Shown one piece after another: positions 1 to 64,000 of a stretch of 64,000 bases of DNA. The position numbers and the translations under genes are program-made. The notes below the pieces were generated by a model. The model searched no databases. It saw nothing but the letters and a program-made list of their open reading frames with translations, and had not been told where the DNA came from. How positions within the stretch are numbered: position 1 is the stretch's first letter; each line of letters starts with the position of its first letter. The stretch is from the NCBI RefSeq assembly GCF_056712565.1, contig NZ_CM160072.1; one strand, written 5' to 3'.

Positions 1-703
1 ATATTGATGACACCATCTCCCGGCATTCACGGTCATTGACCAGATCGGTGGTCGGCACTAACCAGTCGGAAACATGAAACGCGAGGATGCGTTTTCCGGC
101 ACGCAGGATCTGACTGGCGAGATCCGGGTCCCACCAGACATGGTAGACATCTACCGCCACGCCGAGGCCAAATTCGCCATCGGGATCGAGTTCATCACAC
201 CAGTCCAGCGCCTGACGTAACGTGCACAGACAAGAACGATCGGCAGCAGTCATCGGGTGCAGTGGCTCCAGTGCAATTGGCACGCCGACCTCTTTCGAAT
301 GTGGCAGCAACTGGCGAATCCCTTGTTTCACCTGTTCCCGTGCTTCGTACAGATCTTTTGTTCCCATTGGCAGACCGCCAACCACCTGCATATAACAGGC
401 GGCGTTCAGTACAGCGGCGTCGTCCAGCGCCCGGCGGTTATCGTCAATCGCCAGTTTGCGCTCCGCCAGCGTCGGTGCGGTGTAGTAGGTGCTACGGCAC
501 AAACCGGAAACGTTCATGTTACTGGCAGCAAGCTGGCGGGCGATTTGCTGGAGATCTTCACTCTGCAACTCCCTGCGCCAGGGGGCAATCGCGCCAATAC
601 CGCGTGCGGCGCAGGCATCAATAATGGCGGGTAGCGGCGTTTTATAGCCCAGTGTCGCGGTATTGATACTGAATAAATCCGGGCGTTGTAACAGATCTCT
701 CAT
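1..703 (-). CDS. sugar phosphate isomerase/epimerase (xylose-isomerase-like TIM barrel), 3' end outside window
   Basis: Minus-strand ATG at 703, hand translation MRDLLQRPDLFSINTATLGYKTPLPAIIDACAARGIGAIAPW... runs without stop to window start; not in ORF track because truncated. Confidence 0.6.
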   Translation of the reverse strand, partial: MRDLLQRPDLFSINTATLGYKTPLPAIIDACAARGIGAIAPWRRELQSEDLQQIARQLAASNMNVSGLCRSTYYTAPTLAERKLAIDDNRRALDDAAVLNAACYMQVVGGLPMGTKDLYEAREQVKQGIRQLLPHSKEVGVPIALEPLHPMTAADRSCLCTLRQALDWCDELDPDGEFGLGVAVDVYHVWWDPDLASQILRAGKRILAFHVSDWLVPTTDLVNDRECREMVSSI

Positions 704-712
704 GATTCAGCC

Positions 713-1504
713 TCAGAAGCGCGGCATACTTAAGCCACCGTCAATGGCGACCGCCTGACCACAGGTGTAAATAAGTTTACCTTCCGCCATCGCGCGGACA
801 GTGGAAGCAATATCCGCCGGATAACCCCAACGTCCCCACGGCACCAGACCTTTGGCAATCAGTTCGTCGTAATAGGCCGTTGCCGGAATAGTCATATCGG
901 TTTTGATGAGACCAGGACGCACTTCATATACGCCAATTTGTTCATTACAAAGGCGAGCAGCAAACAGACGAGCAGCGGCAGAGACGGCAGTTTTGGCAAT
1001 GGTATATTCGCCGCGATTCATCGCCAGCATGATGGCGTTGATGGAACTGACGAAAATAATCGAGCGGTGCGGCAGTTCTGCTTCCGGTTTCGGCTGTGCC
1101 AGTAAGCGCTTACTGAATGCCTGAGCAAGGAAGAACGGTGCGCGGGTGTTAATGGCAATATTTTGGTCGAAGCTGTCTGGTTCGAGGTCGAGAAGGTCAC
1201 CGCGTTTTTTCACTGAAATGCCTGCGTTGTTGAGCAGGCAGTCCAGACGTCCCCACTGGTTTTGCGCTGCGTCGAGCATCTCTTCATGCAGGGAGAGATC
1301 GCCCACATCAGCAGGGAAGCAAATCACTTCCACGCCTTCCGCCAGACATTCTTGTTGTGTGGCATGTAATTTTTCTACGCTATCGGCATCCGGACGATCA
1401 TTAATCAGCAGATTAAATCCGCCACGCGCAAGCTCCAGCGCACAGCCCTTTCCAATACCACGAGCGGCTCCGGTAATCACGGCAACAGGACGAGTGGATT
1501 TCAT
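713..1504 (-). CDS. short-chain dehydrogenase/reductase (SDR) family oxidoreductase
   Basis: ORF 713-1639 trimmed to Met at 1504 (MKSTRPVAVITGAARGIGKG); TGxxxGIG Rossmann motif and YxxxK catalytic motif (YTIAK). Confidence 0.75.
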   Translation of the reverse strand: MKSTRPVAVITGAARGIGKGCALELARGGFNLLINDRPDADSVEKLHATQQECLAEGVEVICFPADVGDLSLHEEMLDAAQNQWGRLDCLLNNAGISVKKRGDLLDLEPDSFDQNIAINTRAPFFLAQAFSKRLLAQPKPEAELPHRSIIFVSSINAIMLAMNRGEYTIAKTAVSAAARLFAARLCNEQIGVYEVRPGLIKTDMTIPATAYYDELIAKGLVPWGRWGYPADIASTVRAMAEGKLIYTCGQAVAIDGGLSMPRF

Positions 1505-1571
1505 ACAATAGCTCTCTTTTTTGAATTTTGTTTCCTTAGTGATGATTAGCTTGCGACTGGAGGATAAAAAG

Positions 1572-1593
1572 ATCAACCATCTAGTTGGTTGAT
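1572..1593. promoter_or_regulatory. 8-bp inverted repeat ATCAACCA-N6-TGGTTGAT in divergent SDR/TetR intergenic region; candidate TetR operator
   Basis: Perfect inverted repeat read directly in the 211-bp divergent promoter region. Confidence 0.4.
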
Positions 1594-1715
1594 ATGCGAT
1601 GGCGATCACAGGACATTTGATAACCTGATGAAAGTACAAGTTTTTGCCCTTTTTTCTGAAGCTGAAATCAAATCAGGTTATGATAGTCACCACGAAGAGG
1701 TCGTGGGGAAGCGTT

Positions 1716-2363
1716 ATGTATCTTGATACCAGCAACGTACAGAGCCTGAAAGAAAAGCTGCTGTTATGCGCGGTTAATGAATTTGCCGAATATGGTTACG
1801 AAGGGGCCAGAGTCGATAATATCGTCAAGGCCGCGGGGTGCAGTAAACAGACGGTTTATCACCACTTTGGTAATAAAGAAAATTTATTTATCGAAGTACT
1901 GGAATATACCTGGAACGATATTCGACAAAAAGAAAAGGCCCTTGATTTCTCAGATCTTCCGCCACAGAAAGCCATTGAGAAAATAATCGATTTTACATGG
2001 GATTATTATATTTCTAATCCCTGGTTTTTAAAAATTGTGCATAGTGAAAATCAAAGTAAGGGTGTGCATTATGCAAAATCACAGCGTCTTTTAGAAATTA
2101 ACCATGCGCACTTGCAGTTAATGGAATCCTTATTGGATGAAGGGAAGAAACAAAATATTTTTAAGCCAGATATCGACCCATTGCAGGTGAATATTAATAT
2201 TGCTGCGCTTGGGGGATATTATTTGATCAACCAGCATACGCTTGGCCTGGTTTATCACATCAGTATGGTTTCACCGCAGGCACTGGAAGCCAGACGTAAG
2301 GTCATCAAAGAGACGATCCTTAGCTGGCTTTTGGTTGACCCTTCATCTACCGCGCGCGAATAA
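1716..2363 (+). CDS. TetR/AcrR family transcriptional regulator
   Basis: ORF 1644-2363 trimmed to Met at 1716 preceded by GGGGAA; N-terminal HTH region ([32 protein letters not shown]) typical of TetR. Confidence 0.75.
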
Positions 2364-2985
2364 AACTGCCATCCGGCTGGCGGGTAAACAGGACCTGTTG
2401 ATTATTCCCCGTATCAATGGTTAAGCCCGTCACCACGCCGCTGGCGTTCTGGCGGATTTTCACCATCTGCCCGTTTTGCAAATTACTCAGTGGCTTATCC
2501 GCGCCTTCTACCTGCGCCATGGCATAGACATCGGTAGCGGGCAGTCCGTGGTCGCGGAACAGCTGCGCCATCGTTTTACCGGGTTCGACACGATAGGAGC
2601 GCCATTGATTATCAATTCCGCTATCTGGCTGGAATGGTTGCGTATGGGTGGTTTGCGGCTGCTCTTCTGGTTGGCCTTCCTGTATTGGTTCTGGAGCGAC
2701 CGGAGCCACCTGATCAGGATCATTTTGTGGCGTGACTAATTGCGCCCGCAGCTGTTCTTCTGTCGGTGGTTGTGATTGCGACTGAATATCTAACTGTGCT
2801 TCACGCGTCACCACCGGCGCGTTGGGCGTATCATCAGATGGAAGCAGAAATCCGACCACCAATACAATGGCGGCAATAATGATCCCCCGACGATGCATCG
2901 GCGGCAGCGGGTCCATGAAGCGAAAATTGTCCGGCGCGTGCCAGACTTTCTCCAGGGTTGGTTTTAGTTCAAAGCGCCCGGGCAT
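2347..2985 (-). CDS. ytfB: OapA/YtfB cell-division protein (LysM/OapA domain)
   Basis: ORF 2347-3021 trimmed to Met at 2985 ([13 protein letters not shown]...) preceded by AGGAGG; Pro/Gln-rich linker and C-terminal OapA-like region. Confidence 0.85.
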
Positions 2986-3202
2986 GGTTTCCTCCTGCTC
3001 CGCGTCTTGTTCCTCAATCATAGCCTATGAATAAGCTAACGCTATGATGTCCGTGGTAAACCCGCCTTTATTATATTCATACGGGATATTGCTATTGTTT
3101 CTTTTTCCCCGGGATTTGTCATCATTCCCGCGACAAAGTTTTACCCAAAGAAGTGTGGCTGATATGCTGCCCGCTACTTTATACCCTAAGAAAGGAAATA
3201 CG

Positions 3203-3823
3203 ATGACCACCCCAACTTTTGACACCATCGAAGCGCAAGCAAGCTACGGCATTGGTTTGCAGGTAGGGCAACAACTGAGTGAATCTGGCCTGGAAGGGCT
3301 GCTGCCAGAAGCACTGGTTGCAGGCATTGCCGATGCGCTGGAAGGCAAACATCCGGCTGTTCCGGTTGATGTGGTGCACCGCGCGCTGCGTGAAATCCAC
3401 GAACGCGCCGATGCCGTTCGTCGTCAGCGTTTCCAGGCGATGGCTGCTGAAGGTGTGAAATACCTGGAAGAAAACGCCAAAAAAGAAGGTGTAAATAGCA
3501 CCGAATCTGGCCTGCAATTCCGCGTGATCAACCAGGGTGAAGGCGCAATTCCGGCACGTACCGACCGCGTTCGTGTTCATTACACCGGAAAACTGATCGA
3601 CGGCACCGTGTTTGACAGCTCCGTTGCTCGCGGCGAGCCAGCTGAATTCCCGGTTAATGGTGTGATCCCTGGCTGGATTGAAGCACTGACTCTGATGCCG
3701 GTAGGTTCTAAATGGGAACTGACTATCCCGCAGGAACTGGCATATGGCGAGCGTGGCGCAGGCGCGTCCATCCCTCCGTTCAGCACCCTGGTGTTTGAAG
3801 TCGAACTGCTGGAAATCCTCTAA
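3203..3823 (+). CDS. fklB: FKBP-type peptidyl-prolyl cis-trans isomerase
   Basis: ORF 3044-3823 trimmed to Met at 3203 preceded by AAGGAAA; FKBP domain sequence. Confidence 0.9.
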
Positions 3824-4099
3824 GCAGCGCATTCTGTTCCCCTCGAACCAGAGGGGAGCAGGCATTCAGCAATAAACCCTTCAGTTTGCCAAACGGCGCT
3901 ATTTTATGTTGTAAAGTCCCTGTAAGCGTGTATTTTTGTGAGCTGTTTCGCGTTATCACCGTGATATGACACTCACTTTAAACATAAAATTAACATTAGA
4001 TCTAAATCTTAGTATTCATCCCGCGTATTGTTACCTAATATCGATGAGTCCCGATACAGATTCGTCGTATCATAGACTGACTAAAGGCCGTAGAGCCTG

Positions 4100-4112
4100 A
4101 ACAACACAGACA
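4100..4112 (+). promoter_or_regulatory. CA-rich tract in cycA 5' leader, consistent with GcvB sRNA target site
   Basis: AACAACACAGACA about 20-30 nt upstream of cycA ATG; GcvB targeting of cycA is established knowledge, exact site not verified. Confidence 0.4.
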
Positions 4113-4131
4113 GGTACAGGAAGAAAAAAAC

Positions 4132-5544
4132 ATGGTAGATCAGGTAAAAGTCGTTGCCGATGATCAGGCTCCGGCTGAACAGTCGCTACGGCGCAATCTC
4201 ACAAACCGACATATTCAGCTTATTGCCATTGGCGGTGCCATTGGTACAGGGCTGTTTATGGGGTCCGGCAAAACGATTAGCCTTGCCGGGCCGTCGATCA
4301 TTTTCGTTTATATGATCATCGGTTTTATGCTCTTTTTCGTGATGCGGGCAATGGGGGAATTGCTGCTTTCGAATCTGGAATACAAATCTTTTAGTGACTT
4401 CGCTTCCGATTTACTCGGGCCGTGGGCAGGATATTTCACCGGCTGGACTTACTGGTTCTGCTGGGTTGTAACCGGTATGGCAGACGTGGTTGCCATTACC
4501 GCCTATGCGCAATTCTGGTTCCCTGGGCTTTCTGACTGGGTTGCTTCGTTATCCGTGATCATTCTGTTACTGGTTCTAAACCTCGCCACGGTAAAAATGT
4601 TCGGTGAGATGGAGTTCTGGTTTGCGATGATCAAAATCGTCGCCATCGTGTCGCTGATTGTTGTCGGCCTGGTCATGGTGGCGATGCACTTTCAGTCACC
4701 GACCGGTGTGGAAGCATCATTTGCACATTTGTGGAATGACGGCGGCTGGTTCCCGAAAGGCTTAAGCGGCTTCTTTGCCGGATTCCAGATAGCGGTTTTT
4801 GCTTTCGTGGGGATTGAGCTGGTAGGTACAACAGCTGCGGAAACCAAAGATCCGGAGAAATCACTGCCACGCGCGATTAACTCCATTCCGATCCGTATCA
4901 TTATGTTCTACGTCTTCTCGCTGATTGTGATTATGTCCGTGACGCCGTGGAGTTCGGTAGTCCCGGAGAAAAGCCCGTTCGTTGAACTGTTTGTGTTGGT
5001 AGGTTTGCCTGCGGCTGCCAGCGTGATCAACTTTGTGGTGCTGACCTCTGCGGCGTCTTCCGCTAACAGCGGTGTCTTCTCTACCAGCCGTATGCTGTTT
5101 GGCCTGGCCCAGGAAGGTGTGGCACCGAAAGCGTTCGCTAAACTCTCTAAGCGCGCAGTACCCGCGAAAGGGCTGACCTTCTCTTGTATCTGTCTGCTCG
5201 GCGGCGTGGTGATGTTGTATGTGAATCCCAGCGTGATTGGCGCGTTCACGATGATTACAACCGTTTCCGCGATTCTGTTTATGTTTGTCTGGACGATTAT
5301 CCTTTGCTCGTACCTGGTGTATCGCAAACAGCGTCCTCATCTGCATGAGAAGTCGATCTACAAGATGCCACTCGGCAAGCTGATGTGCTGGGTATGTATG
5401 GCGTTCTTTGTGTTTGTTCTGGTGTTGTTGACACTGGAAGATGACACCCGCCAGGCGCTGCTGGTTACCCCGCTGTGGTTTATCGCGCTGGGGCTGGGCT
5501 GGCTGTTTATTGGTAAGAAGCGGGCTGCTGAACTGCGGAAATAA
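4132..5544 (+). CDS. cycA: D-serine/D-alanine/glycine:H+ symporter (APC family)
   Basis: 470-aa ORF, 12-TM amino acid permease sequence. Confidence 0.95.
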   Translation: MVDQVKVVADDQAPAEQSLRRNLTNRHIQLIAIGGAIGTGLFMGSGKTISLAGPSIIFVYMIIGFMLFFVMRAMGELLLSNLEYKSFSDFASDLLGPWAGYFTGWTYWFCWVVTGMADVVAITAYAQFWFPGLSDWVASLSVIILLLVLNLATVKMFGEMEFWFAMIKIVAIVSLIVVGLVMVAMHFQSPTGVEASFAHLWNDGGWFPKGLSGFFAGFQIAVFAFVGIELVGTTAAETKDPEKSLPRAINSIPIRIIMFYVFSLIVIMSVTPWSSVVPEKSPFVELFVLVGLPAAASVINFVVLTSAASSANSGVFSTSRMLFGLAQEGVAPKAFAKLSKRAVPAKGLTFSCICLLGGVVMLYVNPSVIGAFTMITTVSAILFMFVWTIILCSYLVYRKQRPHLHEKSIYKMPLGKLMCWVCMAFFVFVLVLLTLEDDTRQALLVTPLWFIALGLGWLFIGKKRAAELRK

Positions 5545-5556
5545 CCGCATTATCAT

Positions 5557-5585
5557 GCTGGATGGCGCAATGCCATCCAGCTTTT
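5557..5585. terminator. bidirectional intrinsic terminator between cycA and ytfE
   Basis: GCTGGATGGC-gcaa-TGCCATCCAGC hairpin followed by TTTT. Confidence 0.6.
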
Positions 5586-5588
5586 AGA

Positions 5589-6251
5589 TCACTCACCCGC
5601 CAGCGCGCGCGGGAATAGTACATTGTTTTCCAGACTGATGTGCTCCATCAGGTCATCAATCAGTTCATTAATGCCGTTATACATCGCTTTCCAGGTGGTG
5701 CAGGCTTCCGGCGGCGGTGTGACGTTATTGGTGGTGTGTTTGATCACTTCCAGCAGTTCGCCCGCTTCATCGTGCTCGCTTTCCATTACGCTGATTGGCC
5801 CCATTGCCTGGCTGCCCATGCCTTGTTTAATCATCGGGAAGAGAATTTGCTCTTCTTTCATCATGTGGCTGGAAAGCTCTTCATGCAGCATAGTCAGGTA
5901 TTTTGTCAGCCCTTTTGGCACGCTCGGTTTGTCGGCGTGAACGCGCTCGACTTTAGTCGCTTGCAGGATCAGCTCCGGCAGCTGCTCGCGATGGCGATCG
6001 TGATAGCGCACAATAATGTGGTCGATGATTTCCGCCAGCGGCGCGCTACGCCAGTCTTTTTCAATCGGTTGTTCAGCAAGCTTTGCCAGTTCGGCTTCAA
6101 TGACGTCAACATCCAGTTCTTTACGTGCCGCCGCGCGCGCCAGCGTCTGCTTACCGCCACAGCAGTAATCCATATCATATTTACGAAACAGAGCCGAAGC
6201 GCGAGGAATAGAGAGCGCCAGTTCACCTAAAGGTTGGTCGCGATAAGCCAT
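5589..6251 (-). CDS. ytfE: iron-sulfur cluster repair di-iron protein (RIC)
   Basis: 220-aa ORF; hemerythrin-like His/Glu motifs; NsrR box upstream. Confidence 0.9.
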
Positions 6252-6277
6252 AGCTGATACCTCATTCTTAATAAGAT

Positions 6278-6300
6278 AAGATGTATTTTAAATGCATCTT
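6278..6300. promoter_or_regulatory. NsrR operator in ytfE promoter
   Basis: AAGATGTATTTTAAATGCATCTT, 11-bp inverted repeat with one mismatch, matching the known NsrR box form. Confidence 0.6.
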
Positions 6301-6358
6301 TAAAACAAAAGCTATAACCCTTACGTAGCAGAGGCTTATTTAACTCACTGCCAGCGTG

Positions 6359-7333
6359 TCAACTTTCTGAGACAGATTCAGTTAAAGGTTTTTCTGGTTT
6401 TGCTCTGACCGCAATGACCACGCCAATCACTAACAGCGCGATACCGCTCAGCGTCATTAGCGGCGGCATTTGCTGGCGGAGTAAAAAGGTGTACAGCAAA
6501 CCTGCCAGCGTTTCGAAAACAATCAGCGGCCCGAGAATCACTGTCGGTAATCGCTGGCTGGCGACGTTCCAGCAGAGTGCGCCAATCCATGAGCAAAGCA
6601 CGGCTATCGCAACCATCAGACTAATAAACACCAGCGGACGGGGGCCAAAGGGTAAGGAGAAGTCCGGCGTTTGCATATTCAGCCAGTAACAGGCGACGAG
6701 ATAGCCGATGAGAGAAACCGGCAGCGTGACCAGCGCCTGCGCCGTCGCCCACATCATCGGATGTTTGTCGGGATTTTCCCGCAGCCAGCGGGCGTTGCGC
6801 AGGGCATACCATGCCCAGCAGACCACGGAAACTAACGCCAGCACGATGCCTGAGGTATAACGTGCCCAGTCAAAATCGGGGAGTCCGTGGTTTAACTCAG
6901 CAATATTCACACACGCCAGGCCGATGCCAATACAAACCAGTGCCGGGGCGAGTTTTCCCCACGCGAGTTTGCCGTCGCGCTGGCTATAAAGCAGATTGGC
7001 AAAAACGGGAATCACCACCGGCAGGGTGCCGATAATCATCGTGGAAACAGGCGCGCCAGTACGTTGAATGGCACTGGCAAGGCAGAAGTAATAGATAAGG
7101 TTGCCCATCATGGTGAGCATCAAGGCGGTAAGCCAGTCGCGACGTGCCAACTGACGCAGACGCACGCGTCCCAGCCAGGCAATGGGCAGCGCAATTAACC
7201 CTAGCGCCAGGTAACGCCCCATCGACTGCAACATCGCCGGGTATTCCGGTACGATCAACGGCCCGACAAAAATAAGCCCCCACATCAACCCTGCTAACAG
7301 GGCGTACAGCACGCCGCTAATCATTACTGGCAT
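6359..7333 (-). CDS. ytfF: EamA/DMT-family inner membrane transporter
   Basis: 324-aa ORF (true start may be Met at 7324); multi-TM hydrophobic sequence. Confidence 0.85.
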   Translation of the reverse strand: MPVMISGVLYALLAGLMWGLIFVGPLIVPEYPAMLQSMGRYLALGLIALPIAWLGRVRLRQLARRDWLTALMLTMMGNLIYYFCLASAIQRTGAPVSTMIIGTLPVVIPVFANLLYSQRDGKLAWGKLAPALVCIGIGLACVNIAELNHGLPDFDWARYTSGIVLALVSVVCWAWYALRNARWLRENPDKHPMMWATAQALVTLPVSLIGYLVACYWLNMQTPDFSLPFGPRPLVFISLMVAIAVLCSWIGALCWNVASQRLPTVILGPLIVFETLAGLLYTFLLRQQMPPLMTLSGIALLVIGVVIAVRAKPEKPLTESVSES

Positions 7334-7431
7334 CCATTGGTCTGTCAGAAGAAAGTTCAGGAAGCAGACATGATTGCTCCCGGCATCCCGTCATTATCAG
7401 AGAGGATGCGGGAGGATGCCACTTTAATTAA

Positions 7432-8292
7432 CTAGTTATTAACATTAAAAAGATGGCTTACGCTTTCGGCTAACGTTGTCGTTGGGCGGCCAATCAATTT
7501 GCTAAGCGTTTTGCTGTCATCAAACAGACCGCCTTTCGATGCGCCAACGTCAGAATCCGCCAGCATATCCGCCAGTCCATCAGGCAGTCCGACGCTTTTC
7601 AGTGCCGCAGCGAAATCGGCTTCGCTCAGGTTTTGATAGGTAATCGGTTTGCCGCTCTGTTTGGTGAGTTCTGCCGCTAACTGTGTCAGTGTCCAGGCAC
7701 TATCGCCCGCCAGTTCGTAAACCTTGCCTTCATGACCGGCTTCGCTAATTACGCGCGCCGCAGCTACCGCATAATCAGCCCGCGTTGCTGAGGCAATCTT
7801 GCCATCGCCCGCGGCACCGATAAATACGCCGTGTTCCAGTGCTGCCGGGGCGCTGGCGAGGTAGTTTTCGGTGTACCAGCCGTTGCGCAGCAGAGTGTAA
7901 ACGATGCCAGAATCAGCCAGCATTTTCTCCGTCTCGATGTGCTCATCGGCGAGGCCGAGCGGGGAGGAATCGGCATGTAGCAGGCTGGTATAAGCGATAA
8001 ATTTCACGTCGGCCGCCTTTGCGGCATTAATAACATTACGATGCTGCGGGGCACGTTGACCCACTTCGCTGGAAGAGATCAGCAGTAGTTTTTCCACTCC
8101 CTGAAGCGCAGATGTCAGTGCGGCTTCATCGCCGTAATCAGCCTGACGCACGGTAATGCCTTGTGCTGTCAGTACCTGTGCTTTTGCCGGATTACGAACG
8201 ATAGCCACTATTTGGCTGGCAGGAACCGTTTTCATCAAGGATTCAATAACATAGTGACCAAGTTGGCCAGTGGCACCAGTAATAGCGATCAT
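7432..8292 (-). CDS. qorB: NAD(P)H:quinone oxidoreductase (NmrA-like)
   Basis: 286-aa ORF; N-terminal GATGQLG Rossmann motif. Confidence 0.9.
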   Translation of the reverse strand: MIAITGATGQLGHYVIESLMKTVPASQIVAIVRNPAKAQVLTAQGITVRQADYGDEAALTSALQGVEKLLLISSSEVGQRAPQHRNVINAAKAADVKFIAYTSLLHADSSPLGLADEHIETEKMLADSGIVYTLLRNGWYTENYLASAPAALEHGVFIGAAGDGKIASATRADYAVAAARVISEAGHEGKVYELAGDSAWTLTQLAAELTKQSGKPITYQNLSEADFAAALKSVGLPDGLADMLADSDVGASKGGLFDDSKTLSKLIGRPTTTLAESVSHLFNVNN

Positions 8293-8340
8293 GGGAAGTC
8301 TCCATCGTTTTGTCTTGTGTTTAAATACGCTAACACTTAA

Positions 8341-8357
8341 ACTTACTTTTAGTAAGT
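8341..8357. promoter_or_regulatory. 7-bp inverted repeat ACTTACT-N3-AGTAAGT in qorB/ytfH divergent region; candidate YtfH operator
   Basis: Perfect palindrome read directly; lies between divergent starts of qorB (8292) and ytfH (8381). Confidence 0.4.
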
Positions 8358-8380
8358 ACGTACAAAAAGGTAAGTATGAA

Positions 8381-8761
8381 ATGAGTCAGGTTAGCCTGTC
8401 GCAACAACTCAAAGAGGGAAATCTCTTCGCTGAACAGTGTCCGTCGCGCGAGGTTTTGAAACACGTCACCAGCCGTTGGGGGGGGTTGATTCTGGTGGCG
8501 CTACGCGAAGGTACTCATCGCTTTAGCGACCTGCGGCGCAAAATCGGCGGGGTGAGTGAAAAGATGCTTGCGCAGTCGTTACAGGCGCTAGAGCAGGATG
8601 GTTTTCTTAACCGTATCGCGTATCCGGTGGTGCCGCCGCATGTGGAATATAGCCTCACGCCGCTGGGCGAGCAGGTGAGCGAAAAGGTTGCTGCACTGGC
8701 GGACTGGATTGAGTTGAATTTGCCCGAGGTGTTAGCGGTGCGGGATGAACGTGCGGCATAA
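8381..8761 (+). CDS. ytfH: HxlR-family transcriptional regulator
   Basis: ORF 8270-8761 trimmed to Met at 8381 preceded by AAGGTAAG; winged-helix HxlR-like sequence. Confidence 0.85.
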   Translation: MSQVSLSQQLKEGNLFAEQCPSREVLKHVTSRWGGLILVALREGTHRFSDLRRKIGGVSEKMLAQSLQALEQDGFLNRIAYPVVPPHVEYSLTPLGEQVSEKVAALADWIELNLPEVLAVRDERAA

Positions 8762-8889
8762 CTGCCGGATGCGCTGCGCTTATCCGGACTACGGTTCATG
8801 GCTTGTAGGGCGGATAAGATGCGTCAGCATCGCATCCGCCAATAAATGCCGGATGCGGTTGATGATTTGTAGGCCGAAAAAGAAGTGTT
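8762..8889. repeat. REP (repetitive extragenic palindromic) elements
   Basis: GCCGGATGCG...CTTATCCGGNCTAC-type palindromic units between convergent ytfH and cpdB. Confidence 0.7.
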
Positions 8890-10833
8890 TTACTTACTCA
8901 GATCCACCTGATAAATCGCAAACCCGATATCATCGGTCGCGACTTTATTCATCGGATACTGCCCTTTCTCTTTAATAAACGCTGCGGCTTTATCTGACGG
9001 AGAGGTTTCGAAACGGATATCCAGTTTCTTATCGCCAGCTATCGGTGCTAAACGCCAGTTGTTATCTGCCGCCGGGTGAATTTCCCCCGCACGTTTCGAC
9101 TCATCAGCAATCCACGCTGCCAGCACCGAGCGGTTCTCATCCGGTGAAGCAAAAGCGATATGGCTGTCGCCCGTACCGGCAAATTTGCCGCCGTAAGCGC
9201 GATAGTTATTGGTGGCAACGAGGAACATGGCGTTCGGATCAATCGGCTTGCCGTTAAAGGTCAGGTTCTTAATCCTTTCCGCATTGGCATTAATCATCTG
9301 GCACTCGCCGTCATAACGGGCGGGCTGGGTAACATCAATCTGATAATTCACACCATCAATAACATCAAAGTTATAGGTGCGGAAACCATCCCAGTTGATG
9401 AGTGACTGTGGTTTCGTGCTGTTAGGATCAATCTGGTTAAACTGTCCGGCGGAGCACTCCAGCCACTCTTTCACCTCTTTACCGCTGGCTTTCACCACAA
9501 TCAGCGTATTGGGGTAGAGATAAAGATCGGCGGCATTACGGAAGGTCAACTGGCCTTTTTCCACCTCCACATAGCTTGCGGGGTCATTTTTGCGACCACC
9601 AACTTTAAACGGTGCGGCAGCTGAAAGCACTGGCAGTTTTGCCAGATCCGGATCGCCCTGAATGTAATGCTCGACATACGCTTTTTGCGCGTTGTTCACC
9701 ACCTGCACGGTCGGATCGTCCTGCACAAGCGCCAGATAGCTATACATATTGTCGGCAGATTTACCGATTGGCTTGCTGACGAACTGGCGTGTGGCATCGT
9801 GATCGGCTTTGAGTGTTTCTACCAGCTTGCTGTCTTCCGCCGCGAGGGATTTTTTATTCGCGATGTCGTAAATCGGCCGTGCTTCCGCTTTCGCCTGCGT
9901 CACCTGCCATTTACCGCTGTCATTACTGAGTTGTAAGTCGACCACACCAAGATGATCGCCCCACATGCCTGGCATTACCGCCGGAACACCATTCAGCGTG
10001 CCTTTCGCGATATCAGCCCCTTCGATATCAGCAAAATCTTTACCTGGGAAAACGGCGTGAGCATGGCCAAACATAATGGCGTTAACGCCCGGAATTTCAC
10101 TGAGGTAATAAACTGAGTTTTCCGCCATCACTTTATACGGATCGGCAGACAGCCCGGAATGCGCCAGAACGACAACGACATCGGCACCTTTCTCGCGCAT
10201 TTCAGGCACGTATTTGCGCACGGTTTCGGTAATATCATTCACCGTCACTTTCCCGGATAAATTAGCTTTATCCCAGCCCATGATTTGTGGCGGGACGACG
10301 CCAATATAACCAATCTTCAGCGTCTGTTTTTTTCCGTCTTTATCGACCACTTCGGTGTCTTTAATTAAATACGGTGTAAACATTGGCTGTTTGGTTCTGG
10401 CGTCAATGACGTTGGCATTTACATAAGGGAATTTCGCTCCCGCCAGCGCATTTTTCAGATAATCCAGACCGTAGTTAAACTCGTGGTTGCCAAGCGTGCC
10501 GACGGTATAGTCCAGCGTATTTAATGCCTTATAGACCGGGTGAATATCACCTGCTTTTAATCCTTTCGCCGACATGTAATCTGCCAGCGGACTCCCCTGA
10601 ATCAAATCGCCGTTATCGACCAGTACGCTGTTTTTCACTTCATTGCGGGCATCGTTAATCAGGCTTGCCGTACGTACCAGTCCGAATTTTTCCGTGGCGG
10701 TGTCTTTGTAATAATCGAAATCCATCATGTTGCTATGCAGATCAGTGGTTTCCATGATACGCAGATCGACCGTCGCTGCATTCACACTGGCGGCAATCAG
10801 CGTGGCCAGGAGCGTTGCGCTAAACTTAATCAT
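8890..10833 (-). CDS. cpdB: periplasmic 2',3'-cyclic-nucleotide 2'-phosphodiesterase / 3'-nucleotidase
   Basis: ORF 8890-10842, likely start MIKFSATLL at 10833; signal peptide then metallophosphatase/5'-nucleotidase domains. Confidence 0.9.
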
Positions 10834-11022
10834 CAGGGACATCCTTTTATCATCGGGAATACGAAAGAAAAGGGAGAATAAACGTCTTACTTATAGAACA
10901 GTGAAGAATGCCACAATTTTACGCTTTGAAAATGATGACACTATCACAGTTGGCGCATTCATTAACGATAGGGTATAAGTAAAACAATAAGTTAACACCG
11001 CTCACAGAGACGAGGTGGAGAA

Positions 11023-11763
11023 ATGTTAGATCAAGTATGCCAGCTTGCACGGAATGCAGGCGATGCCATTATGCAGGTCTACGACGGGACGAAACCGATG
11101 GACGTCGTCAGCAAAGCGGACAATTCTCCGGTAACGGCAGCGGATATTGCCGCTCACACCGTTATCATGGACGGTTTACGTACGCTGACACCGGATATTC
11201 CGGTCCTTTCTGAAGAAGATCCTCCCGGTTGGGAAGTCCGTCAGCACTGGCAGCGTTACTGGCTGGTAGACCCGCTGGATGGTACTAAAGAGTTTATTAA
11301 ACGTAATGGCGAATTCACCGTTAACATTGCGCTCATCGACCACGGCAAACCGATTTTAGGTGTGGTGTATGCGCCGGTAATGAACGTAATGTACAGCGCG
11401 GCAGAAGGCAAAGCCTGGAAAGAAGAGTGCGGTGTGCGCAAGCAGATTCAGGTCCGCGATGCGCGCCCGCCGCTGGTGGTGATCAGCCGTTCCCATGCAG
11501 ATGCGGAGCTGAAAGAGTATCTGCAACAGCTTGGCGAACATCAGACCACGTCCATCGGCTCTTCGCTGAAATTCTGCCTGGTGGCGGAAGGACAGGCGCA
11601 GCTGTACCCGCGTTTCGGGCCAACGAATATTTGGGATACCGCCGCTGGTCATGCTGTGGCTGCAGCTGCCGGAGCGCACGTTCACGACTGGCAGGGTAAA
11701 CCGCTGGATTACACTCCGCGCGAGTCGTTCCTGAATCCGGGGTTCAGAGTGTCTATTTATTAA
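11023..11763 (+). CDS. cysQ: 3'(2'),5'-bisphosphate nucleotidase
   Basis: 246-aa ORF; inositol monophosphatase-family motifs (WLVDPLDGT). Confidence 0.9.
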
Positions 11764-12310
11764 TTAATTTATGCAGCAGGTCCATCACTTGCTGCACCTC
11801 TTCCTGAGTAAGCGCCCCGTCTTTGGCCCATTGCACGCGACCGTCTTTATCCAGCACCACTACAGCGGAACTTTTTTCATCCAGCTGCCAGGCACCGCGT
11901 GCGACGCCATTGCTATCAACAATAAACTGCGACCAGGGATAAAGCTTTTTATTACTCTCCAGACTGCTGCGCACAAACATCCCTGAACCCGGAATCGCGT
12001 CGTCGGTGTTAACAATGGTGGTGGTCTGGTAACGATCGTGCGGTAACTTCGCTGATTTAATCGCTTCAATCAGCGTCGCGTTTTTCTCTTTTGCAGAGGT
12101 GCGACCAGCAATATGTTGCAGTACTCGCACTTTTCCCACTAACTGCGCGCTGTTCCAGGTTTTGTAGCTAAACTGATCTTTATCAAGCACCAACTCGCCA
12201 CGATCGGTGATGCCAATCGGCGGCACTCGCTGACCGGTTTCGAACTGATGTGCGGAAGCCATCATCGGCAACAGCAGGCAGGTGAGTGCCAGAATCTTGC
12301 GTAGGGTCAT
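11753..12310 (-). CDS. ytfJ: periplasmic protein YtfJ
   Basis: 185-aa ORF with N-terminal signal peptide; 3' end overlaps cysQ 3' end by 11 bp. Confidence 0.85.
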
Positions 12311-12634
12311 GGTGTTTCCTTCTTATGATATGCAGGTGATCCGACCACTTGGGTCTGAGTTTTAATCATATGTGCTATTTATCGAATTTCCCGCAAGTGT
12401 GATGCCAGTTTGCGGTCAAGCGCACAAATCATATGAAAAATGAATGCTTATACTGAAGACCGCGCTTCGGTAAAAAGATAATTCTGAATAATTGTAACCT
12501 TTAGGTAAAAAAAGTTATACGCGGTGGAAACATTGCCCGGATAGTCTATAGTCACTAGGCATTAAAATTTGCGCCTCATAATAGTTGGGCCGATTGTGGC
12601 ACCGCAAAGGCGTAATACTCAGCAGGAGATAACA

Positions 12635-12841
12635 ATGAAAATTTTCCAACGGTACAACCCACTTCAGGTGGCGAAGTACGTAAAGATCCTGTTCCGTGGA
12701 CGGTTATACATCAAGGACGTTGGCGCTTTTGAATTTGATAAGGGTAAGATTCTTATCCCAAAAGTGAAGGATAAGCTGCATTTGTCAGTGATGTCCGAAG
12801 TTAACCGTCAGGTTATGCGTCTGCAAACAGAGATGGCTTAA
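12635..12841 (+). CDS. ytfK: small protein YtfK (DUF1107)
   Basis: ORF 12569-12841 trimmed to Met at 12635 preceded by AGGAGA; 68 aa. Confidence 0.85.
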
Positions 12842-12843
12842 CC

Positions 12844-12877
12844 AAAGTGCTATGCAGTAAAAAGTGCTATGCAGTAA
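12844..12877. repeat. perfect 17-bp tandem duplication (AAAGTGCTATGCAGTAA x2)
   Basis: Read directly, immediately 3' of ytfK stop. Confidence 0.85.
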
Positions 12878-12881
12878 TAAG

Positions 12882-12904
12882 ACGGCTCCTGATTCAGGAG
12901 CCGT
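12882..12904. terminator. bidirectional hairpin between ytfK and ytfL
   Basis: ACGGCTCCTG-att-CAGGAGCCGT perfect 10-bp stem. Confidence 0.6.
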
Positions 12905-12918
12905 TGATGTTTCTGGGG

Positions 12919-14262
12919 TTATGCGACGCTTTCTTCTTTATCTTTAGCGTCAGGCAGTTTTGGCGAAAGGGCGGTGGCTTTGCTGTCGATTCGGGTCACC
13001 AGCAGCTGGTCGATGCGGTAGTTATCGATATCCACCACTTCAAATTTGTAGCCGGCGAATTTCACCGAATCGGTGCGTTTCGGGATCTTACGCAGCATAA
13101 ACATCATAAAGCCGCCGATGGTTTCGTAGTTGCCCGACTGCGGGAACTCGTCAATATCCAGCACGCGCATGACGTCGTCAATAGGCGTGCCGCCGTCTAT
13201 CAGCCATGAGTTCTCATCACGGGCGACAATTTGCTCTTCCAGCCCCTGGCCGACCAGATCGCCCATCAGTGTGGTCATCACGTCGTTGAGGGTGATGATC
13301 CCCACTACCAGCGCGTACTCGTTCATGATCACCGCGAAGTCTTCACCTGCGGTTTTAAAACTTTCCAACGCCTCTGAAAGGGTTAACGTATCCGGCACAA
13401 TCAGCGTGTTGCGAATTTGTACGCCGCTGTTCAGTGCCAGGCTTTGGTTAGCCAGCACGCGGTTCAGCAGGTCTTTAGAATCGACATAGCCGATGATGTG
13501 GTCAATATCTTCATTACAGACGAGAAACTTAGAGTGCGGATGTTCCGCAACCTTATTCTTCAGACTTTGCTCATCTTCGTGGAGATCAAACCAAATCACG
13601 TTTTCACGCGGTGTCATTGAAGACGGAACGGTACGGGATTCCAGCTCAAAGACGTTTTCAATCAGCTCGTGTTCCTGTTTACGTAACACGCCCGCCAGCG
13701 CACCGGCTTCCACTACCGCGTAGATATCATCAGAAGTGATGTCATCTTTACGTACCATTGGCAGTTTGAAAATACGGAAGATTATGTTCGCCAGTCCGTT
13801 GAAGAACCACACCAGCGGGGTGCAAACGTACAGGCAGAAGCGCATCGGGTTGATGATACGCAAAGCCACAGCTTCTGGCGCAATCATACCGATGCGTTTC
13901 GGGGTTAAATCCGCAAACAGGATAAACATGCCAGTCACTAACGAGAAAGAGAGAATAAAGCTCAGTTGCTCAGAGAGTTCTGCCGACATATAGCGGGAGA
14001 ACAGGCTGTGAAAAGCTGGAGAAAATGCCGCATCACCGACGATACCGCCGAGAATCGCCACTGCGTTCAGACCGATCTGGACCACGGTAAAGAACATGCC
14101 GGGATTTTCCTGCATATTCAAAACGCGTTGGGCATTTATATTGCCTTCATCAGCCAGCAGTTTAAGTTTGATTTTGCGTGAGGCGGCAAGCGAGATCTCG
14201 GACATCGAGAAGAACGCACTTACAGCGATCAAACAGAGTATGACTAAAATACTGTTTAACAT
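12919..14262 (-). CDS. ytfL: CNNM/HlyC-CorC family membrane protein (DUF21-CBS-CorC)
   Basis: 447-aa ORF; N-terminal TM region, CBS pair and CorC_HlyC C-terminus. Confidence 0.9.
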   Translation of the reverse strand: MLNSILVILCLIAVSAFFSMSEISLAASRKIKLKLLADEGNINAQRVLNMQENPGMFFTVVQIGLNAVAILGGIVGDAAFSPAFHSLFSRYMSAELSEQLSFILSFSLVTGMFILFADLTPKRIGMIAPEAVALRIINPMRFCLYVCTPLVWFFNGLANIIFRIFKLPMVRKDDITSDDIYAVVEAGALAGVLRKQEHELIENVFELESRTVPSSMTPRENVIWFDLHEDEQSLKNKVAEHPHSKFLVCNEDIDHIIGYVDSKDLLNRVLANQSLALNSGVQIRNTLIVPDTLTLSEALESFKTAGEDFAVIMNEYALVVGIITLNDVMTTLMGDLVGQGLEEQIVARDENSWLIDGGTPIDDVMRVLDIDEFPQSGNYETIGGFMMFMLRKIPKRTDSVKFAGYKFEVVDIDNYRIDQLLVTRIDSKATALSPKLPDAKDKEESVA

Positions 14263-14429
14263 ATCTTATCCGACCTTTCAGGCCAGATCCTCGGAAGGGG
14301 AAGTTGATTAATTTGTGTGAAATACACATTGAAAGCCGATTCGAAGAAAGTGAACCGGCATTTTCAGTGGCTAGTATAGCGTAAGGTACTGTAAAGCCGC
14401 CAGAGGGTTAAAATTCAGACAGCTGAAAA

Positions 14430-14555
14430 ATGAAAAACTGCCTGATGCGCTATGCCGAACAGGCCTACGCAGTCCCCGCAATATATTGAATTTGGACGAT
14501 TTTGTAGGCCTGGCATTTTGTTTACGCCGTATCCGGCATAAACAAAATGCACTTT
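14430..14555. repeat. REP elements
   Basis: GCCTGATGCGC...AGGCCTAC / GCCGGATACGGCG palindromic units between ytfL and msrA. Confidence 0.6.
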
Positions 14556-14584
14556 ATCAACAATCTACATTTGTACCCGTAACG

Positions 14585-15223
14585 CTATGCTTCCGGCGGC
14601 AGACAGACGCCAATTCCGCCAATTCCACAGTAACCATACGGGTTTTTATGCAGATATTGCTGGTGGTCATCTTCGGCATAATAAAACGGTGTGGCGTTAG
14701 CGATTTCCGTGGTGATGCGACGATCGTCATCGGCGGCAAGCATCGCCGCCTGAAAACGTTCCAGACTGGCGCGAGCGGCGGCATCCTGTTCTGGGGTCAG
14801 CGGATAAATCGCTGAACGATACTGCGTGCCGTGGTCATTGCCCTGACGCATTCCCTGGGCGGGATCGTGATTCTCCCAAAATACTTGTAGCAACTGCTCA
14901 TAGCTGATGACGGATGGATCGTAAACAATGCGCACCGCTTCGGCATGGCCAGTATCGCCGGAGCACACTTCCCGATAAGTCGGATTTGGCGTATAGCCGC
15001 CGGTATAGCCTGCGGCGGTGCTGTAAACGCCGGGTAACTGCCAGAACAGACGCTCCACACCCCAGAAACAACCCATCGCAAAAATGGCAATCTCCATTCC
15101 GTCAGGTACATTGGTCATTGAGTGGCCGTTGACCGCATGCAGTGTGGCTACGGGCATCGGGGTGTTACGTCCAGGCAGGGCATCGGCGGGGGAAACCAGA
15201 TGCTTTTTATCAAATAAACTCAT
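14585..15223 (-). CDS. msrA: peptide methionine sulfoxide reductase A
   Basis: ORF 14585-15289 trimmed to Met at 15223 (MSLFDKKHL); GCFWG active-site motif. Confidence 0.9.
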
Positions 15224-15386
15224 GGTGTCGCTCTCCCGAAAATCGGTCATTGGGGTTAAGGTTGTAACAAGAGGCGTATTTGCACACAATAACCACCGTG
15301 AATAGGTCTAAAGTAAAACATAAGAAATATTTTGGGTTTAGTCTGCTTTTTAATCCATATTACTGGATTTTTGTTAAGCCGTTTAA

Positions 15387-20938
<5,552 letters not shown>

Positions 20939-20940
20939 CA

Positions 20941-21282
20941 ATGCGAATATTTGTCTACGGCAGTTTACGCCACAAACAAGGCAACAGTCACTGGATGACC
21001 AATGCCCAGTTACTGGGCGATTTCAGTATCGATAACTACCAGTTGTATAGCCTGGGCCACTATCCAGGCGCAGTTCCGGGGAACGGAACAGTACACGGTG
21101 AAGTTTATCGTATTGATAACGCCACGCTGGCCGAACTTGATGCCTTGCGCACCAGGGGCGGTGAATACGCGCGCCAGTTGATTCAGACGCCGTACGGGAG
21201 TGCATGGATGTACGTTTATCAACGACCCGTCGATGGATTAAAGCTAATTGAAAGCGGCGACTGGTTAGACAGGGATAAGTAA
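20941..21282 (+). CDS. ytfP: gamma-glutamylcyclotransferase-like protein (AIG2 family)
   Basis: 113-aa ORF starting MRIFVYGSLR. Confidence 0.85.
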   Translation: MRIFVYGSLRHKQGNSHWMTNAQLLGDFSIDNYQLYSLGHYPGAVPGNGTVHGEVYRIDNATLAELDALRTRGGEYARQLIQTPYGSAWMYVYQRPVDGLKLIESGDWLDRDK

Positions 21283-21294
21283 TAATAAAAGCAC

Positions 21295-21319
21295 GCCACC
21301 TTCGGGTGGCGTTGTTTTA
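21295..21319 (+). terminator. intrinsic terminator after ytfP
   Basis: CGCCACC-ttcg-GGTGGCG hairpin followed by TTGTTTT. Confidence 0.7.
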
Positions 21320-21660
21320 TGCGATGTATCTCGCGATTTTTTTTGTAACTTTCCCATCTTTTGCTTTTCTCTCCGGGCCGCTTTCCATATCTGCAATCGC
21401 ATAAAAAACTCTGCTGGCGTTAACAAATGTACAGGGGTAAAACGGGGACACGCTTTGAACGGTGAGTATGAGTGAGGCCGGCTAACTTCCAGCAAGTGGC
21501 TATGAACAGCAAAATGGTGGTCGAGTTTAGCTTGTTCTTACCGTTCAAGCCTTTCAACTGCTGAAAATAATAATAGTGGAGTAGAGAGTTTATAAATTGC
21601 GGGCATAAAAAACCCTTACTAACCGAAGCCCGGTGTTCAGGGTTATTGCGCCAGAAGAAC

Positions 21661-22191
21661 TTATTTATTCTTGGCGCGCTCGAAGGAAGCAACGATTTCA
21701 GCTTTAGCGGCTTCTGCGTTTTCCCAACCTTCAACTTTAACCCACTTGCCTTTTTCGAGGTCTTTGTAGTGCTCGAAGAAGTGAGCGATTTGCGCTTTCA
21801 GCAGCTCTGGCAGATCGTTAACGTCTTTAATGTGATCGTATTCTTTGCTCAGCTTGGTGTGCGGAACAGCAATCAGTTTCGCATCTTCACCGGCTTCGTC
21901 GGTCATTTTCAGTACGCCAACCGGACGGCAGCGGATCACAGAACCCGGCTGCAGCGGGTACGGAGTCGGGACCAGTACGTCAACCGGGTCACCGTCCAGA
22001 GACAGAGTGTGGTTGATGTAACCGTAGTTGCACGGATAGAACATCGCGGTGGACATGAAGCGGTCAACGAACAGTGCGCCGCTCTCTTTGTCGATTTCGT
22101 ATTTGATCGGATCTGCGTTAGCCGGGATCTCAATAACAACGTAGATGTCTTCCGGCAGATCTTTACCCGCAGGGACGTTGAGTAAGCTCAT
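21661..22191 (-). CDS. ppa: inorganic pyrophosphatase
   Basis: 176-aa ORF; family I PPase sequence. Confidence 0.95.
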
Positions 22192-22409
22192 GTCTGTTTC
22201 CTTTAAAAATATGTGGCAAACAAGTGCCGAGTATTATAGCCAACTCGCGCCGAATGTCTTCGCTTGTTTTCGTCTTCATTTTCCTTTTTCGCCAGTTTTA
22301 AGACGGTATACAGAGCAGGAAAATCCATAACCGTAGCCGCATTTTTCATAGTGAGATGAAAGCGATTACAAACTTGTGATTAACGTTTTATTTACTTTTT
22401 TGAAGTGTG

Positions 22410-22430
22410 ATGTAACGCAATCCGTTACAT
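22410..22430. promoter_or_regulatory. 8-bp inverted repeat ATGTAACG-N5-CGTTACAT upstream of ytfQ; candidate operator
   Basis: Perfect palindrome read directly, about 70 bp upstream of ytfQ ATG; partial CRP-like half site TGTGA adjacent. Confidence 0.35.
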
Positions 22431-22500
22431 AACGAATTGTCTATAGTTTTTTCGCGAACATCTTTTCACCAATAATAATTACCCCGACGAGGACAACCCT

Positions 22501-23457
22501 ATGTGGAAACGCTTACTTGTAGTCTCTGCAGTCTCGGCAGCCATGTCGTCTATGGCGTTGGCCGCTCCATTAACAGTAGGATTTTCGCAGGTCGGATCGG
22601 AATCCGGCTGGCGCGCCGCAGAAACCAATGTGGCGAAAAGTGAAGCCGAAAAACGCGGTATCACACTGAAAATTGCCGATGGTCAGCAAAAGCAGGAAAA
22701 CCAGATTAAAGCGGTACGTTCCTTCGTCGCACAAGGGGTGGATGCGATCTTTATCGCTCCGGTGGTGGCGACGGGTTGGGAACCGGTATTAAAAGAGGCG
22801 AAAGATGCCGAAATCCCGGTCTTCTTGCTTGACCGTTCCATCGATGTGAAAGACAAATCTCTCTATATGACCACCGTTACTGCCGACAACATCCTCGAAG
22901 GCAAGTTGATTGGTGACTGGCTGGTAAAAGAGGTCAATGGCAAACCGTGTAACGTGGTTGAGTTGCAGGGCACCGTTGGGGCCAGCGTCGCCATTGACCG
23001 TAAGAAAGCCTTTGCCGAAGCCATTAAGAATGCGCCAAATATCAAAATTATCCGCTCGCAGTCAGGTGACTTCACCCGCAGCAAAGGCAAAGAAGTGATG
23101 GAGAGCTTTATCAAAGCGGAAAACAACGGCAAAAACATCTGCATGGTTTACGCCCATAACGATGACATGGTGATTGGTGCAATTCAGGCAATTAAAGAAG
23201 CGGGCCTGAAACCGGGCAAAGATATCCTGACAGGCTCTATCGACGGCGTGCCGGACATCTACAAAGCGATGATTGATGGCGAAGCGAACGCCAGCGTTGA
23301 ACTGACGCCGAACATGGCAGGTCCTGCTTTCGATGCGCTGGAGAAATACAAAAAAGACGGCACCATGCCTGAAAAGCTGACGTTAACCAAATCCACCCTT
23401 TATCTGCCTGATACCGCAAAAGAAGAGTTAGAGAAGAAGAAAAATATGGGGTATTGA
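22501..23457 (+). CDS. ytfQ: periplasmic sugar-binding protein of ABC transporter (galactofuranose-type)
   Basis: 318-aa ORF with signal peptide; periplasmic binding protein fold. Confidence 0.9.
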   Translation: MWKRLLVVSAVSAAMSSMALAAPLTVGFSQVGSESGWRAAETNVAKSEAEKRGITLKIADGQQKQENQIKAVRSFVAQGVDAIFIAPVVATGWEPVLKEAKDAEIPVFLLDRSIDVKDKSLYMTTVTADNILEGKLIGDWLVKEVNGKPCNVVELQGTVGASVAIDRKKAFAEAIKNAPNIKIIRSQSGDFTRSKGKEVMESFIKAENNGKNICMVYAHNDDMVIGAIQAIKEAGLKPGKDILTGSIDGVPDIYKAMIDGEANASVELTPNMAGPAFDALEKYKKDGTMPEKLTLTKSTLYLPDTAKEELEKKKNMGY

Positions 23458-23465
23458 GGGTTGCT

Positions 23466-23577
23466 ATGCCTGATGCCGATTCGTAGGCCGGATAAGGCGC
23501 TCGCGCCGCATCCGGCGGTTGTGCGCTGAAGCCTGATGCGACGCTTACCGCGTCTTATCATGCCTACTGGGAGCACG
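23466..23577. repeat. REP elements
   Basis: GCCTGATGC...GTAGGCCGGATAAGGCG... units between ytfQ and ytfR. Confidence 0.6.
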
Positions 23578-23596
23578 CTTTACACCGGGGGAAACC

Positions 23597-25099
23597 ATGA
23601 CGACCGACCAACACCAGGAAATCCTCCGCACCGAAGGATTAAGTAAATTTTTCCCCGGTGTCAAAGCGTTAGACAACGTTGATTTCAGCCTGCGCCGTGG
23701 CGAAATCATGGCGCTGCTCGGTGAAAACGGGGCGGGAAAATCGACGCTAATCAAAGCATTAACCGGTGTATACCACGTCGATCGCGGCACTATCTGGCTG
23801 GAAGGCCAGGCTATCTCACCGAAAAACACCGCCCACGCACAACAACTCGGCATCGGCACCGTCTATCAGGAAGTCAACCTGCTACCCAATATGTCGGTCG
23901 CTGATAATCTATTCATAGGTCGCGAACCCAAACGTTTCGGCCTTCTACGCCGTAAAGAGATGGAAAAGCGCGCCACCGAACTGATGGCATCTTACGGTTT
24001 CTCCCTCGACGTGCGCGAACCGCTCAACCGCTTTTCAGTCGCGATGCAGCAAATCGTCGCCATTTGCCGGGCTATCGATCTCTCCGCCAAAGTGCTGATC
24101 CTCGATGAACCCACCGCCAGTCTCGACACTCAGGAAGTAGAGTTACTGTTTGGCCTGATGCGTCAGCTTCGCGATCGCGGCGTCAGCCTGATCTTCGTCA
24201 CTCATTTTCTCGATCAGGTTTATCAGGTTAGCGATCGGATCACCGTCTTACGTAACGGCAGTTTTGTGGGCTGTCGGGAAACCCGCGAGCTACCGCAGAT
24301 CGAACTGGTAAAAATGATGCTGGGGCGTGAACTGGACACCCACGCGCTTCAGCGTGCCGGGAGAACATTGCTGAGCGACAAACCTGTTGCCGCGTTCAAA
24401 AATTACGGCAAAAAAGGAACGATCGCGCCGTTTGATCTCGAAGTACGCCCCGGCGAGATCGTCGGTCTGGCAGGCTTGCTGGGATCAGGACGTACCGAAA
24501 CCGCCGAAGTGATCTTCGGTATCAAACCTGCTGATAGCGGCACGGCGTTGATCAAAGGCAAACTGCAAACGCTACGCTCGCCACATCAGGCTTCGGTTCT
24601 TGGCATTGGCTTCTGCCCGGAAGACAGGAAAACCGATGGCATCATCGCTGCCGCCTCGGTGCGGGAAAATATCATCCTTGCTCTCCAGGCCCAGCGCGGC
24701 TGGTTACGACCTATTTCCCGCAAAGAGCAGCAAGAGATTGCCGAACGCTTTATCCGCCAGCTTGGCATTCGCACACCTTCCACCGAACAACCGATTGAAT
24801 TTCTCTCCGGCGGCAATCAGCAAAAAGTGTTGCTTTCACGTTGGCTACTGACCCGACCGCAATTTCTGATTCTCGACGAGCCAACGCGCGGAATTGATGT
24901 TGGTGCCCACGCCGAGATCATCCGCCTGATTGAAACGCTGTGCGCCGATGGGCTGGCGCTGCTGGTGATCTCCTCCGAGCTGGAAGAGCTGGTGGGCTAT
25001 GCCGACCGGGTGATTATCATGCGCGATCGCAAACAGGTAGCGGAGATCCCGCTGGCAGAGCTTTCCGTTCCGGCGATCATGAACGCCATTGCGGCGTAA
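23597..25099 (+). CDS. ytfR: sugar ABC transporter ATP-binding protein (duplicated ABC domains)
   Basis: 500-aa ORF; Walker A GENGAGKST and second ABC module. Confidence 0.9.
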   Translation: MTTDQHQEILRTEGLSKFFPGVKALDNVDFSLRRGEIMALLGENGAGKSTLIKALTGVYHVDRGTIWLEGQAISPKNTAHAQQLGIGTVYQEVNLLPNMSVADNLFIGREPKRFGLLRRKEMEKRATELMASYGFSLDVREPLNRFSVAMQQIVAICRAIDLSAKVLILDEPTASLDTQEVELLFGLMRQLRDRGVSLIFVTHFLDQVYQVSDRITVLRNGSFVGCRETRELPQIELVKMMLGRELDTHALQRAGRTLLSDKPVAAFKNYGKKGTIAPFDLEVRPGEIVGLAGLLGSGRTETAEVIFGIKPADSGTALIKGKLQTLRSPHQASVLGIGFCPEDRKTDGIIAAASVRENIILALQAQRGWLRPISRKEQQEIAERFIRQLGIRTPSTEQPIEFLSGGNQQKVLLSRWLLTRPQFLILDEPTRGIDVGAHAEIIRLIETLCADGLALLVISSELEELVGYADRVIIMRDRKQVAEIPLAELSVPAIMNAIAA

Positions 25100-25109
25100 G
25101 GAGAATAGT

Positions 25110-26135
25110 GTGATGCCTCAATCTCTCCCGGACACTACGCCGCCGAAAAGGCGTTTTCGCTGGCCAACAGGAATGCCGCAGCTGGCGGCACTGTTGCTGG
25201 TGCTGCTGGTTGATAGCCTGGTGGCCCCGCATTTCTGGCAGGTGGTGCTTCAGGATGGGCGTTTGTTCGGTAGCCCTATCGACATTCTTAACCGTGCGGC
25301 CCCCGTTGCGCTACTGGCGATTGGCATGACGCTGGTTATCGCCACTGGTGGGATTGATCTCTCCGTAGGGGCGGTGATGGCTATCGCCGGAGCCACAACG
25401 GCTGCGATGACGGTCGCGGGATTCAGCCTGCCAATTGTTTTGTTAAGCGCCCTGGGCACTGGCATCCTGGCAGGATTGTGGAACGGCATACTGGTAGCGA
25501 TCCTCAAAATTCAGCCGTTTGTCGCCACCCTGATCCTGATGGTCGCCGGGCGCGGCGTGGCGCAACTGATCACCTCCGGACAGATCGTCACATTTAACTC
25601 ACCGGATCTCTCCTGGTTCGGCAGTGGATCGCTGTTGTTCCTGCCAACGCCAGTCATTATTGCGGTGCTGACGCTTCTCCTGTTCTGGCTGTTGACCCGC
25701 AAAACGGCACTGGGGATGTTTATCGAAGCCGTTGGTATCAACATTCGGGCGGCAAAAAATGCCGGGGTAAACACGCGGATCATCGTCATGCTCACCTACG
25801 TGTTGAGCGGGCTATGTGCGGCGATTGCGGGCATTATTGTGGCGGCGGATATTCGCGGTGCCGATGCCAACAATGCCGGATTATGGCTGGAGCTGGACGC
25901 CATTCTTGCAGTGGTGATTGGCGGCGGATCGCTGATGGGCGGGCGCTTTAACCTGCTGCTTTCGGTGGTGGGGGCGCTGATTATTCAGGGAATGAACACC
26001 GGAATTTTGCTTTCTGGCTTTCCGCCGGAGATGAACCAGGTGGTGAAAGCGGTGGTGGTGCTTTGCGTGCTGATTGTCCAGTCGCAACGCTTTATCAGTC
26101 TGATTAAAGGGGTACGTAACCGTGATAAAACGTAA
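25110..26135 (+). CDS. ytfT: sugar ABC transporter permease
   Basis: ORF 25089-26135; probable GTG start at 25110 five nt after AAGGAGA; 341 aa. Confidence 0.8.
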   Translation: MMPQSLPDTTPPKRRFRWPTGMPQLAALLLVLLVDSLVAPHFWQVVLQDGRLFGSPIDILNRAAPVALLAIGMTLVIATGGIDLSVGAVMAIAGATTAAMTVAGFSLPIVLLSALGTGILAGLWNGILVAILKIQPFVATLILMVAGRGVAQLITSGQIVTFNSPDLSWFGSGSLLFLPTPVIIAVLTLLLFWLLTRKTALGMFIEAVGINIRAAKNAGVNTRIIVMLTYVLSGLCAAIAGIIVAADIRGADANNAGLWLELDAILAVVIGGGSLMGGRFNLLLSVVGALIIQGMNTGILLSGFPPEMNQVVKAVVVLCVLIVQSQRFISLIKGVRNRDKT

Positions 26136-27117
26136 TTTGCCACTGATGATCACCATCGGCGTCTTTGTGTTGGGTTATATCTACTGTCTGACCCAGTTTC
26201 CCGGTTTTGCTTCCACAAGAGTGATCTGCAATATCCTGACCGATAATGCCTTTCTTGGGATAATCGCCGTTGGCATGACCTTTGTGATCCTCTCCGGTGG
26301 GATCGATCTCTCCGTCGGTTCGGTGATCGCCTTTACCGGCGTGTTTCTGGCAAAAGTGATTGGCGATTTCGGCCTCTCGCCGCTGCTGGCGTTTCCGCTG
26401 GTGTTGGTGATGGGCTGTGCCTTCGGCGCATTTATGGGGCTTCTGATTGATGCCCTGAAGATCCCGGCGTTTATCATTACCCTTGCGGGAATGTTCTTTT
26501 TGCGTGGCGTCAGCTATCTCGTTTCGGAAGAGTCGATCCCGATAAACCATCCTGTTTATGACACGCTCTCAAGCCTTGCGTGGAAAATCCCTGGCGGTGG
26601 TCGCTTAAGTGCGATGGGACTACTGATGCTGGCGGTGGTGGTTATCGGCATATTACTCGCGCATCGTACCCGTTTTGGTAATCAGGTATACGCCATTGGC
26701 GGCAACGCAACGTCGGCAAACCTGATGGGGATTTCCACTCGCAGCACCACTATTCGCATTTATATGCTCTCCACCGGACTGGCAACGCTGGCGGGGATTG
26801 TCTTCTCGATTTATACCCAGGCCGGATATGCACTGGCGGGCGTAGGTGTGGAACTGGATGCTATCGCCTCAGTGGTAATTGGCGGTACGCTTTTGAGTGG
26901 TGGCGTTGGAACGGTATTAGGGACGCTTTTTGGCGTGGCGATTCAGGGACTGATTCAGACTTACATAAACTTTGATGGCACGCTGAGTTCCTGGTGGACG
27001 AAAATCGCCATCGGTATTTTGTTGTTTATTTTTATAGCATTACAGCGTGGATTAACGGTGCTGTGGGAGAATCGTCAGAGTTCGCCAGTGACAAGAGTCA
27101 ACATTGCGCAGCGATAA
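26122..27117 (+). CDS. yjfF: sugar ABC transporter permease
   Basis: 331-aa ORF overlapping ytfT 3' end by 14 bp. Confidence 0.85.
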   Translation: MIKRNLPLMITIGVFVLGYIYCLTQFPGFASTRVICNILTDNAFLGIIAVGMTFVILSGGIDLSVGSVIAFTGVFLAKVIGDFGLSPLLAFPLVLVMGCAFGAFMGLLIDALKIPAFIITLAGMFFLRGVSYLVSEESIPINHPVYDTLSSLAWKIPGGGRLSAMGLLMLAVVVIGILLAHRTRFGNQVYAIGGNATSANLMGISTRSTTIRIYMLSTGLATLAGIVFSIYTQAGYALAGVGVELDAIASVVIGGTLLSGGVGTVLGTLFGVAIQGLIQTYINFDGTLSSWWTKIAIGILLFIFIALQRGLTVLWENRQSSPVTRVNIAQR

Positions 27118-27149
27118 AAACGCCTCTCCGTGTGGAGAGGCGCAGGAGC

Positions 27150-28148
27150 TTACGCGTCCGGGAACTCACGGATAAAGCGTTCGACATCTTCAACCATATG
27201 GTCGTTGCCGACAAAGAACGAACGGCGCTGGTGCAGGGTTTCCGGGATAATATCCAGAATACGCTCTTTGCCATCGCTCGCTTTACCGCCCGCTTGTTCC
27301 GCCAGGAATGCCATCGGGTTGCACTCATACAGTAAACGTAGTTTACCGTCCGGGTGGCTGGCGGTGCTTGGGTAGAGATAAATACCGCCTTTCAGCAGGT
27401 TACGGTGGAAATCCGCGACCAGTGAACCGATATAACGTGAGGTATACGGGCGGTTGGTGGATTTATCTTCTTCCTGGCAGAATTTAATGTACTTCTTCAC
27501 CCCGTTCGGAAACTTAATGTAGTTTCCTTCGTTGATGGAGTAGGTTTTGCCTTTCTCCGGGAAGCGCATCCGTTCCTGGCACAGGCAGAAAACACCCAGC
27601 GAAGGATCATAAGTAAAGGCGTGAACACCGCATCCGGTGGTGTAAACCAGCATAGTAGAGGAGCCGTATACCACGTAACCTGCCGCAACCTGTTTGTTAC
27701 CAGGCTGGAGGAAATCTTCTTCCGTTACCGGCGTGCCAACAGGCGTAACGCGGCGGTAGATAGAGAAAATGGTACCGACAGAGACGTTAACATCGATGTT
27801 GGACGAGCCATCCAGTGGGTCCATCAGCACCACGTATTTTGCGTGTTCACAGCCTTCAAAGACGACAATCTCATCTTCTTCTTCAGAGGCAATGCCCGCA
27901 ACGATATCGCGTGCTTTCAGTGCGGCTTTCAGTTTCTCATTAGCGAACAGGTCGAGTTTCTGCTGAACCTCGCCCTGCACGTTCTCAGCACCGCTGGCAC
28001 CCAGGATATCAACCAGTCCTGCTTTGTTGATATCGCGATGGATAATCTTGGCGCCCAGTTTTATTGCCGACAGCAAAGCAGTGAGCTCACCGGTAGCATG
28101 AGAAAACTCGTGCTGCTTTTCGACAATAAATTCACCTAACGTTTTCAT
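27150..28148 (-). CDS. fbp: fructose-1,6-bisphosphatase class 1
   Basis: ORF 27150-28211 trimmed to Met at 28148 ([12 protein letters not shown]); 332 aa. Confidence 0.95.
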
Positions 28149-28323
28149 AAAACTTTCCCTGCAATGTTTATGGAGTAAAGCGACCGCAACAATCTTAACA
28201 AATAATCCCAATGTTGCGCTCAGGTGAATCGCGCCAGCAAATTACGGATTATCCTGAAATGCGTTTCTCACTTGCCCGACATATGCGTAAAATGAGCGCC
28301 AGATTAAAAAAGGATAGTGACGT

Positions 28324-29697
28324 ATGCGCATTCATATTTTAGGAATTTGTGGCACGTTTATGGGCGGTCTGGCGATGCTGGCGCGCCAGTTAGGCCATGA
28401 AGTAACGGGTTCGGACGCCAATGTGTATCCGCCGATGAGCACCTTACTTGAGAAGCAAGGCATTGAACTGATTCAGGGTTACGATGCCAGCCAGCTCGAT
28501 CCACAGCCGGATCTGGTGATTATTGGTAACGCCATGACCCGTGGAAATCCGTGTGTGGAAGCGGTACTGGAAAAAAACATCCCTTATATGTCAGGTCCGC
28601 AGTGGCTGCACGATTTTGTGCTGCGCGACCGCTGGGTGCTGGCCGTTGCCGGTACACACGGCAAAACCACCACGGCGGGAATGGCGACCTGGATTCTGGA
28701 ACAGTGTGGTTACAAACCGGGATTTGTGATCGGTGGTGTGCCGGGGAACTTTGAGGTTTCGGCGCGTCTGGGCGAAAGCGACTTCTTTGTTATCGAAGCG
28801 GATGAGTACGACTGCGCCTTCTTCGACAAACGCTCTAAATTTGTCCATTACTGCCCGCGTACGCTGATCCTCAACAACCTTGAGTTCGATCACGCCGATA
28901 TCTTTGACGACCTGAAAGCGATCCAGAAACAGTTCCACCATCTGGTGCGTATCGTTCCGGGGCAGGGGCGTATTATCTGGCCGGAAAACGACATCAACCT
29001 GAAACAAACCATGGCGATGGGCTGCTGGAGCGAGCAGGAGCTGGTGGGCGAGCAGGGGCACTGGCAGGCGAAAAAGCTGACCACCGATGCTTCCGAATGG
29101 GAAGTCTTGCTGGATGGCGAAAAAGTGGGCGAAGTGAAATGGTCGCTGGTAGGCGAACATAATATGCACAATGGCCTGATGGCGATTGCAGCGGCTCGCC
29201 ATGTTGGTGTAGCGCCGGCAGATGCCGCTAACGCGCTGGGTTCGTTTATTAACGCTCGTCGCCGTCTGGAGTTGCGTGGTGAAGCGAATGGCGTCACGGT
29301 ATATGACGATTTTGCCCATCACCCGACGGCGATTCTGGCAACGCTTGCGGCGCTGCGTGGCAAAGTTGGTGGTACGGCGCGCATTATTGCCGTGCTGGAA
29401 CCTCGCTCGAATACCATGAAAATGGGGATCTGCAAAGACGATCTGGCACCTTCATTAGGTCGTGCCGATGAAGTCTTCCTGCTGCAACCGGCACATATTC
29501 CGTGGCAGGTGGCAGAAGTGGCAGAAGCCTGCGTTCAGCCTGCACACTGGAGCGGCGATGTGGATACGCTGGCAGATATGGTGGTGAAAACCGCTCAGCC
29601 TGGCGACCATATTCTGGTGATGAGCAACGGCGGTTTTGGTGGTATTCATCAGAAACTGCTGGATGGTCTGGCGAAGAAAGCGGAAGCTGCGCAGTAA
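28324..29697 (+). CDS. mpl: UDP-N-acetylmuramate:L-alanyl-gamma-D-glutamyl-meso-DAP ligase
   Basis: 457-aa ORF; Mur ligase motifs (GTHGKTTT). Confidence 0.9.
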   Translation: MRIHILGICGTFMGGLAMLARQLGHEVTGSDANVYPPMSTLLEKQGIELIQGYDASQLDPQPDLVIIGNAMTRGNPCVEAVLEKNIPYMSGPQWLHDFVLRDRWVLAVAGTHGKTTTAGMATWILEQCGYKPGFVIGGVPGNFEVSARLGESDFFVIEADEYDCAFFDKRSKFVHYCPRTLILNNLEFDHADIFDDLKAIQKQFHHLVRIVPGQGRIIWPENDINLKQTMAMGCWSEQELVGEQGHWQAKKLTTDASEWEVLLDGEKVGEVKWSLVGEHNMHNGLMAIAAARHVGVAPADAANALGSFINARRRLELRGEANGVTVYDDFAHHPTAILATLAALRGKVGGTARIIAVLEPRSNTMKMGICKDDLAPSLGRADEVFLLQPAHIPWQVAEVAEACVQPAHWSGDVDTLADMVVKTAQPGDHILVMSNGGFGGIHQKLLDGLAKKAEAAQ

Positions 29698-29704
29698 TTC
29701 ACAG

Positions 29705-29825
29705 CCTCAGCCTGATAGAGTGTGTGTAGGCCGGATAAGGCGTTCACGCCGCATCCGGCATTTGAGCATAGTGCCTGATGCGACGCTTGATGCGTCTTAT
29801 CAGGCCTACAGGTGCACCGCATCCG
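29705..29825. repeat. REP elements
   Basis: GTAGGCCGGATAAGGCG / GCCTGATGCGACGC units between mpl and yjgA. Confidence 0.6.
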
Positions 29826-29854
29826 GCAAACCATACTCACATCAACAACGAAAA

Positions 29855-30406
29855 TTACCCTTCGTTTTCCGCTAACTCACGCAGATACTGGAAAATCTGG
29901 CGCGCGGATTTCGGCGGCTTATTCCCTTCTTTCTCTTTCTTCGCGTTACGGATCAGAGTACGCAGTTGCTGACGATCGGCATCGGGCCACAGATTCAATA
30001 CTTCAGCGATGGCGTCATCACCCTGGTCGATCAGACGATCGCGCAGGTTTTCCAGTTTATGGAACAACACCACTTGCTGGTTGTGGCGGTTTTTCAGCTT
30101 ATCCAGCGCCTGACGGATCGGTTCTACGTCGCGCTGGCGCAGCATCTTACCGATGAGCTGCAACTGGCGGCGGCGACCTTCCATCTTAATACGCTGGGCG
30201 AGCTCAATAGCCGCGCGCAGATCCGCATCTAACGGGATCTTATCCAGCGCGTTTTTCCCCAGATCAACAATTTCCGCGCCAAGGCGTTTTAGCTCCTCGG
30301 CATCACGTTTAATTTCACTTTTACTGACCCAGATAATTTCATCGTCTTCGTCTTCGATGTCATCACCGGGAACGTCGTCGAGCCAGTCTTCGGGCTGCTT
30401 AGTCAT
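29855..30406 (-). CDS. yjgA: ribosome-associated protein YjgA (DUF615)
   Basis: 183-aa ORF, acidic N-terminus. Confidence 0.85.
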
Positions 30407-30499
30407 CTCAGGCTCCTTAAAAAAAGAGGCTAATGTTACCAGTTAAGATGCGCACTGAAAAACGGTTCTCTGTTAGACTTCAGAGAAACTCTCTACATT

Positions 30500-31852
30500 A
30501 TGGCACTTGCAATGAAAGTAATCTCTCAAGTTGAAGCGCAGCGCAAGATTCTGGAAGAAGCAGTTTCGACTGCGCTGGAGTTGGCCTCAGGCAAATCGGA
30601 CGGTGCGGAAGTTGCCGTCAGCAAGACCACCGGCATTAGCGTAAGCACGCGTTATGGTGAAGTGGAGAATGTTGAATTCAATAGCGATGGCGCGCTGGGG
30701 ATCACCGTTTATCACCAGAACCGTAAAGGTAGCGCATCGTCTACCGATTTAAGCCCGCAGGCCATTGCCCGCACCGTACAGGCGGCGCTGGATATTGCCC
30801 GTTACACTTCGCCAGATCCGTATGCAGGCGTGGCAGACAAAGAACTGCTGGCCTTTGACGCACCGGATCTCGACTTGTTCCACCCTGCGGACGTTTCTCC
30901 GGATGAAGCCATTGAACTGGCGGCCCGCGCGGAACAGGCGGCATTGCAGGCGGACAAACGCATCACCAATACCGAAGGCGGTAGCTTTAACAGCCACTAC
31001 GGTGTCAAAGTTTTTGGCAACAGCCACGGCATGTTGCAGGGTTACTGCTCAACGCGTCATTCGCTCTCCAGTTGTGTAATCGCCGAAGAAAATGGCGATA
31101 TGGAGCGCGATTATGCCTACACCATTGGGCGTGCGATGAGCGATCTGCAAACGCCAGAGTGGGTTGGGGCCGACTGTGCGCGCCGTACTTTATCGCGCCT
31201 GTCACCGCGTAAACTTTCTACCATGAAAGCGCCGGTGATTTTTGCCAATGAAGTGGCAACAGGGTTGTTTGGTCATTTGGTGGGGGCGATAGCGGGTGGT
31301 GCGGTCTACCGTAAATCGACCTTCTTGCTCGACTCGCTCGGTACACAAATTCTGCCGGACTGGCTGACAATTGAAGAACATCCGCATCTGCTGAAAGGGC
31401 TGGCATCTACACCATTCGACAGCGAAGGTGTGCGCACCGAGCGCCGCGATATCGTCAAAGATGGCATCCTGACTCAGTGGCTGCTGACCAGCTATTCGGC
31501 GCGGAAACTGGGGCTGAAAAGCACCGGACATGCGGGCGGTATTCACAACTGGCGGATTGCCGGACAAGGGCTAAGCTTCGAACAAATGCTCAAAGAGATG
31601 GGCACCGGGCTGGTGGTGACGGAGCTGATGGGCCAGGGCGTGAGTGCCATTACCGGTGATTATTCCCGTGGTGCAGCGGGCTTCTGGGTAGAGAACGGCG
31701 AAATTCAGTATCCGGTGAGCGAAATCACCATCGCTGGTAATTTAAAAGATATGTGGCGCAATATTGTCACCGTCGGTAACGATATTGAAACACGCAGTAA
31801 TATACAGTGTGGTTCTGTGCTGTTGCCGGAGATGAAAATCGCCGGGCAGTAA
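30500..31852 (+). CDS. pmbA: metalloprotease PmbA/TldE
   Basis: 450-aa ORF. Confidence 0.9.
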
Positions 31853-31894
31853 AAAAACTGGCGCGTCCTGCCGCGCTATAAACTAAAAAATTAC

Positions 31895-32010
31895 ACAAAA
31901 TCATTCGCACTGCATCGAGACGGAAAGTGAATGAGAGCAGGGGAGCGTACTCGTAGTACGTGACTCGGGCGAATGAGCGTAGCCGTCGATGAGGCAGTGT
32001 GAAGGATGAA
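31895..32010. repeat. ERIC/IRU-like imperfect palindromic intergenic element (diverged)
   Basis: GTGAATgagagcAGGGGAGCgTACtcgtAGTACGTGACTCGGGcGAatGAGCG resembles ERIC core; central palindrome CGTACT-cgt-AGTACG; by-eye comparison to remembered consensus. Confidence 0.45.
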
Positions 32011-32032
32011 GTGTAAATAAAAAAGGAAGTGA

Positions 32033-32422
<390 letters not shown>

Positions 32423-32466
32423 TTCTTTATTTCCCTGTTGCCTGCACTCAGGTAACAGGGAACTTA

Positions 32467-32931
32467 TCATCGCAAATGATGCACCACCTGATTGCTGCTG
32501 CCGCGCCAGATCAGGGAAGGGTCTTTTAAATCCTGCACAAATTTGCCGTCGACCAGCACGTTAATCAAATCAACAACCTGCATTTGCGCAGCGTTGAGTT
32601 CGTCGAGTTTATAGCCTGTCCACACCCAGATGTCTTTACCCGGACACTCGGCGCGGATGCGTTGTACCAGTTTCAGAATATCCGGCACGTTTTGCGGATG
32701 TAGCGGATCGCCGCCGGAGAGGGAAATACCCTGGCGTTTGATACGAGTGTCATTCAGATCGTTAATGATCTGGTCTTCCATTGCTTTGGTAAATGGCTGA
32801 CCGGAATTTACCCGCCAGGTGCTTTTGTTATAGCAACCGGGGCATTCATGAACACACCCGGAGACAAACAGGGTGCAGCGAGTGCCGGGGCCGTTGACGA
32901 TGTCGACAGGATAGTACTGATGATAGTTCAT
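32467..32931 (-). CDS. nrdG: anaerobic ribonucleotide reductase activating protein (radical SAM)
   Basis: 154-aa ORF; CxxxCxxC cluster motif. Confidence 0.9.
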   Translation of the reverse strand: MNYHQYYPVDIVNGPGTRCTLFVSGCVHECPGCYNKSTWRVNSGQPFTKAMEDQIINDLNDTRIKRQGISLSGGDPLHPQNVPDILKLVQRIRAECPGKDIWVWTGYKLDELNAAQMQVVDLINVLVDGKFVQDLKDPSLIWRGSSNQVVHHLR

Positions 32932-32944
32932 TATTTCACTTGGC

Positions 32945-33070
<126 letters not shown>

Positions 33071-33088
33071 CTTAACACAGAGTGAAGA

Positions 33089-35227
33089 TTAACCTATCTG
33101 CCCATTTCCCAAATGTTTAACGCGGCGCTTAACTTCTTCCTGCTTACCAGCGTTAAACGGACGTGCATCCGGGCTACCTAAATATCCGCACACGCGGCGA
33201 GTCACCGACACACGGGAGGTGTCATGGTTACCACATTTCGGACAAGTGAAGCCTTTGCTGGTGCACTCAAATTCGCCGGTAAAGCCACACTCGTAGCATT
33301 CATCGATCGGTGTGTTGGTGCCGTAATACGGTACATGCTGATAGCTGTAATCCCAGACATCTTCCAGCGCCTTCAGGTTGTGCTGAATGTTTGGATACTC
33401 GCCATAGCAAATGAAGCCACCGTTCGCCAGTGGCGGGTAAGGCGCTTCAAAGTCGATCTTGTCGTACGGGTTCACCTTCTTCTCCACATCGAGGTGGAAA
33501 CTGTTGGTGTAGTAACCTTTATCGGTCACGCCCGGCACCACGCCAAACTCAGCGGTATCGAGACGGCAGAAGCGGTCACACAGGTTCTCACTCGGCGTAC
33601 TGTAGAGGCTGAAACCGTAGCCAGTTTCTTCTTTCCACTGATCCACCGCCTGACGCAGACGCTCAACAATCGCAATACCTTTCGCGCGCAGCTGCTCGTT
33701 GTCGTAAACATGCTCGCCGCCGAACAGCGCGTTAATGGTTTCGTGGATGCCGATGTAACCCAGCGAAATAGACGCACGACCGTTTTTGAAGATTTCAGAA
33801 ACGTCGTCGTCAGCATTCAGACGCACGCCACAAGCGCCTTCCATATAGAGGATCGGGGCTACGCGCGCTTTCACGCCTTCGAGACGAGCGATACGGGTCA
33901 TCAGCGCCTTACGTGCCAACACCAGACGTTCATCCAGCAGCTTCCAGAAGGTGGCTTCATCGCCTTTTGCTTCCAGAGCAATACGCGGCAGGTTCAGGCT
34001 GATCACGCCGAGGTTGTTACGACCATCGTGGATCTGCTCGCCGTTTTCATTTTCCCACACGCCGAGGAAGCTGCGGCAGCCCATCGGGGTTTTAAACGAA
34101 CCGGTGACTTTCACTACCTGATCGTAGTTCAGGATATCCGGATACATGCGCTTGCTTGCGCACTCCAGCGCCAGCTGTTTGATGTCGTAGTTCGGATCGC
34201 CTTTTTTATGGTTCAGGCCATCGCGAATCGCAAACACCAGTTTCGGGAACACCGCCGTTTTACGGTTTTTACCGAGGCCTGCGATACGGTTACGCAGGAT
34301 CGATTCCTGAATCAGGCGCGATTCCCAGCTGGTGCCCAGACCAAAACCAAAGGTTACAAACGGCGTTTGACCGTTGGCGGTATGCAGGGTGTTTACTTCG
34401 TACTCCAGCGACTGGAAGGCATCGTAGCACTCTTTGATGGTACGAGAGTTAGCGTAGCCTTCGGCGTCCGGGATGTTCCACTCTTCTGCGGTCTTGCGAT
34501 GTTTGTTGTAGCTGGCGGTGACAAACGGTGCCAGCACTTCATCGATACGGTTAATGGTGGTGCCGCCATAAATATGGCTGGCGACCTGAGCAATAATCTG
34601 CGCAGTTACCGCGGTTGCCGTAGAGATCGACTTCGGCGGTTCAATCTCGGCGTTCCCCATTTTAAAGCCCTGGGTCAGCATGCCTTTCAGGTCGATCAAC
34701 ATGCAGTTGAACATCGGGAAGAACGGCGAGTAATCGAGATCGTGATAGTGAATATCGCCACGCTCATGTGCCTGCACCACGTCACGCGGCAGCAGGTGCT
34801 GGCGTGCATAGTGTTTAGCCACGATCCCGGCCAGCAGGTCGCGCTGGGTTGGAATCACCTTGCTGTCTTTGTTGGCGTTTTCGTTGAGTAACGAGGAGTT
34901 GGTCTGCTCGACCAGACCACGGATCTCCTGGTTCAGGCGACCGCGTTTTTCACGTTCAATGTCGCGATCGTGACGGTACTCGATGTAGGCACGAGCCAGT
35001 TGTTTGTATGGCCCCGACATCAGCTGGTTTTCAACTGCGGTCTGGATCTCATTGATATCCACTTGGTTGCGGCCCTGCATCTGCTCGCTGACAACCGCAG
35101 CAACAGTGGCGCAATAATCGGCATCATCGACTTCCGCTGCTTTAGCTGCACGCAGAATCGCTTCTTTGATGCGCTCTGATTTAAACGGCACTTTGCAGCC
35201 GTCTCGTTTCATCACATGCGGTGTCAT
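33089..35227 (-). CDS. nrdD: anaerobic ribonucleoside-triphosphate reductase (class III)
   Basis: 712-aa ORF; C-terminal glycyl radical motif. Confidence 0.95.
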   Translation of the reverse strand: MTPHVMKRDGCKVPFKSERIKEAILRAAKAAEVDDADYCATVAAVVSEQMQGRNQVDINEIQTAVENQLMSGPYKQLARAYIEYRHDRDIEREKRGRLNQEIRGLVEQTNSSLLNENANKDSKVIPTQRDLLAGIVAKHYARQHLLPRDVVQAHERGDIHYHDLDYSPFFPMFNCMLIDLKGMLTQGFKMGNAEIEPPKSISTATAVTAQIIAQVASHIYGGTTINRIDEVLAPFVTASYNKHRKTAEEWNIPDAEGYANSRTIKECYDAFQSLEYEVNTLHTANGQTPFVTFGFGLGTSWESRLIQESILRNRIAGLGKNRKTAVFPKLVFAIRDGLNHKKGDPNYDIKQLALECASKRMYPDILNYDQVVKVTGSFKTPMGCRSFLGVWENENGEQIHDGRNNLGVISLNLPRIALEAKGDEATFWKLLDERLVLARKALMTRIARLEGVKARVAPILYMEGACGVRLNADDDVSEIFKNGRASISLGYIGIHETINALFGGEHVYDNEQLRAKGIAIVERLRQAVDQWKEETGYGFSLYSTPSENLCDRFCRLDTAEFGVVPGVTDKGYYTNSFHLDVEKKVNPYDKIDFEAPYPPLANGGFICYGEYPNIQHNLKALEDVWDYSYQHVPYYGTNTPIDECYECGFTGEFECTSKGFTCPKCGNHDTSRVSVTRRVCGYLGSPDARPFNAGKQEEVKRRVKHLGNGQIG

Positions 35228-35462
35228 GATCGCTCCATATTTTTAAGAACAGGTTATCCACAGAAATTGGGAAAGGCGTTTTCCGGTTTTTTCGTTTCGT
35301 TTTCCGGTGCTTTCCGCAATCGCCATCCGCTTATCCACAACGCCGCACCTTTTTCGTGGGGAGCTGTAGTAGCAATTATAGTCGATTAATACAACATATT
35401 GGGTTGGGACGCATTTTAAAGTCTATATATAGTGCTTTGCATCAAGGATGTTTGAACTTTTT

Positions 35463-35476
35463 TTGATGTAGCTCAA
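35463..35476. promoter_or_regulatory. FNR-like site TTGAT-N4-cTCAA upstream of nrdD
   Basis: TTGATGTAGCTCAA, one mismatch to TTGAT-N4-ATCAA; nrdDG is known to be FNR-activated. Confidence 0.35.
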
Positions 35477-35578
35477 AGTAAAAAGCAGAGCGTACGGATG
35501 ACGGGCGCTACAGCGATATGTAAATTTTTTAATGAATTTTTTGATTATAAAATCAACAAAAACAACATGCTGACAGGC

Positions 35579-35609
35579 AAAACCCCGGAATGACAGGCAT
35601 TACCGGGGC
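35579..35609 (-). terminator. intrinsic terminator after treC
   Basis: On minus strand CCCCGG-taatgcctgtcatt-CCGGGG followed by TTTT. Confidence 0.5.
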
Positions 35610-35620
35610 TTAGCGAAGAT

Positions 35621-37276
35621 TTACTTCTGTAACCACCAGACAGCCTCAAAAGGCCGTAAAGTCATGGCACAGGGTTGTGGTGAGGCTTCTTCGTAGTTAT
35701 GCATCACAAGCTGCCAGTTGCCGAGCATTTTCCCTGGCTGCCAGGGTTGGGTCTCACGGCTAAGGTTGGCAATGACCAGCAAGGTTTGCCCCTTCCACTC
35801 ACGGCGATAGCACCACAATACAGGGCTGTTTGGCAGCAGATCCTGGTAATCGCCCCATGTCAGGACGGCTTCTTGCTTACGCAGTGCGATTAACTTTTGG
35901 TAGGTGTAAAACACCGAGGACTCATCGGCCAGCGCTGCTTCTACGTTGATTTCCTGATAGTTATCGCCCAGGCCAATCCACGGTTCGCCAGCCGTAAACC
36001 CGGCATTATCGCCGTTGGTCCATTGCATGGGGGTGCGACTGTTGTCACGGGATTTACTGGCGAGGATTGCCAATAACTCGTCGGCATCACGCCCATCGTT
36101 GCGCAGCTCGGCAAACATATTGAGGCTCTCCACGTCGCGATAGTCAGTAATGCGCGTGAAATGTGGGTTGGTCATGCCAATCTCTTCGCCCTGGTAGATA
36201 TACGGCGTTCCCTGCATGCCATGCAGCACCATCGCCAGCATTTTTGCCGCAGGCACACGGTATTCACCTTCATCACCAAAGCGAGAAACAATGCGCGGCT
36301 GATCGTGGTTACACCAGAACAAGGCATTCCATGCCACGTTGTGCATTCCTTGTTGCCAGTGGCGGAACAATGTTTTCAACGCCACAAAGTCAGGTTTAGC
36401 CAGCGTCCATTTTTCACCACCGGGATAATCGACCTTCAGGTGATGAAAATTAAAGGTCATCGACAATTCACTGCCTGTCAGTGCCGCGTATCGCTGGCAA
36501 TGCTCAAGGCTGGTGGAGGACATTTCACCTACGGTCATTAACCCGCGTGGCGTAAACACATCGCGGTTCATCTCGTGCAAAAATTCGTGTGCTCGTGGCC
36601 CGTCGGTGTAGAAGCGACGCCCGTCGCCATCCAGGTCTTCAGGGTAACGCGGGTCTTTGGAGATCAGATTCACCACATCCAGGCGCAACCCGTCGACCCC
36701 ACGATTGGCCCAGAACTCACAGACTTTTTTCAGCTCTGCGCGTACCGCTGGATTCTCCCAGTTGAGATCCGCCTGTTCTGGTGCAAAGAGATGCAAATAG
36801 TACTGTTCGCTTTCCGCATGCCAGCGCCACGCACTACCACCGAATTTTGAACGCCAGTTGTTCGGTGGCGTTTCTGGTTCTCCATCGCGCCAGATATAAA
36901 ACTGGCGGTAAGGGCTTTCTTTGTTCAGCGCCTCGCGAAACCAGGCATGTTGGGTAGAGGTATGGTTAAACACCATATCGAGAATGATACGAATCCCACG
37001 CGATTTTGCCTGTGTCACCAGTTCGTCAAAATCGTCCAGCGTGCCATAGGTGGGATCAATCGCCGTATAATTCGCTACGTCGTAACCGTTATCGACCTGG
37101 GGAGAGACATAAAAGGGGGTTAGCCAGATGGCATCAACGCCCAGTTTATGCAGATAGTCCAGACGCTGGATAACGCCACGTAAATCGCCGGTGCCGCTAC
37201 CCGTGGTGTCCTGAAAACTCTTTGGATAAATCTGGTAGATAACGCCGTTTTGCCACCAGTGGGGAAGATGAGTCAT
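35621..37276 (-). CDS. treC: trehalose-6-phosphate hydrolase
   Basis: ORF 35621-37423 trimmed to Met at 37276 (MTHLPHWWQNGVIYQIYP); GH13 family; 551 aa. Confidence 0.9.
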   Translation of the reverse strand: MTHLPHWWQNGVIYQIYPKSFQDTTGSGTGDLRGVIQRLDYLHKLGVDAIWLTPFYVSPQVDNGYDVANYTAIDPTYGTLDDFDELVTQAKSRGIRIILDMVFNHTSTQHAWFREALNKESPYRQFYIWRDGEPETPPNNWRSKFGGSAWRWHAESEQYYLHLFAPEQADLNWENPAVRAELKKVCEFWANRGVDGLRLDVVNLISKDPRYPEDLDGDGRRFYTDGPRAHEFLHEMNRDVFTPRGLMTVGEMSSTSLEHCQRYAALTGSELSMTFNFHHLKVDYPGGEKWTLAKPDFVALKTLFRHWQQGMHNVAWNALFWCNHDQPRIVSRFGDEGEYRVPAAKMLAMVLHGMQGTPYIYQGEEIGMTNPHFTRITDYRDVESLNMFAELRNDGRDADELLAILASKSRDNSRTPMQWTNGDNAGFTAGEPWIGLGDNYQEINVEAALADESSVFYTYQKLIALRKQEAVLTWGDYQDLLPNSPVLWCYRREWKGQTLLVIANLSRETQPWQPGKMLGNWQLVMHNYEEASPQPCAMTLRPFEAVWWLQK

Positions 37277-37325
37277 TACGTTATTCCTGCAAATGCGAGG
37301 GGGCGCAATTGCGCCCCGAAGAAAA

Positions 37326-38747
37326 TTAAACAATGTCCAGCGTGCCCAGGCGGTATTTCCGCTGATAGATAAACGAGGTGAGTACAATCGGGATGATGAT
37401 GGCGATAGCCATTGCCAGCGCAAACACCTGCCAGTAGCTCGGTTGAATCGAGAGAATTCCCGGCAGGCCGCCTACGCCGATGCCATTCGCCATAACGCCG
37501 TTCAGGCCGCATAGCAATCCTGCCAGACCAGAACCAATCATCGCGCACAGCATCGGGAAGCGATATTTCAGGTTGATGCCGTACATTGCAGGCTCAGTGA
37601 CCCCAAGCCAGGCGGAGATCGCCGCAGGCACGGAGATCTCGCGTTCATTGTGCTTGCGGCTGGAAATGATAATACCTATCACAGCGGAGCCCTGAGCGAT
37701 ATTCGACAGCGCAATCAGCGGCCACACTGGCGTGCCACCCATGCTTTGAATCATCTGCAAATCAATAGCAAGCGTGGTCTGGTGTACGCCGGTGATCACC
37801 AGCGGGGCGTACAGGAAGCCAAACAATGCCGCGCCAATCGGAGCAAAGCTGCCGGTCATCAGGTGACGTACCGCAAAGGCAACGCCATCGCCAATCATGC
37901 GACCAAACGGACCAATCAGCGCATGGGCGAGGAACACCGCGAGGATCAGCGAACAGACGGGCACCACCACCAGGTAGAGGTAATCCGGCACGATGCGCTT
38001 AAGACGAGTTTCAATAACGCCCAGCGCCAGCCCGGCTAACAGTGCCGGAATAACCTGTGCCTGATAGCCCACTTTGGCGATGCTGAACATGCCAAAGTTC
38101 CATACTTCCGGCAGCTGCTGCCCGAGCAGATAAGCGTTCATCAACTGTGGGGAAACCAGCGTCACGCCAAGCACGATACCGAGGATCGGTGTACCGCCCA
38201 TTTTTTTCACCGCTGACCAGCAAATCCCGACCGGCAGGTAGAAGAAGATCGCTTCACCGATCAACCACAGAAAATCGTAGATCGTTTGCAGGGAAGGGTA
38301 CATTTGCGCCAGCGTTTGACCGTTGCTCATGGGCAAATCGCCGATCACATTGCGAAAACCGAGGATCAAACCGCCGCTAATCAACGCGGGCAGCAACGGG
38401 AAGAAAATCTCCGCGAAATGAGAGATCAACTGCTCATGCCATTTCATATTCTGCCGGGCGGCTTTTTTTACCTGCTCTTTATCAACCTGCGCCTGTCCGG
38501 TTGACGCTATCAGTGCTTGATAGTAATCACCCACGTTGGTGCCAATCACCACCTGAAATTGCCCGGCATTGGTGAAACAGCCTTTCACCATGGGGAGTTG
38601 CTCAATTTCTTTCGGTCTGGCATTGGCCGGTTGGTTGAGGACAAAGCGCAGACGAGTAATACAGTGGCTCACCGTCGCAATATTGCCGCGCCCGCCGACC
38701 AGTTCAATCAACCGATCGATATCCGTTTGGTTTATTTTGCTCATCAT
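37326..38747 (-). CDS. treB: PTS trehalose-specific EIIBC component
   Basis: 473-aa ORF; EIIB cysteine motif near N-terminus, EIIC membrane domain. Confidence 0.9.
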   Translation of the reverse strand: MMSKINQTDIDRLIELVGGRGNIATVSHCITRLRFVLNQPANARPKEIEQLPMVKGCFTNAGQFQVVIGTNVGDYYQALIASTGQAQVDKEQVKKAARQNMKWHEQLISHFAEIFFPLLPALISGGLILGFRNVIGDLPMSNGQTLAQMYPSLQTIYDFLWLIGEAIFFYLPVGICWSAVKKMGGTPILGIVLGVTLVSPQLMNAYLLGQQLPEVWNFGMFSIAKVGYQAQVIPALLAGLALGVIETRLKRIVPDYLYLVVVPVCSLILAVFLAHALIGPFGRMIGDGVAFAVRHLMTGSFAPIGAALFGFLYAPLVITGVHQTTLAIDLQMIQSMGGTPVWPLIALSNIAQGSAVIGIIISSRKHNEREISVPAAISAWLGVTEPAMYGINLKYRFPMLCAMIGSGLAGLLCGLNGVMANGIGVGGLPGILSIQPSYWQVFALAMAIAIIIPIVLTSFIYQRKYRLGTLDIV

Positions 38748-38802
38748 AAAGCCCCATGGCAGATGACATTTTTGGTTGGCTGCAGAATATATTGCGCGGA
38801 AA

Positions 38803-38816
38803 AATTTAAAAACGGG
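38803..38816. promoter_or_regulatory. TreR operator-like palindrome in treB promoter
   Basis: Perfect 14-bp palindrome CGGGAACGTTCCCG; second inverted repeat ATCGTT-N6-AACGAT about 20 bp further upstream of treB. Confidence 0.5.
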
Positions 38817-38865
38817 AACGTTCCCGAAACGCAGCGAAGATCACAATTTATCGTTCAGGAAACGA

Positions 38866-39813
38866 TCAGGACAGGGTGGCGGGGATGATGATTTGTTGCG
38901 GTTCGCTGCGCCCGGTGACCTGCGCGATCAACTGGCAGGCCGCCTGGCGTCCAGCTTCGGCGTAACCGGGATCTACGGTGACGATCTCCGGATGGAGGAA
39001 TTTCATTAACGGTGTATTACCGACGCTCGCCAGTTGCAAGGTGTCGATGCGTTGCTCTTGCAGGTATTTACTTGCGCCAAGTGCCAGCGTGTCGGTTGCG
39101 CACAGTAACGCGGTAGTTTCAGGCGTAATCACTTTTGCTACGTTCTCATAGCCTTGCTTCATAGCAAGCCCTGGCAGAGCGGCAACGGGATGCAATTTAT
39201 GCGCTTTGCAGAACGCCAGGTAGGCTTCGTGACGTCGCTTACCGGTCGTCACGTCACTATGCGGCACGCCGAGATAACTGATATTACGATGCCCCTGGTC
39301 ATACAGCCGTTGCATCAGGATCTTGATTGCCCCTTCGTCGTCATAACAGACCGAAGCAAAGCCTTTTGCGTCACGCGCCAGCAGAACCAGCGATGACTGC
39401 CAGTGGGCTAACATTTCTTCTGTTATGCCGGTAAAACCGAACAGCACTACGCCGTCGATATTACGCCGTTTCAGGACCCCCAAATGTTCGGCAACTAATT
39501 GTGGGGAAAACTGACTTTCCATCATGATTGGATCGTAACCTTGTTCATAGAACGCTGGCAGCATGGTTTGAACGGCGAGATTTTCTGACAACGAATCCAG
39601 ACGGGTAACAATGATGGCGACCACTTTATCGCTTTGCCCACGCATAGCGCGCGCAGAGCGGGAAGGGGAAAATCCATGCTGATTCATCACTGCTTCAACA
39701 CGCTCGCGCGTGCGCTGGCTCACGCCGCTTTCGTTATTCAGCACCCGGGAAACCGTAGATTTCCCCACGCCGCTTAAGCGCGCGATGTCTTTGATGGTCA
39801 GCCGATTTTGCAT
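38866..39813 (-). CDS. treR: trehalose operon repressor (LacI family)
   Basis: 315-aa ORF; N-terminal HTH (TIKDIARLSGVGKSTVSRVLN). Confidence 0.9.
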   Translation of the reverse strand: MQNRLTIKDIARLSGVGKSTVSRVLNNESGVSQRTRERVEAVMNQHGFSPSRSARAMRGQSDKVVAIIVTRLDSLSENLAVQTMLPAFYEQGYDPIMMESQFSPQLVAEHLGVLKRRNIDGVVLFGFTGITEEMLAHWQSSLVLLARDAKGFASVCYDDEGAIKILMQRLYDQGHRNISYLGVPHSDVTTGKRRHEAYLAFCKAHKLHPVAALPGLAMKQGYENVAKVITPETTALLCATDTLALGASKYLQEQRIDTLQLASVGNTPLMKFLHPEIVTVDPGYAEAGRQAACQLIAQVTGRSEPQQIIIPATLS

Positions 39814-39888
39814 CCTGTTGTCCCATAACGTGTTGTTTAATTATTTGAGCCTAACTTTACCTGTGCATTCAGCAATGGGTAAAGTCTG

Positions 39889-39905
39889 GTTTATCGTTGG
39901 TTTAG
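39889..39905 (+). promoter_or_regulatory. PhoP box direct repeat GGTTTA-N5-GGTTTA in mgtA promoter
   Basis: GGTTTATCGTTGGTTTA read directly; mgtA is a known PhoP-activated gene. Confidence 0.5.
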
Positions 39906-39997
39906 TTGCCAGCAGGTATTATATCGCCATAAATGCTACGAATATTATTGGATTCTCCTTATTATTTGCGGCGCTTTTTTCACTTACCGGAGGTTAT

Positions 39998-40051
39998 ATG
40001 GAACCTGATCCCACGCCTCTCCCTCGACGGAGATTAAAACTTTTCCGGTAA
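39998..40051 (+). CDS. mgtL: mgtA leader peptide (proline-rich, 17 aa)
   Basis: [17 protein letters not shown] in the mgtA 5' leader. Confidence 0.8.
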
Positions 40052-40191
40052 GCCCGTCTTTTCACGGCGTTACCGGATGCGTAAGGCCGTGACGTTTTAA
40101 CGTCCCTGCTCAGCTTTATTACCTTCAGGTAAGGCTTCGCCACGCCTGAAGACATTTCTGTACTGTTTCAGACAGTGCGGAGGGACTCCTT

Positions 40192-42888
40192 ATGTTTAAA
40201 GAAATTTTTACCCGGCTCATTCGCCATTTACCTTCCCGTCTGGTTCATCGTGATCCATTGCCTGGCGCGCAGCAGACAGTGAATGCGGCGGTCCCGCCTT
40301 CTTTAAGTGCGCATTGCCTGAAAATGGCGGTGATGCCCGAAGAAGAATTGTGGAAAACGTTCGACACCCATCCGGAAGGGTTAAATCTGGCGGAAGTGGA
40401 ATCTGCCCGCGAACAACATGGTGAAAATAAATTACCCGCACAACAACCGTCGCCGTGGTGGGTACATTTATGGGTCTGCTATCGCAACCCCTTTAATATT
40501 TTGCTCACCATTCTTGGTGCTATTTCTTACGCCACGGAAGATTTATTTGCCGCAGGTGTTATCGCGCTAATGGTCGCTATTTCTACGTTGCTGAACTTTA
40601 TTCAGGAAGCTCGTTCCACCAAAGCGGCAGATGCCCTGAAAGCGATGGTCAGTAATACCGCGACGGTACTGCGAGTAATTAACGACAAAGGCGAAAATGG
40701 CTGGCTGGAGATCCCGATCGACCAGCTGGTGCCCGGCGATATTATAAAACTGGCGGCAGGGGATATGATCCCGGCAGATTTACGTATCTTGCAGGCGCGG
40801 GATCTGTTCGTCGCTCAGGCGTCGTTAACCGGTGAGTCTCTGCCCGTGGAAAAAGCCGCTACTACTCGCCAGCCGGAGCACAGCAATCCGCTGGAGTGCG
40901 ACACCCTGTGTTTTATGGGCACCACCGTGGTGAGCGGCACGGCACAAGCAATGGTGATTGCTACAGGAGCCAACACCTGGTTTGGTCAACTGGCGGGGCG
41001 TGTTAGTGAGCAGGAAAGCGAGCCGAATGCCTTTCAGCAAGGGATCAGCCGCGTCAGTATGCTGCTGATTCGCTTTATGCTGGTGATGGCTCCGGTGGTG
41101 TTGCTTATCAACGGTTACACCAAAGGCGACTGGTGGGAAGCGGCACTGTTCGCACTTTCGGTCGCGGTAGGCTTAACGCCAGAAATGTTGCCGATGATTG
41201 TTACCTCGACGCTGGCGCGTGGCGCAGTCAAGTTGTCGAAACAGAAAGTGATCGTCAAACATCTGGATGCCATTCAGAACTTTGGCGCAATGGATATTCT
41301 GTGCACTGATAAAACCGGCACCCTGACACAGGATAAAATTGTGCTGGAGAATCATACCGATATCTCCGGTAAAACTAGCGAACGCGTGCTGCATAGCGCG
41401 TGGTTGAACAGCCATTACCAGACCGGGCTTAAAAACCTGCTTGATACAGCGGTGCTCGAAGGTACGGATGAAGAGTCAGCGCGCTCGCTGGCCAGCCGTT
41501 GGCAAAAAATTGATGAGATTCCATTTGATTTCGAGCGTCGTCGGATGTCGGTGGTTGTGGCAGAAAATACCGAACACCATCAGTTGGTTTGCAAAGGCGC
41601 ATTGCAGGAAATCCTCAATGTGTGTTCGCAAGTGCGTCACAATGGCGAGATTGTACCGCTCGATGACACCATGCTGCGTAAGATTAAGCGGGTTACTGAT
41701 ACGCTGAATCGTCAGGGGCTGCGCGTGGTTGCGGTGGCGACGAAATACCTGCCAGCGCGTGAAGGAGATTACCAGCGGGCGGATGAATCCGACCTGATCC
41801 TCGAAGGATATATTGCTTTCCTTGATCCGCCAAAAGAGACAACAGCTCCGGCACTGAAGGCATTAAAAGCGAGTGGAATTACCGTAAAAATCCTTACTGG
41901 CGACAGTGAGTTGGTTGCAGCGAAAGTGTGCCATGAAGTGGGGCTGGACGCGGGAGAGGTGGTCATTGGTAGTGATATTGAAACGCTATCTGACGACGAA
42001 CTGGCAAATCTCGCACAGCGCACCACGCTGTTTGCTCGTCTGACGCCGATGCATAAAGAACGCATCGTAACGTTGCTGAAGCGCGAAGGGCATGTGGTTG
42101 GCTTTATGGGCGATGGTATTAATGATGCGCCCGCCTTGCGCGCTGCGGATATCGGCATTTCTGTGGACGGCGCGGTAGATATTGCCCGTGAAGCGGCTGA
42201 TATCATCCTGCTGGAAAAAAGCCTGATGGTGCTGGAAGAGGGGGTTATTGAGGGACGTCGCACTTTCGCCAACATGCTGAAATACATCAAAATGACGGCG
42301 AGCTCTAACTTCGGTAATGTGTTCAGCGTGCTGGTGGCGAGTGCTTTCTTGCCCTTCCTGCCGATGTTGCCGCTACACTTGCTTATTCAAAATCTGCTGT
42401 ACGATGTGTCACAGGTGGCGATCCCATTTGATAACGTCGACGACGAGCAAATTCAAAAGCCGCAGCGTTGGAATCCGGCGGATCTGGGGCGCTTTATGGT
42501 CTTCTTCGGACCGATCAGCTCGATTTTCGATATTCTGACGTTTTGCCTGATGTGGTGGGTATTCCATGCCAACACGCCGGAAACGCAAACGCTGTTCCAG
42601 TCGGGCTGGTTTGTGGTGGGCTTACTGTCGCAAACGCTGATTGTGCATATGATCCGCACCCGTCGTGTACCGTTTATTCAGAGCTGTGCATCGTGGCCGT
42701 TAATGATTATGACCGTGATCGTGATGATTGTCGGGATCGCATTGCCGTTTTCACCGCTGGCCAGTTATCTGCAGCTGCAGGCGCTGCCGTTAAGCTATTT
42801 CCCGTGGCTGGTTGCGATTCTGGCAGGGTATATGACGTTAACCCAGTTGGTGAAAGGGTTCTATAGCCGTCGTTACGGTTGGCAGTAA
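40192..42888 (+). CDS. mgtA: Mg2+-importing P-type ATPase
   Basis: 898-aa ORF; DKTGTLT phosphorylation motif and GDGINDAPAL. Confidence 0.95.
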   Translation: MFKEIFTRLIRHLPSRLVHRDPLPGAQQTVNAAVPPSLSAHCLKMAVMPEEELWKTFDTHPEGLNLAEVESAREQHGENKLPAQQPSPWWVHLWVCYRNPFNILLTILGAISYATEDLFAAGVIALMVAISTLLNFIQEARSTKAADALKAMVSNTATVLRVINDKGENGWLEIPIDQLVPGDIIKLAAGDMIPADLRILQARDLFVAQASLTGESLPVEKAATTRQPEHSNPLECDTLCFMGTTVVSGTAQAMVIATGANTWFGQLAGRVSEQESEPNAFQQGISRVSMLLIRFMLVMAPVVLLINGYTKGDWWEAALFALSVAVGLTPEMLPMIVTSTLARGAVKLSKQKVIVKHLDAIQNFGAMDILCTDKTGTLTQDKIVLENHTDISGKTSERVLHSAWLNSHYQTGLKNLLDTAVLEGTDEESARSLASRWQKIDEIPFDFERRRMSVVVAENTEHHQLVCKGALQEILNVCSQVRHNGEIVPLDDTMLRKIKRVTDTLNRQGLRVVAVATKYLPAREGDYQRADESDLILEGYIAFLDPPKETTAPALKALKASGITVKILTGDSELVAAKVCHEVGLDAGEVVIGSDIETLSDDELANLAQRTTLFARLTPMHKERIVTLLKREGHVVGFMGDGINDAPALRAADIGISVDGAVDIAREAADIILLEKSLMVLEEGVIEGRRTFANMLKYIKMTASSNFGNVFSVLVASAFLPFLPMLPLHLLIQNLLYDVSQVAIPFDNVDDEQIQKPQRWNPADLGRFMVFFGPISSIFDILTFCLMWWVFHANTPETQTLFQSGWFVVGLLSQTLIVHMIRTRRVPFIQSCASWPLMIMTVIVMIVGIALPFSPLASYLQLQALPLSYFPWLVAILAGYMTLTQLVKGFYSRRYGWQ

Positions 42889-42944
42889 AGAATAAACTGG
42901 GCATGGTGGCCCGGAATCAGATTGCAGACAAAGTGAGCTTTGTT

Positions 42945-43045
42945 CATGCCGGATGCGGCGTAAATGCCTTATCAGGCCTACAAATTCAATAAATTGCAGG
43001 AATCACGTAGGCCTGATAAGCGTAGCGCATCAGGCAATTTTGCGT
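42945..43045. repeat. REP elements
   Basis: GCCGGATGCGGCG / CTTATCAGGCCTAC units after mgtA. Confidence 0.6.
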
Positions 43046-43093
43046 TTGTCATTAGACTTAATCCGGGCATGATAGCCCGGATTTCCATCAAGA

Positions 43094-43480
43094 TTAGCGA
43101 CGAACAGCGATCGCTTCGATCTCAATCTTCACGTCTTTCGGCAGACGAGCAACTTCAACGCAAGAACGTGCCGGGAAGGTGGCGTTGTGTTCGGTGAAAA
43201 AGGCTTCGTAGGTAGCATTAACGGTTGCGAAGTCGTTCAGATCTTTCACAAACACGGTGGTTTTAACGATATCGCCCACTTTCAGGCCAGCGGCTTCGAC
43301 GATCGCTTTTACGTTATCCAGCGACTGACGTGCCTGTGCAGCGACATCTGCCGGGACTTCGCCCGTTTTCGGGTTTACCGGGATCTGACCGGAAGTGATA
43401 ATCATATTGCCCAGATCAACGCCCTGCACGTAAGGACCGATAGCTGCCGGTGCATTTTCCGTCGCGATAGTTTTGCTCAT
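43094..43480 (-). CDS. ridA: 2-iminobutanoate/2-iminopropanoate deaminase (RidA/YjgF)
   Basis: ORF 43094-43552 trimmed to Met at 43480 (MSKTIATENAPAAIGPYVQG); 128 aa. Confidence 0.9.
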   Translation of the reverse strand: MSKTIATENAPAAIGPYVQGVDLGNMIITSGQIPVNPKTGEVPADVAAQARQSLDNVKAIVEAAGLKVGDIVKTTVFVKDLNDFATVNATYEAFFTEHNATFPARSCVEVARLPKDVKIEIEAIAVRR

Positions 43481-43552
43481 GATTTCTCCTTTATTACAGC
43501 GGTAAAAAGTCTGGCTCATTATAGGGAGCCAGACTTTTATTACCAACCGCAA

Positions 43553-44014
43553 TTAATTGGCCAGCACCACATTATGGGAAAACTCTTTTTCACAGTATTT
43601 GCATTTGAGCGCGATATCATTGGCGCGTTTTCGCACGGCAAAGCTGGATGAAACCGGTTCGGCATGGCTGATACAGTTGCTGTTCGGGCAGACCAGCACA
43701 TTGTCGATGCGCTCTGGCAGACTGGGGCGCGATTTGCCAACCACTTCATAGTTGTCGATACGGTTAACCGTGGCTTGCGGTGCATATAACGCCAGCTGAT
43801 CAACCTGATCCTCACTTAAAAAGGTATTTTCGATTTTGATCAGATCCTTGCGCCCCATCTCGCCAGAAGGCAGGTTCAGACCAATGGTGATGCGCTGATC
43901 TGTTTCGGTCAACTTGAACAGACTCAACAGTTTAAAACCGATCTGGGCGGGGATATGGTCAATTACCGTGCCGCGTTTAATAGCTTCAACCTGCAATTTA
44001 TTATCGTGTGTCAT
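43553..44014 (-). CDS. pyrI: aspartate carbamoyltransferase regulatory subunit
   Basis: 153-aa ORF; C-terminal zinc-binding cysteines. Confidence 0.95.
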
Positions 44015-44026
44015 CTCTATTTCCCC

Positions 44027-44962
44027 TTACAGTACCAGATCGCGATTCAGAACCAGTGCCAGTAACGCCTGGCGAGCGAAAATCCCGTTGCCTGCTTGCT
44101 GGAAGTACCAGGCGTGAGGCGTTTTATCCACATCCGTCGCAATCTCATCAACACGCGGCAGCGGATGCAGCACTTTCATATTGGCTTTGGCGTTGTGGAG
44201 ATCGCTGGCGCGAAGAACAAACTGCGCTTTCACGTTGGCGTACTCGGACGGGTCCAGACGCTCTTTTTGCACGCGGGTCATGTACAGGATGTCTACTTCC
44301 GCCATCACTTCTTCAATAGAGCTGTGCAGACTCCAGGCGATCCCTTTTTCATCGAGCATATCCAGAATGTATTGCGGCATTGCCAGCGCATCCGGCGCGA
44401 TAAAGTAAAAACGGTTGCCGTCGAACTTCGCTAGCGCCTGGGTCAGGGAGTGAACGGTGCGGCCATATTTCAGGTCACCAACCATTGCGACGTGGAGATT
44501 GTCCAGACGCCCCTGGGTTTCCTGAATGGTGAATAAGTCCAGCAAGGTTTGCGTCGGATGTTGGTTGGAGCCATCACCGGCATTCAGTACCGGTACATTG
44601 CCGGAAAACTCGGTGGCCAGGCGCGCTGCACCTTCCTGCGGATGACGCATCACTATCGCATCGACGTAAGTGCTGATAACCGAAATGGTATCGGCCAGCG
44701 TTTCGCCCTTTTTACCCAGTGATGTATTGGCGCTGTCGGAGAAGCCCACCACGCTGGCACCCAGGCGGTGCATGGAAGTTTCGAAAGAGAGGCGGGTGCG
44801 GGTAGAGGCTTCGAAGAAACAGCTGGCAATAACTTTGTGCTTCAACAGCTCTGGTTGCGGGTTCGCTTTCAGTTTCGCCGCTGTCGCCAGCACCAGATTA
44901 AGGTCATCGCGACTAAGGTCGTTTATGGAAATGATATGTTTCTGATATAGCGGATTAGCCAT
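44027..44962 (-). CDS. pyrB: aspartate carbamoyltransferase catalytic subunit
   Basis: 311-aa ORF; STRTR carbamoyl-phosphate binding motif. Confidence 0.95.
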
Positions 44963-44965
44963 CTT

Positions 44966-45100
44966 TTATCTCCTGACGCCTGGGCAAAAAAAAGCCCCTC
45001 GATTGAGGGGCTGGGAATGGGTGATCAACGGGAAGAAAAACGGCAGGCCAGCGTCTTTTTTCAGACGCGGTAAGACAAAATGTCGAACACACTGAACCAT
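44966..45100 (-). CDS. pyrL: pyrBI operon leader peptide
   Basis: Hand translation MVQCVRHFVLPRLKKDAGLPFFFPLITHSQPLNRGAFFCPGVRR (44 aa) immediately upstream of pyrB. Confidence 0.85.
   Translation of the reverse strand: MVQCVRHFVLPRLKKDAGLPFFFPLITHSQPLNRGAFFCPGVRR
44986..45012 (-). terminator. pyrBI attenuator terminator
   Basis: AGCCCCTC-gatt/aatc-GAGGGGCT hairpin followed by T8 on the minus strand, inside pyrL. Confidence 0.75.
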
Positions 45101-45189
45101 ACATCCTCCCGGCAAATTGTCCGGCATTATACTCAGCTCTGAGAGAGGATCAAGAAGATGATGCAGTTATAAAGCAAGGCAAACGGTTA

Positions 45190-45678
45190 TCATGAATATA
45201 TATTCAATTTTAATAAGTAATTAATTTGCTTGTGCACCAGGGCTGTACGCTTTACCACACGTGGTGCGACCCAAACGATATTGCTGCCAGCAATCACGCC
45301 AAGAATTTCTGGCAAAGCATGGAAATCAAGGATTCGTGCTACTGCCCGACCATATCCGGCGACGGTATGGATAAGGATAAATTCACCATTATGCTCGACA
45401 CTCAGGACCATTTCAGCGACGGATCGACCTGCGTCAGGTGTGGGAAGTAATTGAGGATTCACCGAATAAATTTTTTGTCCTTTTGTATTTCTAATTTTTA
45501 TGACTCCCAGCAATTTCAGTAGTCGTGAAACGGTTGACTGACTGATACTGTCAAAGCCATGGTTTTGCAAATCGCGGCGGATTTCCTCCTGTGAAAGATA
45601 ACTTTTTTCGGTAATCAGGCGCTGACAGACCGCCAGTTGCTTCTTTTCTTTGGCGGAGTAATCATCGTATTCCTTCAT
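45190..45678 (-). CDS. ArgR-family transcriptional regulator (ADI cluster-associated)
   Basis: ORF 45190-45744 trimmed to Met at 45678 preceded by AAAGGTG; ArgR-like DNA-binding region (SQSTVSRLLK...IRNTKGQ) and C-terminal oligomerisation region. Confidence 0.75.
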   Translation of the reverse strand: MKEYDDYSAKEKKQLAVCQRLITEKSYLSQEEIRRDLQNHGFDSISQSTVSRLLKLLGVIKIRNTKGQKIYSVNPQLLPTPDAGRSVAEMVLSVEHNGEFILIHTVAGYGRAVARILDFHALPEILGVIAGSNIVWVAPRVVKRTALVHKQINYLLKLNIYS

Positions 45679-45793
45679 AATGCACCTTTTATTTATTATT
45701 ACCTGATGATATTTTTCACATTTTATAATGTGAGAGTGGTTCATTTATCACTACACCAGATTTGAAGGCCGCTTTGATAAGCGGCCTGTCGCG

Positions 45794-47197
45794 TTAAATC
45801 ATCGCGGCGATACTCAGCACAATCATATTCAACATCGTGAGAATCAGCAGTAGCGGTGCTACCCATCTCAGATAACGGACCCAGGGTACACGGGCAATCG
45901 CCAGACCGCCCATCACTACCGCAGAGGTTGGCGTAATCAAATTAACCACCCCGGAAGCAGACTGATAAGCGGTCACCACCAGATCGCGTTGTACATGAGC
46001 AAAATCAGCGAGTGGAGCCATTATTGGCATCGTTAACACTGCAAGGCCGGAAGATGAGGGAACCAGAAAAGAGAGCAATACTTCCAGCCAATAGGTCACG
46101 TTGATGAAAACAGTGGTGGAAAGCCCTGAAACCAGATTCTCAGCACTGTGCAGAATTGTGTGCGTAATCATGCCGTTATCCATCACGACCACAATACCGC
46201 GGGCGATGCCGATAATCAGTGCCACACCAAGGAGATCCCGCGCGCCGTCAATAAAGGTACTGGTGAAGGTTTCTTCGCCCATGCGGGCAATGACACCCAC
46301 GATGACCGCAGCTGCCAGAAAGACAGCAGAGATTTCCGCCATCCACCAACCCAGTACCGCTACGCCGTAAATCATAAAGGCAAAGGATGCAGCAAAAAGT
46401 ATCAGGATCGCTTTGCGCGTGGGGGTAAATTCCAGCATCGTTTCTGAACGATTTCCCAGAAAATGCGCCTGGTTTTCAGCCATCTTATCCGCCACGATAG
46501 AGCTTTCCGGACTGTTGCGAACTTTGCGGGCATAACGCATAACCCAGTAAACACAAATCACGTAGCCTACTAACAGCAAAATAACACGCAGCAAAATGCC
46601 CTGAGTAAAGGGGATCCCTGCGGCGTTGGCAGCAATGACGGTAGCAAATGGGTTAATGGTTGAGCCCAGCGTGCCAATGCCCGATCCCAATAACACTGTG
46701 GCGGCAGCGACCAGAGGATCAAAGCGGGCAGCCATCATGACGGGCACCAGCAACGTGTAGAAGGGGAGTGATTCTTCCGCCATCCCATAAATAGTACCGC
46801 CAGCAGCGAAGAGCGCCATCAGGATCGGAATCATCCACTCTTCCCGACCATTAAGGCGAGTTGTCACTCGTTCGATACCGGCATCTATTGCTCCGGTTTT
46901 ATTTACTACTCCCAAAAATCCACCGATGATCAGGACAAACAGCGCGACATCAATCGCTCCCGCAGTGTAGGTTTGATGGTTGTACAAGCCGTCGATGGGC
47001 GCTAACAGGACAGCCGTAATACCCTGTGGTTGCGCCTCAACAGGTGCGTAAGTGCCTGCAACAGGAACTTCCTTTCCCAGTGCGGCATTTGTCACCATCT
47101 GATATTTTCCCGCAGGTACAATCCAGGTCATTGCCGCAACTAACGCAATCAGCACGAACAAGATGGTATAAGCGGTGGGAAATTTGAATTTACCCAT
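45794..47197 (-). CDS. membrane carrier, probably YfcC/DcuC-type anaerobic carrier family; putative arginine/ornithine exchanger of the ADI cluster
   Basis: ORF 45794-47242 trimmed to Met at 47197 preceded by GGAGA; highly hydrophobic multi-TM protein; family assignment from sequence recall only. Confidence 0.7.
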   Translation of the reverse strand: MGKFKFPTAYTILFVLIALVAAMTWIVPAGKYQMVTNAALGKEVPVAGTYAPVEAQPQGITAVLLAPIDGLYNHQTYTAGAIDVALFVLIIGGFLGVVNKTGAIDAGIERVTTRLNGREEWMIPILMALFAAGGTIYGMAEESLPFYTLLVPVMMAARFDPLVAAATVLLGSGIGTLGSTINPFATVIAANAAGIPFTQGILLRVILLLVGYVICVYWVMRYARKVRNSPESSIVADKMAENQAHFLGNRSETMLEFTPTRKAILILFAASFAFMIYGVAVLGWWMAEISAVFLAAAVIVGVIARMGEETFTSTFIDGARDLLGVALIIGIARGIVVVMDNGMITHTILHSAENLVSGLSTTVFINVTYWLEVLLSFLVPSSSGLAVLTMPIMAPLADFAHVQRDLVVTAYQSASGVVNLITPTSAVVMGGLAIARVPWVRYLRWVAPLLLILTMLNMIVLSIAAMI

Positions 47198-47253
47198 AAT
47201 GTGATCTCCATAATCACGGGCATACGCCACTCGTCGACGCATGCCCGTCAGGG

Positions 47254-48258
47254 TTAGTCGCCGAGAGTTGCTACCATCACCGCTTTAATGGTGTGCATCC
47301 GGTTTTCTGCTTCATCGAAAACAATGGAGTGGGCAGATTCAAAAACCTCATCAGTTACTTCCAGTCCTTTGAGGCCGTAGGCCATCTCGATCTCGCGTCC
47401 TACTGTGGTGTGCTCATTATGGAAGGCGGGCAGGCAGTGCATAAATTTGACTTCAGGGTTACGCGTGGCAGTAATCACCTGTTGATTGATCTGATAAGGT
47501 GTCATAAGACTCACTCGTTCTGCCCAGGCTTCTTTTGGCTCTCCCATCGAAACCCAAACATCCGTATAGAGAAAATCAACGTCGTATACGCCTTCTTCCA
47601 CATCCTCTGTCAGGGTGATTCTCGCCCCAGTCACGCTGGCGATCTCACGGCATTGTGTTACCAGCGCTTCATCTGGCCAGAAAGATTTTGGTGCCACCAG
47701 ACGGATATCCATCCCCATTTTTGCAGCACCAACCATCAGCGAGTTCCCCATGTTATTTCGGGCATCACCAAGATACGCAAAGCTCAGCTCTGGCAGCGTT
47801 TTGCCTGGCGCATGTTCCAGCATGGTCATTAAATCCGCGAGGATCTGTGTCGGGTGAAATTCATTGGTCAGTCCGTTCCATACCGGAACACCAGCGAACT
47901 CACCTAATTCTTCAACGATATTCTGACCATAACCGCGATACTCAATACCGTCATACATGCGTCCGAGTACGCGAGCGGTATCTTTCATTGATTCTTTATG
48001 GCCGATTTGTGAGCCGCTGGGGCCGATGTAAGTCACCTGCGCACCTTGATCAAAGGCCGCGACTTCAAAGGCACAGCGGGTACGGGTAGAGGATTTTTCA
48101 AAAATCAACGCAATGTTTTTACCGACCAGCGTTTGTTTTTCGTTTCCAGATTTCTTGGCGGCTTTAAGATTGATAGCCAAATCAATCAGGTATTGAATCT
48201 CTGCTGGGGTGTAATCAAGCAGCTTAAGAAAATTACGGTTTTTCAGTGAAGTAGCCAT
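47254..48258 (-). CDS. ornithine carbamoyltransferase (ADI-cluster copy, ArgI-like)
   Basis: ORF 47254-48285 trimmed to Met at 48258 preceded by AAGGA; STRTR and HCLP motifs; high similarity to argI product at 51620-52624. Confidence 0.85.
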
Positions 48259-48268
48259 GGGGATGTCC

Positions 48269-49213
48269 TTATAAAAATGGATCAAGCGTGGTTATGGGGG
48301 TATCAAGGCGAATAAGAGTGCCTTTGTCTCCGGCGAGAATTTCCGGACCATCTGCAAGAGAGCCGATCCCTGCAATGCCCCGGCACTGACTAACAAACTT
48401 TGCGCAGGCGGTGACTTTCGGCCCCATAGACCCGGCATCAAACTGCATTTCGTTGAGTAATTCCGGCGTGACCTGGGCCAGCGGGCGTTGGGTTGGCTTG
48501 CCCCAGTCGAGATATACTGCGTCCGCATCAGTGAGGATCAACAAGGCGTCAGCATGGATCTGACTTGCCAGTAGCGCGGCTGAAAGATCTTTGTCGATAA
48601 CCGCTTCAATCCCATGGTATCCATCGGCTTTTTCAACCACCGGAACACCACCGCCACCATTACAGATCACCAGATGATCGTGGGCGATCAGTGTCTGGAT
48701 GGCATCCCGCTCGACGATGCGTTTAGGTTGTGGAGAAGGTACGACCCGGCGGAAAGAGTGACCATCTGCTTTGAAAACCCAGCCTTTTTCTGCCTGTAGT
48801 ACCTGAGTCTGAGCGTGGTCATAAATTGGGCCGATGTACTTAGTTGGGTTACTGAAGGCGGGATCGTTGGCATCCACTTCAACCTGCGTCAGCAGAACGC
48901 TGATTTCACGTTGTGGTAGTTGATTTTTCAGCGCCTGTTGTAGCATGTAGCCGATCATCCCCTGGCTTTCGGCCCCCAGAATGTCGAGTGGATAGGGAGC
49001 GACATGGGCATAGGCGCTATTTTGAAGTGCCAGAAGTCCAACTTGTGGACCATTCCCGTGAACCAGTACAACCCGCCAGTGTTGAGTCAGTTGGGCGATA
49101 GTTTTAGCCGCAAGATCGATATTTTTACGTTGGATTTCTGCTTCGAGTGGTTCGCCTCGTTTAAGCAGGGCATTACCGCCGAGAGCGATAACCAGTGTTG
49201 GTTTGTTTTCCAT
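48269..49213 (-). CDS. carbamate kinase
   Basis: ORF 48269-49237 trimmed to Met at 49213 preceded by AAGGAAG; carbamate kinase-like sequence ([10 protein letters not shown]...). Confidence 0.85.
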
Positions 49214-49223
49214 GATCTCTTCC

Positions 49224-50447
49224 TTAGATACCGTCACGATGCAAAGGGCAACTCATGCAACGTGCGCCGCCACGTCCGCGGCCTAATTCATCACCGGGGA
49301 TGGGTAAAACGGTGATGCCTGCTTTGTCATATTTTTCGTTAGTCCAGATGTTGCGCTCGTAGCCCACTACCACTCCCGGCCGAAGCGTGAGCACATTGTT
49401 AGCGTCATTCCACTGTTCGCGTTCTGCCTCAAAGGCATCACCCCCCGTGGTGATTAAACGTACCTGGTCAATACCGAGGGCTTTTTCGATAGCATGGAGG
49501 AGTGTGCTTTCTTGAGTACGTTTCAGGCCGCCGTGACCGTCAGGTGTTAGCGTCCAGCAATTAACATCCGGGCGCACAACTTCGGGATAAACCGAGAAGG
49601 TGTCGATATCGATATGAGTCATAACGGTGTCAAGATGCATACAGGAGCGGTGTTTAGGCAGCTCAACAGCGATTACCCGTTCAGCCTGACGATGTTTAAA
49701 CAATGCCTGAGCAAGAAACTCGATTCCTTGTGGCGTGGTGCGTTCAGACATGCCGATCAACACGGCCCCCCGACCAATCACCAGCACATCACCACCTTCT
49801 AACGTGGCGTGGTCATAATTAATATTCTCGTCGCCGAAATATTTAATAAATTCGCCGCCAGCAAATTGTGGATGCCAGCGATAAATAGCGCGTAGATTAT
49901 TGGTTTCACGTTGGCGAGCAGGTTTTGCCATTGGATTAATCGATACACCGTTATAAATCCAGCATGAGGTATCACGCGTAAATAAATGATTCGGTAACGG
50001 CTTCATAATGAAATCATTAATATCGTGGGTATCAACCACCATATTTTTAATTGAGGCGGGAATTTCACTATAAGTCAGCCCACCACTTAAATGACGAGCA
50101 AGGTCCCGGTGTGACATCTCTGCAAGCCAGGTGCGAACGTCAGTAGCAAACGTAGGGCCGAGTCGGTAATCTGATATTTGTGTTTCCAGTAACCAGCTTT
50201 TGGCTTCCGGGATATCCAATGTTTGTGTTAGTAAATCAGTGAGTAACAGAACTTCTATCCCTTGCTGGCGCAGCGTATTGGCGAAAATATCATGCTCTTC
50301 ACCTGCCCGCTCAACGGACAATACATCGTCAAATAACAACTCCTGGCAATTGGATGGTGTTAGACGTTTCAGACTGAGATTTGGGCGATGCAACATAACG
50401 CTGCGTAGTTGTCCAATTTCAGAACCAACATAATGCTTTTCCATCAT
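49224..50447 (-). CDS. arginine deiminase
   Basis: 407-aa ORF; amidinotransferase-family sequence with C-terminal catalytic Cys region (RCMSCPL). Confidence 0.85.
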
Positions 50448-50567
50448 TATTCCTTTAACACTTTTTCAAAAATAAAGAGGAGATGGCTGCAAACAAATTA
50501 AATGCTTGTAGTCAGGTCTGTTCAGTAATTTTCAGATGCAATGATTCAGTTTATTTCTTCCAGAAAA

Positions 50568-50583
50568 TGTGACGACTTTCACA
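50568..50583. promoter_or_regulatory. perfect CRP consensus site TGTGA-N6-TCACA upstream of the ADI operon
   Basis: TGTGACGACTTTCACA read directly, about 120-135 bp upstream of the arginine deiminase start. Confidence 0.5.
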
Positions 50584-51094
50584 CCAGTGATGATATTAAT
50601 AATCGCAGTTAATAATATTTGATGCGGTTCTGATAAATGATAAAGAAACAAAATACGATAATGCATTAATACGCAAATATACGCAGAGTTATTCTTCGTT
50701 GTTAATTGATTGTTTTATTTTTCAGGAAATGCCTTTAAGTATAAAGCATTGATATTTATGTATATTTTAATATTCATTGCATATCTATGCGAAAGAATAA
50801 GGTGATTATTTTTCACAGCACTATTTTCACGGGATAACTATGACAGCACGGGCATTAAAAGCTAAGAAAATGAACTGTGATCTGACTGAGAGTTTTCTTT
50901 TAACATATGCAATAACAAGATATTAGGACCAAAATACATAGCTAAGTTATAAGATTTATGCAGCAAAACTGCATACAAAATTACTCCTGCTTAACATCAG
51001 TACAACATCTCCAGCAATAAACATGCGCAAGGGCAAAACCTGATGATTTTTCTATGGTGAGAGGTGGCTTTTTTTCGTATAAGGAAAGAAGTGA

Positions 51095-51574
<480 letters not shown>

Positions 51575-51583
51575 GTGATCACT

Positions 51584-51613
51584 GCCGGGGGGCGACCTGT
51601 GCCGCCGCCCGGC
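51584..51613. terminator. GC-rich hairpin between convergent tabA and argI
   Basis: GCCGGGGGGCG ... CGCCGCCCGGC stem with one mismatch. Confidence 0.45.
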
Positions 51614-51619
51614 AAAACG

Positions 51620-52624
51620 TTATTTTGCTAATGTAGCGACCATAACAGCTTTTATGGTGTGCATCCGGTTTTCTGCCTGGTCAAAGACAATACTTGCCGG
51701 AGATTCAAAGACTTCATCGGTGACTTCCATTCCACCATACAGACCGAATTCTGCGGCCATTTTTTTACCCAGCGTGGTTTGCTCATCATGAAATGCAGGC
51801 AGACAGTGGAGGAACTTAACCTGCGAATTACCGGTCAGGGCCATCATTTTGCTATTCACCTGATAGTCACGCAGCAGGGCAATACGCTCCGCCCATTTCT
51901 CTTTGGGCTCACCCATCGATACCCAGACATCGGTATAGATAAAGTCTGCACCTTTAACCCCAGAGGCGATATCTTCCGTCAAGGTGATTTTACCCCCGTG
52001 TTTTTGTGCCAGAGCACTGCATTCGGCGACCAGCGCAGCTTCCGGCCAGCATGCCTGTGGCGCGACCAGACGCAAATCCAGACCGGTAAGCGCCGCAGCT
52101 TCGAGCATCGAATTGCCCATGTTGTTACGCGCGTCACCTGCATAGACCAGCGTCATTTCGTTGAATGCTTTGCCGGGCAAATGCTCCTGCATGGTGAGGA
52201 GATCCGCCAGCAGCTGCGTGGGGTGGAACTCATTGGTCAGGCCGTTCCATACTGGCACGCCAGCGTATTCCGCCAGTGTTTCGACAATCTCCTGACCATA
52301 GCCGCGATACTGAATACCGTCATACATGCGACCAAGCACGCGGGCAGTGTCTTTAATCGACTCTTTGTGACCAATCTGGCTGCCGCTTGGGCCGAGATAA
52401 GTAACGCGAGCACCCTGGTCATATGCGGCAACTTCGAAAGAGCATCGGGTACGGGTCGAGTCTTTTTCGAAGATGAGCGCGATGTTTTTGCCAGTGAGTC
52501 TGGCTTCTTCTTTACCGCTTTTCTTATCGGCTTTCAGCTTCGCGGCTAACTGCAACAAGCTGTTGAGTTCAGCTGGCGTGAAATCGAGTAATTTCAGGAA
52601 ATGCTTATGATAAAACCCGGACAT
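51620..52624 (-). CDS. argI: ornithine carbamoyltransferase (anabolic)
   Basis: ORF 51620-52828 trimmed to Met at 52624 ([13 protein letters not shown]); 334 aa; ARG boxes upstream. Confidence 0.9.
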
Positions 52625-52647
52625 AGATCCCTCCTGTGGCCAACGCC

Positions 52648-52690
52648 TTAATGAATTAAAATTCAATCTATATGGATGATTATTCATTTG
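52648..52690. promoter_or_regulatory. tandem ARG boxes (ArgR operator) in argI promoter
   Basis: AATGAATTAAAATTCAAT then TGGATGATTATTCATT, matching the TGAAT-N4-ATTCA pattern, 24-66 bp upstream of argI ATG. Confidence 0.55.
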
Positions 52691-52785
52691 CAAGTCTAAA
52701 GCATAAATCTTTGTCACAAAGGTGGAGGCAATGTCAGTGGTGTGTGACAATAAGAGTATCGGCAGGACATTAAGAGGAATGAGCC

Positions 52786-53202
52786 ATGGCAAACCCGGAA
52801 CAACTGGAAGAACAGCGTGAAGAAACACGTTTGATTATTGAAGAATTACTGGAAGATGGCAGCGATCCGGACGCGCTGTACACCATCGAACACCATCTTT
52901 CCGCAGACGATCTGGAAACCCTGGAAAAAGCAGCAGTTGAAGCGTTTAAACTCGGTTACGAAGTGACCGATCCAGAAGAGCTGGAAGTTGAAGATGGTGA
53001 CATCGTGATTTGCTGCGACATCCTCAGCGAGTGTGCGTTGAATGCCGACCTGATCGATGCCCAGGTTGAACAACTGATGACGCTGGCGGAGAAATTTGAC
53101 GTTGAGTACGATGGTTGGGGCACTTACTTTGAAGATCCTAACGGCGAAGACGGCGACGATGAAGATTTTGTCGATGAAGACGATGACGGTATTCGTCACT
53201 AA
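52786..53202 (+). CDS. rraB: RNase E inhibitor RraB
   Basis: 138-aa ORF, very acidic C-terminus. Confidence 0.9.
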
Positions 53203-53224
53203 TTAAGCGTTGACGACAAAGGCT

Positions 53225-53315
53225 GCGTTACCTGATGCGCTACGCATATCAGGCCCAGGTAGTTCCTGCAACCTGGTGAATTTGTAGCCCGGATAAGGCA
53301 TTTACGTCACATCCT
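53225..53315. repeat. REP elements
   Basis: CCTGATGCGCTACGCATATCAGGCC / GTAGCCCGGATAAGGCA units after rraB. Confidence 0.5.
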
Positions 53316-53378
53316 GCATACTCAAAAAGCACGTGGTTAATGTTCGAATGCCCGCGAGTCTAAGCTCGCGGGCATTTT

Positions 53379-53900
53379 TCAAAGTTTGCGTAGCATCCGT
53401 ACTTCACAATCGACATGACCCGTGCAGCCAAGCGCATAGTCGATATGCTCAAAGCCCAAATGCTCATAAAGCGCAATGGCTTCCTTTAAAAAAGCGGTCG
53501 TTTCCAGATAGCAGCGTTTGAAACCCATTTCTCGCGCCTGCTCCATTGCCATTAAGGCCAGTTTTTTTGCCAGCCCTTTGCCGCGGATAGCCGGAAGAAA
53601 ATACATCTTTTGCAGTTCGCAAATGTCTGACTCACTCCCGGTTAATGGCGCAATCCCACCGCCGCCGACCACTTCACCCTCGTACTCAACCACCCAATAT
53701 GCGTGGCCAGGCTGACTATATACTTGATACAGCTCGTCAAGGTTCGGATCGGCGACGGTGTAGCCTTTATCAGCGGTAAGACCGTATTCGGCGGATACCT
53801 GACGAATGACGTGGGCGATAGCAGGATTATCGGCGACGGTAAGTTTGCGCAAACGGAGTGCGGGAGAAGCGACAACATTCATAGCATAGCTCAATTTCAA
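53379..53900 (-). CDS. yjgM: GNAT-family N-acetyltransferase
   Basis: 173-aa ORF (start could be Met at 53882); acetyl-CoA binding motif (RGKGLAKKL). Confidence 0.8.
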
Positions 53901-54074
53901 ATGTATGATTTATAGCTCACTTTAATACCACCCTCGCTTAGGTGGTGCAAGAAGAAGATAAATCAGAAAATATTACGCATATCTCTCTGAGATAAAGCGT
54001 ATTCTAGGCGAACCAGTATCAATTGACTGGAATTATTATCGGTATGAATGGAATTTATTTTAGGGATATAGTTC

Positions 54075-55262
54075 ATGAATGATGTAAACATCGGGAAAGA
54101 TAATTCTCGGCACTCGTTTGTTTTCACAGGCAAAGGTGGTGAGTATTTTCTTATTTGTCTTGTGAATTTTTCACTGACAATTATTACTCTGGGAATATAT
54201 GGACCGTGGGCATTGATAAAATGCCGTCGTTATATTTATCAACATGTGACACTCAAGGGGCAACCATTTAGTTATAAGGGAACAGGTGGTGCCATTTTTG
54301 TTAGCATGTTACTTATTGTGGTGGTTTATCTTCTCAGTATTTCTTGTTTTGCAGGTCAACACTTTGCGCTCGGTTTATTCCTGTTTGCTCTCTTGATCTG
54401 CGGTATTCCTTGTATGGCAGTGAAGAGTCTGCAGTATCAGGCGAACATGACCTCACTGAATGACATTCGCTTTGGCTTTAACTGCTCAATGATGCGTGCA
54501 TGGTGGGTTATGCTAGGACTGCCTGTTCTGTTGGCGTTAGTTTTTTGGTTCGCACTGTATCTTATTGCACAAGTGACGACATCGATAGGAGGGTTATTCT
54601 TTAACTTAGTCGCATTAAGTTTGCTTTCTGCCATCGGGCTAGGTGTTGTCCATGGTATAACCTATAGTAAATGGATGCCATTGCTGGGTAATAATGCAAC
54701 TTTTGGCATTCATAAGTTTTCTATTCAGGTAAACGTAAAAGAATGCATTAAAGGTTGCATGCTCGCAATATTAACCATGGTTCCTTTCATCATTGTGATT
54801 GGTATTATGATCGCACCAGTATTCCAGCAGTTAATGATGATGACCATGTTGGGTAGGTCTGATGCTGGCAGTGAGTTTGTATTACAATATTACCCGCAGA
54901 TTATGGCTTCTTATTTCCTGTATTTTGTCGCGATCCTTGTTTTTGCCAGTTATCTCTATGTCACGTTACGCAATCTGTTTTTGAATAATCTGACGCTGGC
55001 AAATGGGACAATTCGTTTTCATTCATCTGTTACCGCGATCGGTATGCTTCTGCGCATGTTGGCGGTATTAATGGGGTCCTCAATTACCTGTGGTCTGGCT
55101 TATCCCTGGCTGAAAATGTGGATGGTTAGCTGGATTGCTAACAATACCCATGTCCAGGGCGACCTTGATTCGCTGGAGTTAACCAATGATGACAAACCGC
55201 AGGATAGCGGTTCGTTAATGTGGATATCTCGCGGTATTATGCCGTATGTTCCGTTTATCTAA
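54075..55262 (+). CDS. yjgN: inner membrane protein YjgN (DUF898)
   Basis: 395-aa hydrophobic ORF. Confidence 0.85.
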   Translation: MNDVNIGKDNSRHSFVFTGKGGEYFLICLVNFSLTIITLGIYGPWALIKCRRYIYQHVTLKGQPFSYKGTGGAIFVSMLLIVVVYLLSISCFAGQHFALGLFLFALLICGIPCMAVKSLQYQANMTSLNDIRFGFNCSMMRAWWVMLGLPVLLALVFWFALYLIAQVTTSIGGLFFNLVALSLLSAIGLGVVHGITYSKWMPLLGNNATFGIHKFSIQVNVKECIKGCMLAILTMVPFIIVIGIMIAPVFQQLMMMTMLGRSDAGSEFVLQYYPQIMASYFLYFVAILVFASYLYVTLRNLFLNNLTLANGTIRFHSSVTAIGMLLRMLAVLMGSSITCGLAYPWLKMWMVSWIANNTHVQGDLDSLELTNDDKPQDSGSLMWISRGIMPYVPFI

Positions 55263-55269
55263 ATAAAAA

Positions 55270-55297
55270 GGCCGGAGCATGCTCCGGCCTTCGTTTT
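55270..55297. terminator. bidirectional intrinsic terminator between yjgN and valS
   Basis: Perfect palindrome GGCCGGAGCATGCTCCGGCC flanked by A-run and TTCGTTTT. Confidence 0.65.
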
Positions 55298-55308
55298 CAC
55301 TATGAGTA

Positions 55309-58164
55309 TTACAGCGCGGCGATAACAGCCTGCTGTTCAATCAGCTTCGCTTTCGCTTCTGCGTAGCCTTCCAGCTTCTCACGCTCTTTCGCGATGACCG
55401 CTTCCGGTGCGCGGGCGACAAAGCCTTCGTTCGCCAGCTTGTTCTCAATACGGCTGATTTCGCCTTCGATCTTCGCTACTTCTTTCGCCAGACGTGCCAG
55501 CTCATCTTCTTTGTTGATGAGGCCTGCCATCGGGATCAGCAGTTCTGCGCCGTCGACGATCTTTGTAACGGAAACCGGACCTTTATCATCAGCAGGCAGC
55601 ACGGTGATGCTTTCCAGACGCGCCAGCGTTTGCAGGAAGCCGCGGTTTTCATTTACGCGACGTTCTGCATCCGCGCTGCAACCACGCAGCAGCAGCTCCA
55701 GCGGTTTACCCGGCGCGATGTTCATTTCTGCACGGATGTTACGTACAGCAACGATCGCCTGTTTCAGCCACTCGGTGTCGGCCAGTGCCGCTTCATCAAC
55801 CTGAGACGCATCGTACTGCGGGAACGGCTGCAGCATGATGGTGTCGGCAGTGATACCGCAAAGTACTTTCACGCGCTGCCAGATGGTTTCGGTGATGAAC
55901 GGAATGATCGGATGCGCGAGGCGCAGCAGACCTTCCAGTACAGTCACCAGCGTATGGCGAGTACCGCGCAGTTCGGCTTCTGTTCCACCGTTCATTACCG
56001 GCTTGGTCAGCTCCAGATACCAGTCACAGAACTGGTTCCAGGTGAATTCATACAGAATGCCTGCGGCGATATCGAAGCGGAAGCTGTCCAGCGCTTCGCG
56101 GTACGCTTTGATGGTCTGGTTGAACTCCGCCAGAATCCAGCGATCCGCCAGCGACAGCGTCATTTCACCGCCGTTGAAGCCGCAATCCTGACCTTCCGTG
56201 TTCATCAGCACAAAACGGCTGGCGTTCCACAGCTTGTTACAGAAGTTACGGTAGCCTTCCAGACGCTTCATATCCCAGTTGATGTCACGACCGGTAGAAG
56301 CCAGCGCCGCCAGGGTGAAGCGCAGCGCGTCAGTACCGTGCGGCTCAATGCCGTTCGGGAACTGCTTCTCGGTGCGCTTACGGATTTTGTCCGCCAGCTG
56401 CGGCTGCATCATATTGCCGGTACGTTTTTCCAGCAGTTCCGGCAGCGAAATACCGTCAACCATATCCAGTGGGTCAATCACGTTACCTTTGGATTTGGAC
56501 ATCTTCTGGCCTTCGTCATCACGAATCAGGCCGGTCATGTAAACGGTGTGGAACGGCACCTGCGGTTTGCCATTTTCATCTTTGATGAAGTGCATGGTCA
56601 TCATGATCATGCGGGCAATCCAGAAGAAGATGATGTCAAAACCAGATACCATCACGCTGGTTGGGTGGAACTGGCGCAGTGCGTCGGTGTTTTCCGGCCA
56701 GCCGAGTGTAGAGAAAGTCCACAGCGCGGAGGAGAACCAGGTGTCGAGAACGTCTTCATCCTGACGCAGCGCAACATCAGCACCGAGGTTATTTTCTTTA
56801 CGCACTTCGTCTTCGTTGCGGCCAACATAAACATTACCCGCTTCGTCATACCATGCCGGGATACGGTGACCCCACCATAGCTGACGAGAGATACACCAGT
56901 CCTGAATATCGCGCATCCAGGAGAAATACATGTTTTCGTACTGCTTCGGTACGAATTGAATGTCGCCATTCTCAACCGCTTCAACTGCCGGTTTCGCCAG
57001 TACATCGGCACGCACGTACCACTGGTCGGTCAGCATCGGTTCGATAACCACGCCACCACGGTCGCCATAAGGAACGGTCAGGTCGTGCGGTTTAATTTCT
57101 TCCAGCAGGCCGAGCGCGTCAACCGCAGCAACGACTGCTTTACGTGCAGCAAAACGCTCCAGTTTCTGGAACTCTGCCGGGATTTCGCTGGAATAAACGT
57201 CAGATTCGTTACCTTTGGTATCGAACACCTGGGCGCTTTCACGGATATCGCCGTCAAAGGTCAGGATGTTGATCATCGGCAGGGCGTGACGTTTACCGAC
57301 TTCATAGTCGTTAAAGTCGTGCGCTGGGGTGATCTTCACGCAGCCAGTGCCTTTTTCCATGTCGGCGTGTTCGTCGCCAACGATCGGAATACGACGGTTA
57401 ACCAGTGGCAGAATGACATATTTGCCAATCAGATCTTTATAACGCGGATCTTCCGGGTTAACGGCCACGCCAGTATCGCCCAGCAGGGTTTCCGGACGGG
57501 TAGTCGCAACCACCAGATAATCTTTACCGTCTGCGGTTTTCGCGCCGTCAGCCAGCGGATAGCGGATGTGCCACATCGAACCTTTCGATTCGCGGTTTTC
57601 CACTTCCAGGTCGGAGATAGCGGTGCGCAGTTTCGGGTCCCAGTTTACCAGGCGTTTGCCACGGTAAATCAGGTCTTCTTTATACAGACGAACGAAAACT
57701 TCTTTCACCGCATTGGACAGGCCTTCGTCCATGGTGAAGCGTTCACGCTCCCAGTCGACGGAGTTGCCGAGACGGCGCATCTGACGGGTAATGGTGCCGC
57801 CTGATTCCGCTTTCCATTCCCAGATTTTGTCGATGAAAGCTTCGCGGCCGTAGTCGTGACGGGTTTTACCTTCTTCTGCGGCAATCTTGCGCTCAACGAC
57901 CATCTGGGTAGCGATCCCGGCGTGGTCAGTACCGACCTGCAACAGGGTGTTTTTGCCCTGCATGCGCTGATAGCGGATCATGGTATCCATGATGGTTTGC
58001 TGGAAGGCGTGACCCATATGCAAACTGCCGGTGACGTTCGGCGGCGGGATCATGATGCAGAAACTTTCCTGGCTTTCATCGCCATTAGGCTTAAAGTAGC
58101 CCTGCTTTTCCCAGTGCTCGTAAAGCGGCTGTTCGATATCTTGTGGGTTATATGTCTTTTCCAT
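55309..58164 (-). CDS. valS: valine--tRNA ligase
   Basis: 951-aa ORF; HIGH motif ([12 protein letters not shown]) and KMSKS. Confidence 0.95.
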
Positions 58165-58607
58165 TATTTCCAGGTTGCCGTATTCAGGTTGAAACCAGCC
58201 ACGCGGTAGGCTTTATAGCGTTCGCGCGCCAGTTGTTTCAGAGAATCTTCATAAGGAACGAAGTCTACCACTTCTGTGAAAGCGGTGGCAAAATCTGCAA
58301 AGCTTGTTCGCAGACTAATCAATATATCGCGCGGGCTGCTGCTGCGCTTTTGCGGCCAGGCGATCTCCACCGGCGCACCGCCGCGCGGTCCTTCTCCCGC
58401 TAAATTATGCGGAACAAAGCTTTCTGCCGGACGCGCCCACAGGGCTTCATCCAGTCGGTAAGCCTGCTTTTCATCTTCACAGGCGATGAGTACGCGCTTA
58501 CCACTGCGCCAACGTTCTGCGGCAATTTCACACACCAACTGCTCAACGGCGCTTAAGCCATCGACGGTGGTGTCATTGTCCAGAAGGTAGAACGTTGCGT
58601 TTTTCAT
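58164..58607 (-). CDS. holC: DNA polymerase III chi subunit
   Basis: 147-aa ORF; stop overlaps valS start by 1 nt. Confidence 0.9.
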
Positions 58608-58624
58608 ATATGGGGCTTCTTGTG

Positions 58625-58860
<236 letters not shown>

Positions 58861-58863
58861 CAA

Positions 58864-60378
<1,515 letters not shown>

Positions 60379-60641
60379 CTACGCTCCTGAATCTTAAAGA
60401 CAACGGCGGTGGCTACAGATAGAATTGCAAGCTTTCGTAACTCATGTCCGCTGTTGCGATGACTTCGTGTTAATCTTAACGTTATTACGGCATTGGCACG
60501 TCAGAACAAAATCTGAGAGGTGAATCCGTTGAGTATAATTATCTTAGCGACGATTTCGACGACTCAAGAGAATAAATGACGTTTAAGCCATGAAACAAGC
60601 TAAAATCCTGCAAAAGACGAGTTTTTACGGGCGTATTTAAA

Positions 60642-61742
60642 GTGATAATCATAAGATATCTGGTGCGGGAGACGCTCAAAAGCCAGCTGGCGATACTCTT
60701 CATCTTGCTTTTGATCTTCTTCTGTCAAAAGTTAGTGAGGATCCTCGGCGCAGCGGTTGACGGCGATATTCCGGCGAACTTGGTGCTCTCCCTTCTCGGG
60801 TTGGGCGTGCCGGAAATGGCGCAGCTTATCCTGCCATTAAGCCTGTTCCTCGGGCTGCTGATGACGCTGGGCAAACTGTATACCGAAAGTGAAATTACGG
60901 TAATGCATGCCTGCGGTCTGAGCAAAGCGGTGCTGGTGAAACCGGCAATGATCCTTGCGGTGTTCACGGCAATCGTCGCGGCGGTTAACGTGATGTGGGC
61001 GGGACCATGGTCATCGCGTCATCAGGATGAAGTGTTAGCAGAAGCGAAAGCGAACCCTGGCATGGCGGCGCTGGCGCAAGGGCAATTCCAGCAAGCGACT
61101 AATGGCAGCTCGGTGCTGTTCATCGAAAGCGTTGACGGCAGCGATTTCAAAGATGTGTTCCTCGCGCAAATTCGACCAAAAGGTAATGCACGACCTTCTG
61201 TGGTGGTGGCCGATTCCGGACATTTAACCCAGCTGCGCGACGGCTCCCAGGTCGTCACTCTCAACCAGGGAACGCGCTTCGAAGGCACTGCACTGTTACG
61301 TGATTTCCGCATTACGGATTTCCAGGATTATCAGGCGATCATTGGTCACCAGGCGGTGGCGCTCGACCCGAACGATACCGACCAGATGGACATGCGCACA
61401 TTGTGGAACACTGACACCGATCGTGCTCGCGCAGAACTGAACTGGCGTATCACGTTGGTGTTCACCGTGTTTATGATGGCACTTATGGTCGTACCGCTGA
61501 GCGTGGTTAACCCGCGTCAGGGGCGCGTACTATCGATGCTGCCAGCCATGCTGCTGTATCTGTTGTTCTTCCTGATCCAGACCTCCCTGAAATCGAACGG
61601 CGGTAAAGGTAAGCTGGACCCGACGCTGTGGATGTGGACCGTTAACCTGATTTATCTGGCTTTGGCGATTGTTCTCAACCTTTGGGACACCGTGCCGGTC
61701 CGCCGCCTGCGCGCCAGTTTTTCGCGTAAAGGAGCGGTGTGA
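60642..61742 (+). CDS. lptF: LPS export ABC transporter permease LptF
   Basis: 366-aa ORF. Confidence 0.9.
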   Translation: MIIIRYLVRETLKSQLAILFILLLIFFCQKLVRILGAAVDGDIPANLVLSLLGLGVPEMAQLILPLSLFLGLLMTLGKLYTESEITVMHACGLSKAVLVKPAMILAVFTAIVAAVNVMWAGPWSSRHQDEVLAEAKANPGMAALAQGQFQQATNGSSVLFIESVDGSDFKDVFLAQIRPKGNARPSVVVADSGHLTQLRDGSQVVTLNQGTRFEGTALLRDFRITDFQDYQAIIGHQAVALDPNDTDQMDMRTLWNTDTDRARAELNWRITLVFTVFMMALMVVPLSVVNPRQGRVLSMLPAMLLYLLFFLIQTSLKSNGGKGKLDPTLWMWTVNLIYLALAIVLNLWDTVPVRRLRASFSRKGAV

Positions 61743-62824
61743 TGCAACCTTTTGGCGTACTTGACCGCTATATCGGTAAAACTATTTTCACCACCATCAT
61801 GATGACGCTGTTCATGCTGGTGTCGCTGTCCGGCATTATCAAGTTTGTCGATCAGCTGAAAAAAGCCGGGCAGGGGAGTTACGACGCGTTAGGCGCAGGA
61901 ATGTATACCTTGCTGAGCGTGCCGAAAGATGTGCAAATCTTCTTCCCGATGGCGGCTCTGCTTGGGGCGTTGCTTGGTCTTGGGATGCTGGCGCAGCGCA
62001 GCGAACTGGTGGTGATGCAGGCTTCTGGTTTTACCCGTATGCAGGTGGCGCTGTCGGTGATGAAAACCGCCATTCCGCTGGTCTTGCTGACGATGGCGAT
62101 TGGTGAATGGGTCGCGCCGCAGGGCGAGCAGATGGCGCGTAACTACCGTGCGCAGGCGATGTACGGCGGCTCGTTGCTCTCTACCCAGCAAGGTTTATGG
62201 GCGAAAGATGGCAACAACTTCGTCTACATTGAGCGGGTTAAAGGTGACGAAGAGTTAGGTGGCATCAGTATTTATGCCTTTAACGAGAATCGTCGTCTGC
62301 AATCCGTACGCTATGCCGCTGCCGCGAAGTTTGACCCGGAACATAAAGTCTGGCGTCTGTCGCAGGTTGATGAATCTGATTTGACCAATCCGAAACAGAT
62401 CACCGGTTCGCAGACGGTGAGCGGCACCTGGAAAACCAACCTCACGCCAGACAAACTGGGCGTGGTGGCGCTGGACCCGGATGCACTCTCTATCAGCGGT
62501 TTGCACAACTATGTGAAGTATCTGAAGTCGAGCGGTCAGGATGCCGGACGTTATCAGCTCAACATGTGGAGCAAAATCTTCCAGCCGCTATCCGTGGCGG
62601 TGATGATGCTGATGGCGCTGTCGTTCATCTTTGGCCCACTGCGTAGCGTACCGATGGGCGTGCGTGTGGTCACTGGTATTAGCTTCGGTTTTGTCTTCTA
62701 CGTACTGGACCAGATCTTCGGCCCGCTGACGTTGGTTTACGGCATCCCGCCGATCATCGGCGCACTGTTGCCAAGCGCCAGCTTCTTCTTAATCAGCCTG
62801 TGGCTGTTAATGAGAAAATCGTAA
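61742..62824 (+). CDS. lptG: LPS export ABC transporter permease LptG
   Basis: ORF 61739-62824; likely start MQPFGVLDRYIGK at 61742 overlapping lptF stop; 360 aa. Confidence 0.9.
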   Translation: MQPFGVLDRYIGKTIFTTIMMTLFMLVSLSGIIKFVDQLKKAGQGSYDALGAGMYTLLSVPKDVQIFFPMAALLGALLGLGMLAQRSELVVMQASGFTRMQVALSVMKTAIPLVLLTMAIGEWVAPQGEQMARNYRAQAMYGGSLLSTQQGLWAKDGNNFVYIERVKGDEELGGISIYAFNENRRLQSVRYAAAAKFDPEHKVWRLSQVDESDLTNPKQITGSQTVSGTWKTNLTPDKLGVVALDPDALSISGLHNYVKYLKSSGQDAGRYQLNMWSKIFQPLSVAVMMLMALSFIFGPLRSVPMGVRVVTGISFGFVFYVLDQIFGPLTLVYGIPPIIGALLPSASFFLISLWLLMRKS

Positions 62825-62838
62825 CCGAATGAACGAAT

Positions 62839-62860
62839 AAAGGGAGCGAAAGCTCCCTTT
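62839..62860 (+). terminator. intrinsic terminator after lptG
   Basis: AAAGGGAGC-gaaa-GCTCCCTTT hairpin followed by ATTATTG. Confidence 0.6.
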
Positions 62861-62926
62861 ATTATTGTTAGCAAAGTGTGTTTCGTTCATGCCTGAAAGA
62901 TCATGAAAATTCAATATATTGCAGTA

Positions 62927-62965
62927 GTGTAGGCCTGATGCGGCGCGCCAGCGTCGCATCAGGCA
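62927..62965. repeat. REP element
   Basis: GTAGGCCTGATGCGGCGCGCCAGCGTCGCATCAGGC palindrome. Confidence 0.5.
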
Positions 62966-62984
62966 AAGACAAATCGCACCTGGC

Positions 62985-64000
62985 TTACCTTCTTCTCCCC
63001 CCCAGCAAACTCCCCAACATCCCGCGCACAATCTGATTCGTCACCTGGCGGGCGGCGCTTTTTGCCATTGTTTGCACCACACCATCTTTCTTCCCGCCGC
63101 GTGGTCCGGTAGTGCCAAACAAAATATCCTTCAATCCACCGAGAATACCGTCATCCACCGCCACCTCTTTCCCTTTCGCGGGAGGATTATTTTGCTGCTC
63201 GATACTGGCCTGAAAGCCTTTTTGCAACATCTCATAGGCGGATTCCCGGTCCACGTCATCCTCGTACTTGCCATACACCGGGGAGTGGTTAATCAAGCCA
63301 TTGCGCTCATCTTCCGTCACCGGCCCCATTCGTGAACAGGGGGCAATCACCATCGCCCGTTCCACCACTGAAGGGCTTCCTTTCGCATCGAGAAACGAGA
63401 TTAACGCTTCGCCCGTCCCCAGTTCCTGGATTGCCTTTTCGGTATCAAATGTTGGATTGGCCCGCATGGTTTGCGCCGCTGCCTTCACTGCTTTCTGATC
63501 TTTAGGCGTAAAAGCACGCAAAGCGTGTTGAACGCGATTACCGAGCTGCCCGAGCACGTTATCCGGGATATCTGACGGGTTTTGCGAAACGAACCAGACG
63601 CCCACGCCTTTTGAGCGAATAAGCCTTATCACCTGCTCAATCTTATCCAGCAGTACCTGCGGTGCATCGTTAAACAGCAGATGCGCTTCGTCGAAGAAAA
63701 ACACCAGTTTTGGTTTCTCCAGATCGCCCGCTTCCGGCAATTGTTCATACAACTCTGAAAGCATCCACAGCAGGCTGGCGGCGTACAGTTTCGGCATCTG
63801 GTAGAGCTTCTCGGCGCTGAGGATATTGATAACGCCTTTACCGTTGGCATCGGTGCGCATCCAGTCTTTGATATCCAGCATCGGCTCACCAAAGAAGTGT
63901 GCTGCGCCTTGCTGTTCCAGCGACAACAGCCCGCGCTGGATGGCACCAACCGATGCACTACTGATATTACCGTACTGATTCTGGAAGGATTTGGCGTTAT
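62985..64000 (-). CDS. yjgR: putative P-loop NTPase YjgR (DUF853), 5' end outside window
   Basis: Minus-strand ORF ending at 62985; FFDEAHLLF Walker-B-like segment; reading frame assumed to continue past 63926 to the window end. Confidence 0.75.

Follow-up and report, generated by a model that had tools for sequence, protein, structure and literature searches.

We consider it likely that positions 1-2363 of the window (the whole stretch of 64,000 nucleotides of contig NZ_CM160072.1 that was analysed) hold the leading two genes of an accessory operon at the rplI-ytfB locus, here called the ytfA operon, together with its regulator and control region. The predicted transporters and enzymes of this operon suggest that it probably imports a sugar-acid-like compound and processes it via CoA chemistry. 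The positions of the open reading frames, the sequence itself and the RefSeq annotation of strain ZJ3920, which is 100% identical, agree on every coordinate (Table 1). The positions given in an earlier note for the TetR, SDR and TIM-barrel genes, the 9-bp gap, the 211-bp intergenic region and the palindrome all hold, and so does the divergent arrangement of the TetR gene and the operon. Pfam also confirmed the three folds named there (TetR_N and TetR_C_29; adh_short; AP_endonuc_2).

Table 1 Features of the ytfA control region and its flanking genes (positions in the window)
Feature	Position	Strand	Basis or remark
Second operon gene, xylose-isomerase-like TIM barrel, 5' 703 bases, pseudogene here	1..703	-	Pfam AP_endonuc_2; RefSeq 'frameshifted'
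1-bp deletion, one C lost, TTCCAC to TTCAC (+ strand)	27..28		Alignments
First operon gene, classical SDR oxidoreductase, 263 aa, annotated '3-ketoacyl-ACP reductase'	713..1504	-	Pfam adh_short, adh_short_C2
Divergent control region between the SDR gene and ytfA	1505..1715		211 bp
Probable YtfA operator, palindrome ATCAACCAtctagtTGGTTGAT, centre 1582.5	1572..1593		Conservation, uniqueness
Predicted CRP binding site TGCGAtggcgaTCACA, centre 1602.5	1595..1610		Sequence match; 20 bp from operator centre
ytfA, full-length TetR/AcrR-family regulator, 215 aa	1716..2363	+	TetR_N helix-turn-helix and TetR_C_29 ligand-binding domain

The window edge cuts a six-gene operon, four genes of which lie to the left of the TIM-barrel gene. 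In order, the operon encodes the SDR, the TIM barrel, an enoyl-CoA hydratase, a YdiF-like CoA transferase, a 690-aa flavoprotein and a transporter. At the junctions after the first two genes there are only gaps of 10 bp or less, or overlaps, and the gene order is kept from Escherichia to clusters with 57% TetR identity. What had been described as a small SDR/isomerase module is the head of this longer operon with its hydratase, CoA transferase and flavoprotein. The sugar flavour of that description survives in part: both alternative transporters belong to sugar-acid families and the nearest characterised fold relatives of the TIM barrel act on keto-sugars or cyclitols, but the label is too narrow overall. 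The term sugar-phosphate isomerase is a generic annotation name only, and this strain carries the isomerase-like gene as a pseudogene. The proposal of a ligand-responsive, strain-variable catabolic module was borne out. The frameshift in the TIM-barrel gene inside the window, the CRP site adjoining the palindrome and the four further operon genes were absent from the earlier note. Literature searches on the function of the operon (including ytfA in E. coli and Salmonella, 7VPF, the annotation names and shikimate-type chemistry) found no paper.

The regulator YtfA is a member of the TetR family. Its N-terminus matches PF00440 TetR_N over residues 19-61 with 53.6 bits (cut-off 24), and its C-terminus matches the full model of PF17938 TetR_C_29 over residues 83-201 with 106 bits. 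The gene ytfB converges on ytfA, and the two share 17 bp at the 3' end of ytfA. None of the equivalog models (FadR-Bacillus, RutR, BetI, AcrR, KstR2 and others) came anywhere near its cut-off, the top NCBIfam match being FadR of Bacillus, a fatty-acid regulator, with 47.6 bits against a cut-off of 200. The name KstR2 in some Salmonella records is an automatic label. YtfA orthologues from Salmonella, Citrobacter, Klebsiella, Leminorella and other genera share 57-99% identity, and their helix-turn-helix region hardly varies. A TetR-profile scan of genome contigs returned 10 loci only. Two distant ones, from Halomonas and an alphaproteobacterium (TetR 33% and TIM barrel 48% identical), carry linked GFO/MocA, DUF993 and TctABC genes; with this different gene set they were rejected as instances of the same pathway and are weakly informative.

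The control region between ytfA and the SDR gene carries the inverted repeat ATCAACCA-N6-TGGTTGAT with the spacer TCTAGT, whose central CTAG is itself palindromic, giving 11-nt arms that are 91% complementary. This palindrome is the sole match in the 64-kb window with up to 2 mismatches allowed (0.03 expected). When the 211-bp region was shuffled 5000 times, 149 of the shuffles contained a perfect 8-bp inverted repeat (spacer up to 10); the repeat alone is therefore merely suggestive, and it is conservation that lends it significance. The sequence GATCAACCATCTnGTTGGTTG is invariant in eight aligned intergenic regions and was found in 13 of 13 enterobacterial loci, and across the orthologous regions of Escherichia, Salmonella, Klebsiella and Entomohabitans the core of the palindrome does not vary. 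Outside the operator and CRP blocks, the mean column identity of the control region is 48% (8 taxa). The distance between the AACCA-N6-TGGTT core and the SDR start is 67-73 bp in most loci. Even the distant clusters L017, L028 and L027, whose TetR proteins are 57-67% identical, retain the core, and L027 has two copies, at 35 and 81 bp. No convincing copy was found in L021, a low-GC TetR/SDR/flavoprotein cluster. The palindrome, as the candidate operator of this TetR/AcrR regulator, is co-conserved at the sequence level with the helix-turn-helix. Judging by this strong phylogenetic footprint, which supports the earlier suggestion of a TetR operator, the palindrome is very likely the YtfA operator.

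It is extremely unlikely that the palindrome is a chance repeat, an RNA hairpin or a terminator rather than a protein operator. Repeats of this kind do arise in 3% of region shuffles, and on the minus strand the stem 1593-1572 followed by CTTTTTATCC yields the only terminator-like call in the control region; however, the terminator was rejected because the sequence, beyond mere pairing, is invariant across genera, with no compensatory changes and with flanks that are 48% conserved. In addition, the stem is weak (8 pairs, 3 of them G-C), the T-run is not conserved, no upstream transcription unit needs ending there, and an Rfam scan of positions 1-3200 gave no match. The position of the palindrome is also fixed relative to the SDR start and the CRP site. 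Two other inverted repeats in the control region (1620-1629/1672-1681 and 1687-1709) are neither conserved nor covarying in other strains and were therefore taken as chance.

Adjoining the palindrome, TGCGATGGCGATCACA at 1595-1610 matches the CRP core TGTGA-N6-TCACA with one mismatch, and the CRP half-sites recur with unchanged offset in Salmonella, K. spallanzanii, Entomohabitans, L017 and L027. In ETEC H10407, a CRP ChIP-seq peak with the site TGTGATCACTATCGCA was reported between ETEC_4557 and ytfA (PMC4287617). This site is the reverse complement of the L003-type sequence. The peak places CRP in vivo at the ETEC counterpart of our predicted CRP site; the site of the present strain, which differs from that counterpart at two spacer positions, is a predicted binding site. 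A sigma-70 consensus scan of the intergenic region gave no promoter, and the promoter positions used below therefore rest on weak hexamers as we read them. For ytfA itself, the strongest -10 candidate is TATGAT at 1679-1684; since this is about 90 bp from the palindrome, autoregulation of ytfA is not evident.

The TIM-barrel gene begins at 703 on the minus strand, 9 bp past the SDR stop, and leaves the window. The 1-bp deletion shifts its reading frame after codon 225, so that residues 1-225 of 280 align in frame, and the family-invariant columns G226, G229, G231, R239, E243, W260 and R275 are lost past this point. The orthologue with an intact frame covers positions 1-243 of the 249 in PF01261 and was modelled as a barrel with a pLDDT of 86, whereas the copy in the window does not encode a complete (beta/alpha)8 barrel. 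Of the complete genomes, 105 contain the exact 61-mer with the deletion, among them NU14, APEC O18 and MS8345, and 1077 contain the intact 62-mer. Strain Z135-3 is an example with an unbroken operon. Because the gene is frameshifted, the pathway is probably inactive in the lineage of this strain.

Among complete E. coli genomes, about 58% carry the operon, and most Salmonella contigs with the regulator have the locus. The position of the operon is shared by Escherichia, Salmonella, Klebsiella and Entomohabitans, and K-12 has lost it by deletion. In agreement with the earlier note, K-12 retains only a TetR-like remnant: its ytfA is an annotated pseudogene of 133 codons, the 3' third of the gene, beside yjfZ. 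The gene ytfA has been described as a variably present TetR-family gene (PMC6790063). Inactivation of the operon has occurred repeatedly, through the frameshift, IS1 insertions and a nonsense mutation, which suggests relaxed selection on it in some extraintestinal lineages.

The transporters provided insights into the class of substrate. This strain encodes an MFS transporter of the anion:cation-symporter type, and other strains have a DctPQM TRAP system at this place. The best match of the MFS protein is the TIGR00893 D-galactonate-transporter subfamily (314 bits, below the cut-off of 395). The TRAP binding protein (WP_000695892) has six closest solved relatives, with E-values of 1e-62 to 1e-71, and the RSFY, RVQ and AEN motifs are kept in the alignment. 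Among these relatives, 4X8R, 4N8Y and 4N91 were crystallised with, or are reported to bind, glucuronate or galacturonate, and 4N15 is only a modelling template for the D-glucuronate binder STM3169 (PMC11668362, PMC7660916). These relatives point to a hexuronate-like acid as the predicted substrate. A hexuronate (Uxa/Uxu) catabolic system proper was considered and rejected: no Uxa, Uxu or Kdu gene is linked to the transporter, the operon has no gene for a uronate isomerase or for an altronate/mannonate oxidoreductase or dehydratase, and only the transporters resemble hexuronate systems.

Based on these findings, we postulate the following scheme. A YtfA dimer, or a pair of dimers, would bind the palindrome, which appears to lie about at the -35 region of the operon (predicted position about -42), between the CRP site and the SDR gene; from there, YtfA binding would block transcription. 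A substrate or intermediate of the pathway would release YtfA, and CRP-cAMP, bound some 62 bp ahead of the start, would then activate the operon, probably by the class I mechanism. The substrate may be a polyhydroxy carboxylate resembling a hexuronate, on which the SDR would convert a hydroxyl into a ketone, and the TIM barrel would isomerise or beta-eliminate beside that ketone. The flavoprotein might reduce the alpha,beta-unsaturated acid that results, or a CoA ester thereof, and the CoA transferase and the hydratase could complete the conversion on the thioester. We have low confidence in this chemistry; in which order the enzymes act, and in which direction the flavoprotein works, is conjecture. 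A beta-oxidation-like route would match the annotation names in the operon (3-ketoacyl-ACP reductase, FadX-like transferase, enoyl-CoA hydratase) just as well.

We tentatively suggest that the operon could be an undescribed route for a polyhydroxy carboxylate available in the gut, either a hexuronate-like sugar acid or a hydroaromatic acid such as quinate or shikimate. A widespread core of SDR, keto-sugar-type TIM barrel and a flavoprotein of a new fumarate-reductase-like subfamily would perform oxidation, elimination and ene-reduction, and in the Enterobacteriaceae a CoA transferase and a crotonase-family enzyme would have been added to this core. The trait, for a niche or for redox balancing, would then vary between strains: K-12 would have lost it, and in the frameshift lineage it would be decaying.

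The flavoprotein, a fumarate-reductase/L-aspartate-oxidase-like protein, belongs to a distinct family with about 413 representatives at E<1e-30. In five non-enterobacterial contexts of this family, an SDR adjoins in four, a TIM barrel in two, and an OYE-like domain or gene in two; one of the five has a TRAP system and no CoA genes, and another has a PfkB kinase and a LacI regulator. Proteins that combine OYE-like and FAD_binding_2 domains act as NADH:enoate reductases, and shikimate and quinate are reduced by gut microbes. The relatives fused to or adjoining OYE-like domains raise the possibility, which we regard as unlikely, that the pathway is mainly reductive and supplies an electron sink instead of carbon. 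Oxidation and dehydration would turn a hydroaromatic acid or an unsaturated sugar acid (for example quinate, shikimate or a 4,5-unsaturated uronate) into an enone or enoate, the flavoprotein would reduce this product, and CoA-dependent dehydration steps would follow. In L017 and L028 the cluster closes with a flavodoxin gene behind the transporter, which would suit a flavoprotein that depends on an electron donor, but the operon of E. coli and Salmonella has no gene for a donor protein. The His/Arg pair aligned with NadB His351/Arg386 is conserved, and quinate and shikimate are six-membered-ring polyhydroxy carboxylates with the shape of a pyranuronate. Against such a substrate, the TIM barrel is remote from 3-dehydroshikimate dehydratases (5HMQ is 19% identical by fold, and AsbF-type proteins are absent among the sequence hits), and literature searches on a shikimate/dihydroshikimate-type substrate gave nothing.

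The SDR and CoA transferase bear on another alternative, namely a beta-oxidation-like route for a short-chain or 3-keto/3-hydroxy acid of the acetoacetate or hydroxybutyrate type. In such a route, the CoA transferase would activate the acid, the flavoprotein would desaturate it, the hydratase would hydrate it, and the SDR would oxidise the 3-hydroxyacyl-CoA. The SDR matches PF00106 and PF13561, and its motifs can be read in the translation: TGxxxGxG of the cofactor site (ITGAARGIG), NNAG (LLNNAGIS), the catalytic Ser (VSSINA) and YxxxK (EYTIAKTA). It passes the cut-off of the legacy NCBIfam model PRK12745, '3-ketoacyl-ACP reductase', with 420 bits, the only enzyme hit of the operon above a family cut-off. 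A FabG of fatty-acid synthesis, as the RefSeq name implies, was rejected: the SDR is below the equivalog cut-offs (TIGR01830, 126.5 bits against 297.75; the FabG models PRK05653 likewise) and the genomic context is catabolic. The CoA transferase, outside the window, matches PF01144, with a PcaI-type half at residues 5-244 and a PcaJ-type half at residues 278-483, and aligns with 2AHU (YdiF) over residues 8-508 (E = 8e-117). It is a family-I enzyme of the YdiF type. Although the short-chain enoyl-CoA hydratase, the similarity of the transferase to Staphylococcus FadX and to YdiF, and the top match of YtfA to FadR, far under its cut-off, fit a beta-oxidation-like route, we consider it distinctly unlikely. 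Thiolase and acyl-CoA dehydrogenase are both missing, a keto-sugar-type TIM barrel is present in every enterobacterial operon, the transporters are of the sugar-acid type, and the SDR/flavoprotein/TIM-barrel core is found with a TRAP system in the absence of any CoA enzyme.

Very unlikely, finally, is a self-contained TetR-regulated pair of SDR and sugar(-phosphate) isomerase for the catabolism of a neutral sugar or polyol: the AP_endonuc_2 and SDR folds, the keto-sugar and inosose isomerases and epimerases among the fold neighbours of the TIM barrel, and the PfkB kinase and LacI regulator in one distant flavoprotein context speak for it, but tightly spaced hydratase, CoA-transferase, flavoprotein and transporter genes follow in conserved order, both transporter types import carboxylates, and a sugar-phosphate substrate is improbable because the operon has no kinase or phosphotransferase gene.

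Being absent from K-12, the operon has escaped the classical genetics behind E. coli metabolism. The regulatory unit, consisting of one repressor, one invariant predicted operator and one CRP site, might serve in a biosensor that reveals the inducer and hence the substrate. Naming the substrate would assign functions to SMc04130-type TIM barrels, the 690-aa flavoprotein family and TetR_C_29 regulators, none of which has a characterised member, and might also explain niche differences between E. coli lineages.

The closest structures to the TIM barrel are SMc04130 (3QC0/3JU2) and 7VPF of Paenibacillus sp. R4, which are 42-51% identical to it with a TM of about 0.86, and which differ in that the window copy is frameshifted; IolI, the Hyi-like EC1530, ketose 3-epimerases and YcjR are the next neighbours, at 21% identity or less. 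In the fold search, 3QC0, 3JU2 and 7VPF came with no named reaction, being only 'putative sugar isomerase' or structural-genomics entries, and the subfamily had no characterised member. The hexuronate systems (4X8R, 4N8Y, 4N91 and STM3169; ExuT/DgoT-type ACS transporters) include the closest solved relatives of the TRAP binding protein, although its identity to the uronate binders is about 40-45%. Like the CoA transferase of the operon (513 aa), E. coli YdiF (PDB 2AHU, 531 aa), which transfers CoA from acetyl-CoA to short-chain acids, is a fused alpha/beta family-I enzyme with the same RefSeq product name. However, YdiF is a paralogue in another operon, whereas the ytfA operon gene is translationally coupled to the flavoprotein gene by an overlapping ATGA.

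The flavoprotein shares the FAD_binding_2 fold with NadB, FrdA/SdhA, flavocytochrome c3 and urocanate reductase. NadB and Sdh/Frd profiles match its FAD domain and C-terminal helical domain (E about 1e-29), and the His and Arg aligned with NadB His351/Arg386 are kept throughout the family. In contrast to the NadB-type family, its capping domain (about residues 255-396) is unalignable, QFHPT is replaced by QFG with loss of the His, and it has the invariant motifs FRWNLSGTYQQ and KGYQWPF of its own. It also lacks an iron-sulfur or membrane partner, a cytochrome domain and an FMN_bind domain. Meanwhile, YtfA resembles TetR/tetA, AcrR/acrAB, RutR, BetI and KstR2 in its TetR_N and alpha-helical C-terminal domains, its length of about 215 aa, its divergence from a presumptive target and the palindrome in the shared intergenic region, and it differs from them in its TetR_C_29 domain and in reaching no equivalog cut-off. 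As a system, the locus is a conventional catabolic operon, under predicted control of a repressor and CRP, and no new kind of system.

The genes at the left edge of the window, which is Escherichia coli DNA, are the head of a probable CoA-dependent organic-acid operon, and this copy of the operon is partly decayed. A search of complete genomes matched window 1-2363 at 100% identity to E. coli strain ZJ3920, and leftward extension in that strain revealed that the window cuts a six-gene operon, followed past the MFS gene by a hipB/hipA-like pair and then rplI. The earlier note had described a TetR-regulated SDR/isomerase catabolic module. Those genes are real: every coordinate agreed with the ORF positions, the sequence read-out and the ZJ3920 RefSeq annotation, and Pfam confirmed all three folds. 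The functional label was nevertheless too narrow, since the module heads a longer operon, probably one for organic acids. The SDR stop and the TIM-barrel start are separated by a 9-bp gap, and the 3' end of ytfA overlaps the convergent ytfB by 17 bp in the ZJ3920 annotation. At the sequence level YtfA belongs to the TetR family, and a family-model search matched it to no named equivalog. Despite its product name, the SDR was rejected as FabG by the FabG family models. A literature search for the function of the operon found no paper.

Features of the ytfA operon and its control region (window coordinates)
Feature	Position	Strand	Details
ytfA, TetR/AcrR gene	1716-2363	+	ORFs, RefSeq; Pfam TetR_N + TetR_C_29
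ytfA-SDR intergenic region	1505-1715		211 bp
Inverted repeat	1572-1593		ATCAACCA-TCTAGT-TGGTTGAT
CRP site	1595-1610		TGCGATGGCGATCACA; 1 mismatch to core TGTGA-N6-TCACA
Operon gene 1, SDR	713-1504	-	ORFs, RefSeq; Pfam adh_short
Operon gene 2, xylose-isomerase-like TIM barrel	starts 703, leaves window	-	ORFs, RefSeq; Pfam AP_endonuc_2
Operon gene 3, enoyl-CoA hydratase/isomerase			ECH_1
Operon gene 4, fused family-I CoA transferase			E = 8e-117 to E. coli YdiF (2AHU)
Operon gene 5, 690-aa flavoprotein			FAD_binding_2; start overlaps transferase stop
Operon gene 6, MFS transporter			D-galactonate (anion:cation symporter) subfamily

The locus varies among strains, as had been suspected: at least 80% of window 1-2363 is present in 3128 of 5426 complete genomes. 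Among these 5426, the MFS gene occurs in 1685 and the TRAP binding-protein gene in 1468; some E. coli lineages, with 91-94% identity across the query, have a DctPQM TRAP transporter in place of the MFS gene and the hipBA pair. That pair, a hipB-like HTH gene and a hipA-family toxin gene in the rplI-MFS interval left of the window (locus L001, 7181-8943), accompanies the MFS-type variant; in Z135-3 and H22 it is disrupted by a frameshift or an internal stop. In the remaining genomes, including K-12, ytfA is reduced to its final ~400 bp, next to yjfZ, in line with the K-12 remnant described in the earlier note. Variable presence of ytfA as a TetR-family gene has been noted before (PMC6790063). 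The same operon occupies the rplI-ytfB interval in E. albertii, E. whittamii, Klebsiella spallanzanii, Entomohabitans and Salmonella; it is thus an ancestral feature of the site that the K-12 type has lost.

In the window, the TIM-barrel gene is damaged. RefSeq flags it as frameshifted in ZJ3920, and alignment with intact alleles places the lesion inside the window, where one C of TTCCAC is absent at 27/28. Translation is in frame only for residues 1-225 of 280, and seven family-invariant columns are lost (G226, G229, G231, R239, E243, W260 and R275), which a structure model places in the final portion of the barrel. Exact matches to the frameshifted 61-mer were counted in 105 complete genomes (NU14, APEC O18, MS8345 and ExPEC XM among them), and to the intact 62-mer in 1077. 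Only 3 nt separate the end of the out-of-frame ORF from the start codon of the hydratase gene, so polarity should be small; the pathway of this strain is probably short of one enzyme. Independent inactivating events in other operon genes, namely IS1 in the MFS gene (NU14, UM146, SF-173), IS1 in dctP (CUWW10 and others) and an internal stop in the H22 CoA transferase (L020, 6525-8066), suggest recurrent decay.

The inverted repeat between ytfA and the SDR gene is very probably the YtfA operator. Its central CTAG is palindromic too, giving a 22-bp palindrome with one T/T mismatch, and it is the sole match in the 64 kb with up to two mismatches allowed (0.03 expected). Taken alone, the 8-bp repeat is only suggestive, because a perfect 8-bp inverted repeat (spacer at most 10) turns up somewhere in 3% of shuffles of the 211-bp region. 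Cross-genus conservation supports the proposed TetR operator well. Our alignment of this intergenic region covered three divergent variants and one further genome of E. coli, together with E. albertii, E. whittamii, K. spallanzanii and Entomohabitans teleogrylli; columns were on average only 48% identical, and GATCAACCATCTnGTTGGTTG was invariant. CAACCA-N6-TGGTTG occurs once per locus in all 13 enterobacterial loci, Salmonella among them. Distant metagenomic clusters, with a TetR identity of just 57-67%, still keep the core AACCA-N6-TGGTT; its spacing to the SDR start codon is roughly unchanged (67-73 bp) in L017 and L028, and L027 has two copies, at 35 and 81 bp. The helix-turn-helix region of YtfA is nearly invariant across the same set. 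A terminator scan flagged the palindrome as terminator-like on the - strand, a reading we rejected: base changes within it are non-compensatory and the downstream T-run is unconserved, so the call is better explained as a side effect of a palindrome that binds a protein. An Rfam scan over the region gave no match.

A CRP site, missed by the earlier note, begins two bases past the palindrome. Its half-sites are conserved at the same offset in Salmonella (TGTGATATTGATCACT), K. spallanzanii (TGTGAAGATGATCACC) and Entomohabitans (CGTGAGAATGATCACG), and are retained in L017 and L027. Haycocks et al. reported a CRP ChIP-seq peak in ETEC H10407 in the interval between 'ETEC_4557 (ETEC-specific)' and ytfA, with site TGTGATCACTATCGCA (PMC4287617). 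This is the reverse complement of the TRAP-type E. coli variant's sequence in our intergenic alignment, and CRP occupancy of this control region is thus experimentally supported in a related strain. Operator and CRP-site centres are 20 bp apart, with the operator on the SDR side. A consensus scan of the intergenic region found no strong sigma-70 promoter. If a weak GCTAAT (- strand, 1550-1545) serves as the operon -10, CRP would sit near -62, a class I position, and the operator would span the -35 region, where repression by occlusion is possible. The best ytfA -10 (TATGAT, 1679-1684) is conserved, with TATAGT in L017; autoregulation is not evident, as this element lies about 90 bp from the operator. 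Regulation by a local TetR repressor and CRP is textbook logic.

Other elements were seen nearby. A perfect 10-bp inverted repeat (ATAACCTGAT at 1620-1629, ATCAGGTTAT at 1672-1681, with 42 bp separating the arms), located between the CRP site and the likely -10 of ytfA, is probably due to chance, since its arms show no covariation in other strains. Entomohabitans carries a ~210-bp insertion between the CRP site and ytfA (L009, about 9780-9990), and its operator and CRP block are intact despite it. Elsewhere in the window, a perfect CRP consensus core (TGTGACGACTTTCACA, 50568-50583) lies about 120 bp upstream of an accessory arcA-like arginine deiminase gene (- strand ORF, 49224-50447), in a stretch that just 596 of the 5426 complete E. 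coli genomes carry.

The gene content provided insights into the substrate class. Both alternative transporters are carboxylate importers of the sugar-acid type. Among solved structures, the TRAP binding protein is closest to 4OVR, 4X8R, 4N8Y, 4N15/4LN5 and 4N91 (E 1e-62 to 1e-71). Among these, 4X8R and 4N8Y contain bound glucuronate and galacturonate, 4N91 is a D-glucuronate binder, and the D-glucuronate binder STM3169 was modelled on 4N15 (PMC11668362, PMC7660916). The RSFY, RVQ and AEN motifs are kept in the alignment, and identity to the solved uronate binders is only about 40-45%, a likeness that does not fix specificity. E. coli SF-166 has a second accessory TRAP system at the ftsP-ygiQ locus (L029), with a binding protein 56% identical to the operon DctP. 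Genes of the Ldh, zinc-ADH and mannitol-dehydrogenase families and a GntR regulator share its cluster, which resembles a further uncharacterised locus for a sugar acid.

The solved proteins nearest to the TIM barrel (3QC0/3JU2, which are SMc04130, and 7VPF) are all uncharacterised. Its characterised fold neighbours, namely IolI, ketose 3-epimerases, the 3-keto-glucoside epimerase YcjR and a dehydroshikimate-dehydratase fusion, catalyse reactions adjacent to a carbonyl in sugars or cyclitols. In Halomonas socia (L012, 1286-10614), a 48%-identical homologue stands beside a second TIM barrel, a GFO/MocA oxidoreductase, a DUF993 protein, a TctCBA tricarboxylate-type transporter and a 33%-identical TetR, a different, likewise uncharacterised, carboxylate pathway using the same TIM-barrel subfamily.

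The 690-aa flavoprotein defines a separate and sizeable family, with 413 representatives at E<1e-30. Across five sampled non-enterobacterial contexts, it adjoins an SDR in four, a TIM barrel in two and an OYE-like domain or gene in two; one context reads SDR-flavoprotein-TIM-DctPQM without CoA enzymes, and one has a PfkB kinase and a LacI regulator. A flavodoxin gene ends the cluster in L017 and L028. Annotation names suggest a beta-oxidation-like pathway, a reading that loses ground because the operon has neither a thiolase nor an acyl-CoA dehydrogenase, because of the transporter types and because core clusters without CoA enzymes exist.

From the transporter types, TIM-barrel neighbours, flavoprotein contexts and active-site comparison, we infer a conserved core of SDR and flavoprotein, often with TIM barrel and TRAP, that would act on a polyhydroxy carboxylate, the CoA transferase and crotonase-family enzyme being probable enterobacterial additions. 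In the chemistry we favour, the SDR would oxidise a hydroxyl, the TIM barrel would isomerise or beta-eliminate, the flavoprotein would reduce the resulting enoate or enone with electrons from a flavodoxin or OYE-like partner, and a thioester-dependent hydration or cleavage would follow. This scheme is a conjecture that we judge less likely than not to be correct. The locus is of value mainly because it gives access, by simple tests, to an unassigned, strain-variable pathway.

The flavoprotein and TIM barrel belong to subfamilies without a characterised member, and the CoA transferase is a paralogue of YdiF. The profile of the flavoprotein family aligns with L-aspartate oxidase and the Sdh/Frd flavoproteins in the FAD and C-terminal domains, and the counterparts of NadB His351 and Arg386 are kept; its capping domain is unrelated, and the QFHPT His is absent.

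Follow-up and report, generated by a model that had tools for sequence, protein, structure and literature searches.

Gene content of the locus

The window, by which we mean the whole 64-kb stretch of DNA that was analyzed, is to judge from its sequence part of an Escherichia coli chromosome of the B2/ExPEC type and a relative of strain NU14. NU14 and other ExPEC genomes match the 832-bp ytfE region at 100% identity, and the ytfE region was found in 5,416 of the 5,426 complete E. coli genomes. Only two SNPs (at 8484 and 17007) separate the window from NU14 in its first 21,612 bases, after which an indel near 21613 shifts the register. Compared with K-12, ytfI is missing between cysQ and ytfJ, and extra genes, for a TetR regulator and a 3-ketoacyl-ACP reductase, are present at the left end. 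The gene content also differs near 45 to 50 kb, where the window has an arginine deiminase cluster, arcA-arcC-argF. The genes around the site under study are as follows.

4132 to 5544, plus strand: cycA (open reading frame list and RefSeq annotation of matching genomes)
5589 to 6251, minus strand: ytfE, the gene whose regulation is at issue, encoding a di-iron ScdA_N and hemerythrin protein (open reading frame, RefSeq, Pfam PF04405 and PF01814)
6359 to 7324 as annotated, minus strand: ytfF (the open reading frame list also permits an upstream ATG at 7333)
7432 to 8292, minus strand: qorB (open reading frame list and RefSeq annotation of matching genomes)

As expected of YtfE, the product of ytfE has ScdA_N and Hemerythrin domains. 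The 3' ends of ytfE and cycA converge on a 44-bp gap containing an inverted repeat at 5558 to 5580, CTGGATGGCGCAATGCCATCCAG, which is likely the hairpin of a terminator shared by the two genes. Further along the window, the convergent genes ytfK and paeA are separated by a stretch that includes a perfect, GC-rich 11-1-11 palindrome, ACGGCTCCTGATTCAGGAGCCGT, at 12882 to 12904; it probably forms the stem of a bidirectional terminator and is unrelated to NsrR. Rfam matches at the gathering score were seen at 10834 to 10956, 14324 to 14381, 14461 to 14503, 23486 to 23564, 29729 to 29806, 39983 to 40098, 58714 to 58789, and 59623 to 59817, and the families among these eight are ES239, STnc450, ES036, naRNA4 (REP-like, three times), the mgtA-leader Mg2+ riboswitch, and Ysr276.

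An inverted repeat directly upstream of ytfE

Read directly on the plus strand, positions 6278 to 6300 are AAGATGTATTTTAAATGCATCTT. The parts of this box are listed here.

6278 to 6300, minus strand: putative NsrR operator, a 23-bp 11-1-11 inverted repeat reading AAGATGCATTTAAAATACATCTT on the ytfE strand (assigned from sequence, matrix, consensus, K-12 identity, and conservation)
6278 to 6288: left half-site, AAGATGTATTT in plus-strand sense, in which the T at 6284 is the source of the imperfect repeat
6290 to 6300: right half-site, AAATGCATCTT in plus-strand sense, whose reverse complement, AAGATGCATTT, is the consensus half-site

The first-pass annotation had described an 11-bp inverted repeat with one mismatch at 6278 to 6300, placed directly upstream of ytfE, and we found it correct on both points. 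A repeat finder and a direct count agreed that the arms, 6278 to 6288 and 6290 to 6300, are complementary at 10 of 11 positions (91%) around a 1-nt spacer, T6289. The sole arm mismatch is T6284, where a C would perfect the repeat. The box is thus made up of two inverted AAGATGCATTT-like 11-bp half-sites with 1-bp spacing. Because ytfE is the minus-strand open reading frame at 5589 to 6251 with its ATG at 6251, the box occupies -49 to -27 counted from the A of that ATG, that is, 27 to 49 nt upstream. By itself the inverted-repeat symmetry is unremarkable, as the 64-kb window has two 11-1-11 repeats with at most one mismatch, the second being the palindrome at 12882 to 12904, and shuffled sequences lead one to expect 0.59; the sequence content of the box is far beyond chance.

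The box is a near-maximal match to the NsrR motif

We built a symmetrized matrix from 25 published 11-1-11 NsrR sites of E. coli CFT073 (PMC5320621), excluding ytfE and counting a duplicated site once. With this ytfE-free matrix the box scored 30.29 bits of a possible 31.26, above all 25 training sites, although some circularity survives the removal of ytfE because the published site list itself came from a matrix trained partly on ytfE. The exact score distribution gave P = 6.5e-13 per position for this score, or 4e-8 such sites expected per 64 kb. When the matrix was made from only the ChIP-positive or otherwise known sites, the score was 29.8 bits and the result was unchanged. The runner-up in the 64-kb window reached 13.1 bits, and the top score in 100 shuffled windows was 19.5. 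Comparison with an NsrR matrix had been proposed as the check on the assignment, with a poor score as the outcome that would count against it; the score is close to the maximum.

A second line of evidence is the NsrR consensus from comparative genomics, gATGyAT-N5-ATrCATc (PMC1274295), which is independent of the matrix and which the box matches with 0 mismatches. The arm mismatch falls on the degenerate y/r position of this consensus, and the corresponding matrix column 7 has C at 0.59 and T at 0.34. It is therefore a tolerated variant, neither a defect nor a departure from the motif.

Other matches in the window, at 52658, 3988, 53887, 14544, and further positions, scored 11 to 13 bits and were set aside as chance level; about 0.57 positions of at least 13.1 bits are expected by chance per 64 kb, and the maxima of the shuffled windows averaged 12.9. 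A sequence at 42048 to 42066, GATGCATAAAGAACGCATC, has the NsrR core consensus with one mismatch, yet only 5.0 bits on the full matrix; for this reason, and since it apparently lies inside mgtA, we took it as a chance match.

Conservation and allelic variation

A scan with the YtfE protein, using one genome per species, gave 80 Enterobacteriaceae loci from genera including Escherichia, Enterobacter, Citrobacter, Kluyvera, Klebsiella, Kosakonia, Raoultella, and Buttiauxella. The box was present in all 80, scoring 24 to 31 bits and starting at -47 to -50. An alignment of 81 upstream regions gave a mean column entropy of 0.20 for the box, 1.26 for the sequence upstream, and 0.58 from the box to the ATG. 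The box is a sharp phylogenetic footprint. What variation it contains falls mostly on the symmetric y/r pair (-43 and -33) and on motif positions 4, 14, and 20, and these variable positions are the weakest positions of the matrix.

Two operator alleles occur within E. coli. The imperfect palindrome of the window and of K-12 was found as an exact 48-mer in 3,436 complete E. coli genomes, and the perfect palindrome of the CFT073 type was exact in 888. Across the 81 aligned Enterobacteriaceae regions, the base at window position 6284 is split between A and G at about 48% to 52%. Outside the box, positions 6304 to 6305 are AA on the plus strand, which corresponds to TT on the ytfE strand. Just 117 of the complete E. 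coli genomes have the exact 51-mer with this TT, which therefore looks like a lineage-specific promoter variant.

Promoter elements and a second conserved block

A simple scan of 6150 to 6450 for sigma-70 consensus and terminators found nothing. Our own sigma-70 scoring and the upstream alignment yielded the following elements.

6285 to 6290, minus strand: candidate -10 hexamer A, TAAAAT, in the box center (-39 to -34), from sigma-70 scoring
6273 to 6278, minus strand: candidate -10 hexamer B, TATCTT, adjoining the box (-27 to -22), from sigma-70 scoring
6260 to 6263, minus strand: Shine-Dalgarno GAGG of ytfE (-12 to -9), invariant in the 81 aligned upstream regions
6311 to 6323, minus strand: second conserved block, TAAGGGTTATAGC (-72 to -60), from the upstream alignment

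The hexamer scoring does not separate TAAAAT from TATCTT. In TAAAAT, the bases T, A, and T are invariant across species in the 81 upstream regions, an invariance confounded with the NsrR motif. Hexamer B is TATATT in most other species and is the top-scoring -10 in 26 of 80; positions -28 to -25 are invariant in the 81 regions although -26 and -25 lie outside the box. A third -10 combination was rejected because its start site would land inside the Shine-Dalgarno sequence. With either candidate, the box covers the -10 and spacer or the spacer and -35. In the literature searched, nothing usable turned up on a mapped ytfE start site or on a NarL site at ytfE. Bodenmiller and Spiro are said to have placed the ytfE repeat over the -10 element in 2006.

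The second block has a core, AGGGKTATA, whose distance upstream from the box start is 20 to 21 nt in 74 of the 81 regions and 19 nt in one more. The spacing is generally 20 nt and is 21 nt in Escherichia; the bases G, T, A, and T are invariant, and the core is often preceded by a C-rich run complementary to its G-run. The block is a poor -35 hexamer. It may be a -35-proximal site or a site for a co-regulator, and the literature searched holds no published assignment for it. Readings of the block as a NarL heptamer or as a sigma-54, IscR, or ArcA site, judged by eye, were not in register across species and were discarded.

Farther upstream, about -100 from the ytfE ATG, a CRP-like TGTGA-N6-TCAC motif was noticed by eye in Enterobacter, Citrobacter, Lelliottia, Kluyvera, and Yokenella (loci L010, L013, L024, L026, and L052, among others). 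Escherichia lacks this motif and has the ytfF stop codon at that position.

NsrR control of ytfE

We are highly confident that NsrR controls ytfE through the 23-bp palindrome, its operator at this gene. This reading combines the sequence, near-maximal motif fit, fixed position, deep conservation, and presence of nsrR in a near-identical genome, all from the present analysis, with in vivo occupancy, derepression in nsrR mutants, and cluster chemistry taken from the literature. The gene nsrR itself lies outside the window; in NU14 it is annotated at 4688876 to 4689301, about 29 kb to the left of the window, and its presence in this near-identical genome is indirect evidence that the window's own strain has the cognate regulator. 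As far as sequence can tell, nothing found argues against NsrR binding at the window box.

In the proposed mechanism, NsrR, an Rrf2-family repressor with a [4Fe-4S] cluster, would bind as a homodimer that sets one winged-helix domain on each 11-bp half-site. Bound NsrR would exclude RNA polymerase and keep ytfE silent, because the box covers or adjoins both plausible -10 hexamers and the promoter spacer. We infer that NsrR sterically occludes the ytfE core promoter, in a geometry that is provisional, since the consensus scan found no promoter and the scoring leaves two -10 candidates. NO, whether supplied by the host or formed from nitrite as nitrate is respired, would nitrosylate the NsrR cluster, whereupon the protein would leave the DNA and ytfE would be strongly induced. 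YtfE in turn makes NO from nitrite, and as NO of this origin can nitrosylate NsrR, the circuit forms a feed-forward loop onto NsrR.

Published work agrees with these steps. [4Fe-4S] NsrR represses without NO, and NO generated by YtfE nitrosylates it (PMC9052748); nitrosylation of the cluster by NO abolishes DNA binding (PMC9052748, PMC9338935). In a Salmonella nsrR mutant, ytfE mRNA is up 544-fold (PMC2884951). The ytfE promoter is silent without NO and has served as an in vivo NO reporter in EHEC, in mice (PMC7336997).

Other explanations of the conserved box

The conserved AT-rich palindrome might instead, or in addition, be a Fur box, with ytfE responding to iron directly through Fur. An anaerobic Salmonella fur mutant shows ytfE up 10-fold, and ytfE is listed with a putative Fur motif, but the same table gives no evidence of direct Fur binding at ytfE (PMC3212961). 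Across the ytfE-ytfF intergenic region, the best match to the 19-bp Fur consensus GATAATGATAATCATTATC is 10/19, a level reached at 1,114 window positions, which gives no support to a Fur box. Iron and Fe-S status acting on NsrR offers a simpler account of the fur effect, and Bodenmiller and Spiro reportedly described in 2006 that this status acts on NsrR itself. We consider direct control by Fur through the box very improbable.

We give slightly less credence still to the view that the conservation reflects core-promoter elements alone, a -10 hexamer and an AT-rich spacer, with the palindromy incidental. Candidate -10 hexamers do lie inside or adjoining the box, and chance alone would supply about 0.6 repeats of the 11-1-11 form, with no more than one mismatch, in every 64 kb. 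However, a 6-bp -10 element cannot account for 23 contiguous near-invariant bases, including the outer AAG and CTT, and promoter function fails to explain both the 30-bit fit to a matrix from unrelated promoters and the ChIP-seq occupancy of the near-identical CFT073 site. The repeat could also be thought of as an RNA hairpin in the ytfE leader, an attenuator or stability element, given that a transcribed inverted repeat can in principle fold; of the explanations considered here it is the one we believe least. The fold of 6252 to 6325 on the ytfE strand has -10.2 kcal/mol against -9.6 ± 2.5 for shuffles (z = -0.24), so that leader-hairpin stability above that of shuffled sequence was not found; the arms are not paired with each other in the predicted structure, and under either candidate -10 the box is mostly or wholly upstream of the start site.

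The NsrR operator of ytfE is already known; no other NsrR site in E. coli is stronger, NO-reporter constructs are built on it, and finding it here matters solely as correct annotation. With its operator intact, the strain would retain the canonical switch for nitrosative stress. Small additions that could guide promoter dissection or biosensor design are the allele counts and the second conserved block. A speculative idea, which we think unlikely, though far less so than the alternatives above, is that the block is a second cis-element (for a co-regulator or an unusual RNA polymerase contact), that operator-promoter alleles tune the NO threshold between E. coli lineages, or both. The alleles meant are the imperfect palindrome (3,436 genomes), the perfect one (888 genomes), and the rare TT variant (117 genomes).

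Comparison with characterized NsrR operators

We aligned the ytfE-ytfF intergenic region with those of K-12 MG1655 and CFT073. The K-12 MG1655 ytfE operator (NC_000913.3, 4432010 to 4432032), AAGATGCATTTAAAATACATCTT, is identical to the window box at 23 of 23 positions and has the same ATG distance and flanking genes; published work locates NsrR binding and repression at this K-12 box. The 131-bp aligned region differs at two bases only, which lie 4 to 5 nt upstream of the box and are TT on the ytfE strand in the window versus CC in K-12 and CFT073. The CFT073 operator, at the same locus and position, is one base away from the window box, with G instead of A at -33 (window 6284), which makes it a perfect palindrome; the matrix difference between the two alleles is only about 0.8 bit. 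The claim that this is the known NsrR box of ytfE is thus borne out by identity to K-12, a single-base difference from CFT073, and presence at 80 of 80 loci.

The CFT073 site is well characterized. It ranks first in the genome among 11-1-11 sites, with a PatSer ln P of -25.13, and is covered by an NsrR ChIP-seq peak that has its summit 50 bp upstream of ytfE; a physiological NO source induces ytfE 69.6-fold (PMC5320621). Table 2 of that study enters the half-site 11-mer AAGATGCATTT twice under ytfE (PMC5320621). For K-12, the same paper lists ytfE among the promoters bound in earlier ChIP-chip work (Partridge et al. 2009, via PMC5320621). The E. coli hcp, hmp, ygbA, yeaR, and tehA operators have the same 11-1-11 architecture with AAGTTGCATTT-like half-sites (Table 4, PMC5320621) but are weaker, at 12 to 26 bits versus 30.3 for the window ytfE box with the same matrix.

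The literature searched offered no structure of the E. coli NsrR-DNA complex. In the crystal structure of Streptomyces coelicolor [4Fe-4S]-NsrR with the hmpA1 operator, an Rrf2 homodimer sits on a pseudo-palindromic operator that is likewise 23 bp long (PMC9338935). There, too, NO destroys the cluster and the DNA is released (PMC9338935). The Streptomyces protein differs from its E. coli counterpart in its DNA-contacting residues and its specificity, and it does not bind E. coli NsrR sites with significant affinity (PMC9338935).

Follow-up and report, generated by a model that had tools for sequence, protein, structure and literature searches.

A predicted tandem operator for the HxlR-family regulator YtfH in the divergent qorB/ytfH spacer

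The spacer between the divergently transcribed genes qorB and ytfH probably carries operators, predicted to be bound by the HxlR-family regulator YtfH, through which this protein would repress qorB and autoregulate its own gene by promoter occlusion, and from which it would be released by modification of the cysteine C20. The operator most likely extends over 35 bp (8341–8375) as a tandem pair of dyads, which we call O1 and O2. The initial annotation had proposed a single palindrome at 8341–8357 as a YtfH operator for autoregulation and qorB control. The regulatory role finds support in a 39-bp block conserved across 79 species, in the recurrence of the motif at distant HxlR/NmrA loci, in the overlap with predicted promoters and in the derepression of qorB reported in a preprint, whereas the single palindrome gives way to the tandem pair, of which it appears to be only the first half. 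All coordinates refer to the stretch of DNA analysed (64 kb of an E. coli chromosome), hereafter the window.

The sequence at 8341–8357 (ACTTACTTTTAGTAAGT) reads ACTTACT-TTT-AGTAAGT, confirming the perfect inverted repeat described there before: the 7-nt arms are 100% complementary around a 3-nt spacer, and their extension is blocked by an A at both 8340 and 8358. The repeat lies inside the A/T-rich qorB/ytfH spacer (88 bp, 33% G+C), between the two divergent starts as had been stated, though not midway, the centre at 8349 being 57 bp from the qorB ATG (8292) and 32 bp from the ytfH ATG (8381). By itself this palindrome is weak evidence for function, because 7.5% of mononucleotide shuffles of the spacer yield at least one perfect repeat with 7-nt arms. 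There are 84 perfect inverted repeats with 7-nt arms and spacers of 0–10 nt in the window, against 50 ± 10 expected from window simulations matched for dinucleotide frequency (first-order Markov), and four of the 84 have a 3-nt spacer (perfect 7-3-7), a chance number. The excess of such repeats over the whole window, about 3 sd, may reflect terminators or REP-type elements elsewhere. No other copy of the site was found in the 64 kb when up to three mismatches were allowed; degenerate matches to the dyad at 31945 and 57014 were considered as extra sites and rejected as G+C-rich, unrelated and at chance level. Two points had been absent from the initial annotation, namely that the perfection of the palindrome is not a conserved property, and that a third copy of the half-site, GTAAGTA, occurs at 8370–8376, 18 bp downstream of the right half of O1.

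What points to function is the phylogenetic footprint rather than the perfection of the palindrome. We considered 80 genomes from the Enterobacteriaceae, Morganella and Proteus with a YtfH orthologue at 77–98% identity, 78 of which have a qorB orthologue divergently upstream of ytfH. Spacer boundaries could be set in 78 genomes, and these spacers were aligned together with that of the window (n = 79). Across these 79 spacers, the 39-bp block at 8342–8380 has a mean major-allele frequency of 0.968, with 92% of its columns at 0.9 or above. The qorB-proximal part of the spacer (8293–8340) is more diverged, with a mean of 0.746, and the four-fold sites of ytfH and qorB have means of 0.61–0.62 in the 79 species. 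The DNA sequence of the block is thus under strong purifying selection. Conservation in orthologous intergenic regions had been put forward as a check on the palindrome, and it is the 39-bp block that passes it; perfection of the palindrome does not, being found in 21 of the 79 species, with a single mismatch in a further 43. Positions C8342, T8343, A8345, C8346, T8347 and G8352 to T8357 are 100% conserved, and 8344 is A in 56 species and T in 22; the commonest form of O1 is ACTAACT-TTT-AGTAAGT. Judged from this alignment, perfect symmetry is a peculiarity of Escherichia and Citrobacter. Within E. coli, the 1.4 kb around the site are 100% identical to several ExPEC/APEC strains, and the same region is present in 5416 of 5426 complete genomes, with RefSeq naming qorB and ytfH there. 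The divergent strain E. coli AST85 (NZ_AP043644.1) has a G-to-A change at the equivalent of 8352, a position otherwise invariant, so that the right half of O1 reads AATAAGT, and has lost 1 nt of ATGAAATG in the start region (equivalent to 8379); it offers a natural variant of the predicted operator.

The invariant columns fall into two adjoining dyads (Table 1). O2 directly adjoins O1, whose right half recurs 18 bp further on as the right half of O2. Symmetric pairs of positions are invariant in the 79 species in both dyads, namely C8342/G8356, T8343/A8355 and C8346/G8352 in O1, and A8358/T8375, C8359/G8374, A8362/T8371 and C8363/G8370 in O2. Between the half-sites lie A/T tracts that are able to flip, TTT being replaced by AAA in Proteus (for instance ACTTACTAAAAGTAAGT). 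Such a combination of dyad-symmetric invariance with variable or flipping spacers has the signature of a site for a dimeric protein, and both O1 and O2 are palindromes or pseudopalindromes of 15–18 bp with half-sites about one helical turn apart. The spacing of the half-sites differs by 1 bp between the two, and O2 may therefore bind differently or more weakly. In most genera AAAGG (8366–8370) and ATG (8376) also act in translation, as the ribosome-binding site and the start codon, and the operator need not account for all of the conservation of the block.

Table 1. Positions of genes, predicted operator dyads and predicted promoter elements in the qorB/ytfH region
Feature	Position	Strand	Description	Basis
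O1 (predicted)	8341–8357		ACTTAC-TTTTA-GTAAGT; dyad RCnnAC-N5-GTnnGT, 6-5-6, 17 bp, centre 8349	pattern in 79/79
O2 (predicted)	8358–8375		imperfect ACGTAC-AAAAAG-GTAAGT; ACnnAC-N6-GTnnGT, 6-6-6, 18 bp, centre 8366.5	pattern in 79/79
Phylogenetic footprint	8342–8380		O1, O2 and Shine-Dalgarno/ancestral ytfH start region	allele-frequency scan, 79 spacers
qorB, predicted extended −10	8327–8335	−	TGT TAGCGT; expected start near 8320–8321	
qorB, predicted −35	8350–8355	−	TTACTA, 17-bp spacer; within O1 right arm and spacer	sequence inference
ytfH, candidate promoter 1	8315–8320, 8338–8343	+	TTGTGT-17-TAAACT	
ytfH, candidate promoter 2	8320–8325, 8344–8349	+	TTTAAA-18-TACTTT	
ytfH	8381–8761	+	126-aa HxlR/DUF24-family winged-helix regulator, single Cys C20 in CPS motif	
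qorB (ytfG)	7432–8292	−	NmrA-like NAD(P)H:quinone oxidoreductase, presumed target	PF05368 NmrA, PF13460, RefSeq name

More distant orthologues were sought in a library of representatives at 50% identity, and contigs were recovered for nine of them. In eight (52–68% identical) there is a divergent gene upstream, or the end of a short contig, and this upstream gene was called NmrA-like in five of the eight loci, all of which bear the motif. Each of the eight keeps the architecture [CTnAC]-N5-GTAAGTAC-[nnAC]-N6-GTWAGT, with the 6-bp spacer of O2 reading AAAAAG, TTTTTG, ATAAAG, CTGAAG or ATTCTT. One of these loci is from Serratia plymuthica, and two belong to 90% clusters with proteins of Rhodobacter capsulatus and Solidesulfovibrio magneticus; in the Solidesulfovibrio-like locus (L085) both half-sites of O1 have changed symmetrically, to CTTTC/GAAAG. 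The fourth half-site stands about 0–40 nt from the start codon in the distant loci and is separate from the Shine-Dalgarno (for instance GGTTAGTAAGGACATG in L084), and because the distance varies and the Shine-Dalgarno is separate, translation signals do not account for the conservation of this half-site. The motif was absent from the ninth homologue (48–51% identical), which is preceded by no divergent gene and counts no NmrA gene among its called neighbours. Taken from sequence comparison, these loci support the view that the motif travels with the HxlR-family regulator gene, beside HxlR/NmrA pairs, into other bacterial classes. The Serratia plymuthica contig (CP093323.1, from 3426) carries a second HxlR-family gene about 1.5 kb downstream of the ytfH-like gene, adjoining a short-chain dehydrogenase and a YCII gene, which may be another regulator/oxidoreductase pair.

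A complementary picture comes from genomes that lack qorB. In Lelliottia nimipressuralis CCUG 25894 (L038, 2430–2500) a thioredoxin-like gene lies upstream of ytfH instead; O1 is kept as a different perfect palindrome, ACTAACT-TTT-AGTTAGT, and the decay of O2 amounts to 7 changes within 27 nt. In L066, a second strain of this species, both qorB and an intact O2 are present. In Enterobacteriaceae bacterium RIT714 (L053, 2400–2500) qorB is also missing, and the old spacer, O1 and a nearly intact O2 (one half-site change, ACGTAA) still precede ytfH, a retention that would fit autoregulation persisting by itself.

The dyads overlap the positions at which we would place the promoters of both genes. 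A strict sigma-70 consensus scan of 8150–8550 returned no promoter, and the promoter model in Table 1 is based on a looser position-weight scan together with the pattern of conservation. On the minus strand, columns 8335, 8334, 8332, 8331 and 8327 are 100% conserved in the 79 species and those between them are variable, giving TGnTAnnnT, and TTACTA-17-TAGCGT with its TG is the best minus-strand promoter in 60 of them. O1 would then lie at about −21 to −37 of the predicted qorB start and O2 just upstream of the predicted −35, and the overlap of O1 with this −35 fits the position of a repressor. Reading the sequences of the distant loci, we found the 8-bp gap between the −10 and O1 in several of these as well. 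The ytfH promoter is placed with low confidence, since the top plus-strand prediction changes from species to species (its −10 starts at 8343 in 20, at 8338 in 19, at 8331 in 14 and at 8361 in 13); either candidate would, at the same low confidence, put O1 over the −10/+1 and O2 in the early transcribed region. The spacer was bound by sigma-70 holoenzyme RNA polymerase in genomic SELEX (PMC3946193). The qorB promoter tabulated in that study (TCGACA-15-TACATT) has no occurrence in the window and was left out of the model for that reason; it is either strain-specific or a mis-assignment in the table.

The product of ytfH had been assigned to the HxlR family, and this holds: residues 29–115 match Pfam PF01638 (E = 4.1e-32, 110 bits against a cut-off of 20.8), a winged helix. 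The protein also matches its Salmonella orthologue of solved structure (PDB ID: 1YYV; E = 3e-69), as well as the solved HxlR (PDB ID: 7BZD), HypR (PDB ID: 4A5M) and YodB (PDB ID: 5HS7; E = 4e-11). C20 aligns with the N-terminal sensing cysteine of HxlR and with the cysteine of two further family members of known structure, and C20-P21-S22 is invariant in 10 diverse orthologues (48–64% identity). Members of the family typically have a reactive cysteine in an N-terminal CP motif about 13 residues before a conserved Trp, and C20 of YtfH corresponds to it.

That YtfH represses qorB is supported independently, at the functional level, by a knockdown carried out by others. In a preprint of December 2025 (bioRxiv 10.64898/2025.12.20.695731, Supplementary note 6), CRISPRi of ytfH raised qorB by a log2 of 4.6 (about 24-fold), with qorB as the sole differentially expressed gene; only about 4% of cells showed the effect, and dCas9 near a divergent promoter could have local effects that bear on this result. 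The preprint also names ytfH as one of the regulators “without previous binding data”, and our search of the literature found no published characterisation of a YtfH binding site.

On the explanation that we favour, one YtfH homodimer would probably occupy each dyad. On the qorB side, a sigma-70 promoter with a conserved extended −10, the dimer on O1 would cover the −35 hexamer and the spacer; on the ytfH side it would cover the −10/+1. The dimer on O2 would sit just upstream of the qorB −35, where the ytfH transcript begins. YtfH so placed would keep RNA polymerase off both divergent promoters, leaving qorB repressed, as the published knockdown indicates, and ytfH autoregulated. Modification of C20 by quinones, or by other thiol-reactive oxidants or electrophiles, would release YtfH, by analogy with QorR, YodB and QsrR, and the quinone reductase QorB would be induced. 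A more specific proposal, possible and offered tentatively, is that the 35 bp form an ancient operator of four half-sites (ACnnAC-N5-GTnnGT followed by ACnnAC-N6-GTnnGT), kept from the Enterobacteriaceae to the Rhodobacter-like and Solidesulfovibrio-like contigs, to which two YtfH dimers bind cooperatively, O1 sufficing for autoregulation and O2 being needed for tight repression of qorB and setting the threshold of induction. Such a division of labour is hinted at by the qorB-less Lelliottia, where a perfect O1 was kept and O2 decayed.

Other explanations of the conserved block have to be weighed against this one. The block could consist mainly of core-promoter and translation signals (the qorB −35, an UP-like A/T tract, the ytfH −10, leader, Shine-Dalgarno and start codon), with the palindrome a by-product of interdigitated divergent promoters. 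O1 does coincide with the predicted qorB −35 and a candidate ytfH −10, AAAGG and the ATG at 8376 are translation signals in most genera, and sigma-70 holoenzyme alone binds this A/T-rich spacer. Yet the qorB −10 varies at three of its six positions while the half-sites of O1 and O2 are invariant, hexamers being more tolerant of variation, and promoters do not require that invariant positions be arranged with dyad symmetry. Nor would promoter and translation signals account for a fourth half-site that, in the distant loci, has a Shine-Dalgarno of its own and is separated from the start codon by a varying interval, for the persistence of the motif in RIT714 without qorB, or for the derepression of qorB on ytfH knockdown, and we consider this account unlikely. 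Still less probable, in our judgement, is that the dyads are the operator of some other transcription factor, such as a global stress regulator or another winged-helix protein, and that YtfH acts elsewhere. The many MarR-like and other winged-helix regulators of E. coli, and the listing of ytfH as lacking binding data, speak for this, but from Escherichia to the Rhodobacter- and Solidesulfovibrio-like contigs no DNA-binding gene other than the adjacent HxlR-family one accompanies the motif, and the knockdown of ytfH derepresses qorB specifically. As for one such system, we know of no fit between the element and the MarA/SoxS/Rob box consensus when the sequences are compared by eye.

An inverted repeat may also act as a nucleic-acid hairpin, either as a stem in the leader RNA, as a stem switch sequestering the ytfH Shine-Dalgarno, or as a DNA cruciform. 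Both a short stem (8341–8347/8351–8357) and a long one (8341–8350/8366–8375) were considered. The central pair is broken in 42 (short) and 46 (long) of 61 distinct orthologous sequences, there are 1 and 4 compensatory cells, respectively, and the covariation of both stems is mostly no better than that of shuffled controls. At 8344 the left arm has A in place of T in 56 of the 79 species, with both of its partner arms fixed. Folding does give −5.4 kcal/mol (z = −3.3) for the 7-bp hairpin of E. coli and −9.1 kcal/mol (z = −2.6) for a 10-bp helix of the left arm with AAAGGUAAGU, but the stems are weak and A/U-rich, and the left arm would be untranscribed from the likelier ytfH start sites. A scan of 8100–8600 against Rfam at E ≤ 1 gave no match. 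The hairpin, including the Shine-Dalgarno-sequestering RNA, was rejected on the covariation test with the 61 distinct orthologous blocks, and we regard it as highly improbable. A functionless palindrome arising by chance in an A/T-rich spacer would agree with the frequency of such repeats among the shuffles and with the expected number of 7-3-7 repeats in the window; it is refuted by the near-invariance in 79 species and the recurrence in other bacterial classes, and we give it practically no credence.

The predicted YtfH site is most likely a further example of a known switch in which a thiol-sensing repressor of the DUF24/HxlR family controls a quinone reductase. QorR of Corynebacterium glutamicum (qor2/qorA; Ehira et al. 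2009, J Biol Chem 284:16736, as cited in PMC3351151) is, from what the citing paper relates, a DUF24/HxlR regulator that represses the gene of a quinone oxidoreductase and carries a sensing cysteine near its N terminus. It comes from another phylum, YtfH is not a demonstrated orthologue of it, the target here is an NmrA-like (QOR2-type) reductase, and the likeness is one of family, cysteine and kind of target; some annotators do label the Citrobacter orthologues of YtfH “QorR”. YodB of Bacillus subtilis, a repressor of quinone and azo reductases that recognises TACT-N7-AGTA (PMC8063818), and QsrR of Staphylococcus aureus, which is released when its cysteine is alkylated by quinones (PMC6798810), share with YtfH the family, the fold and the conserved N-terminal cysteine (quinone-alkylated or disulfide-forming). 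Their operators are likewise palindromes of about 15–17 bp with an A/T spacer that overlap the promoters of quinone or azo reductases. The YodB box nevertheless differs from the ACnnAC-N5/6-GTnnGT at ytfH (half-site GTAAGT), and YodB and QsrR have multi-gene regulons whereas YtfH apparently controls only its neighbour (10.64898/2025.12.20.695731). YtfH, with one cysteine, also lacks the C-terminal Cys101/108 partner of YodB, so that an intersubunit disulfide in the manner of YodB is unavailable to it.

HypR of Bacillus subtilis binds a 7-2-7 inverted repeat, also at its own promoter (PMC3351151). HypR and HxlR belong to the same Pfam family as YtfH, and it is with the sensing cysteine of HxlR that C20 aligns, but both are activators with sites upstream of the target promoter (−53 to −95 for HypR), whereas the site predicted for YtfH overlaps the predicted −35 and spacer. 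Repression by YtfH is indicated because its knockdown derepresses qorB. A precedent for a tandem such as O1 and O2 is found in CatR, a DUF24-family repressor with two CatR boxes at the catDE promoter, which differs in being co-regulated by YodB and Fur; the likeness drawn here is one of the number of boxes.

YtfH is among the 58 transcription factors of E. coli K-12 counted as uncharacterised in 2022 (PMC9308461). The operator predicted at 8341–8375, together with the promoter model, makes the link between YtfH and qorB testable by a few point mutations, and the tandem dyads (GTAAGTAC...GTAAGT) can be used to annotate the same switch across Proteobacteria and beyond. The comparison suggests that E. 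coli owns a cysteine-based sensor of quinones or electrophiles like QorR and YodB, beside its other electrophile and oxidant sensors. This adds no new principle of regulation and is unsurprising, though useful for completing the regulatory network of E. coli.

The start codon of ytfH differs among genera. Outside Escherichia, most genera begin ytfH at the ATG at 8376 (GTATGAAAAC... in Enterobacter; ATGAAGATG, in frame, in Citrobacter). In Escherichia this ATG is 5 nt out of frame and opens a mini-ORF of two codons, ATG AAA TGA (8376–8384), whose stop overlaps the annotated ytfH ATG (8381) as ATGA. The arrangement might couple translation of the two frames, or it may be no more than a start codon that has moved. 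A GTG-initiated ORF of 163 aa (8270–8761, plus strand) extends ytfH upstream over the whole spacer into qorB, and the lengths of E. coli YtfH in databases range from 126 to 212 aa. The longer forms are probably mis-calls of the start codon, because translation would run through the predicted operator and the poorly conserved spacer.

Follow-up and report, generated by a model that had tools for sequence, protein, structure and literature searches.

Hairpins at the boundary between two convergent genes have been described in Escherichia coli as bidirectional terminators. As Wang et al. summarize the work, such a hairpin has been proposed to pause the converging polymerases and so to fix the place at which they collide (Ju et al. 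2019 as cited in Wang et al. 2022, bioRxiv 10.1101/2022.10.23.513370), and these elements are reported to be unlike intrinsic terminators (bioRxiv 10.1101/2022.10.23.513370). The class is characterized by sharp 3' ends of the two transcripts that overlap each other, by independence of Rho, and by a requirement for convergent transcription. Convergent genes whose 3' ends overlap are a recognized minority class that makes up about 7% of the overlaps between well-characterized genes (Palleja et al. 2008, PMC2478687), and conserved short convergent overlaps have been recorded in prokaryotes (Rogozin et al. 2002 as cited in PMC2478687). In the case of cysQ and ytfJ, ytfI has been described as a K-12-specific, H-NS-bound segment between the two genes, and it is absent from that position in strains SE11 and SE15 (Higashi et al. 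2016, PMC4720273, S10 Fig). The presence/absence polymorphism of ytfI is already published, and the gene arrangement is ordinary. The only literature that we found on cysQ and ytfJ together is this figure and a note that the ytfJ promoter is bound by sigma-E/sigma-S in K-12 (PMC4447067), and no paper was found that combines cysQ with Term-seq. Our addition, drawn from a 64,000-nucleotide stretch of DNA (hereafter the window) and its relatives, is a modest one, namely a candidate 3'-end element of cysQ embedded in ytfJ and evidence that small foreign cassettes have been taken up repeatedly at this junction.

Two Convergent Genes with Common 3' Ends

The cysQ gene (11023..11763, + strand) encodes a 3'(2'),5'-bisphosphate nucleotidase of 246 aa and ends in a TAA stop codon at 11761-11763, as identified by its open reading frame, a match to Pfam Inositol_P, and RefSeq annotation. 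The ytfJ gene (11753..12310, - strand) encodes a periplasmic YtfJ_HI0045 family protein of 185 aa, which matches PF09695 (Pfam, 1.5e-77) and for which open reading frame and RefSeq annotation agree; its TAG stop codon occupies 11755-11753. The genes overlap tail to tail by 11 bp (11753..11763, CTATTTATTAA), and this segment contains both stop codons, part of the final three sense codons of cysQ, and the whole of the final two complete sense codons of ytfJ. The 3' end of cysQ reads GTG TCT ATT TAT TAA, with the Tyr codon TAT at 11758-60, and that of ytfJ, in its own sense, reads AAA TTA ATT AAT AAA TAG, the stop codon appearing as cta at 11753-55 on the + strand. The same 11-bp overlap is present in the RefSeq annotation of an E. 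coli genome (L002; cysQ 2124-2864, ytfJ 2854-3411) that is 100% identical to the window over a 701-nt query.

An earlier, sequence-only reading of the window had claimed that the two genes converge with an 11-bp overlap, which the ORF table, the sequence, and the RefSeq annotation bear out, and that no ytfI lies between them, which agrees with the lack of any ORF between cysQ and ytfJ. Neither gene has a different true stop. The stop codons are unambiguous and both proteins are full-length family matches, CysQ covering positions 1-246/246 of NCBIfam NF008182 (526 bits) and YtfJ covering 1-183/184 of TIGR01626 (NCBIfam). Cumulatively, cysQ and ytfJ are a conserved convergent overlapping pair, that is, genuine genes with common 3' bases whose overlap is kept in other species.

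Distribution of the Overlap

Of the 5,418 complete E. coli genomes that matched, about 3,795 have the contiguous cysQ/ytfJ junction. Another search, for which 73 nt of the junction served as the probe, recovered it from 3,794 complete E. coli genomes, 1,360 of which are identical to the window, and ytfI DNA was found in 1,623 complete E. coli genomes that form the exact complement of the contiguous-junction set. The overlap is thus carried by about 70% of complete E. coli genomes and ytfI by about 30%. A YtfJ search with one genome per species yielded 80 Enterobacteriaceae loci, and the overlap is present in 74 of these, of which 41 overlap by 11 bp, 27 by 7 bp, and 6 by 4 bp; among the overlap-bearing genera are Escherichia, Citrobacter, Salmonella, Klebsiella, Raoultella, Kosakonia, Enterobacter, Lelliottia, Kluyvera, Trabulsiella, and others. 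Although the register shifts among genera (4, 7, or 11 bp), the pair is a typical short member of the conserved convergent overlaps, kept in many species and differing from them in nothing substantive. In a distant relative whose YtfJ is 50% identical (L083), the msrA-ytfL-ytfK-ytfJ/cysQ-cpdB synteny is retained with an overlap of 39 bp (3068-3106).

The occurrence of the overlap in nearly all family loci and in this distant relative indicates that the overlap is ancestral and ytfI is derived. Judged from this distribution, most of E. coli and its relatives have the ancestral overlapping arrangement without ytfI, from which K-12 departs, and retention in so many family loci and in most complete E. 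coli genomes places the overlap beyond chance. The implication of the sequence-only reading that the window has the odd state is therefore not borne out. This corrects a K-12-centered expectation, in that it is K-12 that deviates from the usual, ytfI-less overlap.

The L083 YtfJ protein is 201 aa long with a C-terminal extension, and the stem-loop described below is retained at this locus, 23 nt past the cysQ stop codon. A separate search for YtfJ homologs yielded close relatives only. Two other distant loci (L085 and L086) are non-syntenic and have lost the Q-Q...L-L motif from YtfJ, so they are uninformative about the hairpin described below.

The ytfI Insert of K-12

The sequence-only reading had stated, correctly, that K-12 carries ytfI in this interval. 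In a K-12 derivative (L001), cysQ occupies 2624-3364, ytfI 3576-4514, and ytfJ 4577-5131, and the comparison of intervals that the reading had proposed as a check shows that K-12 does not have the same arrangement. The alignment of the window with K-12 breaks off where the cysQ stop codon ends (11763) and restarts at 11768. Because homology breaks between these two positions, the 8-bp, A/T-only spacer that follows the cysQ stop codon and precedes the stem-loop described below (11764..11771, TTAATTTA) corresponds to the empty site of the K-12 insert. This insert (L001 3365-4576) begins directly after the cysQ stop codon, is 1,212 bp long, and has a GC content of 35% compared with 56% in its flanks. 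The two intervals have the same flanking genes and the same junction, but K-12 has these additional base pairs, whereas the window has the uninterrupted allele, with zero sequence between cysQ and ytfJ; the window is not of the K-12-type ytfI allele and is ytfI-less in the same way as SE11 and SE15.

The K-12 insert is bordered to its left by CTATTTACTAA and to its right by CCATTATTTGA, both of them degenerate copies of the overlap segment. Owing to these copies on both sides, both the cysQ and ytfJ open reading frames are intact in K-12, and we infer that the copies are a target duplication. The K-12 YtfJ protein has 184 aa and ends in ...QKLLK, and that of the window has 185 aa and ends in ...HKLINK. 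The insert has its own hairpin just 3' of the cysQ stop codon (GATGGCAGAA...TTCTGCCATC) and a second hairpin after ytfI. The product of ytfI is a 312-aa orphan without a Pfam or NCBIfam family. Its sole PADLOC match, to Cas6b, was rejected as too weak (E = 8e-4, 17 bits, no stretch passing alone).

Two alleles of ytfI, one from the K-12 derivative and the other from a related Escherichia lineage (L006), are 78% identical at the DNA level, and the proteins of the flanking genes at these two loci are about 96-99% identical to those of the window. The divergence of the alleles suggests either that the polymorphism is old or that this H-NS-bound DNA diverges fast.

A Stem-Loop beyond the cysQ Stop Codon

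An inverted repeat, which we call stem-loop R (11772..11796, + strand), has the form TGCAGCAGGT-ccatc-ACTTGCTGCA and lies within the ytfJ codons V-Q-Q-V-M-D-L-L-H. It begins 8 nt past the cysQ stop codon, falls inside the last 14 codons of ytfJ, and has a G+C-rich stem of 9-10 bp. The folding energy is -16.5 kcal/mol (z -4.3) on the + strand and -15.9 kcal/mol (z -3.2) on the - strand, so that the strands are only 0.6 kcal/mol apart. Over 76 overlap-bearing sequences the mean MFE is -18.4 compared with -10.4 in synonymous resamples, and in 66-70% of these sequences the energy of stem-loop R is in the lowest 5% of the sequence's own synonymous resamples. The stem-loop of the window itself does not differ significantly from its synonymous resamples (p = 0.16 for the + strand and 0.32 for the - strand).

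Nowhere else in ytfJ do codons of the same amino-acid class vary as little as in the stem, where they are nearly invariant across genera. In particular, the top codon reaches 94% and 99% at the two Leu positions (CTG), 100% and 88% at the two Gln positions (CAG), and 96% at the Val position (GTG), whereas it accounts for 32-85% at the other conserved Leu columns of ytfJ. The loop codons vary freely, the loop Val column having an entropy of 1.6 bits compared with a median synonymous entropy of 0.97 bits in ytfJ. Stem-loop R is situated in the lowest-entropy 9-codon window of ytfJ, and similarly low values (0.32-0.39) are seen in other windows of ytfJ and cysQ. Furthermore, CTG, CAG, and GTG are all preferred codons (usage in the two genes is 0.80 for CAG and 0.53 for CTG), and codon bias thus contributes to the conservation of the stem.

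In an alignment of 82 sequences, 69 have G-C at stem pair 35/45, whereas G·U and A-U are found there in 5 sequences each, a series produced by two synonymous changes, and another pair has two G·U cells. The evidence for covariation amounts to one pair and probably to one or two events. G·U cells number seven when the stem is read on the + strand and two on the - strand. K-12 has the same stem-loop R as the window although its cysQ is 1.2 kb distant, and in Kluyvera the stem decays even with a new convergent neighbor at the junction.

Stem-loop R resembles a canonical intrinsic terminator in its G+C-rich 9-10 bp stem, its 5-7 nt loop, and its position 8 nt after a stop codon. Unlike such a terminator, it is followed by no U-tract (at least 5 U in 8 nt), the tail being CCUCUUCCUG (CCUCUUCC on the + strand and UAAAUUAA on the - strand), and a consensus terminator scan did not flag it. 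For these two reasons stem-loop R is not a canonical intrinsic terminator. Like the bidirectional terminators, it is a hairpin located where two convergent genes meet, and it is not of the canonical intrinsic type. It differs from them in that it lies inside the ytfJ open reading frame, before the stop codon, and so cannot mark the 3' end of ytfJ. Read on the - strand, the end of the hairpin is separated from that stop codon by 16 nt. An Rfam search gave no match at the gathering score at the junction and none at E <= 1 in 11600-11950.

On the other side of the overlap, hairpin L (11731..11747, CTGAATCCGGGGTTCAG) lies within the cysQ codons L-N-P-G-F-R, 5 nt past the ytfJ stop codon on the - strand. 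It folds at -6.5 kcal/mol (z -0.8) in the + orientation and at -3.6 kcal/mol (z +0.1) in the - orientation, and a simple scan flagged it as terminator-like on the + strand. The 39-nt region that contains it is no stabler than the same peptide re-encoded with the codon usage of the two genes, and a narrower 24-nt test gave a weak or marginal signal, mainly outside Escherichia. With z about 0 and no gain in stability over synonymous resamples, hairpin L is unsupported either as a cysQ terminator or as a ytfJ 3' stem. No supported terminator of ytfJ was found, this weak hairpin being the only one past the ytfJ stop codon. At the conserved CysQ Arg column at 11743-11748, four codons before the stop, 42 of 80 sequences have CGG, 10 have AGA, and 7 have AGG (pooled usage in the two genes is 0.12, 0.03, and 0.01, respectively), and the adjacent Pro is encoded by CCC in 76% compared with 0.14 in the pool. 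This bias toward rare Arg and CCC Pro codons may be related to hairpin L.

Foreign DNA at the Junction in Other Lineages

Several other loci carry DNA between cysQ and ytfJ. In E. albertii there is a 1.5-kb insert of 33% GC that encodes a 385-aa protein, repeat-rich by eye. Citrobacter youngae ATCC 29220 has a 2.1-kb insert consisting of a radical-SAM gene and a gene for a Cys/Gly-rich membrane protein, Kluyvera (L059/L062) has a 0.9-kb gene for a 299-aa protein, and in K. intermedia a 71-bp spacer separates cysQ from ytfJ.

The C. youngae insert is bounded on both sides by a 42-bp direct repeat (40/42 identical) that includes the stem-loop. The copy beside cysQ is perfect, and the copy within ytfJ has a G·T pair. 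A non-Watson-Crick pair within the 9-bp core of the stem is found in 6 of 7 loci with an insertion or spacer versus 7 of 75 loci with the overlap (Fisher p = 3e-5, phylogeny ignored). Only two mismatches fall outside the loop-closing pair, both of them in insertion-bearing Kluyvera.

From these comparisons, the junction (window 11763-11771) looks like an insertion hotspot that has received unrelated DNA in several lineages. It would serve as an example of a convergent-gene boundary that acts in this way.

Discussion

It is clear from the survey that two unrelated convergent genes sharing a short A/T-rich segment with both of their stop codons is the ancestral enterobacterial arrangement. The explanation that we favor, with some reserve, is that the window retains the ancestral uninterrupted site and that stem-loop R is an embedded 3'-end signal of cysQ. 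Because there is no intergenic DNA, such a signal has to lie inside the codons of ytfJ. Stem-loop R would form in the cysQ (+ strand) RNA and would end or stabilize cysQ transcripts. Given the lack of a U-tract, its probable action is to make the polymerase pause, to terminate transcription weakly, or to protect the 3' end from exonucleases. It could also position head-on collisions of RNA polymerases, as in the published bidirectional terminators, and in either case cysQ transcription would be prevented from continuing through ytfJ in the antisense direction. The ytfJ transcripts presumably extend over a short stretch of antisense cysQ, where we assume that they are ended by Rho or by collision. 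The sequence-only reading had argued that the genes have no room for separate terminators. This is right insofar as any signal must be inside the coding sequence of the partner, but a conserved stem-loop does follow the cysQ stop codon, so that one embedded signal of the terminator type, stem-loop R in the ytfJ open reading frame, is probably present for cysQ. Transcriptional interference or shared 3' processing, which the same reading had proposed, is plausible by analogy with the published model in which collisions bring about bidirectional termination (bioRxiv 10.1101/2022.10.23.513370).

The notion that the overlap is an annotation artefact, one of the genes truly ending earlier, can appeal to the frequency of 3'-end misannotation among long convergent overlaps (PMC2478687). 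The present overlap is short and conserved across genera, the stop codons leave no ambiguity, and both proteins fit their curated family models (NF008182 and TIGR01626) to the last residues; a misannotated stop is in effect ruled out. A more substantial objection is that the uninterrupted state of the window could itself be derived, ytfI having once been present and then either excised precisely or removed through recombination with an allele that lacks it. The divergence of the two ytfI alleles, one of which belongs to a separate Escherichia species-level lineage, implies that the insert is old in the genus, and the imperfect repeats of the overlap segment that flank it could mediate excision. 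Nevertheless, the window junction is base-for-base colinear with E. whittamii, Citrobacter, Salmonella arizonae, Klebsiella, and other ytfI-less outgroups, it bears no visible scar, and an insert of any kind is absent from 70% of E. coli and from 74 of the 80 family representatives. We therefore regard a secondary loss of ytfI as improbable.

As regards stem-loop R, CAG and CTG are reverse complements, and the stem could be a by-product of a conserved Q-Q...L-L helix written in preferred codons, with no dedicated signal at all and with transcripts that end diffusely, by Rho on untranslated antisense RNA or by unpositioned collisions. The high usage of both codons is in keeping with this idea, as are the missing U-tract, the nonsignificant result for the window's own stem, the equally low synonymous entropy of other windows, and the near invariance of the stem, which leaves little true covariation. 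Codon preference would not, however, lead us to expect stem Leu codons so much more uniform than those of the other conserved Leu columns, freely varying codons between the stem arms, or a compensatory series from G-C through G·U to A-U by two synonymous changes. Moreover, the stem decays preferentially where an insertion parts cysQ from ytfJ, and in C. youngae the perfect copy is the one beside cysQ. On balance we consider a mere by-product rather unlikely, if well worth keeping in mind. It is quite doubtful that the element acts instead on the other strand or as DNA, either in the ytfJ mRNA (through ribosome slowing near the stop codon or through decay) or as a palindromic protein-binding site. 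The - strand RNA folds almost as well as the + strand RNA, and in most genera the stem is perfectly Watson-Crick and hence equal on both strands, but the G·U cells favor the + strand, a - strand 3' end at the hairpin would yield a non-stop mRNA, and no known motif or RNA family matches.

Returning to stem-loop R as a signal for cysQ, a more comprehensive proposal can be made, which we put forward tentatively. Stem-loop R may be a family-wide 3'-end element of cysQ under synonymous selection, and the A/T-rich overlap may be a recurrent landing site for cassettes, some of which would duplicate the element so that cysQ keeps it; the cargo would be ytfI in E. coli and unrelated genes in E. albertii, C. 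youngae, and Kluyvera. The locus would then be a natural example, of modest value, of a transcription-boundary signal forced into the coding sequence of a neighbor, and E. coli strains with and without ytfI are ready-made controls for studies of collision-based or embedded termination.

Other Features of the Window

Upstream of cysQ, the cpdB-cysQ intergenic region contains a match to the Rfam family ES239 sRNA (10834-10956, +, 157 bits) just before the gene, which may represent the cysQ 5' leader. Other Rfam matches at the gathering score are STnc450 (14324-14381, -), ES036 (14461-14503, -), the Mg riboswitch of the mgtA leader (39983-40098, +), three naRNA4 (repeat-type) elements (23486, 29729, and 58714, all +), and Ysr276 (59623-59817, +).

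The window also differs from K-12 elsewhere. At 1-1960 it has a short-chain dehydrogenase gene (713-1639, -) and a full-length TetR regulator gene (1644-2363, +), and the K-12 counterpart has yjfZ and only a TetR pseudogene fragment. At 21444-21588, 144 bp take the place of a 651-bp K-12 segment with the chpS-chpB toxin-antitoxin genes, and this module is absent. Finally, an arginine deiminase cluster at 45135-51633 occupies the position of yjgH-bdcA-bdcR-tabA-yjgL in K-12 and encodes an ArgR-like regulator, a DcuC-family carrier, an ornithine carbamoyltransferase, an amino-acid-kinase family protein, and an arginine deiminase.

Follow-up and report, generated by a model that had tools for sequence, protein, structure and literature searches.

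The 17-bp sequence AAAGTGCTATGCAGTAA that occurs twice between the convergent genes ytfK and paeA (ytfL) in the 64-kb window, the whole stretch of 64,000 nucleotides that was analysed, is a small variable-number repeat with alleles of one, two or three units in E. coli. Judged by complementarity, each copy carries a conserved 14–15 nt perfect pairing site for the small RNA FnrS, and strains are predicted to differ in the number of FnrS sites on the tail of the ytfK mRNA. FnrS is an Hfq-dependent, FNR-induced, anaerobic small RNA. We propose that the unit is probably an FnrS docking module which existed as an ancient single copy in the Enterobacteriaceae and became duplicated or triplicated in E. 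coli, and that the ytfK tail would act mainly as an FnrS sink.

Direct reading gives the order ...GAGATGGCTTAA CC AAAGTGCTATGCAGTAA AAAGTGCTATGCAGTAA TAAG ACGGCTCCTG ATT CAGGAGCCGT TGATGTTTCTGGGG TTA..., with the ytfK stop codon at 12839–12841 and the paeA stop codon, on the minus strand, at 12919–12921 (Table 1). Tandem Repeats Finder (TRF) reports the array at 12844–12881 with a period of 17, 2.2 copies and the same consensus AAAGTGCTATGCAGTAA, both copies being perfect and head-to-tail. The first-pass annotation had described a perfect 17-bp tandem duplication followed by a hairpin with a 10-bp stem between ytfK and ytfL, and direct reading, TRF and the terminator scan confirm this arrangement. 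It had also placed the repeat immediately after the ytfK stop; the repeat does lie in the region directly downstream, with a gap of two nucleotides (CC).

Table 1. Positions of genes, repeat copies, FnrS boxes and terminator elements in the window
Feature	Position	Strand	Basis
ytfK CDS, 68 aa, stringent-response modulator YtfK, DUF1107	12635..12841	+	ORF list; ytfK annotation in matching records
Repeat copy 1 of the 17-bp unit AAAGTGCTATGCAGTAA	12844..12860	+	Direct reading, TRF; copy missing from one-copy alleles in alignment
FnrS box 1, GTGCTATGCAGTAA, 14 nt, perfect complement of FnrS nt 65–78	12847..12860	+	Exact-complement scan; duplex −23.7 kcal/mol
Repeat copy 2 of the 17-bp unit AAAGTGCTATGCAGTAA, terminator-proximal	12861..12877	+	Direct reading, TRF
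FnrS box 2, GTGCTATGCAGTAAT, 15 nt, perfect complement of FnrS nt 64–78	12864..12878	+	Exact-complement scan; duplex −24.8 kcal/mol
Terminator-like hairpin, ACGGCTCCTG-ATT-CAGGAGCCGT, stems 12882–12891 and 12895–12904, loop ATT	12882..12904		Terminator scan, both strands
Conserved tail TGATGTTT (RNA TTGATGTTT), interrupted U-tract for ytfK	12905..12912	+	Nearly invariant across genera
paeA (ytfL) CDS, convergent with ytfK	12919..14262	−	ORF list and annotation in matching records

In 64 kb of random sequence about 4e-6 perfect adjacent duplications of 17 nt would be expected, which rules out chance, and the occurrence of the two-copy sequence in about 1,034 independent complete genomes excludes an assembly artefact. 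The 64-kb window contains no further match to the 17-mer with up to three mismatches, and two matches were obtained in 0 of 100 shuffles. Only three tandem arrays scoring at least 50 are present in the whole window. Among repetitive sequences elsewhere in it are a 96-bp unit of REP/BIME-like sequence (GCCTGATGCGACGCT...GCCGCATCCGACA) at 58660–58861, with 2.1 copies of 90% identity, and an imperfect 18-bp tandem repeat (GCTGCTGGAGCGAGCAGGA) at 29021–29056, with 1.9 copies of 88% identity. Other roles considered for the unit were rejected. Both a small ORF (ATG CAG TAA within each unit) and an extension of ytfK by stop-codon readthrough are incompatible with the variation among genera in the distance and frame between stop codon and box, and a DNA-level palindrome for protein binding was discarded because the symmetric part is TGC...GCA only.

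The distribution of the repeat was analysed with a 181-nt query around it, which found a single match in each of 5,419 out of 5,426 complete E. coli genomes. Copies were counted by cross-checking one-, two- (two haplotypes), three- and artificial four-copy queries. Among about 5,419 complete genomes one copy is present in about 4,030 (about 74%), two copies in about 1,034 (about 19%) and three copies in about 350 (about 6.5%); these counts have an uncertainty of about five genomes and include partial matches that fall in high-identity bands, such as the IS-disrupted locus of strain AF40. BLAST identity bands are also misleading when alleles differ by two units, since the alignment then splits into two high-identity pieces. 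In aligned representatives the three alleles differ by whole units only (one copy in HKUOPY1 and USVAST219, two in the window and K-12 MG1655, three in O157:H7 strain 1130), and the units are perfect in every lineage examined. A four-copy allele was not found as a single-piece match among the top-ranked matches, the artificial query giving two-piece matches to two-copy genomes only. The suggestion in the first-pass annotation that the repeat may be polymorphic between strains is thus borne out by alignment and counts. The converse situation that it had named, exactly two copies in all related genomes, does not exist: about 74% of E. coli and the outgroups have one.

Other differences between strains were seen around the locus. 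In E. coli AF40 (NZ_OZ547043.1; L005:2585-3290) the single FnrS box and the terminator hairpin lie about 700 bp apart, an IS200/IS605-family element (tnpA) having inserted precisely between the two. E. coli FHI_NMBU_11 (L082:4863-5843) has an IS621 (IS110-like) insertion between paeA and msrA. The gene ytfI, located between cysQ and ytfJ (window about 11000–12310; loci L074–L085), shows presence/absence polymorphism: it is absent from the window, USVAST219, HKUOPY1 and 24AR0180 and present in K-12, O157:H7, O55:H7, APEC37, NCTC9112 and H9Ecoli. YtfJ is one residue longer in strains without ytfI (185 aa) than in those that have it (184 aa).

Over the 6.1 kb surrounding the repeat, the window shows 100% identity to UTI89, APEC O1, IHE3034, NU14 and UM146, which we take to be phylogroup B2/ST95 strains. 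The 60 three-copy genomes listed are all O157:H7 or unserotyped isolates from O157-typical sources (Sakai, EDL933, 86-24, Xuzhou21). The flank haplotype of these three-copy strains is also found with two copies, in O55:H7 (CB9615, RM12579, DEC5A-E), in the sorbitol-fermenting O157 strain 493/89, in LSU61, and in EC4115, TW14359, SS17 and SS52.

The ancestral state could be deduced from 56 enterobacterial ytfK loci, which were collected in a one-genome-per-species scan with a degenerate pattern for the YtfK C-terminus. A single copy is found in E. albertii, Escherichia sp. E1V33, Escherichia sp. MOD1-EC7003 and two divergent 'E. coli' representatives, as well as in Salmonella and other enterobacterial genera (about 50 other species). 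Since all outgroups have one copy, one copy is ancestral. In a neighbour-joining tree of 13 strains, built on 2.58 kb of flanking sequence with the repeat left out, two-copy alleles occur in two separated groups. One consists of the window and 24AR0180, beside the one-copy strain USVAST219; the other comprises K-12, APEC37, NCTC9112, H9Ecoli and O55:H7, with the one-copy strain HKUOPY1 nested within it. Copy number has therefore changed repeatedly, with at least three or four events for 13 strains, a figure that recombination could lower. Recombination cannot explain the step from two to three copies. The flanks of O55:H7 CB9615 (two copies) and O157:H7 1130 (three copies) show zero substitutions in 2.58 kb, so this change must be very recent.

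The first-pass annotation had suggested that the repeat is a recent slipped-strand duplication, which is true in part. With identical 2.58-kb flanks the change from two to three copies is very recent, but the two-copy allele is not a private variant, being fixed in ST95-type B2 strains (e.g. UTI89), in the K-12 lineage and in O55:H7. Slippage is the standard mechanism for expansion and contraction of an existing array, and the later copy-number steps are compatible with slippage or with unequal exchange among copies already present. The junction of the first duplication has no microhomology, so for that step slippage is inferred rather than demonstrated.

The relation to FnrS follows from the sequence of the unit. 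FnrS nt 65–78 are TTACTGCATAGCAC (UUACUGCAUAGCAC; fnrS from K-12), the exact reverse complement of unit positions 4–17, and the unit can be described as a 3-nt A-rich spacer followed by a 14-nt box (GUGCUAUGCAGUAA). In the copy next to the terminator, or in the only copy where there is one, the match reaches 15 bp; in the window this copy provides the sole 15-mer complementary to FnrS. These matches were obtained with an exact-complement scan and 30-nt windows, which replaced a global RNAduplex comparison of the whole ytfK transcript with FnrS because the latter returned meaningless 150-nt 'duplexes'. No other FnrS complement of at least 14 nt was found in 128 kb of window sequence, both strands counted. 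The predicted cost of opening is about 5 kcal/mol per box and 3.4 kcal/mol for the FnrS site, which lies in a weak internal hairpin of FnrS. The cost is alike for every copy in one-, two- and three-copy tails, the opening energies of the box copies differing by about 1 kcal/mol only.

The core of the box, GTGCTATGCAGTA, is nearly invariant in the ytfK tail of Escherichia, Salmonella, Citrobacter, Enterobacter, Lelliottia, Leclercia, Kosakonia, Trabulsiella, Pluralibacter, Yokenella, Silvania and others. In 39 of 56 enterobacterial species the 13-nt core is unchanged, and its mean pairwise identity is 0.95, versus 0.73 at the fourfold-degenerate sites of ytfK. The spacers flanking the core vary in length and sequence across genera. 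The core of the box is also retained in the Rfam frnS consensus. Of 5,392 E. coli genomes, 5,389 have an FnrS of at least 99% identity, so the same sRNA faces one, two or three boxes. Among the 56 loci, those of Klebsiella, Pseudocitrobacter and Entomohabitans have no box in the ytfK tail, and those of Intestinirhabdus and Franconibacter have a degraded one. The box-less loci, namely L016, L017 and L049 (Pseudocitrobacter), L021, L069 and L072 (Klebsiella) and L043 (Entomohabitans), keep ytfK and a terminator hairpin. A conserved ACGGCTCC...GGAGCCGT hairpin was noted in six of them; that of Klebsiella indica (L069) has a variant stem and that of Entomohabitans (L043) is unrelated. In several non-Escherichia loci (L034, L044, L065, L067 and L047/L055/L059) a second GCAGTA is found 8–12 nt downstream of the box, e.g. 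GTGCTATGCAGTAGTTAAAGCAGTATAAAA; such copies may have decayed from earlier duplications of the module.

Could the repeat be anonymous and its match to FnrS coincidental or an artefact? Short matches do arise: AAGACAATATGGA at 32112–32124 (+), within an ORF at 32036–32422 that resembles cybC (cytochrome b562), can pair perfectly over 13 nt with another part of FnrS, nt 37–49. About 0.2 such 13-nt matches are expected by chance per window, and a row for cybC was not found in the RIL-seq text of bioRxiv 10.1101/2025.06.26.660752. For a perfect 14–15 nt match the situation is different, since by chance only about 3e-5 complementary 14-mers are expected between FnrS and a tail of 80 nt. The box is moreover conserved across at least 12 genera above the level of synonymous sites, it coincides with the top-ranked experimental partner of FnrS (bioRxiv 10.1101/2025.06.26.660752), and the repeat is present in more than 1,000 independent assemblies. 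A coincidental or artefactual match is thus highly improbable. The duplication had at first been considered for its effect on the spacing between the ytfK stop and the terminator; complementarity and cross-genus conservation indicate that the unit does not merely alter this spacing but is a putative conserved FnrS pairing site.

The hairpin downstream of the repeat has 10 Watson-Crick pairs, with an eleventh, G-T, pair if G12881 is counted, and is common to the convergent genes ytfK and paeA, the terminator scan accepting both strands. It had earlier been described as a terminator shared by ytfK and ytfL; it is terminator-like on both strands and has covariation support. In 51 enterobacterial sequences, pairing is kept in 99.1% of the cells of nine common stem pairs, and compensatory changes occur at two of the pairs (U-A to C-G in seven sequences and C-G to U-A in nine). 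The E. coli T-runs are interrupted on both strands, though the consensus scan accepts both; the run on the ytfK side is UUGAUGUUU. Most other genera have a clean A-run to the left of the hairpin, corresponding to a U-tract for paeA. In minimum-free-energy folds the tail TTGATGTTT pairs with CAGUAAU of the terminator-proximal box, giving an extended lower stem. The last box is accordingly predicted to be partly engaged in this extended stem and the upstream copies to be free of it. The tail TGATGTTT is conserved beyond the need of a plain U-tract. A scan of positions 12300–13100 against Rfam with E-values up to 10 returned only two spurious snoRNA matches (E >1), both upstream of the repeat.

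Published Hfq interactome data show that the ytfK 3′UTR and FnrS are strongly associated on Hfq in a two-copy strain, where they form the most abundant MG1655 pair. A 2025 preprint mentions a 'highly abundant FnrS-ytfK pair', and in its tables 'ytfK.EST3UTR - fnrS' takes rank 1 in each of the two wild-type Hfq-FLAG RIL-seq replicates, where it yielded 112,573 and 85,192 chimeras (bioRxiv 10.1101/2025.06.26.660752). About 21% of the FnrS chimeras and 57% of the ytfK-tail chimeras in replicate 1 belong to this pair, and with an anti-Hfq antibody 12,986 chimeras were obtained (bioRxiv 10.1101/2025.06.26.660752). The association depends on the faces of Hfq: the rim mutant R16A gave 11 chimeras or none detected, the distal-face mutant Y25D 995–1,985 (a 50–100 fold drop) and K31A about 11,000–15,000 (bioRxiv 10.1101/2025.06.26.660752). 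As is usual for an mRNA-like RNA paired with an sRNA, the ytfK fragment stands at RNA1 and FnrS at RNA2 (bioRxiv 10.1101/2025.06.26.660752). The cells were MG1655 derivatives, i.e. of a two-copy background, grown in LB to an OD600 of 1.0, and the label in the tables is at the level of ytfK.EST3UTR, coarser than nucleotide-level mapping to the box (bioRxiv 10.1101/2025.06.26.660752). Reads run about 43 nt past the hairpin (bioRxiv 10.1101/2025.06.26.660752). Because the pair was undetected by in-vivo-ligation iRIL-seq in the same preprint, part of the large RIL-seq signal could have formed during harvest or in the lysate. In Salmonella, ytfK mRNA is 31.8-fold enriched with Hfq in co-immunoprecipitation (PMC2515195), and sigma-S strongly raises ytfK RNA while YtfK protein is unchanged (PMC5437024), a discordance that fits an RNA-level role.

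Several explanations for the role of the box and its copies can be considered. It is quite possible, if short of probable, that a single box is functional and the duplication is neutral, the extra copies being by-products of slippage that hitch-hike in ST95, the K-12 lineage and O157:H7 lineage I. A single copy suffices in three quarters of E. coli and in every outgroup, copy number tracks clonal lineages and not ecology, and its range is narrow (1–3), with no four-copy allele among the top-ranked matches. The copies nevertheless stay perfect in all lineages examined, each has a similar predicted accessibility, and the strain with the rank-1 chimera has two of them; none of these points is decisive against neutrality.

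A further possibility, which we hold to be rather doubtful, is that FnrS regulates ytfK, pairing upstream of the terminator to alter mRNA decay, 3′-end formation or translation, so that extra copies would strengthen control. The RNA1 position of the ytfK tail is typical of a target, and the dependence on the distal and rim faces of Hfq resembles that of canonical sRNA-mRNA pairs (bioRxiv 10.1101/2025.06.26.660752). The terminator-proximal box abuts and partly overlaps the predicted extended terminator stem, and the discordant regulation of ytfK RNA and protein in Salmonella (PMC5437024) would also be in agreement with such control. However, the site is far from the ribosome-binding site, exact-complement scanning and duplex prediction found no strong FnrS complementarity in the ytfK 5′ region, and ytfK was not found as an FnrS-regulated gene in any searchable text. 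If FnrS does regulate ytfK, oxygen status would be linked to the YtfK-SpoT stringent-response switch.

The ytfK 3′UTR might also yield an sRNA of its own, composed of box and terminator, with the box as a seed for other mRNAs and FnrS as one partner. The layout, in which a variable linker separates a conserved single-stranded box from a conserved terminator, resembles that of 3′UTR-derived sRNAs, and the ytfK tail forms 83,095 chimeras with other RNAs (bioRxiv 10.1101/2025.06.26.660752). Yet the tail occupies the RNA1 (target) position in these data (bioRxiv 10.1101/2025.06.26.660752), a RIL-seq-based predictor of new sRNAs lists ytfK as a target only (PMC8175672), the interrupted U-tract UUGAUGUUU is poor for binding to the proximal face of Hfq, and there is no Rfam match. 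An sRNA derived from the ytfK tail is thus unlikely, and less likely than either neutral copies or control of ytfK by FnrS.

In the mechanism that we prefer, with the tail acting mainly as an FnrS sink, FnrS would dock at the box in the ytfK 3′UTR, downstream of the stop codon and ahead of the terminator that ytfK shares with paeA. Tandem duplication within E. coli and triplication in part of O157:H7 would most likely have occurred by replication slippage or unequal exchange. Every copy could be a usable FnrS site in view of the similar opening energies, and the A-rich duplication junction GUAAAAAGUG may add an ARN-type contact for the distal face of Hfq. Sigma-S, cAMP-CRP, phosphate limitation and oxidative stress all influence the transcription of ytfK. 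By serving as a decoy or sponge-like sink, the tail would tie ytfK transcription to the availability of FnrS, with a capacity that scales with ytfK transcription and box number. In crude duplex predictions sodB and sodA pair with the 5′ end of FnrS and not with nt 64–78, so a sink at the latter segment would have to sequester or destabilise FnrS, not mask the seed used by these targets. We infer the sponge role from the abundance of chimeras and from the discordance between RNA and protein in Salmonella; FnrS control of ytfK may apply instead.

The proposed site can be compared with known mRNA-embedded decoys and sponges, such as the chbBC intergenic trap for ChiX, 3′ETS-leuZ for RyhB and RybB, SroC from the gltI 3′UTR for GcvB, and AspX for RyhB. 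Like these, the ytfK tail is a transcript segment with extended complementarity to an Hfq-dependent sRNA that is prominent in Hfq interactome data, and the candidate sink is expressed under its own regulation. In contrast to them, the ytfK box would pair with an internal hairpin region of FnrS and not with a documented seed. The ytfK site is also tandemly repeated with a strain-variable copy number, variation that we did not find described for these systems.

The canonical FnrS targets sodB, sodA, maeA, gpmA, folE and chuS reportedly have their sites at or near the ribosome-binding site or start codon. The pairing of ytfK with FnrS is Hfq-dependent, as it is for these targets, but the ytfK site lies after the stop codon, involves a different FnrS segment and has a much longer perfect pairing. 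Another partner of FnrS is AsxR, an anti-sRNA encoded by the Stx2 phage of EHEC O157:H7, which pairs with the terminator loop of FnrS and destabilises it (Tree et al. 2014, PMC4104026). The ytfK box is likewise predicted to base-pair with FnrS, and AsxR is present in O157:H7, the serotype of all named three-copy strains. Whereas AsxR is a separate phage sRNA, the ytfK box belongs to the core genome, is located in a 3′UTR and is predicted to pair with FnrS nt 64–78.

As a repeat, the locus resembles the intergenic E. coli VNTR loci used in MLVA typing in having a short head-to-tail unit and a lineage-informative copy number. It differs from them in that only 1–3 copies were seen, which are stable within clones, and in that the unit appears to be an RNA-pairing site. 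No MLVA or other paper containing the unit sequence was found in a literature search. With bidirectional intrinsic terminators the region shares one GC-rich hairpin between the convergent ytfK and paeA stop codons, with covariation support, but the E. coli U-tracts are interrupted on both strands.

In a recent E. coli interactome no Hfq-mediated RNA pair is more abundant than FnrS-ytfK (bioRxiv 10.1101/2025.06.26.660752), and the searchable literature gives no description of the pairing site, conservation or purpose of FnrS-ytfK; nor did searchable text yield work on an FnrS site in ytfK, on the repeat, on the ytfK 3′UTR or on the unit or box sequence. K-12 has two sites versus one in most E. 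coli and three in Sakai/EDL933-type O157:H7. Because the number of sites differs by strain, results obtained with K-12 may not transfer quantitatively to other strains. Within O157:H7 the repeat is a simple lineage marker that splits Sakai and EDL933 from EC4115 and TW14359. The alleles with one, two and three sites also form a natural series for asking whether a sink in a 3′UTR sets the activity of an sRNA, and the ytfK site would link oxygen sensing (FNR, FnrS) with the YtfK-SpoT stringent-response switch. As a tentative proposal, which we regard as the more speculative part of this work, the ytfK 3′UTR might be a copy-number-variable FnrS sponge in which gain and loss of 17 bp tunes how strongly FnrS is drained on induction of ytfK and how fast the anaerobic FnrS regulon is released. 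If so, the states that induce ytfK, and with it the sponge, would be stationary phase, carbon or phosphate exhaustion and oxidative stress, and in Sakai/EDL933-type O157:H7 the triple site would act beside the phage anti-sRNA AsxR. The repeat would then serve an sRNA network as a heritable dosage dial driven by slippage.

Follow-up and report, generated by a model that had tools for sequence, protein, structure and literature searches.

A short ytfP-ppa interval of Escherichia coli that very probably holds an inert remnant of the chpS-chpB toxin-antitoxin cassette

Introduction

What is left between ytfP and ppa in those Escherichia coli genomes that lack the chpS-chpB (chpBI-chpBK) toxin-antitoxin (TA) pair, which occupies this place in K-12: a site that never received the module or the trace of a module that has been lost? 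The question is raised by a 64-kb stretch of DNA (64,000 nucleotides of contig NZ_CM160072.1, assembly GCF_056712565.1, hereafter "the window", to which all positions refer unless another locus is named), where only 378 bp separate the two genes. A sequence-only reading of the window had correctly placed the pair between ytfP and ppa in K-12, found none here and proposed a defined empty site that marks the lineage as lacking the module.

Absence of intact chpSB and variation in its presence are already known and were published in 2013. According to the part of that paper which deals with the locus (Pastorello et al. 2013 mBio, PMC3735183), it exists in three states, with chpBS, with neither insertion or with esiB, found in 53%, 32% and 15% of 47 genomes, respectively; judged by this description the window represents the "neither" state. 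In K-12 the spacers flanking chpSB are 211 nt upstream and 79 nt downstream (PMC5120126). A review table of 2009 lists one MazF homologue for UTI89 versus two for MG1655 (PMC2654758), and in a genome-wide association study chpB/chpS appeared as an accessory gene pair associated with healthcare-associated bacteraemia (PMC6096937).

Results

Borders and content of the interval

Measured from stop to stop, the interval spans positions 21283-21660 (ytfP ends at 21282 and ppa, on the minus strand, at 21661), exactly as had been read from the letters. RefSeq annotates both genes in the same way in the 100%-identical genome of HS13-1 and calls none between them. Over 22 kb the window is 100% identical to UTI89, APEC O1, IHE3034 and NU14, all of them ST95-complex strains of phylogroup B2. 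Features of the locus are collected in Table 1 together with genes of an arginine deiminase cluster found further downstream.

Table 1. Positions of genes, terminators and cassette-derived segments in the window
Feature	Positions	Strand	Remarks
tamB	17159-20938	+	E. coli region
ytfP (gamma-glutamylcyclotransferase family)	20941-21282	+	left border; ORF; annotated ytfP in HS13-1
ytfP intrinsic terminator	21293-21312, tail to ~21319	+	hairpin ACGCCACC-TTCG-GGTGGCGT and T-rich tail; terminator scan
Kept upstream part of ytfP-chpS spacer	21320-21444	+	cassette-derived; ends ...CAGGGGTAAAACG
Left deletion junction	21445-21456	+	placed to ~+/-10 nt; blurred by later decay
Probable chpB relic (pseudogene)	~21445-21585	+	degenerate chpB nt ~9-145 (codons ~4-48) joined to last codons and stop
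Right deletion junction GTGG/AGTAG	21576-21584	+	chpB GGTGG nt 141-145 joined to GGTGGAATAA nt 342-351
chpB-ppa spacer with putative ppa terminator	21586-21660	-	~92% identical to K-12 (blastn)
ppa (inorganic diphosphatase)	21661-22191	-	right border; ORF; annotated ppa in HS13-1
ytfQ	22501-23457	+	E. coli region
ArgR-like regulator	45190-45744	-	
YfcC-like antiporter	45794-47242	-	
Ornithine carbamoyltransferase	47254-48285	-	
Carbamate kinase	48269-49237	-	
Arginine deiminase	49224-50447	-	

The ytfP terminator, previously placed at 21295-21319, was recovered as a hairpin with an 8-bp, G+C-rich stem, the fold of which has an energy of -24.5 kcal/mol (z = -5.1 versus shuffles). This hairpin is kept across genera of Enterobacteriaceae and is present as a single copy in the 378-bp gap, and the variable cargo of the locus starts immediately 3' of it. 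On the side of ppa the minus strand has a stem AACCCU...AGGGUU followed by UUUUU (hairpin ~21612-21644, U run 21607-21611), which by its form may serve as the ppa terminator; the overall z is only -0.9. Two minus-strand open reading frames (ORFs), 21265-21495 and 21420-21734, reach into the ends of ytfP and ppa; neither gave a match in a Pfam search. To this extent the earlier statement that the ORFs of the interval resemble no protein of the MazF/ChpB type holds true, but it does not extend to the plus strand.

Several other differences from K-12 were registered elsewhere in the window. The arginine deiminase cluster (45136-51632) stands in place of yjgH-bdcA-bdcR...yjgL. The ytfI gene, which in K-12 occupies ~1.2 kb between ytfJ and cysQ, is absent at 11763-11768, where 4 unaligned bases correspond to 1225 in K-12. 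Positions 1-1960 are not alignable to K-12. An SDR (3-ketoacyl-ACP reductase-like) ORF (713-1639, minus strand) adjoins a full-length TetR-family ORF (1644-2363, plus strand); in K-12 this position is taken by a truncated TetR pseudogene together with yjfZ. The yjgN region (53832-55264) is too divergent from K-12 for megablast, leaving ~1.43 kb unaligned on both sides, and identity reaches only 93-95% in the adjacent argF-rraB block; the sequence is locally divergent here.

Similarity to chpB

Comparison of the K-12 ytfP-ppa intergenic region with the window by blastn revealed three colinear blocks. The outer ones correspond to the terminator with the upstream part of the ytfP-chpS spacer (21293-21444, 84% identical to K-12) and to the side of the ppa terminator (21588-21660, 92%). 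The middle block (21488-21560, plus strand) is the best-kept core of chpB, in which 61/76 positions (80%) are identical to the K-12 gene with an E-value of 2e-13. The same place was found by tblastn, when ChpB of K-12 was compared with the entire 64 kb: 18/30 residues (60%) are identical at 21489-21578 (plus strand, E 6e-6), and PASGYEQQNGGRV*LVLTVQAF of the window is aligned with PASGHEQQGAGRPALVLSVQAF of ChpB, the asterisk being an in-frame TAG at 21528-21530. A 3-nt deletion is present near 21554. With ChpS as a query no tblastn match was obtained in the interval, and the best one in the 64-kb window (E 0.09) falls inside tamB. Both the nucleotide and the protein comparisons bear out the earlier claim that the intact pair, and with it a functional module, is absent here, but they also bring to light chpB-like coding sequence and colinear blocks of the cassette in what had been considered an empty site; chpS/chpB-like coding sequence was the very finding that the sequence-only reading had named as its refutation.

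Alignment mode mattered for this locus: global MAFFT alignment of the window with K-12 set the relic against chpS, and the true homology was fixed by local alignment, while a global alignment with cheap gaps became fragmented and was dropped. In pairwise and three-way alignments the relic is colinear with intact chpB from 5 Escherichia species. All together ~270 of the 378 bp are derived from the chpSB cassette. The spacer motif TTTTCTCTCCG..CCGCTT is also found in a decayed locus of Citrobacter sedlakii (0/500 shuffles reach the score) and not in the short empty sites of other genera described below.

In control searches ChpB of K-12 matched PF02452 (90 bits) and ChpS matched PF04014. The translated relic has no Pfam match, the fragment being too short and too damaged for PF02452: ~45 degenerate codons are left of the toxin ORF, with the TAG inside. 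No upstream antitoxin ORF of the PF04014 type was found, chpS being wholly deleted in the alignment, and the promoter/operator region is missing as well, its palindrome and Shine-Dalgarno (SD) sequence lying within the left deletion. Nor is this the esiB allele, as only 378 bp and one hairpin copy are present. The interval shares with the K-12 chpS-chpB locus its site and orientation, the upstream spacer, the downstream ppa-terminator region and ~140 nt homologous to the 5' third of chpB. It differs by the lack of the antitoxin gene, palindrome, SD, start codon of chpB and the C-terminal two thirds of the toxin, as well as by the in-frame stop; small indels and A/T drift have further altered the surviving ~140 nt. 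Colinear and syntenic similarity of high significance between cassette-derived flanks, two large deletions, the in-frame stop, haplotype-specific indels of 1-9 nt and divergence close to the synonymous level of the neighbouring genes all speak for a chpB pseudogene. Based on these sequence data one can assume, with little doubt, that the interval holds an inert remnant of a former chpS-chpB cassette, a type II TA module of the MazEF/PemIK family.

Two deletions and their possible origin

Two deletions cut an intergenic region of ~890 bp, ~750 bp of which are cassette-derived, to 378 bp. The left one removed ~305 nt relative to K-12. It begins after ...CAGGGGTAAAACG and took the promoter-proximal spacer with the palindrome and SD, all of chpS and the start codon of chpB. 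The palindrome GTTATAC-TTT-GTATAAC, which may be an operator, is present together with the SD in most of 5 intact Escherichia alleles and is imperfect in one. The right deletion is 201 nt long and in frame, so that ChpB codons ~48-114 are gone; in the less decayed O6:H16-type relic its junction reads cleanly GATGGTGG/AATAG. GGTAAA occurs as a direct repeat in the spacer and at chpB nt 3-8 in 5/5 intact Escherichia alleles, i.e. at both ends of the left deletion, and GGTGG is found at nt 141 in 4/5 and at nt 342 in 5/5 of them. It is conceivable that each deletion arose via slippage or illegitimate recombination between these short direct repeats (GGTAAA for the left, GGTGG for the right). Either order of events would spare the cell an active toxin without its antitoxin, because the left deletion takes promoter, antitoxin and toxin start together, while the right one alone inactivates the toxin.

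States of the locus across E. coli

Among 5426 complete E. coli genomes, a clinically biased collection whose counts are not population frequencies, the relic segment (21445-21587) was detected in 2296 (42%), intact chpSB in 3100 (57%) and esiB in 188 (3.5%), and ~30 genomes are in some other state. Both esiB genomes examined (L083 and L085, 2/2) also carry the relic, downstream of esiB; if all esiB genomes do, the relic without esiB accounts for ~39% of the 5426. Since the relic is present downstream of esiB, the esiB allele is derived from the relic allele, that is, the insertion followed the decay. The esiB gene itself (~1.47 kb) is inserted after the ytfP terminator with duplication of the hairpin, which looks like a recombination or insertion point for esiB.

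The relic alone is found in the ST95-like window, esiB with the relic in ATCC 25922 and intact chpSB in ST131, all three of which belong to phylogroup B2. This phylogroup has all three main states, and the state of the locus does not serve as a phylogroup marker. Occurrence of the relic in 42% of complete E. coli genomes and in E. albertii is also at variance with the suggestion that the missing pair marks the lineage.

In strain MINF_1D (L083) the ~1.63-kb esiB cassette lies between two copies of the ytfP hairpin (1345-1371 and 3001-3026, corresponding to window 21295-21320), one with the loop TTCG and the other with TGCG, and the chpB relic is 3' of the cassette. The "short direct repeats with partial inverted symmetry" around esiB, mentioned in the passage of PMC3735183 on this locus, correspond to these two copies of the terminator hairpin. 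A fourth state, additional to the three in that passage, was registered in strain N50 (L084 1-4180), where an operon of licT, a GH1 glycosidase and beta-glucoside PTS IIABC abuts ppa and no relic is present. In the same strain a ~129-nt repeat-like element separates the terminator of ppa from the stop codon of this gene.

Exchange between the alleles is visible in strain HH45 (L090 1198-1709). Both junctions of this allele are of the relic type, yet 101 nt of its chpB fragment match K-12 at 100% identity, a patch that looks like gene conversion from an intact allele; this mosaic shows that intact and relic alleles recombine. The HH45 fragment is annotated by NCBI PGAP as a partial PemK/MazF pseudogene. 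A very G+C-rich, homopolymer-laden insert of ~135 nt at the left junction of this strain may be an assembly artefact. In ST131 (L091 5790-6675, O25b:H4-ST131) the chpSB cassette has 7/886 differences from K-12 with zero synonymous ones in chpS and chpB, which suggests that the chpSB allele was exchanged by recombination within phylogroup B2. In the flanking genes of ST131 K-12-like stretches alternate with ST95-like ones, and with these mosaic flanks and the 7/886 differences the case for a clean recombinational import of chpSB into ST131 is suggestive but not clear-cut. Alleles may have been shuffled among lineages by homologous recombination via the conserved flanks.

Age of the relic

Both junctions are present in 9/9 aligned copies of the relic, including those of the E. 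albertii type strain and of a cryptic-clade strain labelled E. coli. Such identity of the junctions throughout points to a single origin of the relic allele, which is old and is not the marker of one lineage. Compared with the window, its chpB segment is 93-99% identical in other E. coli relic types, 89% in the cryptic-clade strain and 82% in E. albertii. The divergence from E. albertii (0.18) is approximately the same as synonymous p-distances between the window and this species in flanking genes (0.19 for ytfP, 0.20 for ppa and 0.385 for tamB), and therefore the relic diverges at a roughly neutral, species-level rate. Small indels that arose independently distinguish the nine copies, in agreement with neutral decay. 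For intact chpS and chpB the synonymous divergence between Escherichia species is 0.17-0.28, like that of flanking genes, so that intact and relic alleles both look old. The 95-99% identity of sampled intact alleles over the same chpB segment had raised the suspicion that the intact cassette recently spread horizontally between Escherichia species; this was rejected, since their synonymous divergence over the whole genes matches the flanks.

Alternative explanations

If the lineage never had chpSB, the 378 bp would be ordinary intergenic DNA, and the lack of intact genes, the minus-strand ORFs without a family match and the identical genome with none annotated by RefSeq could all be quoted in favour of such a pristine site. 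Sites of this kind, however, look different. The scan of species-representative genomes for YtfP gave 80 loci (E. fergusonii is not among them), and in numerous genomes of Citrobacter, Enterobacter, Klebsiella, Kluyvera, Raoultella and Salmonella diarizonae no more than ~100-170 nt separate ytfP from ppa. These short gaps are made up of two adjoining terminators, the conserved hairpin of ytfP and that of ppa, and have no significant similarity to the relic. Since empty sites are short and the gap of the window is mostly cassette DNA, the interval is not a never-occupied site. Together with the significant colinear similarity to chpB on the plus strand this makes a pristine site extremely improbable, and its designation as a defined empty site has to be abandoned. 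A further-decayed relic, which was suspected by eye in the 170-nt site of C. amalonaticus, was rejected, as 173/500 shuffles score as well.

A former cassette may, in principle, have been acquired more than once. Between the relic and each of the sampled intact Escherichia alleles the difference is ~29-34% over 134 nt and 20% in the core, and the reconstructed ancestor of the relic is ~71% identical to intact Escherichia alleles and at most 59% to those of other genera. Being so far from the intact alleles, the relic must stand on a long stem branch, which may reflect either prolonged A/T-biased decay or a more divergent source allele. In the latter case the relic could descend from an older divergent chpSB and the intact allele could have been re-introduced later by homologous replacement. 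This would explain why the ancestor is that distant from intact alleles so similar to each other, and why identity between the window and K-12 drops from ~97-99% in ytfP and ppa to 84% in the spacer 21293-21444; donors exist, as chpSB occupies the same site in several genera, and recombination of alleles is documented by HH45. However, the relic is still nearest to the Escherichia allele, flanking-level synonymous divergence of intact chpS and chpB gives no sign of a recent sweep, and A/T-biased neutral decay alone can lengthen the stem. We therefore consider two acquisitions unlikely. Still less probable, in our estimation, is that intact and decayed alleles form a trans-species polymorphism which predates the split of E. 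coli and E. albertii and is held by balancing or fluctuating selection; if so, the benefit of ChpB against, for instance, some phages or plasmids would be set against the cost of carrying the toxin, and neutral persistence with recombination would not account for the whole pattern.

The remaining question is whether the fragment has been kept for a new purpose: it might encode a small RNA or a small protein, or regulate or insulate ppa or ytfP. Persistence of the allele across species, its presence in 42% of genomes and ~87-93% identity of the whole interval across species could be understood in this way. But the Rfam scan, even at a permissive E-value, gave no meaningful match (the best, E 0.3, is a sub-threshold S15-leader inside ppa, taken as chance), and promoter-like matches are at the chance level (2 found versus 2.0 expected). 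A 1-nt indel disrupts the sole plus-strand ORF of the relic (21472-21564, 30 aa) in other haplotypes. The haplotypes vary by indels of 1-9 nt, and divergence of the chpB segment is close to the synonymous rate of its surroundings, with the terminators being better conserved. Such exaptation is thus very improbable, and the interval is most readily viewed as a decayed cassette. With no toxin, antitoxin or operator left, the locus would have no TA activity, and its DNA would only separate the convergent terminators of ytfP and ppa.

Discussion

Intact chpSB was found at the same offset, ~213 nt 3' of ytfP, in 4 other Escherichia species and in 6 species of other genera. Beyond Escherichia it is present in Lelliottia, Enterobacter asburiae, Pseudocitrobacter, Kluyvera genomosp. 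1 and an Enterobacteriaceae strain, amino acid identity in all of these being 63-78%. In Citrobacter sedlakii NBRC 105722 (L025 3340-3686) residues ~63-107 of chpB, from the 3' part of the gene, follow directly on the upstream spacer of the cassette. This locus resembles the window by its site, by the same upstream spacer and by a dead chpB fragment, but its junctions are other and the 3' part of the gene is kept, whereas the window keeps the 5' part. Since the junctions differ from those of the Escherichia relic, this was a separate decay event, and chpSB has thus decayed at least twice between ytfP and ppa.

It is not surprising that the module was lost. As an RNase of the MazF type, which cuts at ACD sites, ChpB is weak and less processive (PMC12151602), and no fitness benefit was attributable to chpB of K-12 (review PMC2654758). 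For the locus itself, the passage of PMC3735183 devoted to it describes no chpB remnant in the "neither" or esiB state, whereas here it was found in both.

Chromosomal TA modules decay at other places of the genome as well. Mine et al., in Genetics in 2009, reportedly described such decay of the chromosomal ccdO157 system within E. coli. The ccdO157 system is likewise a chromosomal type II TA module with a constant position between genes, which some strains keep intact, while in others it is degraded or missing. It belongs to the CcdAB family, while the module considered here is MazEF-like, and it is reported to have accumulated many recent independent lesions, whereas decayed chpSB is one old two-deletion haplotype spread across species. 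By analogy, the parallel fits the notion that chromosomal TA modules are dispensable and decaying. The loss of chpSB described here is ordinary decay of a TA module, which leaves the current understanding of TA biology unchanged, and its practical value is small.

In surveys of chpSB presence and absence the decayed allele should, nevertheless, be separated from the never-occupied site. The hairpin of the ytfP terminator marks a site of recurrent cargo, which may be chpSB, esiB or the PTS operon. The "empty" allele of ST95-type extraintestinal pathogenic E. coli is a relic, and therefore the view that K-12 gained chpSB by insertion into that sequence is wrong for Escherichia. On a small scale the locus illustrates the way in which a TA module disappears from a chromosome.

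Follow-up and report, generated by a model that had tools for sequence, protein, structure and literature searches.

A conserved candidate operator with CytR-type half-sites in the core promoter of ytfQRT-yjfF

CytR operators and the described regulation of ytfQ

CytR is an atypical member of the LacI family that accepts relaxed spacing between its half-sites (PMC3454398; PMC9422980). It recognizes octamers of the form AATGYAAC and GTTRCATT in inverted or direct orientation (PMC3454398), which lie 0-11 bp apart (PMC9422980), and the preferred spacings are either short (up to 4-5 bp) or one helical turn (PMC3454398). A CRP operator is always located within 5 nt of the CytR operator; in nupG and tsx, a CytR half-site overlaps the proximal CRP site, and an arrangement with a single CRP site is known only at cytR itself (PMC3454398). 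The CytR half-site derived from SELEX is AATGYAACG.

Among the sugar transporters of E. coli, only the one encoded by ytfQRT-yjfF has been characterised as specific for furanoses; it is a galactofuranose/arabinofuranose ABC transporter (PMC10191376). The regulation of ytfQ has been described in terms of GalR/GalS, AraC and cAMP: AraC regulates ytfQ (PMC10191376; PMC7843439), the GalR ChIP-chip ratio at ppa/ytfQ (22) is the third highest genome-wide (PMC5110547), and in a cya mutant ytfQ is 3.6-fold and ytfR 5.2-fold down (PMC4512719).

Within this already complex GalR/AraC/CRP promoter lies a palindrome, at positions 22410-22430 of the 64-kb stretch of DNA analysed here (the window), that is most likely a protein-binding operator whose repressor is encoded elsewhere, with CytR as the best candidate. 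With the CytR operators of udp, cdd, ycdZ/nupT, nupG, tsx and deoP2, it has in common inverted half-sites that fit AATGYAAC/GTTRCATT, a non-canonical spacing within the range of 0-11 bp, a CRP site at about -41 (a predicted one at ytfQ) that is touched or overlapped, and high conservation of the orthologous sites in Enterobacteriaceae. It differs from them in carrying T/A where the strong natural half-sites examined here carry C/G and in having two strong half-sites, whereas the natural CytR operators examined have at most one that scores 8/9. Furthermore, the ytfQ element covers the proximal CRP site and continues 3' of it instead of lying between two CRP sites, and its target is a sugar ABC transporter, while CytR targets are nucleoside genes.

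The palindrome in its promoter context

Read directly from the sequence, positions 22410-22430 (4449871-4449891 in MG1655, where coordinates equal those of the window plus 4427461) form a perfect inverted repeat of 8+5+8 nucleotides, ATGTAACG caatc CGTTACAT, exactly as the first-pass annotation had described it; no strand is assigned to the element. The 27-mer form of the region is GTGATGTAACGCAATCCGTTACATAAC. The arms can be stretched to 11 nt (22407-22417 and 22423-22433) with complementarity at 10 of 11 positions, and the TGTGA pentamer at 22406-22410 shares one base with the repeat. In agreement with the earlier placement about 70 bp upstream of ytfQ in a 309-bp divergent region, the palindrome ends 70 nt before the ytfQ ATG at 22501, in the intergenic region 22192-22500 between ppa (21661-22191, minus strand) and ytfQ-ytfR-ytfT-yjfF (22501-27117, plus strand), all assigned from open reading frames and the MG1655 annotation. 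The ppa promoter (22260-22233, minus strand) is far from it. The absence of an adjacent regulator gene is likewise confirmed: the neighbours of the operon are ytfP, ppa, fbp and mpl, and the nearest regulator gene in the window, treR, is about 16 kb off. The window is E. coli DNA; its ppa/ytfQ intergenic region is 100% identical to that of strain FDAARGOS_536 and 98.7% identical to that of a K-12 genome, and our literature search yielded no earlier report of the palindrome.

As a bare inverted repeat, the element is not beyond chance in the window: 45 perfect 8-bp repeats of this kind, with 0-12 nt between the arms, occur there (compared with about 14 in shuffled sequence), and in four of these the spacer is 5 nt long. 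When up to three mismatches are allowed, the pattern of the palindrome is expected 0.19 times per window, and no second copy was found in the 64 kb, either with up to three mismatches or with other spacings. What lifts the palindrome above chance is the conservation of its arms across orthologous promoters.

To cover these promoters, ytfQ loci were taken from one genome per species, and the upstream regions of 22 Enterobacteriaceae were aligned (Escherichia, Citrobacter, Pseudocitrobacter, Enterobacter, Superficieibacter, Phytobacter, Mangrovibacter, Pluralibacter and several MAGs). Metagenome contigs were scanned with a pattern in which only TGTGA, CA and the -10 block were fixed and the arms were left free; about 110 of 120 matches were ytfQ promoters, in about 30 variants. 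Genomes and metagenomes were pooled into 51 distinct 60-mers, in which ATGTAAC (22410-22416) and GTTACAT (22424-22430) are 94-100% conserved, against 33-82% for spacer and flanks (61% at 22420, 76% at 22422, 45% at 22423, and 33-76% at 22431-22435, directly 3' of the right arm). The conserved unit is hence 7+7+7, ATGTAAC-N7-GTTACAT, and of the 8-bp arms noted at first, which are perfect in this strain, seven nucleotides are retained by the family; the eighth G:C pair is strain-specific, with G at 22417 in 82% and C at 22423 in only 45% of the distinct orthologous promoters, and it reads G..T in MG1655. One-base variants of the arms (GTAACAT, GTTACCT, AGTAAC and GTTTCAT) are rare. In Pluralibacter gergoviae both arms are lost while TGTGA, CA and the -10 are retained, and the block was not found in Erwinia, Pantoea, Serratia, Pectobacterium, Yersinia, Aeromonas or Vibrio.

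Judged by these alignments, both arms are under strong purifying selection. Two separately fixed 7-mers with dyad symmetry and a free spacer have the signature of a dimeric DNA-binding protein. The promoter itself appears to do without the arms, since P. gergoviae keeps TGTGA, CA and the -10 in their absence, and this fits a negative site. The proposal in the first-pass annotation of an operator-like element read by a protein acting in trans gains support from this phylogenetic footprint, with near-invariant arms in some 50 distinct promoter variants and variation in the spacer and in the 6 nt beyond the right arm.

The palindrome is followed by a -10 hexamer of the sigma-S/sigma-70 type, TATAGT, at 22442-22447 (plus strand), with a C before it at 22441. 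A C just before the -10 is the form preferred by sigma-S. This agrees with the strong RpoS dependence of ytfQ in EDL933, where it ranks with the genes that depend most on RpoS (wild type/rpoS ratio, 879; PMC2907692). The invariant -10 (cTATAGT) would place the transcription start at about 22454-22455, and relative to this start the right arm spans about -31 to -25. A CRP-like site, TGTGA-TGTAAC-GCAAT, is predicted at 22406-22421 (plus strand, centre 22413.5) and holds the left arm of the palindrome; its centre would fall at about -40.5/-41.5, a class II position. Compared with TGTGA-N6-TCACA, its left half matches at 5/5 and its right half (GCAAT) at 2/5 positions, and the class II fit assumes the start at about 22454-22455. 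The sequence TTGTCTATAGT is conserved in 22 of 22 genomes. TGTGA and the right-half CA, neither of which served as an anchor in this alignment, are likewise invariant in the 22 genomes, including P. gergoviae. CRP may be expected to occupy TGTGA-N6-GCAAT. The CRP-like half-site originally placed just before the repeat is thus real as an invariant TGTGA, but the two elements do not simply follow each other: the palindrome overlaps a fuller CRP-like site as well as the -35 region. There is no canonical -35 in the ytfQ core promoter, and GTTACA was ruled out as a -35 hexamer, being only 12 nt from the -10. For ytfQ, neither a start-site entry nor coordinates were found in the Kim 2012 supplements, nor was there a ytfQ entry in the CRP ChIP-exo supplements.

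In its layout, ytfQ is similar to class II CRP promoters with an overlapping repressor operator: TGTGA-N6-nCAnn lies about 41 bp 5' of the predicted start, and a repressor-type palindrome overlaps the CRP-like site and the -35 region. It differs from that class in the weak right half of its CRP site (2/5), and both the start and CRP binding are predictions at ytfQ. Directly 5' of the CRP-like site is a further conserved block, TTAAC(R)TT..ATTCAC-TTTTyyGAA (22380-22404), and 5' of this block a second TGTGA is present at 22375-22379 in Escherichia, Citrobacter and Enterobacter.

The described regulators have sites of their own in this promoter. A GalR/GalS-type operator of canonical form, ATGAAAGCGATTACAA (22356-22371, plus strand; 16 bp with central CG, consensus match 10/10), is present in 22 of 22 genomes; the GalR ChIP-chip paper does not list it (PMC5110547). 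The motif that was assigned to the ppa/ytfQ ChIP-chip peak (a peak validated by ChIP-qPCR), GTGGAAACGCTTACTT (PMC5110547), was placed in the window by the 4427461 offset and lies at 22503-22518 (plus strand, consensus match 9/10). It overlaps the start codon and first codons of ytfQ, since the gene starts with AUGUGG (first codons MWKRLL). The two operators are 147 bp apart, or 14.0 helical turns, which suggests gal-like DNA looping. In other genera the operator pair falls into distance classes of 132-133 (as in Pluralibacter), 146-148 and 231-244 bp; in about half of the genera, some 85-100 bp of inserted DNA separate the core promoter from the upstream GalR operator (between 22371 and 22380), and the AraC and GalR sites are thereby moved to 231-244 bp from the start-codon operator (in our locus numbering L005, L006, L009-L012, L014, L015, L017, L018 and L053).

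Further upstream is an AraC-type direct repeat (22313-22350, plus strand) that consists of the I1-like GAGCAGGAAAATCCATA and the I2-like TAGCCGCATTTTTCATA, with starts 21 bp apart. It was named on the basis of TAGC-N7-TCCATA, as in araI1, which we take to be the AraC half-site consensus; its layout, GAGC-N7-TCCATA, 4 nt, TAGC-N7-TTCATA, is conserved across genera. Whereas I2 abuts the -35 at araBAD, the ytfQ repeat is more than 100 bp 5' of the predicted start.

Between TGTGA and the -10, across the palindrome, every lineage of the 22 genomes and the metagenome variants is free of insertions and deletions, whereas the distance of the palindrome varies by 5 bp to the start-codon GalR operator and by about 100 bp to the upstream operator. 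Because of this fixed register and these varying distances, the palindrome belongs to the core promoter. By sequence and position, it is distinct from the GalR/GalS operators and the AraC repeat, and it corresponds to none of the known sites of the promoter, since these lie elsewhere and it keeps register with the core promoter instead.

CytR and alternative readings of the arms

The palindrome is probably the operator of a factor that has not yet been connected with ytfQ, be it an uncharacterised regulator of Enterobacteriaceae or CytR. We tentatively predict that it is a CytR/CRP anti-activation operator. Its arms have the form of LacI-family half-sites, but they lie 5 bp farther apart than in a canonical operator of that family. 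Measured against the SELEX half-site AATGYAACG, the arms GATGTAACG and TATGTAACG each match at 8/9 positions, a score equal to that of the best natural CytR half-sites as read from MG1655, i.e., TATGCAACG in udp and cdd and ACTGCAACG in ycdZ. A convergent pair in which both members score at least 8/9 occurs only at ytfQ in the 64-kb window, where 0.07 are expected. Scored as octamers, GATGTAAC and GTTACATA match the CytR consensus at 7/8 each. The ytfQ sequence ATGTAACGCA(A/T)T is similar to the operator of udp, ATGCAACGCATT. In cdd, 2 nt separate a CRP-like 16-mer, TTTGATGTATGTTTCA, read here as CRP-2, from CGTTGCATAA; at ytfQ, the CRP-like core TGTGATGTAACGCAAT lies 1 nt before CGTTACATAA. 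The closeness to CRP that is typical of CytR is also found, in that the predicted CRP site contains the left half-site (gATGTAACg) and ends 2 nt before GTTACAT. The cAMP dependence of ytfQ is counted in favour of CytR as well.

Several observations speak against it. At the Y/R positions, all lineages have T/A and none has C/G, and the strong natural half-sites of udp, cdd and ycdZ use TGCAA. The octamers at ytfQ are separated by 7 bp, which is inside the range of 0-11 bp; however, their centres are 15 bp or about 1.4 turns apart, outside the preferred classes. CytR operators usually have a second CRP site on their other flank, at a conserved distance; here, only a weak TGTGA-N6-TTTTA was found, centred 31 bp upstream, and among the 22 genomes it is seen in Escherichia, Citrobacter and Enterobacter and is not conserved elsewhere. 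We found no link between CytR and ytfQ in the literature; a comparative-genomics study of CytR proposed only ycdZ as a new member, and its supplement has nothing on ytfQ. In addition, the match is not unique to CytR, because TGTAAC and GTTACA are also the half-site hexamers of GalR. The T/A bases, the spacing, the missing CRP sandwich, the literature and the GalR hexamers together hold our confidence in CytR somewhat short of even. In PPTP-seq data, CRISPRi against cytR leaves the ytfQ promoter at 2.85 compared with 2.79 (log10), a result that carries no weight because the activity of this promoter is near the lowest in the sheet.

According to the mechanism that we propose, CytR would bind with or over CRP between -44 and -24. 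The left half-site, gATGTAACg, would be read within the spacer of the CRP-like site at about -41.5, and the right half-site, cGTTACATa, 2 nt past the CRP-like site at about -31 to -25. A CytR dimer in this position might retain CRP or displace it, and might occlude the -35 region; the operon would then lack CRP-dependent (and sigma-S/sigma-70) transcription until cytidine frees CytR. Such an action would be independent of the GalR/GalS operator pair, although inside it, and downstream of the AraC site. Both the binding of CytR to the palindrome and the negative sign of regulation are inferred here.

The evidence from conservation and position would serve equally well for a different dimeric factor of Enterobacteriaceae that acts in trans, reads GTAAC-N7-GTTAC and represses by keeping CRP and RNA polymerase off the promoter, and we regard this as a serious, if somewhat doubtful, possibility. 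It would account for T/A being strictly invariant at positions where CytR would tolerate C/G. The centres of the half-sites are then 12-13 bp apart, a distance that suits many helix-turn-helix dimers. Also in its favour, our search yielded no literature in which ytfQ is connected with a factor of this motif; on the other hand, no candidate protein could be named, and a second copy is missing in the 64-kb window. Furthermore, it would have to be accidental that both 7-mers fit the CytR consensus exactly (for a random 7-mer, about 1 in 8000) and that CRP is adjacent.

Among the known factors considered for this role, TreR was rejected, its presumed operator, the palindrome CGGGAACGTTCCCG upstream of treB, bearing no resemblance to ATGTAAC..GTTACAT. 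The consensus of the TyrR box is TGTAAA-N6-TTTACA, and its outer bases TGTAA..TTACA are similar; the ytfQ palindrome, however, has N7 and C/G at the inner positions. The PadR operator, with the consensus ATGT-N8-ACAT, is similar in its outer ATGT..ACAT, but the spacing in the palindrome is ATGT-N13-ACAT; PadR was all that surfaced in a literature search for ATGTAAC/GTTACAT, and its operator has the wrong spacing. UvrY, LexA, HexR, NagC/Mlc, GntR/IdnR, PurR, Cra, ModE, FlhDC and AraC half-sites were ruled out by the sequence or spacing of their motifs.

GalR and/or GalS might bind the arms in a non-canonical manner, as an auxiliary site in the loop between the canonical operators, and this we consider unlikely. 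The palindrome resembles GalR/GalS operators (gal OE/OI and the two of ytfQ itself) in its hexamers, its dyad symmetry and its location in the same promoter; the canonical upstream operators of other genera, GTGTAACCGGTTACAC and TTGTAACCGGTTACAA, share the hexamers TGTAAC/GTTACA, the T at the variable position suits GalR (K) better than CytR, and the ChIP-chip ratio at ppa/ytfQ ranks third in the genome (PMC5110547). However, canonical operators are 16-bp dyads, composed of the halves xTGxAAxC and GxTTxCAx with a central CpG, and at a cut-off of 9/10 the palindrome is not among them: the two 16-mers that overlap it score 6/10 and 8/10, neither with a central CG, and the better one (22415-22430), 8/10 here, scores 5-7/10 in other genera. 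The hexamers are 7 bp apart instead of 2, i.e., the arms are 5 bp too distant, the centre of symmetry is a single base and the central CpG is absent. Moreover, the distance between the palindrome and the GalR operators is not conserved, and to our knowledge CytR is the only LacI-family protein that tolerates such wide spacing.

That the arms are conserved only through recognition by CRP and RNA polymerase, or by chance, with no separate factor involved, is very improbable. The left arm is indeed inside the CRP-like site, and 8-bp inverted repeats are common in the window. The spacers of CRP sites, however, are normally free of sequence constraint, and the right arm is outside the 22-bp CRP site and, at 12 nt from the -10, too close for a -35. 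P. gergoviae has lost the arms and still has TGTGA, CA and the -10, and nothing would explain why two independently conserved 7-mers show dyad symmetry.

Marginally less probable still is that the repeat works as a hairpin and not as a duplex protein site, whether as RNA within a 5' leader transcribed from a promoter farther upstream (e.g., an AraC-dependent one) or as a DNA cruciform: although the predicted RNA hairpin (-9.2 kcal/mol, z = -2.1) and DNA hairpin (-7.3 kcal/mol, z = -4.0) count in its favour and the G:C to G:U change in K-12 preserves RNA pairing, the folding energies are modest, the palindrome lies upstream of the predicted transcription start, both arms are fixed in sequence with no compensatory changes, the rare variants GTAACAT, GTTACCT and AGTAAC break the pairing, and several genera have G-A or T-T as the eighth pair. 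The palindrome has neither a terminator-like site nor a T-run, and an Rfam search at this position matched no family, the only match, OrzO-P, having 22 bits (E = 0.34) where the gathering score is 60.

An operator at the palindrome is an ordinary kind of element and apparently an additional regulatory input, and the gain from it is incremental and not conceptual. With a third, deeply conserved candidate operator in the core of the promoter, the described regulation of ytfQ is incomplete; if the operator is real, a fourth input controls the promoter besides GalR/GalS, AraC and CRP. Should the protein be CytR, a furanose transporter would be tied to the regulon for scavenging of nucleosides (ribofuranosides), which hints at an unrecognised substrate or physiological role of YtfQRT-YjfF. 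The small CytR regulon would thereby gain a non-nucleoside member that has its best consensus operator, and an operator over, not between, CRP sites would inform on the flexible recognition by CytR. If another protein binds, the 21-mer is a ready bait to assign a function to an orphan regulator.

Further features of the locus and the window

The 5' leader of ytfQ contains a conserved block (22467-22493, CCAAyAATAA..CCCTACGAGGA) with the Shine-Dalgarno sequence inside, at which translation or a small RNA might exert control. The ytfQ gene is reportedly mentioned in a study of AUGUG/GUGUG initiation. In Enterobacteriaceae bacterium RIT691 (L013), unrelated G+C-rich sequence replaces the whole CRP/palindrome/-10 block about 130 nt 5' of ytfQ, and the leader and the start-codon operator are still present.

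On the other side of ppa, the gap to ytfP (21283-21660) is 378 bp, compared with 886 bp in MG1655; the chpS-chpB toxin-antitoxin pair, found between ytfP and ppa in K-12, is absent here. The perfect palindrome CGGGAACGTTCCCG mentioned above lies at 38813-38826 (minus strand) 5' of treB with an adjoining TGTGA, and is presumably a TreR operator with a CRP site.
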